Of a DNA stretch of 32,492 nucleotides, positions 1 to 32,492 are shown one piece after another. Origin of the DNA: Thiomargarita sp. Its GTDB lineage: Bacteria > Pseudomonadota > Gammaproteobacteria > Beggiatoales > Beggiatoaceae. How positions within the stretch are numbered: the first letter of the stretch is position 1; each line of letters begins with the position of its first letter. Both the position numbers and the translations under genes were made by a program. Under the pieces are notes generated by a model. It worked only from the letters and a program-made list of their open reading frames with translations. It made no database searches and was not told the origin of the DNA. The DNA lies in contig DYSU01000028.1 in the NCBI GenBank assembly GCA_020726335.1, positions 1-32,492 of the forward strand, given 5' to 3'.

Positions 1-31
1 ATCTTGTTCTATTTGGTTTTCTTTTGTCATG
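1..31 (-). other. Possible 5' end of a minus-strand gene running off the window (ATG at 31, only about 10 codons visible)
   Basis: The reverse complement of 1-31 reads ATG ACA AAA GAA AAC CAA ATA GAA CAA GAT with no stop. The fragment is too short to identify. Confidence 0.15.
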
Positions 32-141
32 ATCAGCCCAGAAATTCTTATATTTCACGACTCAGGGATAAAGTCAAAGCACGGGTGAGTTGGTTTAATT
101 GCCTGCCACCTATTTTTTATCATAGGCTTTGCGCTGTATCA

Positions 142-1089
142 TTATTGTAAAATAAATTCAAGCATTTCAACAATTTCTTGATGACCTGCGCGTTTAGCGC
201 GTTGTAATGCGGTTTGTCCACCTTGGGTTTTTAAATCAGGCAACGCCCCTTTTTGCAACAACACATTGACCACCGCTTTGTGGCCATTGCCTGCCGCTTC
301 CATCAAGGCAGTGAAGCCATCGTTATCGGCAATATTGGGGTCTGCACCGTGGTTGAGCAAATCAGCAACAATATCATCGCGCCCTGTTTCTGCCACCCAA
401 ATCAATGCGGTTGCGCCTGATTTGTCTTGTAAATTGACATCGGCCCCTTTTTCAATCAGCAAACCAATGACATCTTTCATGCCTTTTTCTGCGGCGCGAA
501 TCAGCGGCGTAATGCCGTCTTTATTGGCTTGGTCAGGATTGATTTTTTCGCTGTAGTGAAACAAGGTTTCAATCACTTTCCTGTGGCCTTTTTCAATCGC
601 CACCAACAAGGCGGTATCGCCATTGCGGTCAGAAGCCCCAGGGTCCGCTTCAAAGGCCAGCAATTGCGCCACCACCAAATCATAGCCCAAACGCGATGCA
701 ATCATTAATGAATCCCAGCCTGCACGGGTTCGGTCATGGACGTTTGCACCCATTTCAATCAACATGGCCGACAACTCAACAAAACCGTTCTCAGCGGCAA
801 AAGTCAATGCGGTATTGCCTGAGCTGGTGCGGGCATTGATGTCTGCCCCTTTGGACAATAAAATCACCGCAACATCAATGCTGTTGGCTTCGGTGGCACG
901 CATCAAAGCGGTTTTGCCAAATTGGCTGGTGGCATTGACATCTACACCTTGCGCTAACAAGGCTTGAATTTTGGCGACATCATTGGCACTGGCCGCTTCA
1001 CGCAATTGCAAGCCCAAATCTTCGTTGGCTGTGGCGGCAAAACTTAAAAATAAACCCAAGAAAAACCCATATAATGTTATTTTTTTCAT
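142..1089 (-). CDS. Secreted ankyrin-repeat protein (about 8 ANK repeats) with a Sec signal peptide
   Basis: The N-terminus MKKITLYGFFLGLFLSFAATA-NE is a signal peptide with an AXA site. ANK consensus recurs throughout, e.g. GxTALMxAxxxGxxxxVxxLLxxGADxNA. The start is ATG at 1089. Confidence 0.8.
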   Translation of the reverse strand: MKKITLYGFFLGLFLSFAATANEDLGLQLREAASANDVAKIQALLAQGVDVNATSQFGKTALMRATEANSIDVAVILLSKGADINARTSSGNTALTFAAENGFVELSAMLIEMGANVHDRTRAGWDSLMIASRLGYDLVVAQLLAFEADPGASDRNGDTALLVAIEKGHRKVIETLFHYSEKINPDQANKDGITPLIRAAEKGMKDVIGLLIEKGADVNLQDKSGATALIWVAETGRDDIVADLLNHGADPNIADNDGFTALMEAAGNGHKAVVNVLLQKGALPDLKTQGGQTALQRAKRAGHQEIVEMLEFILQ

Positions 1090-1182
1090 ACTCTAACCTG
1101 TCTGTTTTCTTATTTTAAAAGAGCCTGTCTCGTTAAGATATAACATACTCATTACACGCAATCATCGATTAAAAGGGGGGTT

Positions 1183-1758
1183 TCATTTTTTAGTGTTGTC
1201 TGTGTTTGCGTCAGTTGCTGTTTCTTCAGGCTCTTCGGGCAACTCATGGGCAATGCCTTTGTGGCAATCAATACAGCTTTTGCCTTCTTCTGTTGCGCGG
1301 TCGTGTTTTTTGCGTGCTATGCGGTCCTGTTCACTGAAATCCATGTGTTCAAAGTCATGACAGCTTCGACATTCGCGTGAATGGGTGGCTTTCATTTTGT
1401 CCCAAACCCGATTGGCCATTTCCCAACGGCGGGCTTCATATTTTTCGGGGGTATCAATGGTGCCAATCAATTCGTGCCACACATCTTTGGCGGCGAAAAT
1501 TTTGGCTTTCATTTTGGGCAAAAAGGCTTTCGGCACATGGCAATCGGCACAGCCTGCATGTACGCCCGTCACGCCACGCCAATGTACCCGTTCTTGCAAT
1601 TCGGTTAAATTGGTTTTCATGCTGTGACAAGAAGTACAAAATTCGGTGCGATTGGTTTGTTCTAACGCAAAATTAAAACCGCTGATGGCTAAAACAGCCA
1701 CAATGAAAATTGTGACTGTGCCGAGCAACCATTTTTTACCTGAGGGGAACATTGACAT
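1183..1758 (-). CDS. NapC/NirT/CymA-family membrane-anchored tetraheme cytochrome c (quinol dehydrogenase-like)
   Basis: The protein has an N-terminal transmembrane helix (LLGTVTIFIVAVLAISGF). It has four CxxCH heme motifs (CTSCH, CADCH, CRSCH, CIDCH) with family-typical spacing. The start is ATG at 1758, preceded by AGGAGAtttAAGGAAA. Confidence 0.85.
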   Translation of the reverse strand: MSMFPSGKKWLLGTVTIFIVAVLAISGFNFALEQTNRTEFCTSCHSMKTNLTELQERVHWRGVTGVHAGCADCHVPKAFLPKMKAKIFAAKDVWHELIGTIDTPEKYEARRWEMANRVWDKMKATHSRECRSCHDFEHMDFSEQDRIARKKHDRATEEGKSCIDCHKGIAHELPEEPEETATDANTDNTKK

Positions 1759-1798
1759 TTTCCTTAAATCTCCTATAGATAATGAATATTATTGCGGT

Positions 1799-2545
1799 TT
1801 ATTTCTGATTTAATTGATAATTTTCATTGTGAAAACGCACAGCCGATTTGAAATCTGGACTAAAATCAGGGTTGCGCCAATTGGGCTGAGCCAATTTAGC
1901 TGCGTCAGCTTTCAATCGAGATGCGTAATCAACCACGGCGGTGATGTCGCGCCCAGTAAAATTGTGAATTTGTTGCACCATGGTTTTGTTGGCGTTGCGC
2001 CGCTTACCCAGTTGAATCCAGCGCATTTGGCGCAATAAATAATGATAGCTCTGGCCTTGTAACCGTGGATAAAATTCTCCGTTATTGCCTTCGCCGTTTT
2101 CGCCATGGCATTTAACACAATGTTCTTGATAGATTTTTTTGCCGTATTCCAAATCGCGGCCAAAGCCCACTTCATTGTTGGGATTCATTGGCAATTGCGA
2201 TAAATAGGCGGCAATATCGGTCATACATTGCGCACCGCCCATGGCTTCTTGGCTGGCAAAAGGTAACATGGTGGGGTTGTCTCGATTGCCTGCGCGAATA
2301 TCGGCCAATTGCTTGATGATCACATTGGGGTGTTGGCCTGCCAACTGGGGATAATGGCCGGTCAGCGTTCCCCAAGCTTCAGCACCGTGGCAAATGGCGC
2401 AGTTGTGATACACTTTCCGGCCATTTTCGATATTTGGTTTTAACGATAAAGCTTCGATTTGTTCTGCAGTGGGTTCAGTTGCCCAAGCGATTTGGAAATG
2501 GCTGAATACGATCGCAGCCAAGATAGTCAAACGTCTATCCTGCAT
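1799..2545 (-). CDS. Diheme c-type cytochrome, cytochrome c4-like, periplasmic
   Basis: There is a signal peptide. Two CxxCH motifs are present (CAICH, CVKCH). YPQLAGQ- and YPRLQGQ-type motifs are typical of c4/c553-family diheme cytochromes. Confidence 0.8.
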   Translation of the reverse strand: MQDRRLTILAAIVFSHFQIAWATEPTAEQIEALSLKPNIENGRKVYHNCAICHGAEAWGTLTGHYPQLAGQHPNVIIKQLADIRAGNRDNPTMLPFASQEAMGGAQCMTDIAAYLSQLPMNPNNEVGFGRDLEYGKKIYQEHCVKCHGENGEGNNGEFYPRLQGQSYHYLLRQMRWIQLGKRRNANKTMVQQIHNFTGRDITAVVDYASRLKADAAKLAQPNWRNPDFSPDFKSAVRFHNENYQLNQK

Positions 2546-2631
2546 AGTGATTCTCTAAGGATGGTATGAATTCAAAAACCTGTTGTTCATAAACTCAAAC
2601 AACAGGCTTCATCTATAGCTGGATAGACCCG

Positions 2632-3939
2632 TTAGCCAAAAATATCATGGGTAATGTTGGCAAACCAACTGTACGCATAGTGTACTTCACGGGCTTTTTG
2701 TTCAGGTGTGGCATCGGCTGGGGTTAAACCACCTGAAACTTGGGTGATGGTTTCACCTTCCAAACGATACACGGCAGTCACAGAAATACCATAGTTAGGG
2801 CCGATGATGCTGTAACAGGTATTGACATAGGCAGGTGTCACCATTTCTTTGCCTTGCAAGGAAGCGATCACGGCAGTGGCACACACTTTGGCTTGTGAGC
2901 TGGCAGAATAGGCTGATTTTGGCATGTCAGTGGCAATACATGCGTCGCCAATCACATACACGCCTTTATGCACGCTTGATTCAAAGGTTTGTTTGTTGAC
3001 AGGACACCAACCTGATTCATTGGTCAAACCCGCTTGGTGTGCAATTTTGCACGCCACTTGAGGCGGGATCACATTCAACACATCGGCTTTGATGACATCT
3101 TCCATTTCGCCTGCGGTCACGGTTTTGGTTGTGGCATCAATTTTAACCACTTTACCACCGCCGCTGGCGGGCCGCCATTCAATCAAACTGCCTTCATTTT
3201 TGCCATTTTGCTCAATATCATAGCCGTATAACTCTTTCCAACCTTGGGTAAATAAACCTTGTTTGGAGAATTTATCACTGGCATCTAAAATCAATACTTT
3301 AGATTTGGGTTTGTTGTTTTTCAGATAATGCGCGATTTGGCTGGCACGTTCATAAGGTCCAGGTGGGCAACGGAAAGGGCTGGTGGGTGGGCAAATGACC
3401 ACAGTGCCACCGTCGGCCATTTCTTCCAATTGCTTGCGCAATAACGCTGTTTGTGGACCTGCTTTCCATGCGTGCGGAATGGTTTCAGAGGCTTTTTCAT
3501 CGTAACCTTCAATTGCATCCCATTTAAAACCGACACCAGGGGAAACCACAATGCGGTCAGCGGTAAAATCACCCGATTTAGCGGTGGTCACTTTTTTGGT
3601 GGCCGCATCAATGGCGGTGACTTCATCAATCACCACTTTAACGCCATGTTTGCCTAAACCGTCGTAGCCAAATTTAATGCTGTCTAAACTGCGGTCGCCG
3701 TTCAACACTTCATTGCTCATAAAACAAGTGTGGTAATCGGCATTTTTTTCAATCAAGGTCACTTCAACAGAAGGGTCAGCCATGCGAATGTATTTGGCTG
3801 TGGTTGCACCACCGACCCCTCCACCGACAACCACCACTTTTTTGCCTTCACCTTTGGCAATAAAAGGGATGCCAGAAAAGCTGATTGCAGCGGTGCTGGC
3901 AGATAATTTTAAGAAATTTCTACGAGTTATTTGCGTCAT
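2632..3939 (-). CDS. fccB: Flavocytochrome c sulfide dehydrogenase, FAD-binding flavoprotein subunit, Tat-exported
   Basis: A twin-arginine signal is present ([14 protein letters not shown]). The FAD fold motif [16 protein letters not shown] is present. Overall length matches FccB/SoxF-type sulfide dehydrogenases. The ORF-track start at 3954 is a TTG. I prefer the in-frame ATG at 3939, which is preceded by GGAGG with an 8-nt spacer and puts the RR motif near the N-terminus. Confidence 0.85.
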
Positions 3940-3956
3940 ACTGTTTTCCTCCAAAC

Positions 3957-4577
3957 TTATTTGCGGCTACCGTAAAAATGAATCACGTTGTCAATGGCAC
4001 CATCGCCTTCTTTTTGCACCATTTTTTCGATACGTTTTTGCATTTTTTTCGGCATTTCACGCGCACCCGATTGAAAATCTTCCATCGCATAGTGCAAATA
4101 AGGCATCCATTGACCGGCTAAAACGCCTGCACCGTCTTCATCTTTGGTGCCTTCTTCAACGTGGCATTTTTCACAATATTCTTTGTGTAATTTTCGACCT
4201 GCATCCGCTTTAGCGGCATCTGCATTTTGGGCAGAAACGAGTAAAGTTTGTTTAGAAAAAAAATCGCCCATCGCTTCAAAATCAGCATCTGCGTAACCTT
4301 GGGCAATACGGTTCATGATAGTCCCTGAACGGGTACCCTCTTTATAAGCTTTCATCGCGTCTACCAAAGTGTCTTTGCCCATGCCTGCAATCGAAGGGCT
4401 GGCAGGTCCAAAGCTTGAACCATTGGTGCCGTGGCAACCTGCGCAAGTATTGCCCAACATCACACTGTCTGCCCCCGATGCGGCCAAGGCTTTATCTTCG
4501 GCAACTGCCGCATTGATATGTAAAACAAATCCTGCGGTTAAAAGCAAAGTAGAACCCAGTGCTTTTTTATTTATCAT
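3957..4577 (-). CDS. fccA: Flavocytochrome c sulfide dehydrogenase, diheme cytochrome c subunit
   Basis: There is a signal peptide. Two CxxCH motifs are present (CAGCH, CEKCH). The gene sits immediately upstream of fccB in the canonical fccAB order. A strong SD (GAGGAGG) precedes ATG at 4577. Confidence 0.8.
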
Positions 4578-4939
4578 ACATGCCTCCTCAATGGCGCTGT
4601 GTCATACATACTTTAAAAACCTCAGTAAAAACACCTTTTTTCTAAAAAAGACCAACCAACTGTTTTAAACTGAAATGGTTTCTATCAACAAAATTAAGCC
4701 GCCACAGAATACATGAAAACAAACTATTGAGCCAGTTTTTTTGCTAAAAAAATCAATAACCACAATTAATTAATGGAAATGTATTTTTAATATAAGTATT
4801 TAATACTATGTAAATATTATGATATAACATTTATTTTTGCTGTAATAAAAACCTTACTTATTGTATTTTTTTAGTCAAACTGATTTTTATCGCAAAAATG
4901 AGGGGTTATTGTAAAAAACACCTGATAAAAAAAGGGTTT

Positions 4940-5554
4940 TTAGGCTTGAATTTGCTGGATAAAATTTTTAACCAACTGATTTTTAAGTTTCATTGCGGCT
5001 TTGTTGACCACCAGCCGTGAACTGATGTTTGCAATATGTTGTTTAGGCTCTAACCCATTGGCGCGCAAAGTATTGCCTGTGTCCACCACATCGACAATAT
5101 AATCGGCCAAATCCACCAACGGCGCAAGCTCCATAGAGCCATATAATTTGATGACCTCCACTTGCAAGCCTTGTTGGGCAAAATAATTTTTAGTCACGTT
5201 GACATATTTGGTGGCAATGCGTAAGCCGTTGCACAACGGCAAAGCCTGTTGTTTGGGGCCAGCCAACATCAGTCGGCAACGGGCAATGCCCAAATCGACA
5301 GGCTCATAAAGATTGGGGCTGTCGTATTCCAATAAAGTGTCTTTGCCGACAATTCCCATGTCTGCCGCGCCATATTCGACATAAGTCGGCACATCAGTGG
5401 CGCGGATGATGACCAATTTAATGTCCGCTTGATTGGTGTCCAAAATCAATTTGCGCGAGGTTTCAGGGTCATCGACAGGATGAATATGGGCTTTGGCTAA
5501 AATGGGCAAACATTCTTTAAAAATACGGCCTTTGGACAATGCAATTTTTAACAT
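4940..5554 (-). CDS. hisG: ATP phosphoribosyltransferase, short form (about 204 aa)
   Basis: The N-terminus [19 protein letters not shown] is characteristic of short-form HisG, as is the length. It lies adjacent to murA, as in many proteobacteria. Confidence 0.85.
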
Positions 5555-5569
5555 AAGCTGTTCTTAACA

Positions 5570-8526
<2,957 letters not shown>

Positions 8527-8535
<9 letters not shown>

Positions 8536-8549
8536 GCCAAGTGCCTCTA
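8527..8549 (-). terminator. Weak terminator-like hairpin after the cytochrome c4 gene
   Basis: An 8-bp stem (TAGAGGCA/TGCCTCTA) closes a 7-nt loop. It lies 14 nt after the c4 stop. On the minus strand a T6 run follows after a 10-nt gap. Confidence 0.3.
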
Positions 8550-8562
8550 TTTATTGATGGGT

Positions 8563-9183
8563 TTAATGACCCAGACCAGAAATATACGCGGCGACCGCTT
8601 CCATTTCAGTGTCGTTCATTTTGCTGGTGATGTCTTGCATGATTTGGGTTGAAGGGCTGCCTGTGCGGCTGCCATCACGAAAAGCTTTTAATTGTTTGAC
8701 CACATAGGCCGCTTGTTGGCTTTGAATTTGAGGATAATTGGCCGCAGGATTGCCCATGCCTTTTTCACCATGACAAGCCGCGCAAGCCATTAAATTTTTT
8801 GCCAAATCACCGCCATGATAGATTTTTTTACCCACTTTATTGTCACTGGGCGCACCCAAAGTCAACTTTTGACGGGAAAAATGGGCGGCTAAATTGGCCA
8901 TGTCTTGTTCGGTCAATGGTTCAACCATCGGTTGCATGGAAGGGTCAATGCGGGTTTTGCTTTTAAATAATTTCAACTGGTTGACGATATAATCAGGATG
9001 TTGGCCTGCTAATTTTGGAAAGATCGGAACAAGGCTGTTGCCGTCAGCCCCATGACAGGCAGCACAAGTGACCGATTTTTCCTTACCTGCGGCAGCATTG
9101 CCCGCCATTTTAACCGCAATATCTGTGGCGAAAACGGCATGAGAAGCGGCTAAAATACTCAGGGCTAAAGTCAATTTTTTCAT
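8563..9183 (-). CDS. Cytochrome c4 (diheme, periplasmic)
   Basis: There is a signal peptide. Two CxxCH motifs are present (CAACH twice). FPKLAGQ and YPQIQSQ motifs are diagnostic of cytochrome c4. Confidence 0.85.
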   Translation of the reverse strand: MKKLTLALSILAASHAVFATDIAVKMAGNAAAGKEKSVTCAACHGADGNSLVPIFPKLAGQHPDYIVNQLKLFKSKTRIDPSMQPMVEPLTEQDMANLAAHFSRQKLTLGAPSDNKVGKKIYHGGDLAKNLMACAACHGEKGMGNPAANYPQIQSQQAAYVVKQLKAFRDGSRTGSPSTQIMQDITSKMNDTEMEAVAAYISGLGH

Positions 9184-9376
9184 TGTAAAATTCCACTAAG
9201 ACAAAAGGGAGCGACAACATGCTGACACATCATCAATTCCTGACTTTCCAAAAGACCAAATAGAAGTTTGGCAGTATAACATTATTCTTTATAAACGAAC
9301 AGTTACAAATTACATCGAAAAGCATTGCTACAGTGGCGGTAAAACGATGAGTCAGCGACAAACAGCAAGGCATTCA

Positions 9377-10411
9377 TTAGGTGTATTTCCTACCAAAATA
9401 CAAAAAAGGTTTTTCAATCAACGTGTAAGACACGTACGAAACGAACAAAATAATAGGCAAAGTGAACAGAAAAAAGAGCATGAGCTTATTGAAAAAAGGA
9501 TCACTGAATAAGTGAAGCCGTTGAACAACACTGTTGTCGATAGCGGCCAAAATCATCACATGCAACAAATAAGTTGAATAACTGATGCGACCAAATAAAG
9601 CCAACGTTTTATCTAAAAAAGAAGGCAAGCAAATAATATCCGATAAAAAATAACCCCATATAATACCCGCATAACAAACGGCTTCAAGCGTTAAGCTATA
9701 AATCGGATGATGAGCTAAATTTTTATTATAAAGCCCAACCAAACCAATGACAGACACGATTAATATGGCAAAATTAAGCCGTGAGCCAAAAAGCGATTTT
9801 TTATAAACATACAACCAAGCCGCTAACATCCCTATTATAAATTGATCAATACGCCCAAATAAAGTGTGATAATAATCCCAATAATTCGGATTAATCCCAA
9901 AACTGGTCAACGTTCTGAATAATAGAAAAAGAAAAATAAGCCCTAACAAATACTTAACCCCATTCTGATGTAGAAATAATATCAGAAATGGAAATATTAA
10001 ATAAAATTGAAACTCAACTGCAATCGTCCAAGTAGGGCCTGATATTGGCACAATGTCATGCCCAAAACCCGTACCCGATGGACTGAGATTGCTCTGTAAC
10101 AATAACAAAGAAAGCAGGTCATGGGCTTGAAAACGTGTTCTACCCAAAGAAAGCATGATAAAAAATACCACGGTAAACAGCGGAAAAATACGAATAAACC
10201 GCTTAAAAATAAATCGATTATAAGACAGTGGTTTATTGCCCGCTTGCACAATAATGGTTAAAATAAAACCGCTCAACACCATAAATAAACTGACACCCGA
10301 ATTGCCAAAAGCTCTTGGCACAGCAAAGGAATGGGCAAGGATAACCAAGAGTGCAGCATAAAAGCGCAAATGGTCTAATTTTGGAAAATAATCAATAGAT
10401 TGACTTTGCAT
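9377..10411 (-). CDS. Acyltransferase family 3 (OafA/YrhL-like) integral membrane O-acyltransferase
   Basis: The protein is polytopic. The N-terminal FPKLDHLRFYAALLVILAHS motif is typical of acyltransferase_3. The gene is visibly AT-richer than its neighbours. Confidence 0.75.
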   Translation of the reverse strand: MQSQSIDYFPKLDHLRFYAALLVILAHSFAVPRAFGNSGVSLFMVLSGFILTIIVQAGNKPLSYNRFIFKRFIRIFPLFTVVFFIMLSLGRTRFQAHDLLSLLLLQSNLSPSGTGFGHDIVPISGPTWTIAVEFQFYLIFPFLILFLHQNGVKYLLGLIFLFLLFRTLTSFGINPNYWDYYHTLFGRIDQFIIGMLAAWLYVYKKSLFGSRLNFAILIVSVIGLVGLYNKNLAHHPIYSLTLEAVCYAGIIWGYFLSDIICLPSFLDKTLALFGRISYSTYLLHVMILAAIDNSVVQRLHLFSDPFFNKLMLFFLFTLPIILFVSYVSYTLIEKPFLYFGRKYT

Positions 10412-10432
10412 AGCATCAAAACACCCTGTTTT

Positions 10433-11506
10433 TTAAGTCACTTGGTGATAAGGCACGCTTAATTCATGCACGGCATCAATCATTGCTTTGGCGTGTTCAG
10501 GGTTGATTTGTGGATGAATACCGTGACCTAAGTTGAAAACATGACCACTGCCTTGGCCATAATCGGCGAGAATTTTGCCCACTTCAGCACGAATACGCTC
10601 AGGCGAGGCGTACAAAACGCAGGGGTCTAGGTTGCCTTGCAAGGCGACTTTATTGCCAACCTGTTGACGCGCTTGGCCGATGTTGATGTTCCAATCCAAA
10701 CCCAAAGCGTCGCAACCTGTGTCTGCCATGGCTTGTAGCCATAAACTGCCGCCTTTGGTGAATAAAATGGCAGGCACACGCAGCCCATCTTGTTCCTTGG
10801 TTAAGTTATTGACAATCCTTTGCATATAGGCCAGCGAGAAGCTTTGATAATCGGCTGTGGTCAAAACCCCACCCCATGTGTCAAAAATCATCACCGCTTG
10901 TGCGCCTGCCGCGATTTGTGCATTCAAATAAGCACTCACCGCATCGGCCAAAACCGCAAGCAATTGATGCGCCAGTGCAGGCTGTTGATACATCAACGCT
11001 TTAATTAAACTGAAATTTTTACTGCTGCCGCCTTCCACCATATAAGTGGCCAACGTCCATGGACTGCCCGAAAAACCAATCAATGGCACACGGCCATGCA
11101 ATTCACGTCGAATCAAACTGACCGCATCCAGCACATAAGACAATTTTTCAGCCATATCGGGAACGGTCAACGCCTTAATATCGGCGGCGGTTTTCAGTGG
11201 CCGTTCAAACTGCGGGCCTTCGCCTTCGGTAAAATACAATCCCAAACCCATGGCATCGGGAATGGTCAAAATATCTGAAAATAAAATCGCCGCATCCAAA
11301 TCGAAACGCGCCAACGGTTGTAATGTGACTTCACAAGCCAGCTCTGGGGTTTGACACAAATTGAGAAAACTGCCCGCCTTGGCGCGAGTGGCTAAATATT
11401 CAGGCAAATAGCGTCCTGCTTGGCGCATCATCCAAACAGGTGTTTTATCAACAGGTTGGCGCAACAAAGCGCGTAAAAAGCGGTCATTTTTCAAAGTATT
11501 GTTCAT
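10433..11506 (-). CDS. hemE: Uroporphyrinogen decarboxylase
   Basis: [37 protein letters not shown] is the HemE signature. I moved the start to ATG 11506, 22 codons downstream of the ORF-track start, to match the conserved N-terminus and avoid overlapping the next gene. Confidence 0.9.
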
Positions 11507-11556
11507 AATTTTTAGCAGGTGAAAAAAGTCAATAGTATCATGCTTTGCCGCAATGC

Positions 11557-12600
11557 TTAAATCACCGCCCATTCACCGCGAATTTCGGCCACAGACAATG
11601 GCTTAACCTCAAGAATTTGCTCTGTTTTATCAGGATGTTGCACGCTGATGGCCACTGATTCGGCATCGCGCCCTTGACCAAAACGGGCCACGATTTGTGC
11701 TGCCAAGCGCAAATCATCTTCATCGGCTGTGCCATCCAGCAAGGCCAATGCGCTGGCGTGGTCTATGGCTCTGAGGGTGATAAATTGGTGTTTATAGCCT
11801 TGTAAAAAATTATTTTCGCCTTCTTCTCGGCCAATAATCAGCTTAAAATGCGGACGTGGACGCAAATGTCGCCCGACTTTAAGCAACATGATGTCATCAA
11901 ATGAATAATCACGGCTTTGACGGTGTTGCCATAAATCCACCAATTTATGGCTGTATTGTGCATCCGTGAGAAAACAACAGCCGCCCGCAGGCTGGGCATA
12001 ATCAACAAAACCATAGCGTTTGGCCAGCGCAATCTGTGGTTTACGGCCACGACCGTGAAAATCGCCCAGCAATTCGCGCTCAACCCAACCTTCACGCTCG
12101 GGCAAGGTTTCGGGCAATAATTTGGCTGACAAAGGCCGCAATAAACGCTCGGTTGCACCCGATTGTTTGGCCACCACAGGCAACTTGTTTTTTAATTGCG
12201 AATGGGGGCGTTGACCGATGACTTCCCCCGTGATGATGAAATCAAACCGCTGGCGTTGTAGCCACTCATGGGCTTTTTTCACCATAAAAACTTTACAATC
12301 CAAACAGGGGTTCATGTTCGCACCATAACCATGGCGTGGATTGAGCAATACACTTTTATATTCTTCAATTACATCAACAATATGCAGTTTAATCCCCAAT
12401 TGTTCTGCCACCCACAGCGCATTATTGCGTTTGGGTTTTTTTAGCTCATGTTTGCGAATCGCATGGGTATGGCCTTCTATGCAAAAACCCGTGAAAAAAT
12501 GAATGCCTTCGACATGAATGCCTTGGTCTTGAATCATTTTGGTGGCCAACAGAGAATCTAAACCACCAGAAATCAATGAAATGGCTTTGCGTTGTGTCAT
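11557..12600 (-). CDS. PP-loop superfamily ATPase, MnmA/ThiI-like putative tRNA sulfurtransferase, specific family unresolved
   Basis: The N-terminal PP-loop is [12 protein letters not shown]. The downstream NPCLDCK and ITGE motifs align with the MnmA layout NPD..C and ATGHY. There is no THUMP or rhodanese domain. The length is 347 aa. Confidence 0.5.
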
Positions 12601-12611
12601 GTTCTTGTCCC

Positions 12612-12659
12612 AAAAAAGAAGGCTTGTAATCTGAGAAAAACCCCAGTTTTACAAGCCTT
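12612..12659 (-). terminator. Intrinsic-terminator-like hairpin plus U-run, 12 nt upstream of the PP-loop gene start codon
   Basis: A perfect 11-bp inverted repeat (AAGGCTTGTAA at 12619-12629, TTACAAGCCTT at 12649-12659) has a 19-nt loop. On the minus strand it is followed by C + T6 (plus-strand A6 at 12612-12617), then GGGACAAGAAC-ATG. Confidence 0.45.
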
Positions 12660-12815
12660 GGTCTTATTTCCTATATTTTTTAATATCAGAATAAATAATT
12701 TTATTGTTATTTTATTTCATTAGAGTTGACTAATATACTAAGTTCAAGCATAATATATCCATGCTTGATTGTTTAGACAGTCATGAAAGACTCCTCCATC
12801 CTCCTTTGGTGGTTT

Positions 12816-12851
12816 GGCGCGGCACCTTGAAAAAACGCCGCGCCCTTTTTT
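12816..12851 (+). terminator. Rho-independent terminator, plus strand
   Basis: An 8-bp GC stem (GGCGCGGC at 12816-12823, GCCGCGCC at 12837-12844) has a 13-nt loop. It is followed by C + T6 (12846-12851). There is no annotated plus-strand gene upstream, which implies a short transcript. Confidence 0.55.
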
Positions 12852-12949
12852 AATGCTTAGAAACAAGCAGTTCCCAACACCTCCAACTCAAGCATTTTGA
12901 CACTTCTCGTAATAAAATTCAAATTGATTTAAAACATTTTTTACAAGGC

Positions 12950-13981
12950 ATGGATTCATGCAAGTTATTAATGAACGAATTTAAGGTGCTTATGTATCTA
13001 TTAGCGGGCGACTTGGGTGGCACAAAAACCTTATTGTGTCTGGTTGAATACAAAAATCAACAGCAATGGCAAGTCCTTTATCAACAAAAATTCACATCGA
13101 ATCAATACGCGCAGTTTGATGATTTAATAGACGATTTTATCAAAAACCCCGCCGTTCATGATAAAAATATCCATGCGGCTTGTCTGGTTGTTGCAGGCCC
13201 TGTTTTCAGTAAAAAACAGCAACAAACGGCAAAAATTACCTATTTGCCATGGGTTTTAAATAACCAGCAATTGGCGAAAAAATTTAACTTAAATCAAGTT
13301 AAATTGCTCAATGATTTTCAAGGCATTGGCCATGGTATCCCCGCCTTGCGGACAAAGGATTTGGTTTGTTTACAACAAGGCCAAGTGCAACCCCACAGCC
13401 CTTGCGCTGTCATCGGCGCAGGCACAGGCTTGGGTGAAGCCATGGTGATGCCAACACGGGTGTTGCCGTCTGAAGGCGGCCACATGGGCTTTGCACCTGA
13501 AACGCCGCAACAAACGGATTTGCTTCGCTATTTACAAACAAAATATTCGCGTGTCAGTTATCAAGAATTATTGTCAGGCCAAGGCTTGGTCAACATTTAT
13601 CAATTTTTGCGCGCCACTCAAGCAGGCAAACCCCAAGCAACGGTTGAAGCTGAAATGCAACAACACGACCCTGCAACCGTCATCAGCCAACATGCTTTGG
13701 CAGGTGATGATGATTTAGCGGTCAAAACCTTTGAATTATTTGCCCAAATTTACGCCTCACAAGCGGCCAACTTGGCTTTGACTTGTTTGGCTTATGGTGG
13801 GGTCTATGTCGCAGGTGGCATTGCCGCTAAAAATCTAAAGTTTTTTCAACAACCTGCATTCTTGCAAGCCTTTTTAGCCAAACAACCCATGCGCCATTTG
13901 CTCGAACAAATGCCCTTATATGTGATTAAAAATCAAGAAGTTGGCTTGCTGGGTGCGATTTTAGTGGCAGGGCAAGCATGA
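12950..13981 (+). CDS. glk: Glucokinase
   Basis: The LAGDLGGTKT ATP-binding motif of Glk-family glucokinases is near the N-terminus. The overall length is right. The start is uncertain. ATG 12992 (MYLLAGDLGG..., preceded by AAGGTG) gives the canonical N-terminus. ATG 12950 is the longest ORF. Confidence 0.8.
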   Translation: MDSCKLLMNEFKVLMYLLAGDLGGTKTLLCLVEYKNQQQWQVLYQQKFTSNQYAQFDDLIDDFIKNPAVHDKNIHAACLVVAGPVFSKKQQQTAKITYLPWVLNNQQLAKKFNLNQVKLLNDFQGIGHGIPALRTKDLVCLQQGQVQPHSPCAVIGAGTGLGEAMVMPTRVLPSEGGHMGFAPETPQQTDLLRYLQTKYSRVSYQELLSGQGLVNIYQFLRATQAGKPQATVEAEMQQHDPATVISQHALAGDDDLAVKTFELFAQIYASQAANLALTCLAYGGVYVAGGIAAKNLKFFQQPAFLQAFLAKQPMRHLLEQMPLYVIKNQEVGLLGAILVAGQA

Positions 13982-14086
13982 GCCATGATGCCCGTGCAAT
14001 TGTGGTCAAAGCACAACCCCGCCAGTGATTCCCTAAAACGGCAAAATGTTATACGCTTGTGGTTTTAAAAACCAAAGGAGTGTTGC

Positions 14087-15508
14087 ATGATTATACCTGT
14101 GGTCTTGTCGGGCGGCATAGGCAGTCGTTTGTGGCCGTTATCGCGTGAGCATTACCCCAAACAATTGTTGGCCTTAACGGGTGAACAAACGCTGTTGCAA
14201 AACACGTTAATCCGTTTGCAAGGTTTGCCCGACAAGGGCAAAGCCACGGTGGTGTGCAACGAAGCCCACCGTTTTATGGTGGCCGAACAACTGCGCCAAC
14301 AAAATATCGCCAGCAGTCCTTTGCTGTTGGAACCCATCGGACGCAATACCGCGCCTGCGATTGCGATTGCCGCCTTGTCTGTCATGGAAAAAACCCCCGA
14401 TGCACTGCTGTTGGTCTTGCCTGCTGACCACGTCATTGACGACATTCCCGCTTTTCATCAAGCGATTGGTCAGGCCGTGCTTTTGGCCAAACAAGGCCAG
14501 TTGGTCACCTTCGGCATTGTCGGCAAAACGCCCGAAACAGGTTATGGCTACATCAAAGCCGATAAAAGTCACGGCGATGCCCCGCATTACCCTGTCGCAC
14601 AATTTGTTGAAAAACCTGATAAAAAGACCGCAAAAGCGTATTTGGCATCGGGTGATTATTATTGGAACAGCGGCATGTTTTTATTTGCGGCACAAACCTA
14701 TTTGGCCGAATTGGGCCAACACTCACCCGATATTTTAGCCGTCTGCCAACAAACCTTTGCCCATGTCAGCTTGGATTTGGATGCTGATTTTGTTCGTTTA
14801 GAGGCCGATTTATTCGGTCAATGCCGCAGTGAATCCATTGATTATGCGGTGATGGAAAAAACTGACAAAGCGGCTGTTGTGCCGTTGGATGCGGGTTGGA
14901 ATGACATCGGCGCGTGGTCAGCCTTGTGGGACATGGGTCAGCGCGATTTTGATGGCTTGGTCAAAAGCGGTGATGTGCTGGCGATTGACAGCAAAAATTG
15001 CTATTTGCGTGCTGAATACCGCTTGCTGGCCACGGTTGGCGTGGACAATTTAATTGTGGTCGAAACCGCTGATGCGGTGTTGGTCGCCGATAAAAATAAA
15101 GTGCAAGATGTCAAAAAAGTGGTTGACGCATTGAAAAAATGCGAACGCTGTGAAGTGGATTTGCACCGCAAAGTGTTGCGTCCTTGGGGCAGTTATGAAG
15201 CCTTGGCTTTAGAAAACCGCTTTCAAGTGAAACGCATCACCGTCAACCCAAGGGCAAGTTTGTCGTTGCAATTGCATTACCACCGCGCTGAACATTGGAT
15301 TGTGGTCAAAGGCACGGCCAAAGTCACCCGCGATAATGAAACTTTTTTGCTGACCGAAAACCAATCAACCTATATTCCATTGGGCGCAAAACACCGTCTG
15401 GAAAATCCGGGGCTTGTGCCGTTGGAAATCATTGAAATTCAATCAGGTGCGTATTTGGGCGAAGACGATATCGTGCGTTTTGCGGATGATTACGGGCGAA
15501 ACGCTTAA
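14087..15508 (+). CDS. manC: Bifunctional mannose-1-phosphate guanylyltransferase / mannose-6-phosphate isomerase (ManC/XanB/AlgA type)
   Basis: MIIPVVLSGGIGSRLWPLSR is the nucleotidyltransferase signature. There is a C-terminal cupin domain. The length is 473 aa. SD AAAGGAG lies 7 nt upstream. Confidence 0.9.
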   Translation: MIIPVVLSGGIGSRLWPLSREHYPKQLLALTGEQTLLQNTLIRLQGLPDKGKATVVCNEAHRFMVAEQLRQQNIASSPLLLEPIGRNTAPAIAIAALSVMEKTPDALLLVLPADHVIDDIPAFHQAIGQAVLLAKQGQLVTFGIVGKTPETGYGYIKADKSHGDAPHYPVAQFVEKPDKKTAKAYLASGDYYWNSGMFLFAAQTYLAELGQHSPDILAVCQQTFAHVSLDLDADFVRLEADLFGQCRSESIDYAVMEKTDKAAVVPLDAGWNDIGAWSALWDMGQRDFDGLVKSGDVLAIDSKNCYLRAEYRLLATVGVDNLIVVETADAVLVADKNKVQDVKKVVDALKKCERCEVDLHRKVLRPWGSYEALALENRFQVKRITVNPRASLSLQLHYHRAEHWIVVKGTAKVTRDNETFLLTENQSTYIPLGAKHRLENPGLVPLEIIEIQSGAYLGEDDIVRFADDYGRNA

Positions 15509-16560
15509 TGGGCGCGTATACCGTTAAACGCTTGTTGTTGATGATTCCCACTTTGTTTGGCGTGATGTTGGTCACTTTTGTGGTCACTCAATTTGTGCCG
15601 GGCGGGCCGGTTGAACAACTGACGGCGCAATTGCAAGGCAAAAACCCAGCGGGTGAAGCCAGCAGCGGCGCGCAAGGTTTGTATCGCGGCGCACGCGGTT
15701 TAGATGCCGAACAATTGAATAAAATCAAGGCATTTTATGGCTTTGATCAGCCCGCGCATCAACGCTTTTGGCTGATGATGAAAAAATATTGGGTGCTGGA
15801 TTTTGGCGACAGTTATTTTCATCACCAATCGGTGTTGGATTTGGTCATGGCCAAATTGCCTGTGTCGATCAGCTTGGGCGTGTGGACGTTTTTGCTCACC
15901 TATTTAACCTGTATTCCGCTGGGTATTGCCAAAGCCATGCGTGACGGCACAGGTTTCGATGTATTCACCAGCACCTTGATTTTAATCGGTTATGCCGTTC
16001 CGGGCTTTGTGTTGGGGGTTGCGTTGTTGGTGTTGTTTGGCGGCGGCAGTTTTTGGGATATGTTTCCGTTGCGCGGCCTTGTTTCGGACAACTGGGGTGG
16101 CTTGAGTTGGTTGGGCAAAATCACCGATTATTTATGGCACATGGTGTTGCCCATCACCGCGCTGATGGTCGGCAATTTCGCGGTGATGACTTTGTTGACC
16201 AAAAACAGTTTTATTGAAGAAATTCGCAAACAATATGTGTTGACCGCTCGCGCTAAAGGTTTGAGCGAAAATGCCGTGTTATACAAACATGTGTTCAGAA
16301 ATGCGCTGATTCCATTGATCACAGGTTTCCCCAGCGCGTTCATCGCGGCTTTTTTCACGGGCAGTTTGTTGATTGAAACCGTGTTTTCGTTGGATGGCTT
16401 GGGTTTGTTGTCGTATGAATCGGTGATTAAACGCGATTATCCCGTGGTGTTGGGAACGTTGTATTTATTCACATTATTGGGCTTGGTTGGCAAACTGTTG
16501 TCCGACTTAAGCTATGTGTTCATTGACCCGCGCATTCAATTTGATTCGGCCAATGGCTGA
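15508..16560 (+). CDS. yejB: ABC transporter permease, YejB/OppB family (peptide/microcin C uptake type)
   Basis: The protein aligns end to end with E. coli YejB (MGAYxxRRLLLxIPTL ... LTARAKGLSE EAA-loop ... DPRIxF). Its ATG overlaps the manC stop (TAATGG). No partner permease, binding protein or ATPase is present in the window. Confidence 0.85.
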   Translation: MGAYTVKRLLLMIPTLFGVMLVTFVVTQFVPGGPVEQLTAQLQGKNPAGEASSGAQGLYRGARGLDAEQLNKIKAFYGFDQPAHQRFWLMMKKYWVLDFGDSYFHHQSVLDLVMAKLPVSISLGVWTFLLTYLTCIPLGIAKAMRDGTGFDVFTSTLILIGYAVPGFVLGVALLVLFGGGSFWDMFPLRGLVSDNWGGLSWLGKITDYLWHMVLPITALMVGNFAVMTLLTKNSFIEEIRKQYVLTARAKGLSENAVLYKHVFRNALIPLITGFPSAFIAAFFTGSLLIETVFSLDGLGLLSYESVIKRDYPVVLGTLYLFTLLGLVGKLLSDLSYVFIDPRIQFDSANG

Positions 16561-17350
16561 CATGAATCCTTATTTGATTTTTGCGCTGGTTGGCGTGGTG
16601 GCAGGGGTGTTGGCGGGCTTGTTTGGCATAGGCGGCGGCTTGGTGTTGGTGCCTGTGTTGATTGCTTTATTTGCCCAGCAACAGTTCAACCCAGAAATCA
16701 GCGTGCATTTGGCCATCGGTACGTCATTGGCCATCATCGTGTTCAACGCCAGTGTGGCCAGTTGGTCACATCATCAACGCCACGCGGTGTTGTGGCCTGT
16801 GGTGCAAAAACTGAGTTTGGGTTTGCTGGTGGGCGCGTGGCTTGGCGCGATGTTGGCCAAACAACTGGCCGCGCCTATGCTCAAGCAATTGTTCGGCCTG
16901 TTTGAAATACTCATTGGATTGTATTTGATGGTGCGCTATCAACCCCAAGCCCAAAACGTGAAGCCACAACGTGGGTTGTTGTTGGGCGTGGGTTTGTTTA
17001 TCGGCTTCATTTCCGCACTGCTGGGCATAGGGGGCGGCACGTTGACCACGCCTTTTTTGCTGTGGCGCAAAGGGGTGATGCAACAAGCCGTGGCCACTGC
17101 CGCCGCTTGTGGTTTGCCCATCGCCTTGGCGGGTACCTTGGGTTTTGTGGTCACAGGCTGGCAACAACCCCAGTTGCCTGCGTTGACCACAGGTTATGTC
17201 TATTGGCCTGCAGTCTTGGCAATTGCGTTGTTCAGTTTCGTTGGCACTCATTTTGGGGTGATTTTAGCCCATCGTTTGCAACCACAAAAATTAAAACAAG
17301 GGTTTGCCTTTTTTTTATGTGGGGTTGGTTTTCATATGTTGTTAAAATAA
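16553..17350 (+). CDS. TauE/SafE (DUF81) family anion/sulfite exporter membrane protein
   Basis: The two-repeat membrane protein has GIGGGLVLVP and GIGGGTLTTP motifs. The start is taken at ATG 16553 (MADMNPY). ATG 16562 is an alternative. The ORF-track start at 16514 lies inside yejB. Confidence 0.75.
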   Translation: MADMNPYLIFALVGVVAGVLAGLFGIGGGLVLVPVLIALFAQQQFNPEISVHLAIGTSLAIIVFNASVASWSHHQRHAVLWPVVQKLSLGLLVGAWLGAMLAKQLAAPMLKQLFGLFEILIGLYLMVRYQPQAQNVKPQRGLLLGVGLFIGFISALLGIGGGTLTTPFLLWRKGVMQQAVATAAACGLPIALAGTLGFVVTGWQQPQLPALTTGYVYWPAVLAIALFSFVGTHFGVILAHRLQPQKLKQGFAFFLCGVGFHMLLK

Positions 17351-17452
17351 ATGAATTATTTTAATGTTTTTGTCATTTATACCGTCTGCCCCGTTATTTT
17401 GTTATACTAGCTGCTTTATAAAAATGTTGACACAAAAGGAATTCATATCAGC

Positions 17453-18832
17453 ATGGCAGCATACCAGTTTGTTGTAAAACAAATAAAAAATATTTTAGAA
17501 TCGGTCACTAAATCAGGCAAAAAAGGCTTAATGGCCTCGCAGGTTGCTTTGAAACCGACCGCGCCCCATTATCAGCAGCCCGTTATTATCCCCCGCGCAC
17601 AACACGGTATTTCACGCAAACACATCAGCAAAAACGCGCTTAAAGTGTTGTATCGATTAAAAAGCAGTGGTTATCAAGCCTATTTAGTCGGTGGCGGCGT
17701 GCGTGATTTGTGGTTAGGGCAACAGCCTAAAGATTTTGATGTTGCCACCGATGCACACCCTGAAGACGTGCAAAAAGTGTTTCGCAATTGTCGGTTAATC
17801 GGGCGGCGGTTTCGTTTGGCGCATGTTCATTTTGGCCAAGACATCATTGAGGTTGCGACGTTTCGCGGTGAACACGATGAACAAGCACCCGAGAATTTGA
17901 CGGAAAAAGGACGGATTGTCCGCGACAATGTTTATGGAAATTTAGAACAAGACGCTTGGCGGCGTGATTTCAGCATCAATGCCTTGTATTACAATATTGC
18001 TGATTTTTCGGTGGTGGATTACACCCAAGGGTGTGCCGACTTAAAAAACGGCGTTATTCGCCTTTTAGGCGATTCTTTGCAACGTTACCGCGAAGACCCT
18101 GTGCGCATGGTGCGCGCACTGCGGTTTATGGCCAAATTAGATTTCAAATTGCATCCTGACACTGAAAAACCGATTCATTCTATGTTGCCATTATTGGCTG
18201 ATGTTCCCAGTGCGCGCTTGTATGAAGAAATTTTAAAATTATTCCTCACAGGTCACAGTGAGAAAAGCTTTCATTTATTGCGCCAATACGGGGCTTTTGG
18301 CCAACTGTTTTCGTTGACCGACAAATACCTTGATCAATCTGACCATTTTCAATTAATTGAGCAAATTTTAAAAAACACTGACCAACGGCTGGCACAAAAT
18401 CAACGGGTGATGCCTGCGTTCTTTTTTGCCAGTTTGTTGTGGCCTGCGTTGTTGGATTTAATGGCGCAACAACAGCAAGCGGGTTTAAGCTTCTATGACA
18501 GTTTTCATCATGCCAGCCATGATGTGTTTAATCAACAAGTTAAAACGGTGGCCCTTCCCAAACGTATCACAGTCACGATGCGGGAAATTTGGCAATTGCA
18601 ATTTCGCTTGGTCAATAAAAAAGGCAAAAGCGGGGCGCATATCGCCTCTCATCCACGTTTTCGTGCCGCTTACGATTTTCTGTTGTTGCGGGCAAATTTT
18701 GATGACAGTTTGCAAGAAGCGGTTGATTGGTGGCAAACTTTCTATCAAGAAGCCCAAACCAACCCTGTTGCCGTGAAAACCAAATCATCCCATTATTTAC
18801 GTCGCGGTTATCAGAAAAAAATTATTACATAA
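17453..18832 (+). CDS. pcnB: Poly(A) polymerase I
   Basis: The conserved core LVGGGVRDLWLGQQPKDFDVATDAHPEDV..RNCRLIGRRFRLAHVHFG aligns with E. coli PcnB. Confidence 0.9.
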   Translation: MAAYQFVVKQIKNILESVTKSGKKGLMASQVALKPTAPHYQQPVIIPRAQHGISRKHISKNALKVLYRLKSSGYQAYLVGGGVRDLWLGQQPKDFDVATDAHPEDVQKVFRNCRLIGRRFRLAHVHFGQDIIEVATFRGEHDEQAPENLTEKGRIVRDNVYGNLEQDAWRRDFSINALYYNIADFSVVDYTQGCADLKNGVIRLLGDSLQRYREDPVRMVRALRFMAKLDFKLHPDTEKPIHSMLPLLADVPSARLYEEILKLFLTGHSEKSFHLLRQYGAFGQLFSLTDKYLDQSDHFQLIEQILKNTDQRLAQNQRVMPAFFFASLLWPALLDLMAQQQQAGLSFYDSFHHASHDVFNQQVKTVALPKRITVTMREIWQLQFRLVNKKGKSGAHIASHPRFRAAYDFLLLRANFDDSLQEAVDWWQTFYQEAQTNPVAVKTKSSHYLRRGYQKKIIT

Positions 18833-18848
18833 CAGGAAGTTAAGTATT

Positions 18849-19718
18849 TTGAATGCTCATTTCAAACGCAATGGTGTCAGGCTTTATCTGGGTGATGTAA
18901 TTGATGTATTAAAGCAATTACCCGATGAAAGTGTTGACCTGATATTTGCTGATCCACCCTATAACTTGTCAAATGACGGTTTTACTTGCTATGCAGGCAA
19001 ACGGGTCAGTGTTAATAAAGGAAACTGGGATAAGAGCCGAGGCATCAATACAGATTTTGAGTTCCATTATAATTGGTTACAAGCTTGTAGGCGCGTACTA
19101 AAACCCAATGCTTCATTGTGGCTATCTGGAACATATCATTCAATATATGCTTGTGGTTATGCTATTCAACAGCAAGGTTGGCACATTATTAATGATATTT
19201 GTTGGTTTAAACCCAACGCTACACCCAACTTATCATGTCGTATGTTTACCGCAAGTCATGAAACCCTGCTTTGGATAAGAAAAGATAAGAAAGCAAAACA
19301 CGTTTTTAACTATGAGGTAATGAAAAATGGTGATTTCCCAGATGATTTAATAAAAAAGCCCAATAAACAAATGCGAAGTATTTGGGCAATTAGTACCCCA
19401 AAAAATACAGAAAAAAGACATGGTAAACATCCTACACAAAAACCTGAATCATTATTGGACAGAATTATCCTTGCTTCATCAAATGAAAATGATATTGTAC
19501 TTGACCCCTTTTGTGGTAGTGCGACAACAGGTGTTTGTGCTTTAAGACATCATCGTCGATTTATTGGTATTGATAATAACAGTGAGTATTTAAACAATCT
19601 GGCCATTAAAAGATTAGGTGATGTAGTTGATGAAAATCAAGCATTCTTTATTAGAGAACAACAAACGGAATATCGTTTTGATACATTGGATGGTTTATTT
19701 GAAAATAAAAGGACTTAA
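18849..19718 (+). CDS. Beta-class DNA methyltransferase (DPPY motif, N6-adenine or N4-cytosine), methyltransferase of a putative Type II R-M pair
   Basis: Motif IV DPPY is at residues 35-38 (LIFADPPYNLSNDG). The AdoMet motif DPFCGSATTG is near the C-terminus, which gives beta-class order. The TTG start at 18849 lies 8 nt after AGGAAG. The gene is AT-rich relative to its flanks. Confidence 0.8.
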   Translation: MNAHFKRNGVRLYLGDVIDVLKQLPDESVDLIFADPPYNLSNDGFTCYAGKRVSVNKGNWDKSRGINTDFEFHYNWLQACRRVLKPNASLWLSGTYHSIYACGYAIQQQGWHIINDICWFKPNATPNLSCRMFTASHETLLWIRKDKKAKHVFNYEVMKNGDFPDDLIKKPNKQMRSIWAISTPKNTEKRHGKHPTQKPESLLDRIILASSNENDIVLDPFCGSATTGVCALRHHRRFIGIDNNSEYLNNLAIKRLGDVVDENQAFFIREQQTEYRFDTLDGLFENKRT

Positions 19719-19720
19719 CA

Positions 19721-20329
19721 ATGGAAAGAAAAGAAGCTATTGCCCGTTTAAAAACGATTGTTGGCCAAGAGTTGCATCATATTGCCAAACAATATAATGT
19801 CACAGTAAATAAGGATGGTAAAGTTAATAAAGGTTGGGCAGGTCATATTTTTGAAAGATTTTTAGAATTACCTATTAATTCTGCCCAGTCTCCCAATTTT
19901 GGTTCATGGGAACTTAAATCAATACCCATAAAAACACTAAAAAATGGTAAGAAAGTGATTAAAGAAACAATGGCAATCACCATGATTGATCCAATCAATG
20001 TTTGTCAAAAAGATTTTGTAGACAGTCATTTGTTAGCGAAATTAAAAAAAGTGGTGCTTGTGGCCAGAACGGTAGGACAGACTGTTGATGATCCCAGTTA
20101 TATCCATTCGATTATTGAGTTTGATTTACAGGGTGAACTGTATCATAAGGTAAAAACTGATTATGACCTTATCAGAGAGATTCTACTTGATCCAAAACAG
20201 GGATTTGATTCATTAACTGGAAAGATGGGTGTTTATATACAGCCAAGAACCAAGGGGACTGGGCATGGCTCAAAAACGCGTGCATTTTATGCACGAAAAA
20301 AGTTTTTACAAGCGTTTATTAGAATTTAA
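19721..20329 (+). CDS. MutH/Sau3AI-family (PD-(D/E)xK) endonuclease, single domain, putative GATC-specific nuclease of the R-M pair
   Basis: KGWAGHIFERFLELP..SPNFGSWELKSIPIK aligns with the MutH core KGWxGxLLExxLG...DFxxxGxELKTIP. The C-terminus FYARKKFLQAFIR resembles MutH FYLKKNFTSALLARHF. The ATG lies 2 nt after the methyltransferase stop, with AAAGGA upstream. The gene is AT-rich. Confidence 0.7.
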   Translation: MERKEAIARLKTIVGQELHHIAKQYNVTVNKDGKVNKGWAGHIFERFLELPINSAQSPNFGSWELKSIPIKTLKNGKKVIKETMAITMIDPINVCQKDFVDSHLLAKLKKVVLVARTVGQTVDDPSYIHSIIEFDLQGELYHKVKTDYDLIREILLDPKQGFDSLTGKMGVYIQPRTKGTGHGSKTRAFYARKKFLQAFIRI

Positions 20330-20353
20330 CTAAGCTGTCTATTGGAGTGGATA

Positions 20354-21865
20354 ATGGATTTTAGCATCAAAAGTGGGCATGTGGAAAAACAACGGGTGGC
20401 TTGTTTGGTCATTGGGGTGTATGAACCCCGTCGTTTGACGGATACGGGGCTGTTGGTTGACCATTTCAGCCAACAATATTTATCATCAATTTTGCGCTGT
20501 GGTGATATTGAAGGCAAATTAGGCCAAACATTGTTGTTGCACCAAGTTCCCAACATTTTGGCACAACGGGTGTTGCTCATCGGCTGTGGTCGAGAACGTG
20601 AATTGACCTTGCAACATTACCGTAAAATTTTACATAAAATGGTCAGCGTGCTAAACCAAGCCCACATCAGCGATGTTGCCTGCTATTTACCTGAAATCAA
20701 TGTCAAAAATAAATCGCTTTATTGGCGTATTTCTGATGCCATTTGCACCATCAATGATGCGTTGTATCAATTTGAAGCGTTAAAAACCATTAAAAAGAAA
20801 AAAGCCCCCAGCTTGAAACGGATGTCTTTTTTTGTCAATTCACGGCGGGAACTGGATAAAACCGACAGCATTTTAGCGCAAAGTTATGCCATTTCTGCGG
20901 GAATTAAATTGGCCAAAGATTTGGGCAACACACCACCGAACATTTGCACCCCCAGTTATTTGGCCAAACATGCCAAACGAATGGAGTATGATTTTAATCA
21001 AAACCTCCGTTGCACCGTATTGGAAACTGAAGACATGGAAAAATTGAACATGGGCGGGGTGTTGGCCGTGGCCAAAGGCAGCAATGAAGCCCCTAAATTC
21101 ATCGTGTTGGACTACAAAGGCACCGATGAAAGTGTTGCGCCGATCGCGTTGGTGGGCAAAGGCGTGACCTTTGACAGCGGCGGCATTTCATTAAAACCTG
21201 CGGCCAAAATGGATGAAATGAAATACGACATGAGCGGCGCGGCGGCGGTGTTAGGCACAATGCAGGCGGTGGCTGAACTCAGTCTGCCGCTGAATATAAT
21301 GGCCGTGATTCCTGCGGTGGAAAACCTGCCCAGTGGCCATGCCACCCGTCCGGGTGATATTATTGTCACCGCTTCAGGGCAAACGGTGGAAGTTTTAAAT
21401 ACGGATGCCGAAGGCCGTTTGATTTTAGCCGATGCGTTGCACTATTGTCAGCAATTTAACCCCAGTACAGTGATTGATGTCGCCACGTTGACGGGTGCCT
21501 GCATTGTCGCTTTGGGGCGTGAACTGGCCGCTGTCATCGGCAACCATTCTGTTTTGGTCAACAATTTATTGCGCGCAGGCGAAGCCTGTGGTGACCGTGT
21601 GTGGGAACTGCCCTTGTTGGATGAATATCAAGATTTGATGAAAAGCCCATTTGCCGACATGGCCAACATCAGCAACGACAACGCAGCGGGCGCAGGCACG
21701 ATCACAGGCGCGTGTTTTTTGTCGCGGTTTACGGAAAAAATGGACTGGGCGCATTTGGACATCGCAGGCGTTGCATGGAGAAGTGGTGCGAAAAAAGGGG
21801 CGACAGGTCGGCCTGTTCGTTTACTCATCCAGTATTTATTCAATATAATACAACAACCTGCATAG
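20354..21865 (+). CDS. pepA: Leucyl aminopeptidase (cytosol aminopeptidase)
   Basis: MDFSIKSGHVEKQRVACLVIGVYE aligns with the E. coli PepA N-terminus. The metal-site motif NTDAEGRL is present. The start is at ATG 20354, not the upstream ORF-track start. Confidence 0.9.
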   Translation: MDFSIKSGHVEKQRVACLVIGVYEPRRLTDTGLLVDHFSQQYLSSILRCGDIEGKLGQTLLLHQVPNILAQRVLLIGCGRERELTLQHYRKILHKMVSVLNQAHISDVACYLPEINVKNKSLYWRISDAICTINDALYQFEALKTIKKKKAPSLKRMSFFVNSRRELDKTDSILAQSYAISAGIKLAKDLGNTPPNICTPSYLAKHAKRMEYDFNQNLRCTVLETEDMEKLNMGGVLAVAKGSNEAPKFIVLDYKGTDESVAPIALVGKGVTFDSGGISLKPAAKMDEMKYDMSGAAAVLGTMQAVAELSLPLNIMAVIPAVENLPSGHATRPGDIIVTASGQTVEVLNTDAEGRLILADALHYCQQFNPSTVIDVATLTGACIVALGRELAAVIGNHSVLVNNLLRAGEACGDRVWELPLLDEYQDLMKSPFADMANISNDNAAGAGTITGACFLSRFTEKMDWAHLDIAGVAWRSGAKKGATGRPVRLLIQYLFNIIQQPA

Positions 21866-22291
21866 ATGTTGGTTGATTTTTATTTGTTGCACAACCCATC
21901 AGCGTTGTGCGATTTTTTTGCCTGTCAGTTGGTGGAAAAAGCATGGAAAAAAGGCCATCGATTGTATTTGCACATGGACAGCCTTGCCCATGCCCAAAAA
22001 ATGGACGCGCTGTTGTGGACATTTCGTAAATTGAGCTTTATTCCCCATGGTTTATTGGATGCAAAAACAAACCAAGCAGTCAGTTTGGGTTATCCACAAT
22101 GCACTTTAACCCCCCAACAGGCGGATATTTGTATCAATTTGGCCCATGATGTGCCGCTGTTTTTTGCTGATTTTAACCGTATTTTAGAAATCGTCAGCGA
22201 CGATGAAAGTTGCAAGCAAGCAGGGCGGGTGCGGTATCGTTTTTATCAACAACAGCCATTTACGTTGGCAACCCATATTATTCAAAGGTGA
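21866..22291 (+). CDS. holC: DNA polymerase III chi subunit
   Basis: The gene is 141 aa and begins directly after the pepA stop. The N-terminus xVDFYLLHN resembles HolC. pepA-holC synteny is conserved in gammaproteobacteria. Confidence 0.7.
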   Translation: MLVDFYLLHNPSALCDFFACQLVEKAWKKGHRLYLHMDSLAHAQKMDALLWTFRKLSFIPHGLLDAKTNQAVSLGYPQCTLTPQQADICINLAHDVPLFFADFNRILEIVSDDESCKQAGRVRYRFYQQQPFTLATHIIQR

Positions 22292-22294
22292 AAA

Positions 22295-23350
22295 ATGAGG
22301 ATTATTATCACAGGCGGCGCGGGCTTTATCGGCTCGGCGGTGATTCGCTTTTTAATGGCTCAAACCCAGCATACCGTGGTCAATTTAGACAAATTAACCT
22401 ATGCGGGCAATTTAGAGTCTTTGGCTGAAGTGGCAGACAACCCGCGCTATCATTTTGAAAAAGTGGACATTTGTGACCCTTACGCGCTCAAACAAGTGCT
22501 GAGCAGTCACCAGCCCGATGCCATCATGCACTTGGCGGCAGAATCCCATGTTGACCGTTCCATTGATGGGCCTGCGATGTTCATTCAAACCAATATCGTT
22601 GGCACATACACCTTATTGGAGGCGTGTAAAAACCATTGGCAAACCTTGCCCCACGACAAAAAAGCCGTGTTTCGGTTTCACCATGTGTCCACTGATGAGG
22701 TGTATGGCAGTTTGGGTGCGACAGGTTTGTTCAAAGAAAGCGATGCTTATCAACCCAATTCGCCCTATTCCGCCAGCAAAGCCGCGTCTGACCACTTGGT
22801 GCGCGCATGGTTTCACACCTATGGCTTTCCTGTGGTCACCAGCAATTGTTCCAATAATTACGGCCCCTATCAATTCCCTGAAAAATTGATTCCGTTGATG
22901 ATTTTAAACGCGCTTCAGGGCAAAGCTTTGCCGATTTACGGCAACGGGCAGAACATCCGCGATTGGTTGTATGTCGATGACCACGCACGCGCATTGTATG
23001 AGGTCATGAGCCAAGGCCGCTTGGGCGAAACCTATAACATCGGCGGCTTGAACGAACAAACCAATTTAGACGTGGTCAACACCTTGTGCGAAATTTTGGA
23101 CGAACTGTTGCCCGATTCCCCGCACAAACCGCATCAAGCGTTAATGACGTTTGTTCAAGACCGCCCCGGACACGACCTGCGTTATGCGATTGATGCCAGC
23201 AAAATCCAGCACGAACTGGGTTGGCAACCGCAAGAAAGCTTTGCGTCAGGTTTGCGTAAAACGGTTGCGTGGTATTTGCACCATTTGGATTGGGCCAAAC
23301 GGGTACAAGACGGCAGTTACCGTGGCGAACGTTTGGGTGTTGCAGGGTAG
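22295..23350 (+). CDS. rfbB: dTDP-glucose 4,6-dehydratase
   Basis: [16 protein letters not shown] is a Rossmann fold. The YxxxK catalytic motif (YSASKAASD) is present. The length is 351 aa. SD AAAGGTG is upstream. Confidence 0.9.
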
Positions 23351-23354
23351 TCGC

Positions 23355-24197
23355 ATGGCCATTTATGTTATCGGTGATATTCAAGGCTGTTATCAAGAAT
23401 TGCGTCAATTGCTGGATAAAATCCAATTTGACCCTGCCAAGGATAAACTGTGGAGCGTGGGCGATTTGGTCAATCGCGGCCCTGATTCTTTACAAGTTTT
23501 ACGATTTTTCAAAGCGTTAGGTAAGCGTGGGCAAATTGTATTGGGCAACCATGATTTAACCTTGTTGGCGCGAGCCTATGGCAACTTGACTTATCAACAT
23601 CCGCACGACAGTTTAGAACCCATTTTAACCGCGCCTGACCGCAATGAATTGCTTGACTGGTTGCGCCACCAACCTTTTTTATTTCACAGCCCAAAACAGC
23701 AAGTGACCTTGATTCACGCAGGTTTGCCGCCGCAATGGACTTTGGCGCAAGCGCAAAGTTGTTCCCAAGAACTTGAAAGCATTTTACAATCAGAACAACA
23801 CGTTACCTATTTAAGCCAACATATTTTTGGCGAAACACCCAGCCATTGGTCAAAAGAGCTGACAGGTTGGCCGCGTATTCGCTTTATTGCCGCCTGTTTC
23901 ACCCGTTTGCGTTATTGTGACGCGCTGGGCCATTTGCTGTTGAAACAGAAAATGGGGACTCATCAAACAGACCAACGTGGTTTCCCATGGTTTGCCCACC
24001 CTAAACGAAAAACCGCCAAAGATACCATTGTTTTTGGTCATTGGGCCACTTTGGGTTATCATGACCAAAACAATGTTTATGCGTTGGATACAGGGTGTTT
24101 GTGGGGCGGCAAATTAACGGCATTGCGCCTGAAAAACAAAACCCTGATTCAAATTCCTTGTCCCAAAGCGCATGACCCTGCGCAATTTAACGGTTGA
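23355..24197 (+). CDS. apaH: Bis(5'-nucleosyl)-tetraphosphatase, symmetrical
   Basis: MAIYVIGDIQGCYQELRQLL..GDLVNRGPDS..GNHD are the ApaH metallophosphatase motifs. The start is at ATG 23355, just after the rfbB stop. The ORF-track start at 23151 overlaps rfbB. Confidence 0.85.
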   Translation: MAIYVIGDIQGCYQELRQLLDKIQFDPAKDKLWSVGDLVNRGPDSLQVLRFFKALGKRGQIVLGNHDLTLLARAYGNLTYQHPHDSLEPILTAPDRNELLDWLRHQPFLFHSPKQQVTLIHAGLPPQWTLAQAQSCSQELESILQSEQHVTYLSQHIFGETPSHWSKELTGWPRIRFIAACFTRLRYCDALGHLLLKQKMGTHQTDQRGFPWFAHPKRKTAKDTIVFGHWATLGYHDQNNVYALDTGCLWGGKLTALRLKNKTLIQIPCPKAHDPAQFNG

Positions 24198-24204
24198 AGC
24201 CATC

Positions 24205-26463
24205 ATGAACCCTCCTCGTTTAATCCCCGTTGTTGTGCTGTTATTGGCCGCTTGTGGCAAATCCAATCAGTATTTGACCCCGCAAGACTTAAAAAACAAC
24301 ACGTTATCCAACGCATCCGTTGAATTAAATGCTTCAACCCCCGCATTGTCTGTTCAGCGTGGTGCAGTGTTCACCGACAACAACGCCGCTTTTGCCCACA
24401 AGCTGGCCTTGGTCAACCGCGCTCAACACAGCATCGACATGGCCTATTACATTTATGCCAATGATTACAGTTCAGCGGTGTTGAGCCAAGCCTTGTTGGC
24501 CGCCAGCCAACGCGGGGTTAAAGTGCGGCTGTTGGTCGATTACCACAGCAATTACAACCGCTTGGATTTTTTTCTGATGTTGCAACAGCACAGCCATGGC
24601 CAAATTCAAGTGCGCTTTTACAACCGTCCCGATGGGCAGTTAATCAAAGACGCGGTTTATTTGACCCTGCCTTGCCCTGAAAACACTGCGCGGGCCGATT
24701 GCGGCGCGGCCAAATTTAAGCACATAACCGACAAGCTTACAGGTAAAGACCTTGCCAATTACAACAGCGGCGGTTCGGGGTTGTTTTTATCCGGTTTATA
24801 CAGCAAAAAACCCGATGTCCTCGGTGCCGCGATTATCGAAGGGCAAAAGCTTGATTTAAGTCAATTTTTTCCCAAAGACAATGGCCAAAGTGGGCAAAAT
24901 TCACAGGATTTGACCGCCTTGTTTGATTTTGCCAAAGTCTATTGGGCCTCGCGTCATACCACAGGCTTTGACCGATGGGCCGCCCAATTAAAATTGGAAT
25001 TGGCACTGGCGTTGTATCATGAAAAACTCAACCCCATCATGACCGCCGTGCGCGCAGTCTTGCCCATTGGTGAGCGTCCCGATGAACAAGCGGCGTGGCA
25101 AGCGTGGCAACATTTCACCGATTATTTGCACCACAAGTTTTTATTGGTCGATGGTCAACATGTGCAATTGGGTGGGCGCAATATTGAAGACCCGTATCAC
25201 ATGAATTTCAATCCCTTGGTGGAAAAATATGTGTTCATGGACACCGATGTGGCGTTGGATTTAAATCAAACTTCAGCGGCTTTGCAACACAGTTTTGAAG
25301 CATTGTGGGATTTCAAAACCATGACCGCCGATTTAGACGAGGTGTTGGCGCACGCACCCAATGATTTTGTTGTGGCCCATGACAACGCGCAACAACAGTG
25401 CCTGCCGCAAAGTGATTGTTATCAAAAGACTTTCTTACAACAAAACCGCCAGCAACGCCAACAACAACAGCACATGCTGATGCAACAACACGCCGCCACC
25501 TATTGGGCGCAAGCCATGCCAAAAACCACAGAATCCGATTATGTTATTGATAAGACTGCGAAAATTTATTATCTGGAAAATCTGCCGTTTCAACGCCAAG
25601 CCCAAGACAAACAACGGCTGTTTGGCGCAGTCCATAACCAAGAAGGCGCGTCAGGCAAAGCGATTCATCAAGTCTGGTTGGCGGCATTGCGCAACACCTG
25701 CCAGCAAGCCAGCGCAGAACATCCGCAACACATTTGGTTGCACAACGCCTATTTTTTCTTGCCGTTTATGATGCTCAGCCAATTGGCAGAAATGGTTGAC
25801 GGCAGCCAAGATTGCCGCCATGTGCATGTGAAGGTGTTGACCAATTCGCTGGCCACCACCGATTTGGGCATCATCAATTTGTTGTCGCGCTACAGCATGA
25901 AAGCCTTTGCCGATTATTATCAACACCATCGCCACCCTGAAAAAAGCGCAAGCTTCGCCTATTATGAATATTTGCCCCGTTATCAAAACCGCGACGGCGA
26001 AAATCTCAACCGCCATTCATTGCACAGCAAAGTCATGGTGTTGGGCGATGATATTTTTATTGGCTCAGCCAACGCCGATGTACGCAGTTTGATGATGGAC
26101 AGCAACAACGGTTTGTTCATCCGCGATGCACCGCAGTTTATCCACGCTTATGCCGCTGATTTATATCGAAAAATCAGCGATCCCCAGCAGGTCAAAGAAG
26201 TCACCGCCCATTTTTTTGGCTTGGATTTGGCCAAGATGCTCAACGAAGACAAAACGCAAATCTTTGATTTATTTCGCACTTTATTTGATATTCCCCAACC
26301 CAGCGAAGCCCGGCAAAAAGAAGAGGCTTGGTCGCAAGCGGTGTTGACGCGGGTGTTGCCCCTTTTGCAACAAGTGTATGAATTGAGTTCGCAAGGCTTG
26401 CAACAGCATTGGCACAATGAAAACTATCAAGCGCGGTTTAACGCTTATTTCAAATTCTTCTAA
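24205..26463 (+). CDS. Phospholipase D superfamily lipoprotein (two HKD motifs), 752 aa
   Basis: The N-terminus MNPPRLIPVVVLLLAACGK is a lipoprotein signal with a lipobox. Two HxKx4Dx6G(G/S)xN motifs are present (HHKFLLVDGQHVQLGGRN and HSKVMVLGDDIFIGSANAD). A Q-rich low-complexity linker (QQNRQQRQQQQHMLMQQH) is encoded at 25441-25494. Confidence 0.75.
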   Translation: MNPPRLIPVVVLLLAACGKSNQYLTPQDLKNNTLSNASVELNASTPALSVQRGAVFTDNNAAFAHKLALVNRAQHSIDMAYYIYANDYSSAVLSQALLAASQRGVKVRLLVDYHSNYNRLDFFLMLQQHSHGQIQVRFYNRPDGQLIKDAVYLTLPCPENTARADCGAAKFKHITDKLTGKDLANYNSGGSGLFLSGLYSKKPDVLGAAIIEGQKLDLSQFFPKDNGQSGQNSQDLTALFDFAKVYWASRHTTGFDRWAAQLKLELALALYHEKLNPIMTAVRAVLPIGERPDEQAAWQAWQHFTDYLHHKFLLVDGQHVQLGGRNIEDPYHMNFNPLVEKYVFMDTDVALDLNQTSAALQHSFEALWDFKTMTADLDEVLAHAPNDFVVAHDNAQQQCLPQSDCYQKTFLQQNRQQRQQQQHMLMQQHAATYWAQAMPKTTESDYVIDKTAKIYYLENLPFQRQAQDKQRLFGAVHNQEGASGKAIHQVWLAALRNTCQQASAEHPQHIWLHNAYFFLPFMMLSQLAEMVDGSQDCRHVHVKVLTNSLATTDLGIINLLSRYSMKAFADYYQHHRHPEKSASFAYYEYLPRYQNRDGENLNRHSLHSKVMVLGDDIFIGSANADVRSLMMDSNNGLFIRDAPQFIHAYAADLYRKISDPQQVKEVTAHFFGLDLAKMLNEDKTQIFDLFRTLFDIPQPSEARQKEEAWSQAVLTRVLPLLQQVYELSSQGLQQHWHNENYQARFNAYFKFF

Positions 26464-27154
26464 TGGCTTGACTTTGCTGGAAATGACGCTGGTGTTGTTC
26501 ATCATCAGCCTGTTGTTGGCCAGCGTGTTGTCGCCGCTTAACAGCCAAATCAAGTTGCGTCATTATCAAAACACCCAAGACCACATGAACACGGCCATGG
26601 AAGCCCTCATGGGCTTTGCGTTAATCAATGGCCGCCTGCCCTGTCCTGCGCTTGCCAGTTTAGCCACAGGCCAAGCCGATGCGGGCGCAGAAAAGCAAAA
26701 AGCCCAAGGTGATTGCGATAAAAATTATGGGGTATTGCCGTGGCTTACCTTGGGTTTGCCCGAAACCGACGCATGGGGACGGCGTTTGACGTATGCAGTT
26801 ACGGGTTTATTTGCCGACACAACCGCCGCTGAATGCGACATCAAAACCAACACCGCCTCATTTGGCTTGTGTTCTGCCGCCTCGCTCAATGTCTATGATG
26901 GCAGGGGTGGCAAAGTTGCCAGCAATATGCCCGTGGTGTTGGTGTCGCACGGGGCTAACGGTGATGGTGCTTATTTGCCCAGTGGCCAGCAATTGCTGTT
27001 GGTCGAACACGACAGCCACGAACAACAAAATTATGCCCAACACACCACGTTTATCGACAGCCATTTAGACAACGCGGCGTTTGATGACATTGTCGTTTGG
27101 TTGTCGCCGAAAATCTTGGCTTATCGCATGGTACAAGCGGGGGTTTTGCCGTAA
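26417..27154 (+). CDS. Prepilin-type N-terminal cleavage/methylation domain protein (type IV minor pilin or T2SS pseudopilin-like)
   Basis: NG|LTLLEMTLVLFIISLLLA matches a class III signal (Gly at -1, Glu at +5, hydrophobic helix). The only in-frame start gives a 17-aa leader and a 47-nt overlap with the upstream PLD gene. Confidence 0.5.
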   Translation: MKTIKRGLTLISNSSNGLTLLEMTLVLFIISLLLASVLSPLNSQIKLRHYQNTQDHMNTAMEALMGFALINGRLPCPALASLATGQADAGAEKQKAQGDCDKNYGVLPWLTLGLPETDAWGRRLTYAVTGLFADTTAAECDIKTNTASFGLCSAASLNVYDGRGGKVASNMPVVLVSHGANGDGAYLPSGQQLLLVEHDSHEQQNYAQHTTFIDSHLDNAAFDDIVVWLSPKILAYRMVQAGVLP

Positions 27155-27214
27155 TCGCTTGATGACGGGTATAATCCGCCTTTTTGAATTTAGATTATAA
27201 GGCATTGATGACGG

Positions 27215-27871
27215 ATGAAAATTGCGTTATTTGATTTAGACAACACGCTGATTGCAGGCGACAGCGACGCAGGTTGGGGTGATTATTTGGTTGAGCAAGG
27301 CATTGTCGATGGTGCAAGCTATGGCCAACAAAATCAGCGGTTTTTTGCCGATTATAAAGCAGGAAAATTAGATATTTACGCTTATTTGCATTTTCAGCTT
27401 AACGTGTTGGCACAACACCCTGTCGAACAATTGCACCGCTGGCGTGCGGCGTTTGTCGAACAAAAAATCAAACCGTGGTTGTTGCCCCAAGGTCAAACCT
27501 TGATTCAACAACATCAAAACGCGGGCGCGGTGGTGGCCATCATCACCGCCACCAATTTTTTTGTCGCTGAACCGATTGCACAAATGATGGGTGTGCCGCA
27601 TTTAATCGCCACCCGCCCCCGTTTGGAAAAGGGTCGTTATACGGGCGCATTTGACGGCATCCCAACGTTTGCCCACGGTAAAATCCAAGCATTTAATCAT
27701 TGGTTGGCAGGGCATCAACTGATGGCCAGCGAAACGTGGTTTTACAGCGATTCACACAACGACTTGCCGTTATTGCAACAGGTTGACCATCCCATTGCGG
27801 TTGACCCTGACCCCCTGTTGCAACAAACTGCACAACAAAACAGTTGGCCCATCATCAGCTTGCGACAATAA
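27215..27871 (+). CDS. HAD-superfamily hydrolase, subfamily IB-like
   Basis: MKIALFDLDNTLI is HAD motif I (DxD). Downstream motifs are S/T...K...(G)D(S)xND. Confidence 0.7.
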   Translation: MKIALFDLDNTLIAGDSDAGWGDYLVEQGIVDGASYGQQNQRFFADYKAGKLDIYAYLHFQLNVLAQHPVEQLHRWRAAFVEQKIKPWLLPQGQTLIQQHQNAGAVVAIITATNFFVAEPIAQMMGVPHLIATRPRLEKGRYTGAFDGIPTFAHGKIQAFNHWLAGHQLMASETWFYSDSHNDLPLLQQVDHPIAVDPDPLLQQTAQQNSWPIISLRQ

Positions 27872-27947
27872 AAAAACACGGATTGGACATCTGGCCTTAA
27901 ATTGTTTCTAATGTCTGAATTATTGCGGATTAGATCAGGAGTTTATT

Positions 27948-30134
27948 ATGGAGTTTTCCAGTATCAGCGTCGTTATTGTCATCGCCATTGCGGTGATTTT
28001 ATTGGGTATGTTCGTGTTTGTATTGCGCTTTTTCCAAAAAGTCGATCAAGGCAAAGCCTTGATTGTCAACACCATGAAAGCCGAACCTGTGGTCACGTTT
28101 ACGGGGCGAATTGTGTTGCCTGTGGTGCATAAATCCGAAGTGATGGACATCTCATTGAAAACCATCGAAATTGACCGCCGTGGCCATGAAGGGTTGATTT
28201 GCTGTGACAACATCCGCGCCGACATCAAAGTGACTTTTTTTGTGCGGGTCAACAAAACCAGCGAAGACGTGCTGAAAGTGGCGCAAGCCATCGGTTGCCA
28301 TCGCGCTTCTGACCAACGCACGTTAGAAGAATTGTTCAGCGCGAAGTTTTCAGAAGCCTTAAAAACCGTCGGTAAGCAATTGGATTTTGAGGATTTATAC
28401 AAAGAGCGCGATTCTTTTCGTGACAGCATCATCCGTTTGATTGGCAAAGATTTGAACGGCTATGTGCTGGAAGATGCGGCCATCGACTTTTTAGAACAAA
28501 CCCCGCTCAACTCACTGGACCCCAGCAATATTTTAGACTCTCAAGGCATTCGTAAAATCACCGAATTGACCACTGAACAGCATGTGCAAACCAACAATTT
28601 TGAAAACCAAGAGCGGATGCGTATCACCAAACAAAATGTGGAATCCCAAGAAACCATTTTAGAATTGGAACGCCGCCAAGCGGATGCGATGGCCAAACAA
28701 CAGCGCGAAATTCAAACCGTTAAAGACCGCGAAGCGGCAGAAATCGCGTCAGTGGCCGCCGAACAACGCAAACGCAGCGAACAAGCGCGCTTGGCGGCAG
28801 AAGAGCAAATCGGCATTTCAGAACAAAACAAACAGCGCGAAATTGAAGTGGCCGAGCAAAACCGCCAACGGGTGGTCGGCATTGAAACCGAACGGGTCAG
28901 CTTGGCGCGGGAACAAGAGGTGATTAAACGCGAAAAAGAAGTGGCGTTGTTGCGCATTGCCAAAGAAGAAGCCGAAGAAGAGAAAAGGCGCGACATCGCC
29001 AATGTGATTCGAGAACGCATTGCGGTGGAAAAAACCGTGGCCGAACAAGAAGAACAAATCAAAACCTTGCGCGCCACTGCCGAAGCGGAGCGTGATAAAC
29101 AAGTGATCATTTTAAATGCCGAAGCCGAAGCCGAAGAAAGCTTGGTCAAAGGCATCAAAGCGGCAGAAGCGGCGGAAAAAGCGGCCAGTTTCAAGGCGCG
29201 GGAAGTGATTGTGTTGGCCGAAGCCGAACGCGAAGTGGCGGATAAAAAAGCCTTGGCTAAAATTCGCTTGGCCGAAGGCACGCAAGCAGAAGCGGCGGCG
29301 GCGGGTTTGGCGCAAGTGGTGGTCAAAGAAGCCAATGCCTTGGCGATTGAAAAACAAGGCATTGCCGAGGCCAAAGCCAAATTGGAAAGTTACCGCGCTG
29401 ACGCGGCGGGTGAAGAGCAAAAAGGGCTGGCTTTGGCGCGGGTGAAAGAAGCCCATGCACAAGCCTTGGAAAAAGAAGGTTTGGTTCAGGCCAAAGTGGA
29501 ATTGGAAAAAATGCAGGCGGTGGCCATCGGTCAGGAACAACAAGGCTTGGCGCAAGTGCGGGTCAAAGAAGCTGATGCCGATGTGATTGAAAAACGCGGT
29601 CATGCGGAGGCGCAGGCATTAAAGGAACGCTTGTTGGCCGAAGCGGAAGGTTTGGCAGAGAAATTTAAATCATTGGATGCGCTCAGTGAACAAGGCCGAA
29701 GTCATGAGGAATTTCGCCTGCGTTTGGAACAAGAGTTGACCATGCAAAAAGAAATGATTAAAGCGCAAATTGTCAACGCGGAAAAACAAGCCGAAGTGCT
29801 GGCTTCGGCCTTGAGTAAAGCCAAAATCGATATTGTCGGTGGCGATGAACTGTTTGTCCATAAGTTGTTGAAAAGTACGGCGATGGCCAAAAGCATCGAT
29901 GGTTTTGCCCGCAAAAGCGAAACGGCCCAGCAGCTGTTCAAAGATTATTTCAGTGGCGATGCCAGTTTTACCCAAGATGTGAAACAGATTTTATCTGACC
30001 CCAGTTTGTCATCCAAAGATGTGCAGAACCTGACTTTGGCGGCGTTTGTGCAAAAGCTGATGCAAAAAGGCAACGTTGAACAAAAAGCGCAATTGGCTAA
30101 GTTATTGGATTTATTCAAAGAACAGCCCAAATAA
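27948..30134 (+). CDS. Flotillin/SPFH (band 7) family membrane protein, YqiK-like, with a long EA-rich coiled coil
   Basis: There is an N-terminal transmembrane helix followed by an SPFH domain. A 350-aa Glu/Ala/Lys-rich coiled coil with tandem repeats follows. SD AGGAG lies 6 nt upstream of ATG 27948. Confidence 0.8.
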   Translation: MEFSSISVVIVIAIAVILLGMFVFVLRFFQKVDQGKALIVNTMKAEPVVTFTGRIVLPVVHKSEVMDISLKTIEIDRRGHEGLICCDNIRADIKVTFFVRVNKTSEDVLKVAQAIGCHRASDQRTLEELFSAKFSEALKTVGKQLDFEDLYKERDSFRDSIIRLIGKDLNGYVLEDAAIDFLEQTPLNSLDPSNILDSQGIRKITELTTEQHVQTNNFENQERMRITKQNVESQETILELERRQADAMAKQQREIQTVKDREAAEIASVAAEQRKRSEQARLAAEEQIGISEQNKQREIEVAEQNRQRVVGIETERVSLAREQEVIKREKEVALLRIAKEEAEEEKRRDIANVIRERIAVEKTVAEQEEQIKTLRATAEAERDKQVIILNAEAEAEESLVKGIKAAEAAEKAASFKAREVIVLAEAEREVADKKALAKIRLAEGTQAEAAAAGLAQVVVKEANALAIEKQGIAEAKAKLESYRADAAGEEQKGLALARVKEAHAQALEKEGLVQAKVELEKMQAVAIGQEQQGLAQVRVKEADADVIEKRGHAEAQALKERLLAEAEGLAEKFKSLDALSEQGRSHEEFRLRLEQELTMQKEMIKAQIVNAEKQAEVLASALSKAKIDIVGGDELFVHKLLKSTAMAKSIDGFARKSETAQQLFKDYFSGDASFTQDVKQILSDPSLSSKDVQNLTLAAFVQKLMQKGNVEQKAQLAKLLDLFKEQPK
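29307..29640 (+). repeat. Three tandem copies of a roughly 117-nt (39-aa) in-frame repeat inside the flotillin coiled-coil region
   Basis: Units start near 29307, 29424 and 29545. They encode ..QGLAxVxVKEAxAxxIEKxGxxEAxxxLE... The repeat is coding, not CRISPR-like. Confidence 0.5.
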
Positions 30135-30180
30135 TGCCACAAGCAAAATTCAATTAAAATCAGCCACCGTTTATAATACA

Positions 30181-30906
30181 ATGAGGGTTAATTTTATTTT
30201 GAAGATGACGATTGTGAAACTACCTGCCGATTATTTACCCTTATTACAACGAATACCTTTGTGTCGGGCATTGACCGCTGCGCAATTTGATGCTTTGATG
30301 AAGCAGGCCAAATACTATGAATTGTCTGAAGGTGTGTATTTGTTTTATCAAGGTGAGCCTTTGCAGGAATTGTTTATCTGTTTGGACGGTTGTATCAAAT
30401 TGTTTTTATTGACTGCCAACGGCGATGAGAAAATCATTGAACTGATTGGCGCAGGCCAAAGTTTTGCCGAAGCCGTGTTGTTCATGGGCAAAAAATTATT
30501 TCCTGTCCATGCCGTGGCAATCAGACCCGCTAAAGTGGTGGGTTTAAACGCCCGTCAATATGAAGCCATTTTGCGCACTTCGGTTGACCAATGTTTTACT
30601 TTATTGGCGTTGATGAGCCAACGTATGCACTGGCTGTTGAATGAGATTGACCGCTTGACACTGCATAATGCCACGTTTCGTTTGGTGTTTTTTTTATTGG
30701 AAAGTGAAAAAACCAGCATGATCAATGATGTGGTGATTTTAGATATTCCAAAACACATGGTGGCTTCACGTTTATCCATCAAGCCTGAAACCTTATCACG
30801 CATTCTTAAACACTTGATTGATGAAGAATTAATCAGTGTGCATGAACAACACATTGCATTCTTGAATCGCCCTGTATTGGAAAATATGTTGAAGATGTCC
30901 GCTTAA
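30181..30906 (+). CDS. Crp/Fnr-family transcriptional regulator (cNMP-binding domain plus C-terminal HTH)
   Basis: A beta-roll cNMP-binding-like region is present (YLFYQGEPLQELFICLDGCIKLF). The C-terminal HTH is VASRLSIKPETLSRILKHLIDEELI. There is no FNR-type N-terminal Cys cluster. The start is uncertain: ATG 30181 or ATG 30205. The ORF-track start at 30076 overlaps the flotillin gene. Confidence 0.7.
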   Translation: MRVNFILKMTIVKLPADYLPLLQRIPLCRALTAAQFDALMKQAKYYELSEGVYLFYQGEPLQELFICLDGCIKLFLLTANGDEKIIELIGAGQSFAEAVLFMGKKLFPVHAVAIRPAKVVGLNARQYEAILRTSVDQCFTLLALMSQRMHWLLNEIDRLTLHNATFRLVFFLLESEKTSMINDVVILDIPKHMVASRLSIKPETLSRILKHLIDEELISVHEQHIAFLNRPVLENMLKMSA

Positions 30907-31133
30907 ATCAGCCGATAATCAAACACTTTGCTAAATGCTTGTTTAAATTGATCTAAAGTAAATTGGTGGGTTTGGCTGCCGTGGTATTGTGACACAATAC
31001 CCCACAACAAATTGGCAATGTGGCCTGCGGTTTCCCAATCTTTATCATGGGCGATACTGAATAAAATGCCCCCACACAAAACGCAAGGTTTGTGCAATGT
31101 CACATTGCTTAAGCCATTGTTCATAAACGGCAA
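30903..31133 (-). pseudogene. 3'-terminal remnant of a second PfkB-family kinase gene (degraded tandem paralog)
   Basis: The 76-aa ORF aligns at about 50% identity with the last 65 residues of the adjacent intact PfkB gene (DWETAGHIANLLWGIVSQYHGSQTHQFTLDQFKQAF vs DWQTTGRIAALMGAIKIEHHGTQNHHFSLSEFKQRF). DNA similarity with 31164-31360 is also visible. No N-terminal two-thirds of the protein is present. Confidence 0.5.
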
Positions 31134-31163
31134 AAATCAATGAACCACAAACTAAAATTTGCA

Positions 31164-32102
31164 TCAGATGTTCAGCTCAAAACCATAGGTGTTGACAAAA
31201 CGTTGTTTGAATTCGCTCAAACTAAAATGGTGGTTTTGCGTGCCGTGGTGTTCAATTTTAATCGCCCCCATCAACGCGGCAATGCGGCCTGTGGTTTGCC
31301 AATCCAAATCATTCAACAAACCATACAACACCCCCGCACGATAAGCATCGCCGCAACCTGTTGGATCGTTAACCACGTCTGTTTTAGCGATGGGAATAAA
31401 ATAACAGGTGTCATCCGCATAAATCAACGAACCTTCAGCGCCTTTGGTGATAATCAATGCACTCACCCGTTGTGCCACCGCTTCAGGCGTTAAACCCGTG
31501 CGTCCATGCAACAACTGCCATTCATAATCGTTGAGAATCACCCATTGGGCTTGTTCGATAAATTGCAATAAATCGGTTTCATCAAACAACGGCATCCCTT
31601 GACCTGGGTCAAAAATAAAGGGAATATTGGCGTAATTCAATTGGTTGGCGTGTTCAATCATGCCATCGCGGCCATCGGGCGATACCATGGCAATTTTAAT
31701 GTTTTTGGCATCGTTTACACTTAAAGTATGAGAAAAATTCATCGCCCCCGGATGGAACGCAGTGATTTGATTGTCGGCTAAATCAGTGGTGATAAAGGCT
31801 TGAGCGGTATAAGTGTGGGGGATTTTAACCAGATGTTGTTGATTAATTTGATGTTTAGCAAACCATTGGGCATAATGGTCAAAATCCATACCAACCGTGG
31901 CCATTGGCACAGGTTCTTCGCCCAATAATTTCAAATTATAAGCGATATTGCCAGCACAACCCCCAAATTCTCGGCGCATATCAGGCACCAGAAAAGAAAC
32001 ATTCAAAATATGCACTTGCTCTGGTAAAATATGGTTTTGAAATTTATCATTAAAAACCATAATGGTATCAAAGGCAACTGATCCGCAAATTAAAGCCGAC
32101 AT
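31164..32102 (-). CDS. PfkB-family carbohydrate/nucleoside kinase (ribokinase superfamily, adenosine-kinase-like)
   Basis: The N-terminus MSALICGSVAFDTIM is present. The C-terminal DPTGCGDAYRAG anion-hole motif is present. I moved the start to ATG 32102 (AGGAA 8 nt upstream), which gives the family-typical N-terminus. The ORF-track start at 32159 adds 19 unconserved residues. Confidence 0.8.
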   Translation of the reverse strand: MSALICGSVAFDTIMVFNDKFQNHILPEQVHILNVSFLVPDMRREFGGCAGNIAYNLKLLGEEPVPMATVGMDFDHYAQWFAKHQINQQHLVKIPHTYTAQAFITTDLADNQITAFHPGAMNFSHTLSVNDAKNIKIAMVSPDGRDGMIEHANQLNYANIPFIFDPGQGMPLFDETDLLQFIEQAQWVILNDYEWQLLHGRTGLTPEAVAQRVSALIITKGAEGSLIYADDTCYFIPIAKTDVVNDPTGCGDAYRAGVLYGLLNDLDWQTTGRIAALMGAIKIEHHGTQNHHFSLSEFKQRFVNTYGFELNI

Positions 32103-32197
32103 CCACAAATTCCTGAAAAAGCGATTAGCATAGGTCAGATTGATTTTATTTGTCAACACTACAATGGTTATGTAATTAAAAGGCAGAGGGTAAAATA

Positions 32198-32392
32198 ATG
32201 GAAGTGATTTATAGTTTAATTCCTGGCATGATTTTTTTCGGTCTGGTGTTCACTTTGATTTTATTTTGGGCGATCAGTAAAGGCCAATACGATGATTTAG
32301 AAGGGGATGGCCAGCGAATTTTGATGGATGATGAAAAAAATCCCAAAACTGACCAGATGCTAGATAACCGTTGTAGGCCAGATGCCGATTAA
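32198..32392 (+). CDS. ccoS: cbb3-type cytochrome oxidase maturation protein CcoS/FixS
   Basis: The 64-aa protein has a single transmembrane helix and an SKGQYDDLEGDGQRILMDDE motif. This matches the CcoS consensus SGQFDDL(D/E)G...IL.DD. SD AGAGGG is upstream. Confidence 0.75.
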   Translation: MEVIYSLIPGMIFFGLVFTLILFWAISKGQYDDLEGDGQRILMDDEKNPKTDQMLDNRCRPDAD

Positions 32393-32404
32393 TAACTTCT
32401 TGGA

Positions 32405-32473
32405 AAAGCATAAAAATAAAAGTGTAAAAAAATCCCCAAAAAAGCTTGACAGTGGTGAAGAGAGCTGTATAAT
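32405..32473 (+). promoter_or_regulatory. Near-consensus sigma70 promoter with an A/T-rich UP element and a GC-rich discriminator (rRNA/tRNA-operon type), firing out of the window
   Basis: TTGACA is at 32446-32451. A 16-nt spacer follows. TATAAT is at 32468-32473. GCGCGTC lies downstream of -10. A-tracts lie upstream at 32411-32444. Confidence 0.5.
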
Positions 32474-32492
32474 GCGCGTCTCTGTTGTTGAG

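Follow-up and report, generated by a model that had tools for sequence, protein, structure and literature searches.

The window analysed here, a 32,492-nucleotide stretch of Thiomargarita sp. DNA, carries five neighbouring genes on the minus strand in the order fccA, fccB, diheme cytochrome, NapC-like tetraheme cytochrome and ankyrin-repeat protein, while the remainder consists of housekeeping genes. Open reading frames were present at the coordinates listed in a preliminary description of this DNA, and domain matches agreed with its account of four consecutive same-strand genes (fccA, fccB, diheme and NapC/NirT-type) followed by an ankyrin gene. The five genes are real, and the cluster is common to sulfur-oxidizing Gammaproteobacteria. 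An AT-rich region of 362 nt separates fccA from hisG (4578 to 4939, minus strand) and is probably the promoter region of the cluster. The one sigma-70-like match in this region upstream of fccA, at 4846-4819, did not rise above shuffled expectation. Clear Shine-Dalgarno sequences precede fccA, fccB and the NapC-like gene, and those of the diheme and ankyrin genes are weak; the preliminary description gave each gene a site of its own.

The cytochrome subunit gene fccA (3957 to 4577, minus strand) has GAGGAGG before its ATG and encodes 206 amino acids with two CXXCH motifs, of which residues 39-205 were covered by matches to 1FCD_C (E = 6.4e-53) and 3VRD_A (2e-50). The flavoprotein subunit gene fccB (2632 to 3939, minus strand) encodes 435 amino acids from the ATG at 3939, which is most likely its start, with GGAGG 8 nt upstream; the open reading frame list gives an alternative TTG at 3954, and on a near-identical contig fccB is called as 435 amino acids. 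With this start the spacer between fccA and fccB is 17 nt and not the 2 nt first reported, while the other reported gaps of 86, 40 and 93 nt were correct. FccB matched 1FCD_A at E = 6.6e-158 and the Pfam families FCSD_central (PF21706, 9.4e-48), FCSD-flav_bind (PF09242, 2.3e-25), Pyr_redox_2 and TAT_signal. Cys42, Cys161 and Cys337 of 1FCD_A, which we take to be the covalent FAD-binding cysteine and the redox-active cysteine pair of Allochromatium vinosum FccB, all align to cysteines. With FCSD-specific domains, the three cysteines, an adjoining diheme fccA and a TAT motif for periplasmic export, these are genuine flavocytochrome c sulfide dehydrogenase genes of predicted activity.

The third gene (1799 to 2545, minus strand) encodes a c4/TsdB-like periplasmic diheme cytochrome c of 248 amino acids with a signal peptide and two Cytochrom_C stretches. 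Its best solved relatives were the N-terminal part of 5LO9_A (1.9e-16) and cytochrome c4 6Q2U (1.8e-14). Both domains aligned to c4 structures at 1e-13 to 1e-14 with methionines at the expected places, a similarity at the level of the family only, and the protein fell below the cut-off of every curated model tried. No tsdA lies near the diheme gene. A second c4-like gene lies in the window at 8563-9183.

The fourth gene (1183 to 1758, minus strand) encodes a NapC/NirT-family membrane tetraheme cytochrome of an Fcc-linked clade, with 191 amino acids or 189 from an alternative start at 1752. PF03264 matched residues 10-175 at 3.3e-67, and the membrane helix (WLLGTVTIFIVAVLAISGF, a hydrophobic N-terminal stretch read by eye), four CXXCH heme sites and length of about 190 residues are those of the family. 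Scores stayed below the NCBIfam cut-offs of TIGR02161 (napC_nirT; 225 against 310.6), PRK10617 (NapC; 195 against 349) and TorC (223 against 478). On these scores, and with no napA, napB, napG or napH nearby, an assignment as NapC sensu stricto was rejected. Among 120 homologs the four CXXCH motifs are invariant. The quinone-site residues Met49, Lys82 and Asp89 of NrfH, close to heme 1, align to M47 (the Met of CXXCHxM), K86 (helix 2) and D92, which are kept in 118, 120 and 120 of the 120 homologs, and this conservation makes a link to quinone plausible. The clade is marked by K77 and H95: the histidine of CHVPH in Escherichia coli NapC (H94), presumably a heme ligand, is a lysine in 112/120 members, and 18 residues further on a histidine takes the place of the E. 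coli glycine in 118/120. The other three extra-histidine positions are histidines here as well (H59, H152 and H171). Mutagenesis of Paracoccus NapC reportedly assigned four distal histidine heme ligands.

The last gene (142 to 1089, minus strand) encodes a periplasmic ankyrin-repeat protein of 315 amino acids that matched Ank_2 at 1.2e-73 and Ank at 3.4e-51. Its N-terminus, MKKITLYGFFLGLFLSFAATA, was read by eye as Sec-type, and a signal-like N-terminus was also found by a crude rule in 46 of 54 orthologs, in which repeats 2-4 are best conserved. The 33-residue register can be followed through about nine repeats, one of them a cap, where the earlier description of a secreted ankyrin protein counted eight.

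For comparison of neighbourhoods, 80 loci were collected via NapC-like genes 57-75% identical, a sample that views the association from the NapC side only. Counts of fccAB refer to the 43 loci flanked on each side by 4.5 kb or more, and counts of the ankyrin gene to the 74 loci with room for it. The ankyrin gene lay directly downstream of the NapC-like gene in 64/74 loci, a position that fits the suggestion that it is a dedicated factor of the system. Adjoining fccA and fccB were found in 34/43 loci, while 8 or 9 of the 43 were without adjacent fccAB and some loci lacked the ankyrin gene. With N for NapC-like, K for ankyrin, A for fccA, B for fccB, D for diheme and lower case for the opposite strand, at least five gene orders occurred: NKAB (25), NKABd (16), DNK (6), ABDNK (5) and DNKba (4), in addition to ABN, NAB and baN. 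In the two nearest relatives, 84% and 73% identical, all five genes stand in the same order amid other flanking genes. That the genes are reshuffled between loci yet stay side by side points to selection for keeping them adjacent. A diheme ortholog was present in only 25 of the 43 fully flanked loci, and the diheme cytochrome is an accessory part of the cluster; the dedicated diheme shuttle proposed at the outset is not a fixed component.

No other conserved family was found in the loci, the next largest being antisense artefacts or lineage-specific housekeeping genes. A tblastn search with E. coli NapA, NapB, NapG and NapH over the window and 83 related loci (1.2 Mb) found no match, and no other conserved reductase appeared near the NapC-like gene in these neighbourhoods, which leaves the idea that this gene serves an unrelated reductase unsupported there. 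NapC-like, ankyrin and fccAB genes occur together across 80 genomes in several orders, and the locus in the window belongs to the Fcc-linked tetraheme/ankyrin cluster of the Alvin_1092-1095 type. It had been regarded as departing from the textbook fccAB context; in this group of Gammaproteobacteria it is the predominant one. As judged from its genes, the cluster is a further example of a known arrangement, neither new nor odd, with a predicted function. Against this stands one paper (PMC6382920) in which A. vinosum, Chlorobium, Paracoccus and Thiobacillus share no conserved fccAB context.

The cluster may be divided into two modules, fccAB and the clade-specific NapC/NirT-type cytochrome, anchored in the inner membrane, with the ankyrin protein, the latter module often preceded by the c4-like diheme gene. 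Between them, in the 86-nt gap after fccB, lies a hairpin followed by UUUUU (2574 to 2610, minus strand; core CCUGUUGUU / AACAACAGG) that is absent from the preliminary description. It begins 21 nt past the fccB stop and folds with a 13-14 bp stem, while the whole 86-nt spacer has z = -1.8. A hairpin with a U-run and unrelated sequence occupies the same place in four relatives (L086, L087, L004 and L005; z -2.8 to -4.4), and the structure is a candidate intrinsic terminator or attenuator. The T-run ends no more than 28 nt before the ATG of the diheme gene, so that read-through is probably needed, and the hairpin would probably lower expression of the second module relative to fccAB and not isolate it. 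Because this terminator-like element recurs in relatives, and with the modules inverted or separate in other genomes, the proposal of one obligatory transcript for the whole unit is doubtful.

The core arrangement was reportedly first sequenced by Dolata et al. in 1993 in Chromatium vinosum, in a paper (J Biol Chem 268:14426) that implies the order tetraheme-ankyrin-fccA-fccB, and the Chromatiaceae loci among the 80 have the NKAB order, as in A. vinosum. In that organism Alvin_1092-1095 (fccB, fccA, an uncharacterized protein and a 4-heme cytochrome c) had log2 fold changes of 6.2, 7.5, 4.8 and 5.4 on pyrite compared to sulfide, an induction of 28-175-fold, and the 2024 paper calls the function of the neighbouring 4-heme cytochrome unresolved (PMC11267869). 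In the Riftia symbiont the tetraheme cytochrome, a 313-aa ankyrin protein, FccA and FccB are encoded consecutively (EGV51004-51007). All four proteins were detected, and the levels of the tetraheme cytochrome and of the ankyrin protein come close to that of FccA.

The reading we prefer, with a probability of roughly 0.5, is that FccAB would pass electrons, optionally through the diheme cytochrome, to an adjacent NapC-like/ankyrin membrane module that reduces quinone. It starts from the gene identities, the conservation of the cluster without other partners, the co-induction in A. vinosum and the protein expression in the Riftia symbiont; protein contacts, what the ankyrin protein does and which way electrons flow are what we infer. 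Sulfide would be oxidized at the flavin and disulfide of FccB, and the electrons would move to the hemes of FccA, then on to the NapC-like cytochrome, with or without the soluble diheme cytochrome in between, and finally to the quinone pool through an NrfH/CymA-type quinone site. In the periplasm, the ankyrin protein would serve the membrane cytochrome as a docking or scaffold partner. The link between sulfide oxidation and quinone envisaged in the preliminary description is plausible from the conserved quinone-site residues, less the fixed diheme shuttle. CymA-type hemes are of low potential (+10 to -229 mV), so that part of a path to ubiquinone would be uphill. Since A. vinosum strains mutated in fccAB oxidize sulfide as fast as the wild type (PMC3368242), the Fcc route would be at best redundant with SQR. 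More tentatively, and with somewhat more doubt than confidence, FccAB, the ankyrin protein and the NapC-like cytochrome could come together at the membrane as a heme-wired sulfide:quinone oxidoreductase, in which the Lys77/His95 ligand change would tune the cytochrome toward quinone reduction and away from quinol oxidation.

Characterized NapC/NirT members checked in papers, CymA, NapC and NrfH included, all act as quinol oxidases, and ImoA oxidizes quinol in vivo. The NapC-like cytochrome could by the same token be a quinol dehydrogenase that draws on a pool filled by SQR or others and feeds the c4-like diheme cytochrome or FccA, in a branch that bypasses bc1 and leads to a terminal oxidase or reaction centre. 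The c4-like character of the diheme protein would suit such a branch, as c4 family cytochromes donate electrons to cbb3 oxidases. The same holds for the diheme-NapC-ankyrin unit that stands alone as an operon without fccAB nearby in four loci (L002, L030, L033 and L010), from which it follows that it can function without adjacent Fcc. We nevertheless consider this rather unlikely: it gives no reason for fccAB to adjoin the NapC-like gene where the diheme gene is missing (the 25 NKAB loci, ABN and NAB), and induction together with fccAB on pyrite, where sulfide is scarce, suits a role on the donor side better. In its extreme form FccAB would run backwards and reduce stored sulfur under anoxia, against which it counts that quinol-driven sulfur reduction via FccAB is strongly uphill.

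Less probable still is an indirect service of the NapC-like/ankyrin pair to FccAB, as a membrane tether or through a small redox-poising current from the quinone pool that keeps its hemes and redox-active disulfide in the right state. Ankyrin repeats are a protein-binding fold, here tightly coupled to a membrane cytochrome, and the periplasmic ankyrin protein AnkB of Pseudomonas aeruginosa supports the heme enzyme KatB. Membrane-bound flavocytochromes c are reported in the titles of papers, and the missing fccAB phenotype leaves room for non-essential accessory roles. The abundance near that of FccA in the Riftia symbiont, however, suits stoichiometric partners better than maturation factors, and some clusters (ABN, NAB) lack the ankyrin gene. 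That the adjacency means nothing, with the NapC-like gene serving a nitrate, nitrite or other reductase elsewhere and the ankyrin protein secreted for host or cell interaction, is what existing labels would suggest: source annotations name these proteins NapC, and in the Riftia study EGV51004 is listed with nitrate reduction, EGV51005 with host interaction. Synteny across the loci makes this very improbable. The cluster is kept in free-living bacteria and symbionts through several rearrangements, A. vinosum induces the genes along with fccAB, and the Riftia symbiont carries a separate protein annotated NapC (EGV52153). The 1.2 Mb of neighbourhoods without nap genes and the scores under the NapC, NirT and TorC cut-offs also stand against it.

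On what flavocytochrome c does in the cell and where its electrons go, synteny offers a concrete and testable proposal in the genetically tractable A. vinosum, where Alvin_1094 and Alvin_1095 are the genes concerned. If the sulfide:quinone assembly is real, it would be the physiological outlet for electrons that has long been missing for flavocytochrome c, fccAB mutants would look normal through redundancy with SQR, and the ankyrin protein would be a first case of an ankyrin-repeat scaffold in a bacterial respiratory chain. Annotation is affected too, as cluster members routinely receive the labels "NapC, nitrate reduction" and "ankyrin, host interaction", the Riftia symbiont proteome being one example. 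For a giant sulfur bacterium, the reduction of nitrate to ammonium has been suggested on the basis of a lone NapC/NirT-family (nrfH) homolog. The signature CHVPK ... DV[W/Y]HE with an ankyrin gene downstream is a simple means to separate the clade from true nap or nir components.

Among known systems, the HAO chain of Nitrosomonas is a working analogy in which electrons pass from a periplasmic dehydrogenase (HAO) through a soluble multiheme cytochrome (c554) to cytochrome cM552, a NapC/NirT-family membrane cytochrome that reduces ubiquinone. Its dehydrogenase and shuttle differ from those of the Fcc cluster, and it has no ankyrin partner. ImoA (Slit_2495) of Sideroxydans lithotrophicus, which occurs with MtoD, is a NapC/NirT-family lithotroph protein proposed to accept electrons from a periplasmic cytochrome and reduce quinone, as in the model for the NapC-like cytochrome, with iron oxidation in place of sulfide oxidation as the electron source. 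In a Shewanella host it acted as a quinol oxidase, the only direction demonstrated (PMC9600427), which makes ImoA a precedent both for the proposal and for doubting its direction.

E. coli NapC (b2202) is of the same family and size, with 47% identity and four CXXCH motifs, and has in common with the protein of the window the heme-1 motif CXXCHxM, the conserved lysine of helix 2 and three out of four extra histidines; it differs in its nap gene context and in the NapC cut-off that the protein of the window does not reach. NrfH (2J7A_C, 1.4e-8) is the only solved relative of the NapC-like protein and shares the quinone-site residues. Both NrfH and CymA are distant in sequence, act as quinol oxidases and have other partners, namely NrfA or many Shewanella reductases. 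Lys91 of CymA, the equivalent of the conserved lysine, is needed for interaction with quinol (PMC2762525). Cytochrome c4 and the TsdB domain of TsdBA (5LO9) have the same two-domain class I cytochrome c layout as the diheme protein, which matches them at family level only (E 1e-14 to 1e-16) and carries a C-terminal tail of roughly 40 residues. Closest of all in gene content is the A. vinosum locus Alvin_1095-1092, with the same four core genes for a tetraheme cytochrome, an ankyrin homolog, fccA and fccB, from which the window differs by its order fccA-fccB-diheme-NapC-ankyrin, the extra c4-like diheme gene and the hairpin after fccB.

Five co-directional ORFs were found at positions 4577-142 of the minus strand in the ORF listing of the window. 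The first, fccA (4577-3957, minus strand), encodes 206 aa with two CXXCH motifs and matched the cytochrome subunit of 1FCD, the flavocytochrome c structure of Allochromatium vinosum, at E = 6e-53. The start of fccB is most likely ATG 3939 on the same strand, with GGAGG located 8 nt 5' of it, and Pfam domains specific to FCSD as well as a TAT motif were identified in its product, which matched 1FCD_A at 6.6e-158. Cysteines were kept in the alignment at 1FCD_A chain positions 42, 161, and 337; these correspond to the cysteine that binds FAD and the two that make up the redox-active pair. The diheme cytochrome (2545-1799, minus strand) comprises 248 aa with two class I cytochrome c domains, and its closest matches of known structure are 5LO9 (N-terminal part) and cytochromes c4 (1e-16 to 1e-14). 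It is followed on the minus strand by a NapC/NirT-family tetraheme cytochrome (1758-1183; 191 aa; PF03264 at 3e-67) and a 315-aa protein with ankyrin repeats after a Sec-type signal (1089-142). The membrane helix, like the signal peptides, was assigned by eye. All five genes of the preliminary description were present, and its coordinates and gaps were correct except for the start of fccB.

In the remainder of the window, housekeeping genes were found but no periplasmic reductase, and scans found neither tRNA genes nor tandem repeats. Another diheme cytochrome c of class I (8563-9183, minus strand; 206 aa; Cytochrom_C 3.8e-19) falls in the FccA/c4-like family cluster and is probably the ordinary cytochrome c4 of the organism; some 4 kb separate its gene from the fcc cluster, with hisG, murA, and a signalling protein between them. 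Between murA and this gene, a 566-aa ORF (6835-8535, minus strand) with a GGEEF motif at its end and N-terminal regions that appear PAS-like by eye is a probable diguanylate cyclase sensor. On the plus strand, a TauE/SafE-family sulfite exporter gene (16514-17350; 6e-53) overlaps the end of an ABC-type permease gene and may be relevant to sulfur metabolism, without a link to the fcc cluster. GC content is lowest in the window at 19-20 kb (0.34), where a gene for an N6/N4 DNA methylase (1.4e-60) precedes one for a MutH/MvaI-BcnI-like endonuclease (18849-20329, plus strand); the two probably represent a type II restriction-modification pair of acquired origin. A 728-aa ORF (27948-30134, plus strand) without a Pfam match at 1e-5 has a membrane helix at its N-terminus and looks by eye like flotillin/YqiK; its long Glu/Ala/Lys-rich, coiled-coil-like region explains why GC and AT skew are strong at 28-30 kb.

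The survey of related loci was anchored on the NapC-like gene. An alignment of its homologs was scanned against one genome per species, the best 80 of at least 578 relatives (57-75% identical) were taken, and the five window proteins were run by tblastn against these 80 loci. Nearly all of them came from sulfur-oxidizing Gammaproteobacteria, including Thiomargarita and other Thiotrichales, Sedimenticolaceae, Candidatus Thiodiazotropha, Candidatus Thiosymbion, tubeworm symbionts, Chromatiaceae, and Granulosicoccus. Within this best-80 set, 64 of the 74 loci with room for the ankyrin gene carried it directly 3' of the NapC-like gene, and at least one of fccA and fccB occurred in 59 of 80. Where at least 4.5 kb was available on each side (43 loci), both fccA and fccB were found in 34 and a diheme ortholog in 25, so that the association of fccAB with NapC/NirT homologs, for which the preliminary description had proposed a neighbourhood comparison, recurs. 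With N for NapC-like, K for ankyrin, A and B for fccA and fccB, D for diheme, and lower case for the opposite strand, the most frequent orders among the best 80 were NKAB (25 loci) and NKABd (16), followed by DNK, the window order ABDNK, and DNKba with 6, 5, and 4 loci, respectively, while ABN, NAB, and baN occurred in a few.

Clustering of 1156 ORFs from all of these best-80 loci yielded no conserved partner beyond the five genes; the families next in size were either artefacts read antisense to ankyrin and fccB genes in high-GC genomes or housekeeping genes restricted to particular lineages. In the two nearest relatives from metagenomes, 84 and 73% identical, the five-gene order was retained while the flanking genes differed. 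Adjacency across many orders, the lack of another conserved family, and an order kept despite differing flanks argue that the five genes are a unit held together by selection, and functional unity of the cluster appears very probable.

In the closest metagenomic relative (locus L086), an intein splits the dCTP deaminase-family gene (986-2674, minus strand) that lies upstream of the fcc cluster. In Thiodiazotropha and tubeworm-symbiont loci of order NKABd (L015, L022, L027, L029, L031, L041, L053, L074, L076, L078, and L081), an extra diheme gene lies just past the inverted one, at about +5.1 to +5.9 kb from the NapC-like gene; its product is about 30% identical to the window diheme protein, a conserved 172-aa ORF comes next, and both may form a lineage-specific extension of the cluster.

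A hairpin of 13-14 bp followed by UUUUU (2610-2574, minus strand) begins 21 nt past the fccB stop; it was missed by a simple terminator scan, seen by eye, and then folded. While the fold of this spacer is modest taken alone (z = -1.8), a hairpin with a U-run occurs at the same place, in unrelated sequences, in four relatives sharing the gene order (z -2.8 to -4.4), two of which have textbook intrinsic terminators there. Because the T-run and the next start codon are just 28 nt apart in the window, with no promoter-like site found between them, the diheme, NapC-like, and ankyrin genes probably depend on read-through, and the likeliest role of the hairpin is that of an attenuator keeping fccAB above the three downstream genes. 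In other genomes, diheme-NapC-ankyrin stands alone as a compact operon flanked by housekeeping genes or lies on the opposite strand facing fccAB, which argues for two modules rather than one obligatory transcript. The hairpin and the separate or inverted modules speak against the single transcript that had been suggested for the cluster.

The NapC-like protein is 47% identical to E. coli NapC but scored under the curated NCBIfam cut-offs of napC_nirT, NapC, and TorC. Homologs of E. coli NapA, NapB, NapG, and NapH were absent from the window and 83 loci (1.2 Mb searched), and on these two grounds membership in a nap operon was rejected. A neighbour scan of the stand-alone diheme-NapC-ankyrin operons likewise found only unrelated genes and no redox enzymes beside them. 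The preliminary description had considered that the NapC-like gene might be the partner of an unrelated reductase; the neighbourhoods gave no sign of this, though a partner could lie elsewhere in the genome.

Across 120 homologs, the four CXXCH motifs as well as K86 and D92 were invariant, and the methionine of CXXCHxM (M47) was kept in 118. In the alignment with NrfH, M47, K86, and D92 pair with Met49, Lys82, and Asp89, and the CymA lysine equivalent to K86 is required for quinol interaction (PMC2762525), which makes an intact quinone site likely. Three extra histidines, H59, H152, and H171, were also invariant in the 120 homologs. The final histidine of NapC CHVPH is replaced by lysine in 112 of 120 clade members, while 118 of 120 have a histidine 18 residues further on, where E. 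coli NapC has glycine and TorC glutamine. As the CHVPH histidine is presumably one of the four distal heme ligands, one heme of the clade may have a moved or altered axial ligand, which we regard as a lead and not a result. This signature sets the genes apart from nap or nir components.

In the reading we prefer, to which we assign a probability of about 0.5, sulfide would be oxidized by FccAB in the periplasm, and the FccA hemes would hand electrons on to the NapC-like cytochrome anchored in the membrane, directly or via the c4-like diheme cytochrome. The NapC-like cytochrome would then reduce quinone at the conserved site, with the ankyrin protein, whose gene comes next after that of the membrane cytochrome and whose repeats 2-4 are conserved best among orthologs, as a putative docking scaffold. 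Enzyme identities, conserved adjacency, the lack of further partners at the surveyed loci, co-induction in A. vinosum, and co-expression in the Riftia symbiont are shown, and the chain of electron transfer is inferred. The forward direction is preferred mainly because electron transfer from sulfide to quinone is downhill, while the reverse through FccAB is strongly uphill. Against this chain of steps, the tested NapC/NirT family members oxidize quinol (PMC2762525, PMC9600427), including ImoA, which had been put forward as a quinone reductase (PMC9600427); CymA-type hemes are low-potential (PMC2762525), and fccAB mutants were without phenotype (PMC3368242).

The behavior of the tested family members would fit quinol oxidation in the canonical direction, feeding periplasmic cytochromes, which we consider conceivable but doubtful. 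Tethering or redox-poising of FccAB by the NapC-like/ankyrin pair is unlikely, and an adjacency without meaning, set beside its recurrence across the loci, is highly improbable. Quinone reduction fed by FccAB keeps our preference; of the earlier proposal of a link between sulfide oxidation and the quinone pool, the gene observation was confirmed, while the interpretation was supported in part only. The value of the cluster lies in the breadth of its conservation, the clade signature, and a testable path to the physiological outlet of flavocytochrome c.

The arrangement itself is not new. Going by the title of Dolata et al. 1993, the core was reportedly sequenced in that year, in line with the A. 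vinosum locus tags Alvin_1092 (fccB), Alvin_1093 (fccA), Alvin_1094 (uncharacterized), and Alvin_1095 (4-heme cytochrome c), and the view that this is not the textbook fccAB context does not hold for the core. On pyrite versus dissolved sulfide, Alvin_1092-1095 rose jointly, with log2FC of 6.2, 7.5, 4.8, and 5.4, respectively, while the authors regarded the function of Alvin_1095 as unresolved (PMC11267869). The Riftia symbiont has consecutive accessions for a tetraheme cytochrome (EGV51004), a 313-aa ankyrin-like protein (EGV51005, linked through the supplement of the Riftia paper), FccA (EGV51006), and FccB (EGV51007), all four of which were found in its proteome. EGV51004 was categorized there under nitrate reduction and EGV51005 under host interaction, while EGV52153 is a separate NapC-annotated protein of the same symbiont. 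Sister tubeworm symbionts among our loci had the order NKAB and a 313-aa ankyrin protein, and look-up of four tubeworm-symbiont ankyrin proteins gave no exact match. Since a 2019 comparison of fccAB contexts in distant sulfur oxidizers saw no conserved neighbours (PMC6382920), the NapC/ankyrin association with fccAB is specific to this clade; it is little discussed, and no explicit treatment of NapC or ankyrin with fccAB was found in the literature searched. The window cluster is a further member of the system sequenced at its core in 1993, from which it differs in gene order and in its additional diheme gene.

Follow-up and report, generated by a model that had tools for sequence, protein, structure and literature searches.

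A predicted small RNA upstream of glk in a Thiomargarita sp. contig resembles the RBS-blocking sRNAs S17, BdhR and NmsR

RESULTS

A promoter, a CU-rich core and an intrinsic terminator lie between two divergent genes

The stretch of DNA analyzed here (hereafter the window; 32,492 nucleotides, nt) carries genes for a flavocytochrome c sulfide dehydrogenase, several c-type cytochromes and NapC/NirT, and the best named relatives of its MurA protein (~75% identity) belong to Sulfurivermis, Thiohalomonadaceae, Ca. Venteria and Thiotrichaceae. A tRNA scan found no tRNA in the window. The region of interest is bounded by a gene for a ThiI/NFACT-R_2 protein on the minus strand (11557 to 12600) and by the glucokinase gene (glk) on the plus strand; because these flanking genes are divergent, no plus-strand gene lies upstream of the element described below, in agreement with the original prediction. 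The glk start is most likely the ATG at 12992, a position chosen to match the 329-aa length of the 99%-identical database protein, and a start at 12950 was dropped in its favor. With glk starting at 12992, the distance from the terminator end to the gene is 141 nt, which replaces the earlier estimate of ~100 nt. The features of the intergenic region are as follows.

12719 to 12734, no strand: inverted repeat ATTAG-N6-CTAAT over the -35 hexamer, read from the sequence
12726 to 12731, plus strand: -35 hexamer TTGACT of the putative sRNA promoter, from the promoter scan; identical in the related loci L009, L010, L029 and L059
12744 to 12768, no strand: 8-N9-8 palindrome, TCAAGCAT (12744 to 12751) and ATGCTTGA (12761 to 12768), spanning the -10 hexamer and positions +1 to +8
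12749 to 12754, plus strand: putative -10 hexamer CATAAT with a 17-nt spacer, from the promoter scan; kept in relatives
12761 to 12851, plus strand: predicted primary sRNA transcript, ~91 nt, from the fold, the NmsRb alignment and family covariance model R1
12764 to 12785, plus strand: SL1, the 5' hairpin, UGAUUGU/ACAGUCA with closing pair C12764-G12785 and loop UUAG, from the fold
12791 to 12812, plus strand: 22-nt core CUCCUCCAUCCUCCUUUGGUGG (as DNA, CTCCTCCATCCTCCTTTGGTGG), identical in L009 and L010
12791 to 12797, plus strand: anti-Shine-Dalgarno (anti-SD) site 1, CUCCUCC, between SL1 and SL2, unpaired or mostly unpaired in the folds
12796 to 12812, plus strand: SL2, CCAUC/GGUGG, in the register of the Rfam RF02278 alignment
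12801 to 12807, plus strand: anti-SD site 2, CUCCUUU, in the SL2 loop
12816 to 12851, plus strand: intrinsic terminator with an 8-bp GC stem, a 13-nt loop, C and U6, and with UUU before the stem

All elements of the terminator that had been proposed originally (8-bp stem, 13-nt loop, C plus T6) are present, the stem arms being GGCGCGGC (12816 to 12823) and GCCGCGCC (12837 to 12844) and the T6 run occupying 12846 to 12851. On the plus strand, the GC-rich hairpin is followed by a U-run, as is characteristic of an intrinsic terminator; on the minus strand, no T-run follows it. Our terminator scan accepts loops of 3 to 8 nt, and it missed this hairpin because the 13-nt loop exceeds that range. The CU-rich motif GACTCCTCCATCCTCCTTTGGTGG is likewise present as described.

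For the promoter, the proposed -35 hexamer TTGACT was retained. The proposed -10 hexamer TAATAT (12751 to 12756) does exist, but as a -10 element with 19-nt spacing it is inferior to CATAAT at 17 nt; in the promoter scan of the window, TTGACT-17-CATAAT matched 10/12 positions. This promoter geometry places the predicted transcription start at ~12761, and the resulting 91-nt RNA has a folding z of -2.7. In the order of the fold, a 5' hairpin is followed by an unpaired CU-rich linker, a small hairpin whose loop is CU-rich, and the terminator. RNAfold's preferred structure shows a slightly shifted SL2 register relative to the RF02278 alignment. By homology, the module consisting of UUU, hairpin and U6 is probably an Hfq-binding site.

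The element is conserved in relatives found through glk

A protein search with glk recovered relatives at 99%, 67% and 63% identity, all others being at 48% or less, and the contigs of these three relatives provided the related loci L008 (in which the locus is identical to that of the window), L009 and L010. The glk search of genome contigs returned relatives at 35% identity or less only, and blastn against PLSDB plasmids gave no match to the sRNA. An identical locus is present in SRR8200784. Synteny between a ThiI-like gene and glk is kept in L010. Because these loci were found via a protein, conservation of the RNA in L009 and L010 constitutes unbiased evidence, and these two loci are the only independent witnesses of the constancy of the core.

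The intergenic regions of L009 and L010 have diverged outside one block. This block, which is unchanged, comprises an upstream A/T-rich segment, both promoter hexamers (TTGACT and CATAAT), SL1 and a 48-nt segment surrounding the core. In the terminator, each of the three clade members (window, L009 and L010) has its own loop sequence, and the L010 stem, GGCGCGAC/GUCGCGCC compared with GGCGCGGC/GCCGCGCC in the window, carries a compensatory change from G-C to A-U. A 2-nt insertion in the SL1 loop of L009 and L010 lengthens the stem by one C-G pair. The conservation of hairpin and CU-rich motif that the original prediction had called for is therefore borne out, with an identical core and a compensated terminator in L009 and L010.

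Two helices covary in a large metagenomic family

At least 120 metagenome contigs, drawn from many environments, contain an exact match to the 22-mer CTCCTCCATCCTCCTTTGGTGG, which is present once in the window. As the exact 22-mer served as the query, the constancy of the core across these metagenome loci is partly by construction; a diverged core does exist, namely CUACUCC in the middle copy of L030, a locus that carries three tandem copies, as does L079. Family covariance model R1 located the window RNA at 12752 to 12850 with 67.8 bits (E, 1e-15), and its runner-up in the window scored 13 bits.

In 125 of 127 instances, a terminator (stem, ≥6 bp; T residues, ≥5) followed the core within ~12 nt. 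Upon alignment of 118 distinct instances, all eight terminator pairs (8/8) were found to change on both sides, with 98% of cells paired and 134 compensated cells compared with 29.6 ± 11.8 in shuffles; when the partner strand was slid, pairing fell to only 28 to 55%. Pairs of SL1 were counted on a covariance-model alignment, since MAFFT put two subgroups in different registers. Here, 11/11 pairs changed on both sides, 85% of cells were paired (23 to 53% upon sliding), and 359 cells were compensated versus 127 in shuffles. A covariance-model alignment is biased in favor of its model; minimum free energies computed for each sequence and compared with shuffles therefore serve as an independent check on SL1. 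Consistently, the 38 nt upstream of the core folded at a mean of -11.1 kcal/mol compared with -5.0 kcal/mol for shuffled sequences, and 85% of them reached -6 kcal/mol or lower. The SL2 stem is invariant, and its pairing accordingly receives no support from covariation.

In most loci, a TTGAC -35 element lies 53 to 78 nt upstream of the core, and the largest subgroup has a conserved TAT(T/A)AGAAA block after it. The promoter type of the window, TTGACTAATAT...(C/T)ATAAT, is also found in L029 and L059, where the genomic contexts are different. Clusters of L13 and QueA proteins place several of the loci in Chromatiaceae, Arenicellales, Acidiferrobacteraceae and unclassified Gammaproteobacteria.

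Neighboring genes vary across the family

The family occupies at least three conserved contexts. In 27 instances the element lies ~100 nt ahead of rplM, on the strand of that gene, and in others it lies between queA (convergent, 19 instances) and tgt (divergent, 12 instances); the glk context is limited to the window clade (3 instances). These contexts bear on a cis-acting leader, the alternative raised originally. Under this reading, the element would act on glk as a leader or attenuator, with transcription from TTGACT either stopping at the hairpin or reading through, and the short RNA would be a by-product. Within the clade, glk does lie downstream on the same strand in all three members (at 141 nt in the window and at 123 to 134 nt in L009 and L010), between 12852 and 12991 no plus-strand site reached 9/12 in the promoter scan, and some coupling by read-through may exist; the 27 family members upstream of rplM on the same strand show a comparable arrangement. 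An attenuator would be expected to keep a constant co-orientation and a fixed distance to its gene. Across the family, however, the classes of flanking-ORF orientation are nearly even (18, 16, 14 and 14), the gene that follows shares the strand of the RNA in roughly as many cases as it lies on the other strand (125 instances), and the RNA is convergent with queA in 19 loci. This random flanking orientation argues against a glk leader, which finds no support at the family level. In addition, the fold shows no apparent alternative antiterminator pairing, the terminator is strong (8 GC pairs plus U6), and the homologues described below act in trans. We therefore regard a glk leader as unlikely and favor an independently transcribed, trans-acting sRNA.

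The predicted RNA is related to S17, to Burkholderia double-hairpin sRNAs and to NmsRs

Under a permissive threshold, the Rfam family RF02278 ("Betaproteobacteria toxic small RNA") matched positions 12788 to 12851 on the plus strand over its full model (1 to 64), with 32.4 bits and an E value of 1.5e-4 on 801 nt or 0.006 on the whole window, thereby not reaching the gathering score of 50; it was the sole relevant Rfam match in the whole-window scan. Likewise, RF02877 (NmsRb) matched over its full model (1 to 91) at 12762 to 12849 on the plus strand, with 24.8 bits (E, 0.16) relative to a gathering score of 52. The Rfam search suggested by the original prediction thus yielded two full-length matches, both of them below the gathering scores. 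Among 20 related loci, 15 were matched by RF02278 (28 to 60 bits), and since L065 passes the gathering score (59.8 bits), the related loci grade into RF02278.

RF02278 comprises the Burkholderia double-hairpin sRNAs ncS03, ncS05, ncS27, ncS62 and bdhR1, whose unpaired CU-rich segments are reverse-complementary to ribosome-binding sites (RBSs) (Sass et al. 2017, PMC5688073). Overexpression of ncS27 slows growth, its CU-rich region controls growth, and the authors remarked on the likeness of these RNAs to Neisseria NmsRs (PMC5688073). ncS35 was rejected as a family member, being unrelated according to its paper. The window RNA shares with this family the two-hairpin plan, i.e., a small CU-loop hairpin followed by an intrinsic terminator, as well as CU-rich unpaired sites complementary to RBSs (CUCCUCC and CUCCUUU). 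It differs in having the additional 5' hairpin SL1 and in the class of its host, a sulfur-oxidizing gammaproteobacterium rather than a betaproteobacterium. Burkholderia genomes each hold several dispersed copies; the family of the window RNA occupies several distinct conserved loci.

Judged by sequence, the closest described RNA is Bordetella S17, of which S17S is the processed 67-nt form in Bordetella pertussis (Sim et al. 2024, PMC11722255). S17S reads UUGUCUCCUCCACCCUCCUCCUUUGGUGGAUUU where the window reads AAGACUCCUCCAUCCUCCUUUGGUGGUUU; the longer reads are UUGUCUCCUCCACCCUCCUCCUUUGGUGGAUUUAGCCCG... for S17S (supplement of PMC11722255) and AAGACUCCUCCAUCCUCCUUUGGUGGUUUGGCGCG... for the window. 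In both RNAs, a single-stranded CUCCUCC precedes a small hairpin with a CU-rich loop that ends in CCUCCUUUGGUGG; a U-rich spacer then leads to an intrinsic terminator. CUCCUCCA and CCUCCUUUGGUGG are identical in the two, and site 1, the end of the loop and the 3' arm are shared. The 5' region of S17S (27 nt) is reported to be 100% conserved across Betaproteobacteria, and 2 nt distinguish it from Burkholderia bdhR1 (PMC11722255). In contrast, the window RNA departs from this region in the loop, which is 3 nt shorter, in one C-to-U substitution, and in its flanks. The two RNAs also differ in their predicted biogenesis, in that the window promoter lies 30 nt upstream of the core and would give a ~90-nt primary RNA, whereas S17 is a 190-nt precursor cut by RNase E. 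Their genomic contexts are glk in the window and coq7 in Bordetella, and their hosts are a gammaproteobacterium and Betaproteobacteria only, respectively (PMC11722255); Gammaproteobacteria are absent from the S17 paper (PMC11722255). In Bordetella, S17S is Hfq-dependent and pairs with RBSs to repress translation; its direct repression of BP2158 was demonstrated with compensatory mutants (PMC11722255).

The Neisseria sRNAs NmsRA/B, also named RcoF1/2 and NgncR_162/163 (RF02877; PMC5362039, PMC9973317, PMC5449619), consist of three stem-loops, the first two of which (SL1 and SL2) flank alpha-SD1; alpha-SD2 is located in the loop of SL2 (PMC5362039). The window RNA follows the same three-stem-loop plan with both sites in the same places, and it shares with NmsRs the loop CUCCUUU and the start of the terminator, UUGGCGCG; its site 1, CUCCUCC, corresponds to alpha-SD1 of NmsRs and to Site 1 of S17S. 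Mutation of either alpha-SD site in NmsRA abolishes regulation of TCA-cycle targets (PMC5362039), NmsR expression is under RelA control (PMC5362039), and NmsRs bind Hfq (PMC9973317). NmsRs form a tandem pair within one intergenic region, whereas the window RNA is single-copy, and the Neisseria targets belong to the TCA cycle and amino-acid transport.

We also compared the window RNA with the alphaproteobacterial CCUCCUCCC sRNAs (cuckoo, alpha-r14 and CcsR; PMC4615179, PMC8034643), which carry the same kind of anti-SD C/U motifs in loops or linkers and whose genes are often multi-copy or tandem (PMC4615179, PMC8034643). Their motif and architecture differ from those of the window RNA, with no detectable homology and no Rfam match, and membership in the cuckoo/CcsR family was rejected as a case of analogy rather than homology. 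A search of open-access papers with 13-mers of the window core produced eukaryotic primer matches only; the core is printed in none of these papers.

The core AUCCUCCUU resembles AUCACCUCCUUA, the anti-SD tail at the 3' end of 16S rRNA, and this resemblance would explain why the core is so constrained. The same resemblance, together with the extreme conservation of the core and the frequent position of the family next to a ribosomal-protein operon, could be read as pointing to a decoy or sponge that mimics the rRNA tail, for example by titrating a protein or by competing globally for Shine-Dalgarno sequences. The observation that RF02278 members were first noticed through growth inhibition of E. 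coli upon their expression (PMC5688073) fits such a role. However, specific targets have been proven by compensatory mutations in Neisseria and Bordetella, S17S overexpression is not notably toxic in E. coli (PMC11722255), and nothing at this locus points to a protein partner, which makes a decoy improbable compared with an sRNA that pairs with specific mRNAs.

A dispersed repeat or a small protein explains the locus poorly

The recurrence of the 22-mer in many contigs, and the location of the hairpin at the 3' end of convergent queA in 19 loci, where it could terminate queA as well, might suggest a dispersed repeat or a bare terminator (REP- or MITE-like, or a bidirectional terminator) accompanied by a CU-rich tract that arose by chance. 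We consider this very improbable, as the element occurs as a single copy in 32 kb, its -35 and -10 hexamers are conserved at a fixed distance, synteny is conserved, SL1 adds a second covarying helix ahead of the core, and the minus-strand hairpin is devoid of a T-run. Finally, the ATG-initiated 30-codon frame at 12761 to 12853 exists, and the original judgment that it is unlikely to be a protein can be put more strongly: a small protein is scarcely credible, because the frame passes through the terminator stem, the 2-nt insertion in L009 and L010 leaves it only five codons before a TAG, covariation in the family is of the RNA type, and no Shine-Dalgarno sequence can precede an ATG located at the predicted +1.

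Two inverted repeats overlap the predicted promoter

The 8-N9-8 palindrome is present as originally described, but its designation as an operator is too firm. Its arms are unchanged in L009 and L010, in which the spacer varies, and it is missing from L029 and L059 despite their having the same promoter type. Moreover, a perfect 8-nt inverted repeat with a spacer of 3 to 15 nt occurred in 12% of shuffled intergenic regions, so that the palindrome alone is not beyond chance. The left arm overlaps the -10 hexamer, and the right arm coincides with the predicted 5' end of the RNA. We conclude that the palindrome is real and confined to the window clade, where it is possibly an operator. The inverted repeat ATTAG-N6-CTAAT, which L029 and L059 also carry, is at least as good a candidate operator; the block ATTAGnnTTGACTAATAT is common to the window, L029 and L059 in unrelated contexts.

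Target search in the window yields one lead

The original prediction had proposed a search for targets of the CU-rich seed. Seed duplexes with the 30 translation-initiation regions of the window reached -11.5 kcal/mol and those with coding controls -11.8 kcal/mol, such that the initiation regions of the window were no better than, and not enriched over, the coding controls. The RBS of manC, ACCAAAGGAG (14071 to 14080; ATG at 14087), matches CUCCUUUGGU (12801 to 12810) by perfect complementarity over 10 nt. With its marginal significance, manC is the only notable candidate target within the window, and we offer it as a lead only.

DISCUSSION

The proposal of a trans-acting sRNA with an anti-SD seed, as originally made, is supported by the conserved promoter, core and hairpins, by the covarying helices, and by the links, through Rfam and the literature, to sRNA families for which RBS occlusion has been demonstrated by experiment. 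We estimate at about 75% the probability that positions 12761 to 12851 on the plus strand encode an independently transcribed, trans-acting sRNA of ~90 nt that is a gammaproteobacterial homologue of the S17/RF02278/NmsR group.

According to this reading, a sigma-70-type promoter (TTGACT-17-CATAAT) would initiate transcription near 12761, with termination near 12851 at the GC hairpin and its U6. The RNA is predicted to fold into the 5' hairpin, a short exposed CUCCUCC, the small hairpin with its CUCCUUU loop, and the terminator. By homology, the two CU-rich sites would mimic the 3' end of 16S rRNA and pair with the Shine-Dalgarno regions of several mRNAs, thereby keeping the 30S subunit off and repressing translation. 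Hfq probably assists through the UUU-hairpin-U6 module, and trimming to a ~60-nt double-hairpin form may occur, as in S17 and ncS27.

At the level of annotation, this reading explains an orphan terminator and disfavors both the small-ORF and the glk-attenuator interpretations. It also provides coordinates for the sRNA, its promoter and two seed sites, covariance models of the family, and a candidate target in the manC RBS, all of which are amenable to testing. On sequence grounds, the element appears to be a gammaproteobacterial addition to a known group of RBS-blocking sRNAs that the earlier literature places in Betaproteobacteria. Conservation of base-pairing sRNAs usually does not extend beyond a genus or family; here, regulators of Bordetella, Burkholderia and Neisseria are tied to a poorly sampled sulfur-oxidizing gammaproteobacterium.

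The wider family is a more interesting result than the single locus. We tentatively propose, at somewhat less than even odds, that the window RNA represents an undescribed and very widespread gammaproteobacterial branch of the S17/BdhR/NmsR superfamily, with a near-fixed 22-nt core and a few ancient syntenic loci. If so, this branch would be hosted by Chromatiales, Arenicellales, Acidiferrobacterales and sulfur oxidizers, and its loci would be the position immediately ahead of rplM-rpsI, the interval between queA and tgt, and the site next to glk. The superfamily would then rank among the oldest and most widespread known lineages of base-pairing sRNAs, and the positions of its genes would suggest a general link between ribosome and tRNA-modification loci and the global control of initiation on mRNAs with strong Shine-Dalgarno sequences.

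Recurrent genomic contexts and tandem copies

Loci sharing the 22-nt core of the predicted anti-Shine-Dalgarno small RNA (sRNA; window 12761-12851, plus strand) recurred in two genomic contexts. At 27 loci, the sRNA precedes rplM (ribosomal protein L13) by ~90-300 nt, the two being co-oriented and the sRNA often preceded by a CCG/Fe-S protein gene; 19 further loci place it between queA and tgt, in the opposite orientation. Both the rplM-upstream and the queA/tgt positions are conserved as sRNA loci in several orders of Gammaproteobacteria. Examples of the former arrangement, and two metagenome contigs on which the sRNA is repeated, are as follows:

L016, 8596-9250: sRNA upstream of rplM
L037, 210-817: sRNA upstream of rplM
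L083, 9780-10397: sRNA upstream of rplM
L079, 6357-6666: three tandem sRNA copies, ~100-118 nt spacing
L030, 2-454: three tandem sRNA copies

As the first two copies of the L079 triplet carry weak U-tails, its copies may be co-transcribed. Within the L030 triplet, site 1 of the middle copy differs at a single base (CUACUCC).

Promoter motifs and flanking hairpins

Sequence elements around the sRNA in the window comprise the following:

12612-12660, minus strand: 11-bp hairpin (AAGGCUUGUAA ... UUACAAGCCUU) enclosing a 6-bp helix, followed by CUUUUUU
12719-12734: inverted repeat ATTAG-N6-CTAAT, overlapping the sRNA -35
12854-12869: small hairpin TGCTT-AGAAAC-AAGCA, immediately 3' of the sRNA terminator

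The block ATTAGnnTTGACTAATAT is common to the sRNA promoters of the window, L029, and L059, despite their unrelated genomic contexts, and in its place the main sRNA subfamily carries a conserved TAT(T/A)AGAAA block between -35 and -10. Together, these motifs suggest that sRNA promoters carry an ATTAG-containing site for a dedicated transcription factor.

Only ~10 nt separate the end of the minus-strand hairpin from the start codon of the ThiI/NFACT-R_2 gene (ATG at 12600). This hairpin is kept in both relatives reached via glk (L009 and L010), where a C/U change preserves pairing, and its fold z is -3.0; an Rfam search of this segment returned nothing above noise. It resembles a terminator or an attenuator within the leader of that gene. 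The hairpin 3' of the sRNA terminator has a counterpart in L010 (CACTT...AAGTG) that differs by two compensatory changes; it may belong to the glk 5' region or serve as a protein-binding site.

Other features of the window

An N6/N4 DNA methyltransferase gene directly followed by a MutH/MvaI_BcnI-family endonuclease gene (18849-20329) probably forms a type II restriction-modification pair that was inserted between pcnB and pepA. Within the pepA coding region, Rfam weakly matches Ysr276 (20912-21095, minus strand; 24.5 bits, gathering score 100; E 0.002), a match that is most likely spurious.

Candidate pairing partner and terminator loops

A candidate target is manC, second among the genes downstream of the sRNA: its ribosome-binding site ACCAAAGGAG (14071-14080), 7 nt upstream of the ATG, is perfectly complementary over 10 nt to sRNA positions 12801-12810, i.e., the loop and 3' arm of the small hairpin SL2. 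In L010 (63% protein identity in glk), a tRNA-like sequence (3296-3370) follows glk where the window carries manC, so synteny downstream of glk is not conserved.

Most family members have unusually C-rich terminator loops (CCCC, UCCCC, or CACCCCCUG; e.g., L036, L048, and L056 in alignment A1), unlike the window, whose loop ACCUUGAAAAAAC is not C-rich. Given that the second loop of Bordetella S17, the closest described relative, serves as a third pairing site (Site 3), the C-rich terminator loops of this sRNA family may likewise be functional.

Follow-up and report, generated by a model that had tools for sequence, protein, structure and literature searches.

The window, which here means the whole 32,492-nt stretch of Thiomargarita sp. 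DNA that was analysed (contig DYSU01000028.1, assembly GCA_020726335.1), carries two forward-strand genes between pcnB and pepA, whose products are identified by Pfam matches to PcnB (5.7e-40) and PepA (7.5e-126). The stop of pcnB lies at 18832 and the methyltransferase gene starts 16 nt later, the ATG of the nuclease gene stands 2 nt past the methyltransferase stop with an AAGGA upstream of it, and the pepA ATG at 20354 is 24 nt beyond the nuclease stop, with the two ORFs wholly taking up the gap between the flanking genes. The initial annotation had described just such a two-gene block, wedged between pcnB and pepA with spacers of 16 and 24 nt, and the ORF coordinates reproduce it exactly. 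The features referred to below are as follows.

18833..18848, + strand: the 16-nt spacer between pcnB and the methyltransferase gene; AGGAAG inside it is a likely ribosome-binding site, read from the sequence
18849..19718, + strand: the methyltransferase gene (gene 1), 289 aa, TTG start
18951..18962, + strand: the DPPY codons (catalytic motif, residues 35-38); a GATC site lies within the initial pair, GAT CCA
19721..20329, + strand: the nuclease gene (gene 2), 202 aa, ATG start
19853..19918, + strand: the active-site segment of the nuclease, with E45 (19853-19855), N59 (19895-19897), E64 (19910-19912) and K66 (19916-19918)
20285..20296, + strand: the codons of R187-A188-F189-Y190, aligned by hhalign to R-G-F-Y212 of MutH; none of the four varies among 120 homologues
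20330..20353, + strand: the 24-nt spacer between the nuclease gene and pepA, overlapped by one weak promoter-like match (9 of 12)

The two genes are adjacent, co-oriented and 2 nt apart, which is the pairing expected of a Type II restriction-modification system. A scan of the border between pcnB and the methyltransferase gene returned no terminator and no strong promoter match, and neither end of the cassette carries its own promoter or terminator; it is probably co-transcribed with pcnB and pepA. Its base composition departs from that of its surroundings, with a mean GC of 0.35 against 0.46 in the flanks (in windowed profiles, 0.32-0.38 inside the block versus about 0.44-0.55 around it).

By comparison of its sequence, the product of gene 1 is classed as a beta-class N6-adenine DNA methyltransferase of the DpnA / M.LlaDCHIB type. 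It matches Pfam N6_N4_Mtase at 1.4e-60 and the PADLOC MTase_II model at 9.6e-98, and residues 4-256 (253 residues) are 50.4% identical to the second methylase of the LlaDCHI system of pSRQ700 (M.LlaDCHIB), with the identity running through the whole protein, the central target-recognition region included. A 50% identity to a GATC methylase is also compatible with a different recognition word. Alignment of the protein with its relatives and M.LlaDCHIB gives 84 invariant columns, among them those of DPPY (motif IV, residues 35-38) and FCGSATTG (motif I, residue 221), so that the catalytic and AdoMet-binding motifs are intact, and the first precedes the second in the order that defines the beta class. 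The DPPY and the FxGSxTT near the C-terminus from which a beta-class enzyme had been proposed are thus both in place. Homology to a characterised member and the beta-class motif order together assign the protein to the DpnA type, and its predicted product is G(m6A)TC. The best PDB sequence match is the CcrM structure 6pbd (1.2e-55), and against the NCBIfam CcrM model (NF050803) the protein scores 244 bits versus a cut-off of 830 in a match that ends at model position 256 of 350; the C-terminal domain of CcrM is missing and the protein falls outside that family.

The product of gene 2 is a single-domain protein of the PD-(D/E)XK type with the MutH/Sau3AI fold, and we predict it to be a GATC restriction nuclease. 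The earlier reading of this 202-aa protein as MutH-like, for which profile and PDB comparisons had been proposed as a check, agrees with matches to Pfam MutH (6.3e-13), to the NCBIfam models for Sau3AI (9e-18) and MutH (1e-14), both far under their curated cut-offs, and to the PDB sequences of Sau3AI (4pxg, 1.9e-7) and MutH (1.8e-5). An alignment-based AlphaFold model (72 homologues) has a pLDDT of 86.5, against 35 for a single-sequence prediction; Foldseek places the alignment-based model at TM 0.80 to the MutH-DNA complex 2aor and at 0.73 to the N-terminal domain of Sau3AI, and hhalign to E. coli MutH gives a probability of 94%. The protein belongs to none of the named families. With the two MutH equivalog models (NCBIfam PRK05070 / TIGR02248) it reaches 54.3 bits where the cut-off is 243 and 39.7 bits where it is 229.9, and it scores 64.4 against 300 bits for the Sau3AI family (NF040973), of which its 202 aa cover model positions 4-190 of 475. 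The Pfam MvaI_BcnI profile (PF15515) does return 26.9 bits versus a cut-off of 25, through a partial match of profile positions 4-55 of 227 to residues 18-72, and the structural similarity to the members of that family is low (Foldseek TM 0.37-0.42).

Residues E45, N59, E64 and K66 of the nuclease align to E56, D70, E77 and K79 of MutH (D70, E77 and K79 numbered on the K-12 sequence). The MutH catalytic triad Asp70-Glu77-Lys79 is therefore incomplete, with Asn59 at the Asp70 position, where almost all related nucleases have a metal-binding Asp, and of the PD...(D/E)XK motif the E64-x-K66 pair and E45 are present while the Asp is a conserved Asn. The initial annotation had placed an Asn opposite Asp70, and that alignment was right: N59 stands opposite the catalytic Asp in HMMER alignments to 4pxg (Sau3AI), 2aoq (H. 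influenzae MutH) and 2azo (E. coli MutH), and also in a profile alignment to E. coli MutH. The model has low confidence at residues 54-59 and so does not give the geometry of N59. The equivalents of MutH E56, E77, K79, H112, K116, R184, K186 and Y212 are all kept. Among the 120 aligned homologues E45, E64 and K66 are invariant; H103, K107 and Y190 are conserved in the family, and at H103 and K107 the Asn clade shows little or no variation. MutH Tyr212, the counterpart of Y190, has been reported to sense the methylation status of GATC (PMC3848065).

The further suggestion that the Asn marks a degenerate active site does not hold. Of 120 close homologues, 119 have Asn at position 59, and the residue persists in either of its codons (AAT in 59 distinct loci, AAC in 15); Asn59 is the conserved state of the largest clade and not decay. 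Sister lineages carry Asp at this position (PDFGDWELK, versus PNFGSWELK here, where the nearby Asp62 of those lineages is also replaced, by Ser) in the same gene arrangement, and context does not separate the Asp-type from the Asn-type nucleases.

The locus is one ordinary member of a very common family: the nuclease family comprises 3,635 database proteins at E<=0.001, in 863 clusters at 50% identity, and the pair is widespread. Fifty-nine metagenome loci extend 900 nt or more upstream of the nuclease gene, and in 58 of them it is directly preceded on the same strand by an N6-adenine methylase gene, in accordance with the earlier proposal that the two genes form a coupled pair. The upstream methylases are beta-class in 48 of these 58 loci, Dam-type in 8 and of both types in 2. 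With the NCBIfam dam model, whose cut-off is 115 bits, the Dam-type partners score 272-300, and one of them matches DpnM (2dpm) at 1.4e-67. Both characterised methylase types, DpnA and Dam/DpnM, are known to methylate the adenine of GATC. One locus (L107) carries DpnM-like, DpnA-like and MutH-like genes and therefore reads as a DpnII-type cassette with a different nuclease. Public databases annotate the family only generically, labelling many copies 'DNA mismatch repair protein MutH', and the searchable literature yielded no characterised member. The context is that of restriction-modification nucleases, and methyl-directed mismatch repair inferred from the presence of such genes could be wrong.

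Homologues about 70% identical to the nuclease occur in gammaproteobacterial symbionts, Sedimentisphaerales, Thermodesulfobacteriota and others, in unrelated neighbourhoods, and cassette GC is below host-flank GC in every host examined. Family copies are also found in phage-like contigs, and an uncultured 595-kb phage record matches the nuclease at 41% identity; a search of plasmid records gave no match to it. These comparisons support the cassette as a mobile, horizontally acquired module, and the argument previously made from its AT-rich composition is strengthened by the recurrence of the pair in unrelated genomes and contexts. The insertion site itself was approached through PcnB. A scan of one genome per species found relatives of at most 54% identity, none with pepA downstream, a protein database search returned closest relatives of at most 60% identity, and two of the closest relatives have different neighbours. 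These searches yielded no close relative of the host in which an empty site could be seen. A 16-nt imperfect direct repeat (14 of 16) at 18814 and 20295, spaced by exactly one cassette length, was considered as an insertion scar and rejected, as its second copy lies inside conserved nuclease coding sequence; as these 1.9 kb hold 13 further repeat families that match just as well, we treat it as chance.

Because the partners of this nuclease family are DpnA-type, Dam/DpnM-type or both, their classification supports GATC as the likely target of the pair. Counts of GATC sites had been proposed as a check. GATC is under-represented in host flanks: for three hosts the observed/expected ratio is 0.21-0.30, and for another three it is 0.6-0.8. 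The cassettes themselves are not depleted. Within the window, which holds 34 GATC sites, the count is confounded by palindrome avoidance so extreme that 30 of the 64 palindromic hexamers are absent. We keep the under-representation as weak support for GATC specificity, because the window avoids palindromes generally.

We consider it likely that the cassette is a horizontally acquired two-gene Type II GATC restriction-modification module whose monomeric nuclease works by sequential nicking. The idea of a GATC system built from an m6A methyltransferase and a one-domain MutH-like nuclease is supported by the M.LlaDCHIB homology, the MutH fold and the recurrent pairing. The DpnA-type methyltransferase would methylate adenine N6 of GATC in host DNA, and, because this copy has no other methylase, the single enzyme must presumably protect double-stranded DNA by itself; DpnA also methylates single-stranded DNA (PMC3573125). 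The nuclease would bind one GATC asymmetrically as a monomer, as MutH does, and would cut 5' of the G on a strand with unmethylated adenine, with catalysis through E45, N59, E64 and K66 together with H103 and K107, and with Y190 reading the methyl group. Two successive nicks would then be needed to break both strands of incoming unmethylated DNA, as in BcnI and MvaI. That the two proteins share a recognition sequence and that methylation blocks cleavage is suggested indirectly, by the homology to a GATC-type methylase, the interchange of Dam and DpnA partners and the MutH-fold residues, the Tyr212 equivalent included. For this copy we infer that it is specific for GATC, that the nuclease cleaves and does not only nick, that it acts as a monomer, where it cuts, and that Asn59 serves as a neutral metal ligand. 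Systems of this kind are ordinary, and nothing here is a large surprise.

MutH of E. coli and H. influenzae (2aor, 2aoq, 2azo) shares with the nuclease its fold over the whole length, its single domain and its predicted GATC target. The nuclease differs from it in being only 20-23% identical, in having Asn for Asp70 and a hairpin two residues shorter between the Asn and the Glu, and in its setting: its gene immediately follows that of its own methylase, within a cassette that is mobile and AT-rich, and it is found in phyla where MutH is not known to be used. The closest solved structure by sequence is the N-terminal catalytic domain of the Sau3AI / LlaKR2I type (4pxg), a GATC restriction enzyme of the MutH fold. 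Sau3AI, however, has about 490 aa, with a second, non-catalytic MutH-like effector domain, and needs two sites, whereas the nuclease here has one domain; its partner is a C5-cytosine methylase, whereas the partner here is an N6-adenine methylase. In BcnI and MvaI (2odi, 2oaa) one MutH-like domain is a complete restriction enzyme beside a methyltransferase, and the methylases that accompany them are likewise of the N6_N4_Mtase family; the structural similarity of our nuclease to them is weak. They recognise CCSGG and CCWGG, with protection by N4-methylcytosine (PMC3001055), and as efficient single-domain monomers that cut both strands by sequential nicking (PMC5766183) they are a precedent for two-nick cleavage and remove the force of the earlier description of the nuclease as 'nickase-sized'. 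MutH itself is able to cut both strands of unmethylated GATC (PMC3848065). With the DpnII / LlaDCHI / MboI-type cassettes (DpnM, DpnA and a restriction enzyme) the common element is the methyltransferase, and some loci of the nuclease family, such as L107, carry the full DpnM-like and DpnA-like pair. The window's cassette has the DpnA-type methylase only, and the nuclease families differ, the annotated 'type II restriction endonuclease' of pSRQ700 not being MutH-like.

Two rival explanations turn on Asn59. In one, the enzyme is attenuated or strand-limited and only nicks unmethylated GATC, with defence or post-segregational killing coming from accumulated nicks. The nuclease does align end to end with the nickase MutH as a single domain, it has Asn for the metal-binding Asp and Ser for the nearby Asp62 of Asp-type lineages, and the D70A mutant of MutH has no activity (cited in PMC10940147). 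Yet where a monomer can nick either strand of a palindromic site, a double-strand break follows in the end, as with BcnI and MvaI, and the Asp-type and Asn-type proteins are alike in architecture and context; we regard this explanation as doubtful. In the other, the protein is a catalytically inactive binder of GATC beside its methylase, a reader of methylation state or a regulator. The Asn in place of the key Asp would fit, as would the MutH-like gene of a katablepharid mitochondrial restriction-modification element, which was non-toxic in E. coli (PMC8099122). However, E45, E64, K66, H103 and K107 are invariant or nearly so in the Asn clade, which would be unexpected without catalysis, and the katablepharid protein comes from a different pairing, with a C5-cytosine methylase. 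The host in that toxicity test was E. coli Top10, a dam+ strain, in which a GATC enzyme sensitive to m6A would go unnoticed. We regard an inactive reader as quite improbable.

The module could also be thought to serve mismatch repair, as a portable strand-discrimination device in which a true MutH works with MutL and its own Dam-like methylase. Annotators often give these proteins the MutH label, and the equivalents of H112 and K116, both of which act in MutL-dependent activation (10.64898/2026.04.21.719898), are conserved. Against this stand scores of 54 and 40 bits where the MutH equivalogs require 243 and 230, a length about 27 residues shorter than E. coli MutH, and a profile alignment that stops at MutH residue 221 of 229, within the MutL-contacting C-terminal helix. 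Copies about 70% identical in distant phyla and phage-like contigs are unlike co-evolution with a host MutL, the composition of the cassette is foreign, and a methylase-then-nuclease operon is a restriction-modification layout; we give a repair function very little credence. That the system recognises something else than plain GATC, such as GANTC (CcrM/HinfI type) or an extended word with GATC inside it, seems unlikely. The CcrM structure is the methyltransferase's best solved match, and RGATCY is wholly absent from the window (0 of 34 GATC sites), but GANTC was rejected on the missed CcrM cut-off, the missing C-terminal domain, the identity to M.LlaDCHIB through the target-recognition region and the pairing of the same nuclease family with Dam/DpnM-type methylases, and RGATCY was rejected on its normal proportions around other carriers and the window's avoidance of most palindromes.

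Within the restriction-modification reading, a more speculative proposal is that the Asn59 clade forms a natural class of PD-(D/E)XK enzymes lacking the canonical metal-binding Asp, in which a neutral Asn ligand would act with E45 and E64; we put this forward as a tentative idea, with the odds well against it. A survey of active-site variants in the superfamily describes relocation of the Glu and Lys and lists no replacement of the Asp (PMC3424549). If such a class exists, its members could have an altered metal dependence or a deliberately slowed, nick-biased cutting, which might make a monomeric GATC nuclease compatible with just one methylase of the DpnA type; the class would then depart in mechanism from the rest of a much-studied superfamily and would also supply small GATC nickases from nature. 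MutH is already used as a programmable GATC nickase (PMC10940147), and small variants found in nature might be of use. The family forms a link between MutH and Sau3AI, and a one-domain GATC nuclease that swaps Dam and DpnA partners resembles a possible mobile ancestor of both. The conserved Asn, with Asp in sister lineages, amounts to a natural experiment in how PD-(D/E)XK enzymes use metal ions for catalysis.

The gap between pcnB and pepA is filled by two co-oriented open reading frames, a methyltransferase gene (gene 1) and a nuclease gene (gene 2), with spacers of 16 nt (pcnB to gene 1), 2 nt (gene 1 to gene 2) and 24 nt (gene 2 to pepA):

17453-18832, + strand: pcnB, upstream flank of the cassette
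18849-19718, + strand: gene 1 ORF, 289 aa, TTG start, AGGAAG upstream
19721-20329, + strand: gene 2 ORF, 202 aa, ATG start, AAGGA upstream
ATG at 20354, + strand: pepA, downstream flank of the cassette

The GC content of this cassette is 0.35, compared with 0.46 for the remainder of the window. Scanning both cassette borders revealed no terminator-like or strong promoter-like sites, and transcription probably runs through the cassette from pcnB into pepA.

Gene 2 encodes a single-domain protein with the MutH/Sau3AI fold. Its sequence matches all point the same way, at modest significance (Pfam MutH, 6.3e-13; Sau3AI 4pxg, 1.9e-7; MutH 2aoq, 1.8e-5), and a structure model built from 72 homologues (pLDDT 86.5) resembles the MutH-DNA complex 2aor with a TM of 0.80 and the N-terminal domain of Sau3AI with a TM of 0.73, while BcnI and MvaI are weak structural matches. 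In the profile alignment with E. coli MutH (probability 94%; MutH residue numbers verified against the K-12 gene), E45, N59, E64, K66, H103, K107, R176, K178 and Y190 of gene 2 correspond to E56, D70, E77, K79, H112, K116, R184, K186 and Y212 of MutH, respectively. In MutH, H112 and K116 help to position the attacking water as well as the DNA (bioRxiv 10.64898/2026.04.21.719898), and Tyr212 is reported to sense the methylation state of GATC (PMC3848065). An Ala that is invariant in the family (Ala85 of gene 2, 19973-19975) lies opposite MutH Phe94, an equivalence made uncertain by an alignment gap nearby. MutH F94A is reported to nick GATC whatever its methylation state (PMC10940147), and if the equivalence is real, methylation sensing in the gene 2 family would be unlike that of MutH.

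Gene 1 is, on sequence grounds, a beta-class N6-adenine DNA methyltransferase (Pfam N6_N4_Mtase, 1.4e-60), with DPPY at residues 35-38 and FCGSATTG at 221 in the beta-class order. CcrM is its top match among solved structures; we rejected gene 1 as a CcrM, as its 244 bits fall short of the 830-bit cut-off and the C-terminal domain is missing. Across 253 residues it is 50% identical to the second methylase of pSRQ700, the DpnA counterpart of that plasmid's characterised LlaDCHI system, a DpnII relative (PMC6458302). Pneumococcal DpnA methylates GATC and is also active on single-stranded DNA (PMC3573125).

An adenine methylase gene lies directly upstream of the nuclease gene, on the same strand, in 58 of 59 metagenome loci, a count that covers only loci with enough upstream sequence and describes mostly proteins with Asn at position 59, because the search patterns favoured them. 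The upstream methylase is DpnA-type in 48 loci, Dam-type in 8 and both in 2. Dam-type partners score above the cut-off of the NCBIfam dam model, one matching DpnM (2dpm) at 1.4e-67, and by these matches one locus (L107) combines DpnM-like, DpnA-like and MutH-like genes. Characterised members of the Dam/DpnM and DpnA types, two unrelated methylase classes, both methylate the adenine of GATC. Among the available evidence, the interchangeability of both classes next to a single nuclease family argues most strongly for a nuclease that targets GATC and that m6A blocks.

Weaker support for a GATC restriction-modification module comes from cassette GC, below that of the host in every carrier examined, and from under-representation of GATC in the host flanks (observed/expected 0.21-0.30 for three hosts, 0.6-0.8 for another three). 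No cassette in the carriers examined is depleted in GATC, though several hosts are. In the window, GATC depletion is confounded by extreme and general palindrome avoidance: positions 1-32492 lack 30 of the 64 palindromic hexamers, where base composition predicts about 0.15 missing, and lack 336 of 4032 non-palindromic ones. There are 13 copies of CCGG (97 expected), 5 of CCWGG, 9 of CCSGG, and 7 of GASTC versus 47 of GAWTC. This avoidance suggests long exposure to numerous restriction systems. Of the 34 GATC sites in the window, 4 fall within the 1.5-kb cassette, and the D35-P36 codons of the gene 1 DPPY motif (GAT CCA, 18951-18956) form one such site. None of the 34 is RGATCY, a specificity that was rejected because RGATCY does occur at other carrier loci; GANTC was rejected on the CcrM score, the identity to the pSRQ700 methylase and the Dam-type partners.

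The initial annotation had placed Asn opposite MutH D70, and the profile alignment bears this out at N59. The Asn is no damage peculiar to the window's copy, since position 59 is Asn in 119 of its 120 nearest homologues (69-76% identity, mostly 202 aa) and its codon turns over. Across these 120 proteins, E45, E64 and K66 never vary, and H103, K107 and Y190 vary little or not at all. Across 78 distinct loci the Asn59 codon is AAT in 59 and AAC in 15, a synonymous turnover resembling that at E64 and K66 and thus indicating purifying selection. In the best 150 representative clusters of the wider family, position 59 is Asp in 79 and Asn in 43. Ser62 accompanies Asn (PNFGSWELK), Asp62 mostly accompanies Asp (PDFGDWELK), and intermediates (PDFGSWELK) are present among close relatives; the gene arrangement is the same for both types. 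Within this variant of the family, nothing sets the window's copy apart. Relocated Glu and Lys are described in a survey of active-site variants of PD-(D/E)XK enzymes, which reports no replacement of the metal-binding Asp (PMC3424549), and MutH D70A is cited as inactive in PMC10940147; for these reasons the Asn clade is unusual within the superfamily.

In the proposed module, the methylase would mark host GATC sites. By analogy with MutH, we infer that the nuclease would bind its site as a monomer, nick 5' of the G on an unmethylated strand, and then do the same on the opposite one. Successive nicks are how BcnI and MvaI cut both strands (PMC5766183), and MutH is likewise able to cut both strands at unmethylated sites (PMC3848065). 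A system restricted to nicking is a less probable alternative. For Asn59, in a loop (residues 54-59) where the structure model is unreliable, we infer that it probably binds metal as a neutral ligand next to E45 and E64, and it may slow the enzyme. An inactive protein that merely binds DNA is unlikely, given the conserved catalytic residues. Public records label the family as MutH, MutH/Sau3AI family, MvaI/BcnI family or hypothetical. Equivalog scores, mobile context and phyletic spread are all inconsistent with a true mismatch-repair MutH.

The family is large: a threshold of E<=0.001 gives 3,635 proteins in the database, and there are 863 clusters at 50% identity, 87 of them at E<=1e-30. Homologues about 70% identical occur in Bathymodiolus symbionts, Thiomargarita, Sedimentisphaerales and Thermodesulfobacteriota, farther members (about 46-48% identical to an Asp-type query) in Desulfonauticus and Firmicutes, and neighbourhoods in different organisms are unrelated. 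Type II restriction-modification with a MutH-family nuclease is already known, as are single-domain monomeric enzymes of this structural family. The literature searched yielded neither a discussion of the Asn variant nor a characterised family member that has a single domain, GATC specificity and m6A methylase partners, and Pfam, NCBIfam and PADLOC have no dedicated model for the family.

Loci of Bathymodiolus-symbiont type (L012-L016), flanked by a yebC-type gene and a pentapeptide-repeat gene, have an extra 84-86-aa ORF between the methylase and nuclease genes (5738-5998; no significant Pfam match) and a 37-aa ORF overlapping the nuclease stop (6606-6719), neither of which is present in the window's cassette. 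At L103 and L104 (829-4606), the nuclease is of the Asp type (PDFGDWELK) and the contig is phage-like, with a T7-type kinase gene, a T5orf172 gene and, upstream of the nuclease gene, two Dam-family methylase genes. A 41%-identical homologue is also encoded in the uncultured phage record LR756511 (595 kb).

The host is a gammaproteobacterium carrying sulfide dehydrogenase genes, for which close sequenced relatives were not found (best PcnB homologues <=60% identical). Genes for a 315-aa ankyrin-repeat protein (142-1089, - strand), a flavocytochrome c sulfide dehydrogenase flavoprotein (2632-3954, - strand) and a c-type cytochrome (8563-9183) point to a sulfur oxidiser, possibly host-associated. 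Downstream of the cassette, 24172-30134 is occupied by large genes whose functions are unclear: they encode a 763-aa protein with PLD-like domains, a 245-aa protein whose N-terminus has a weak prepilin-type methylation motif, a HAD hydrolase and a 728-aa protein without a Pfam match. A 16-nt direct repeat, imperfect at 14/16, lies at the 3' ends of pcnB (GAAAAAAATTATTACA, 18814-18829) and gene 2 (GAAAAAAGTTTTTACA, 20295-20310), its start-to-start distance of 1481 nt equalling the length of the cassette; in such AT-rich sequence the repeat is probably a chance match, and may instead be microhomology at the cassette insertion point.
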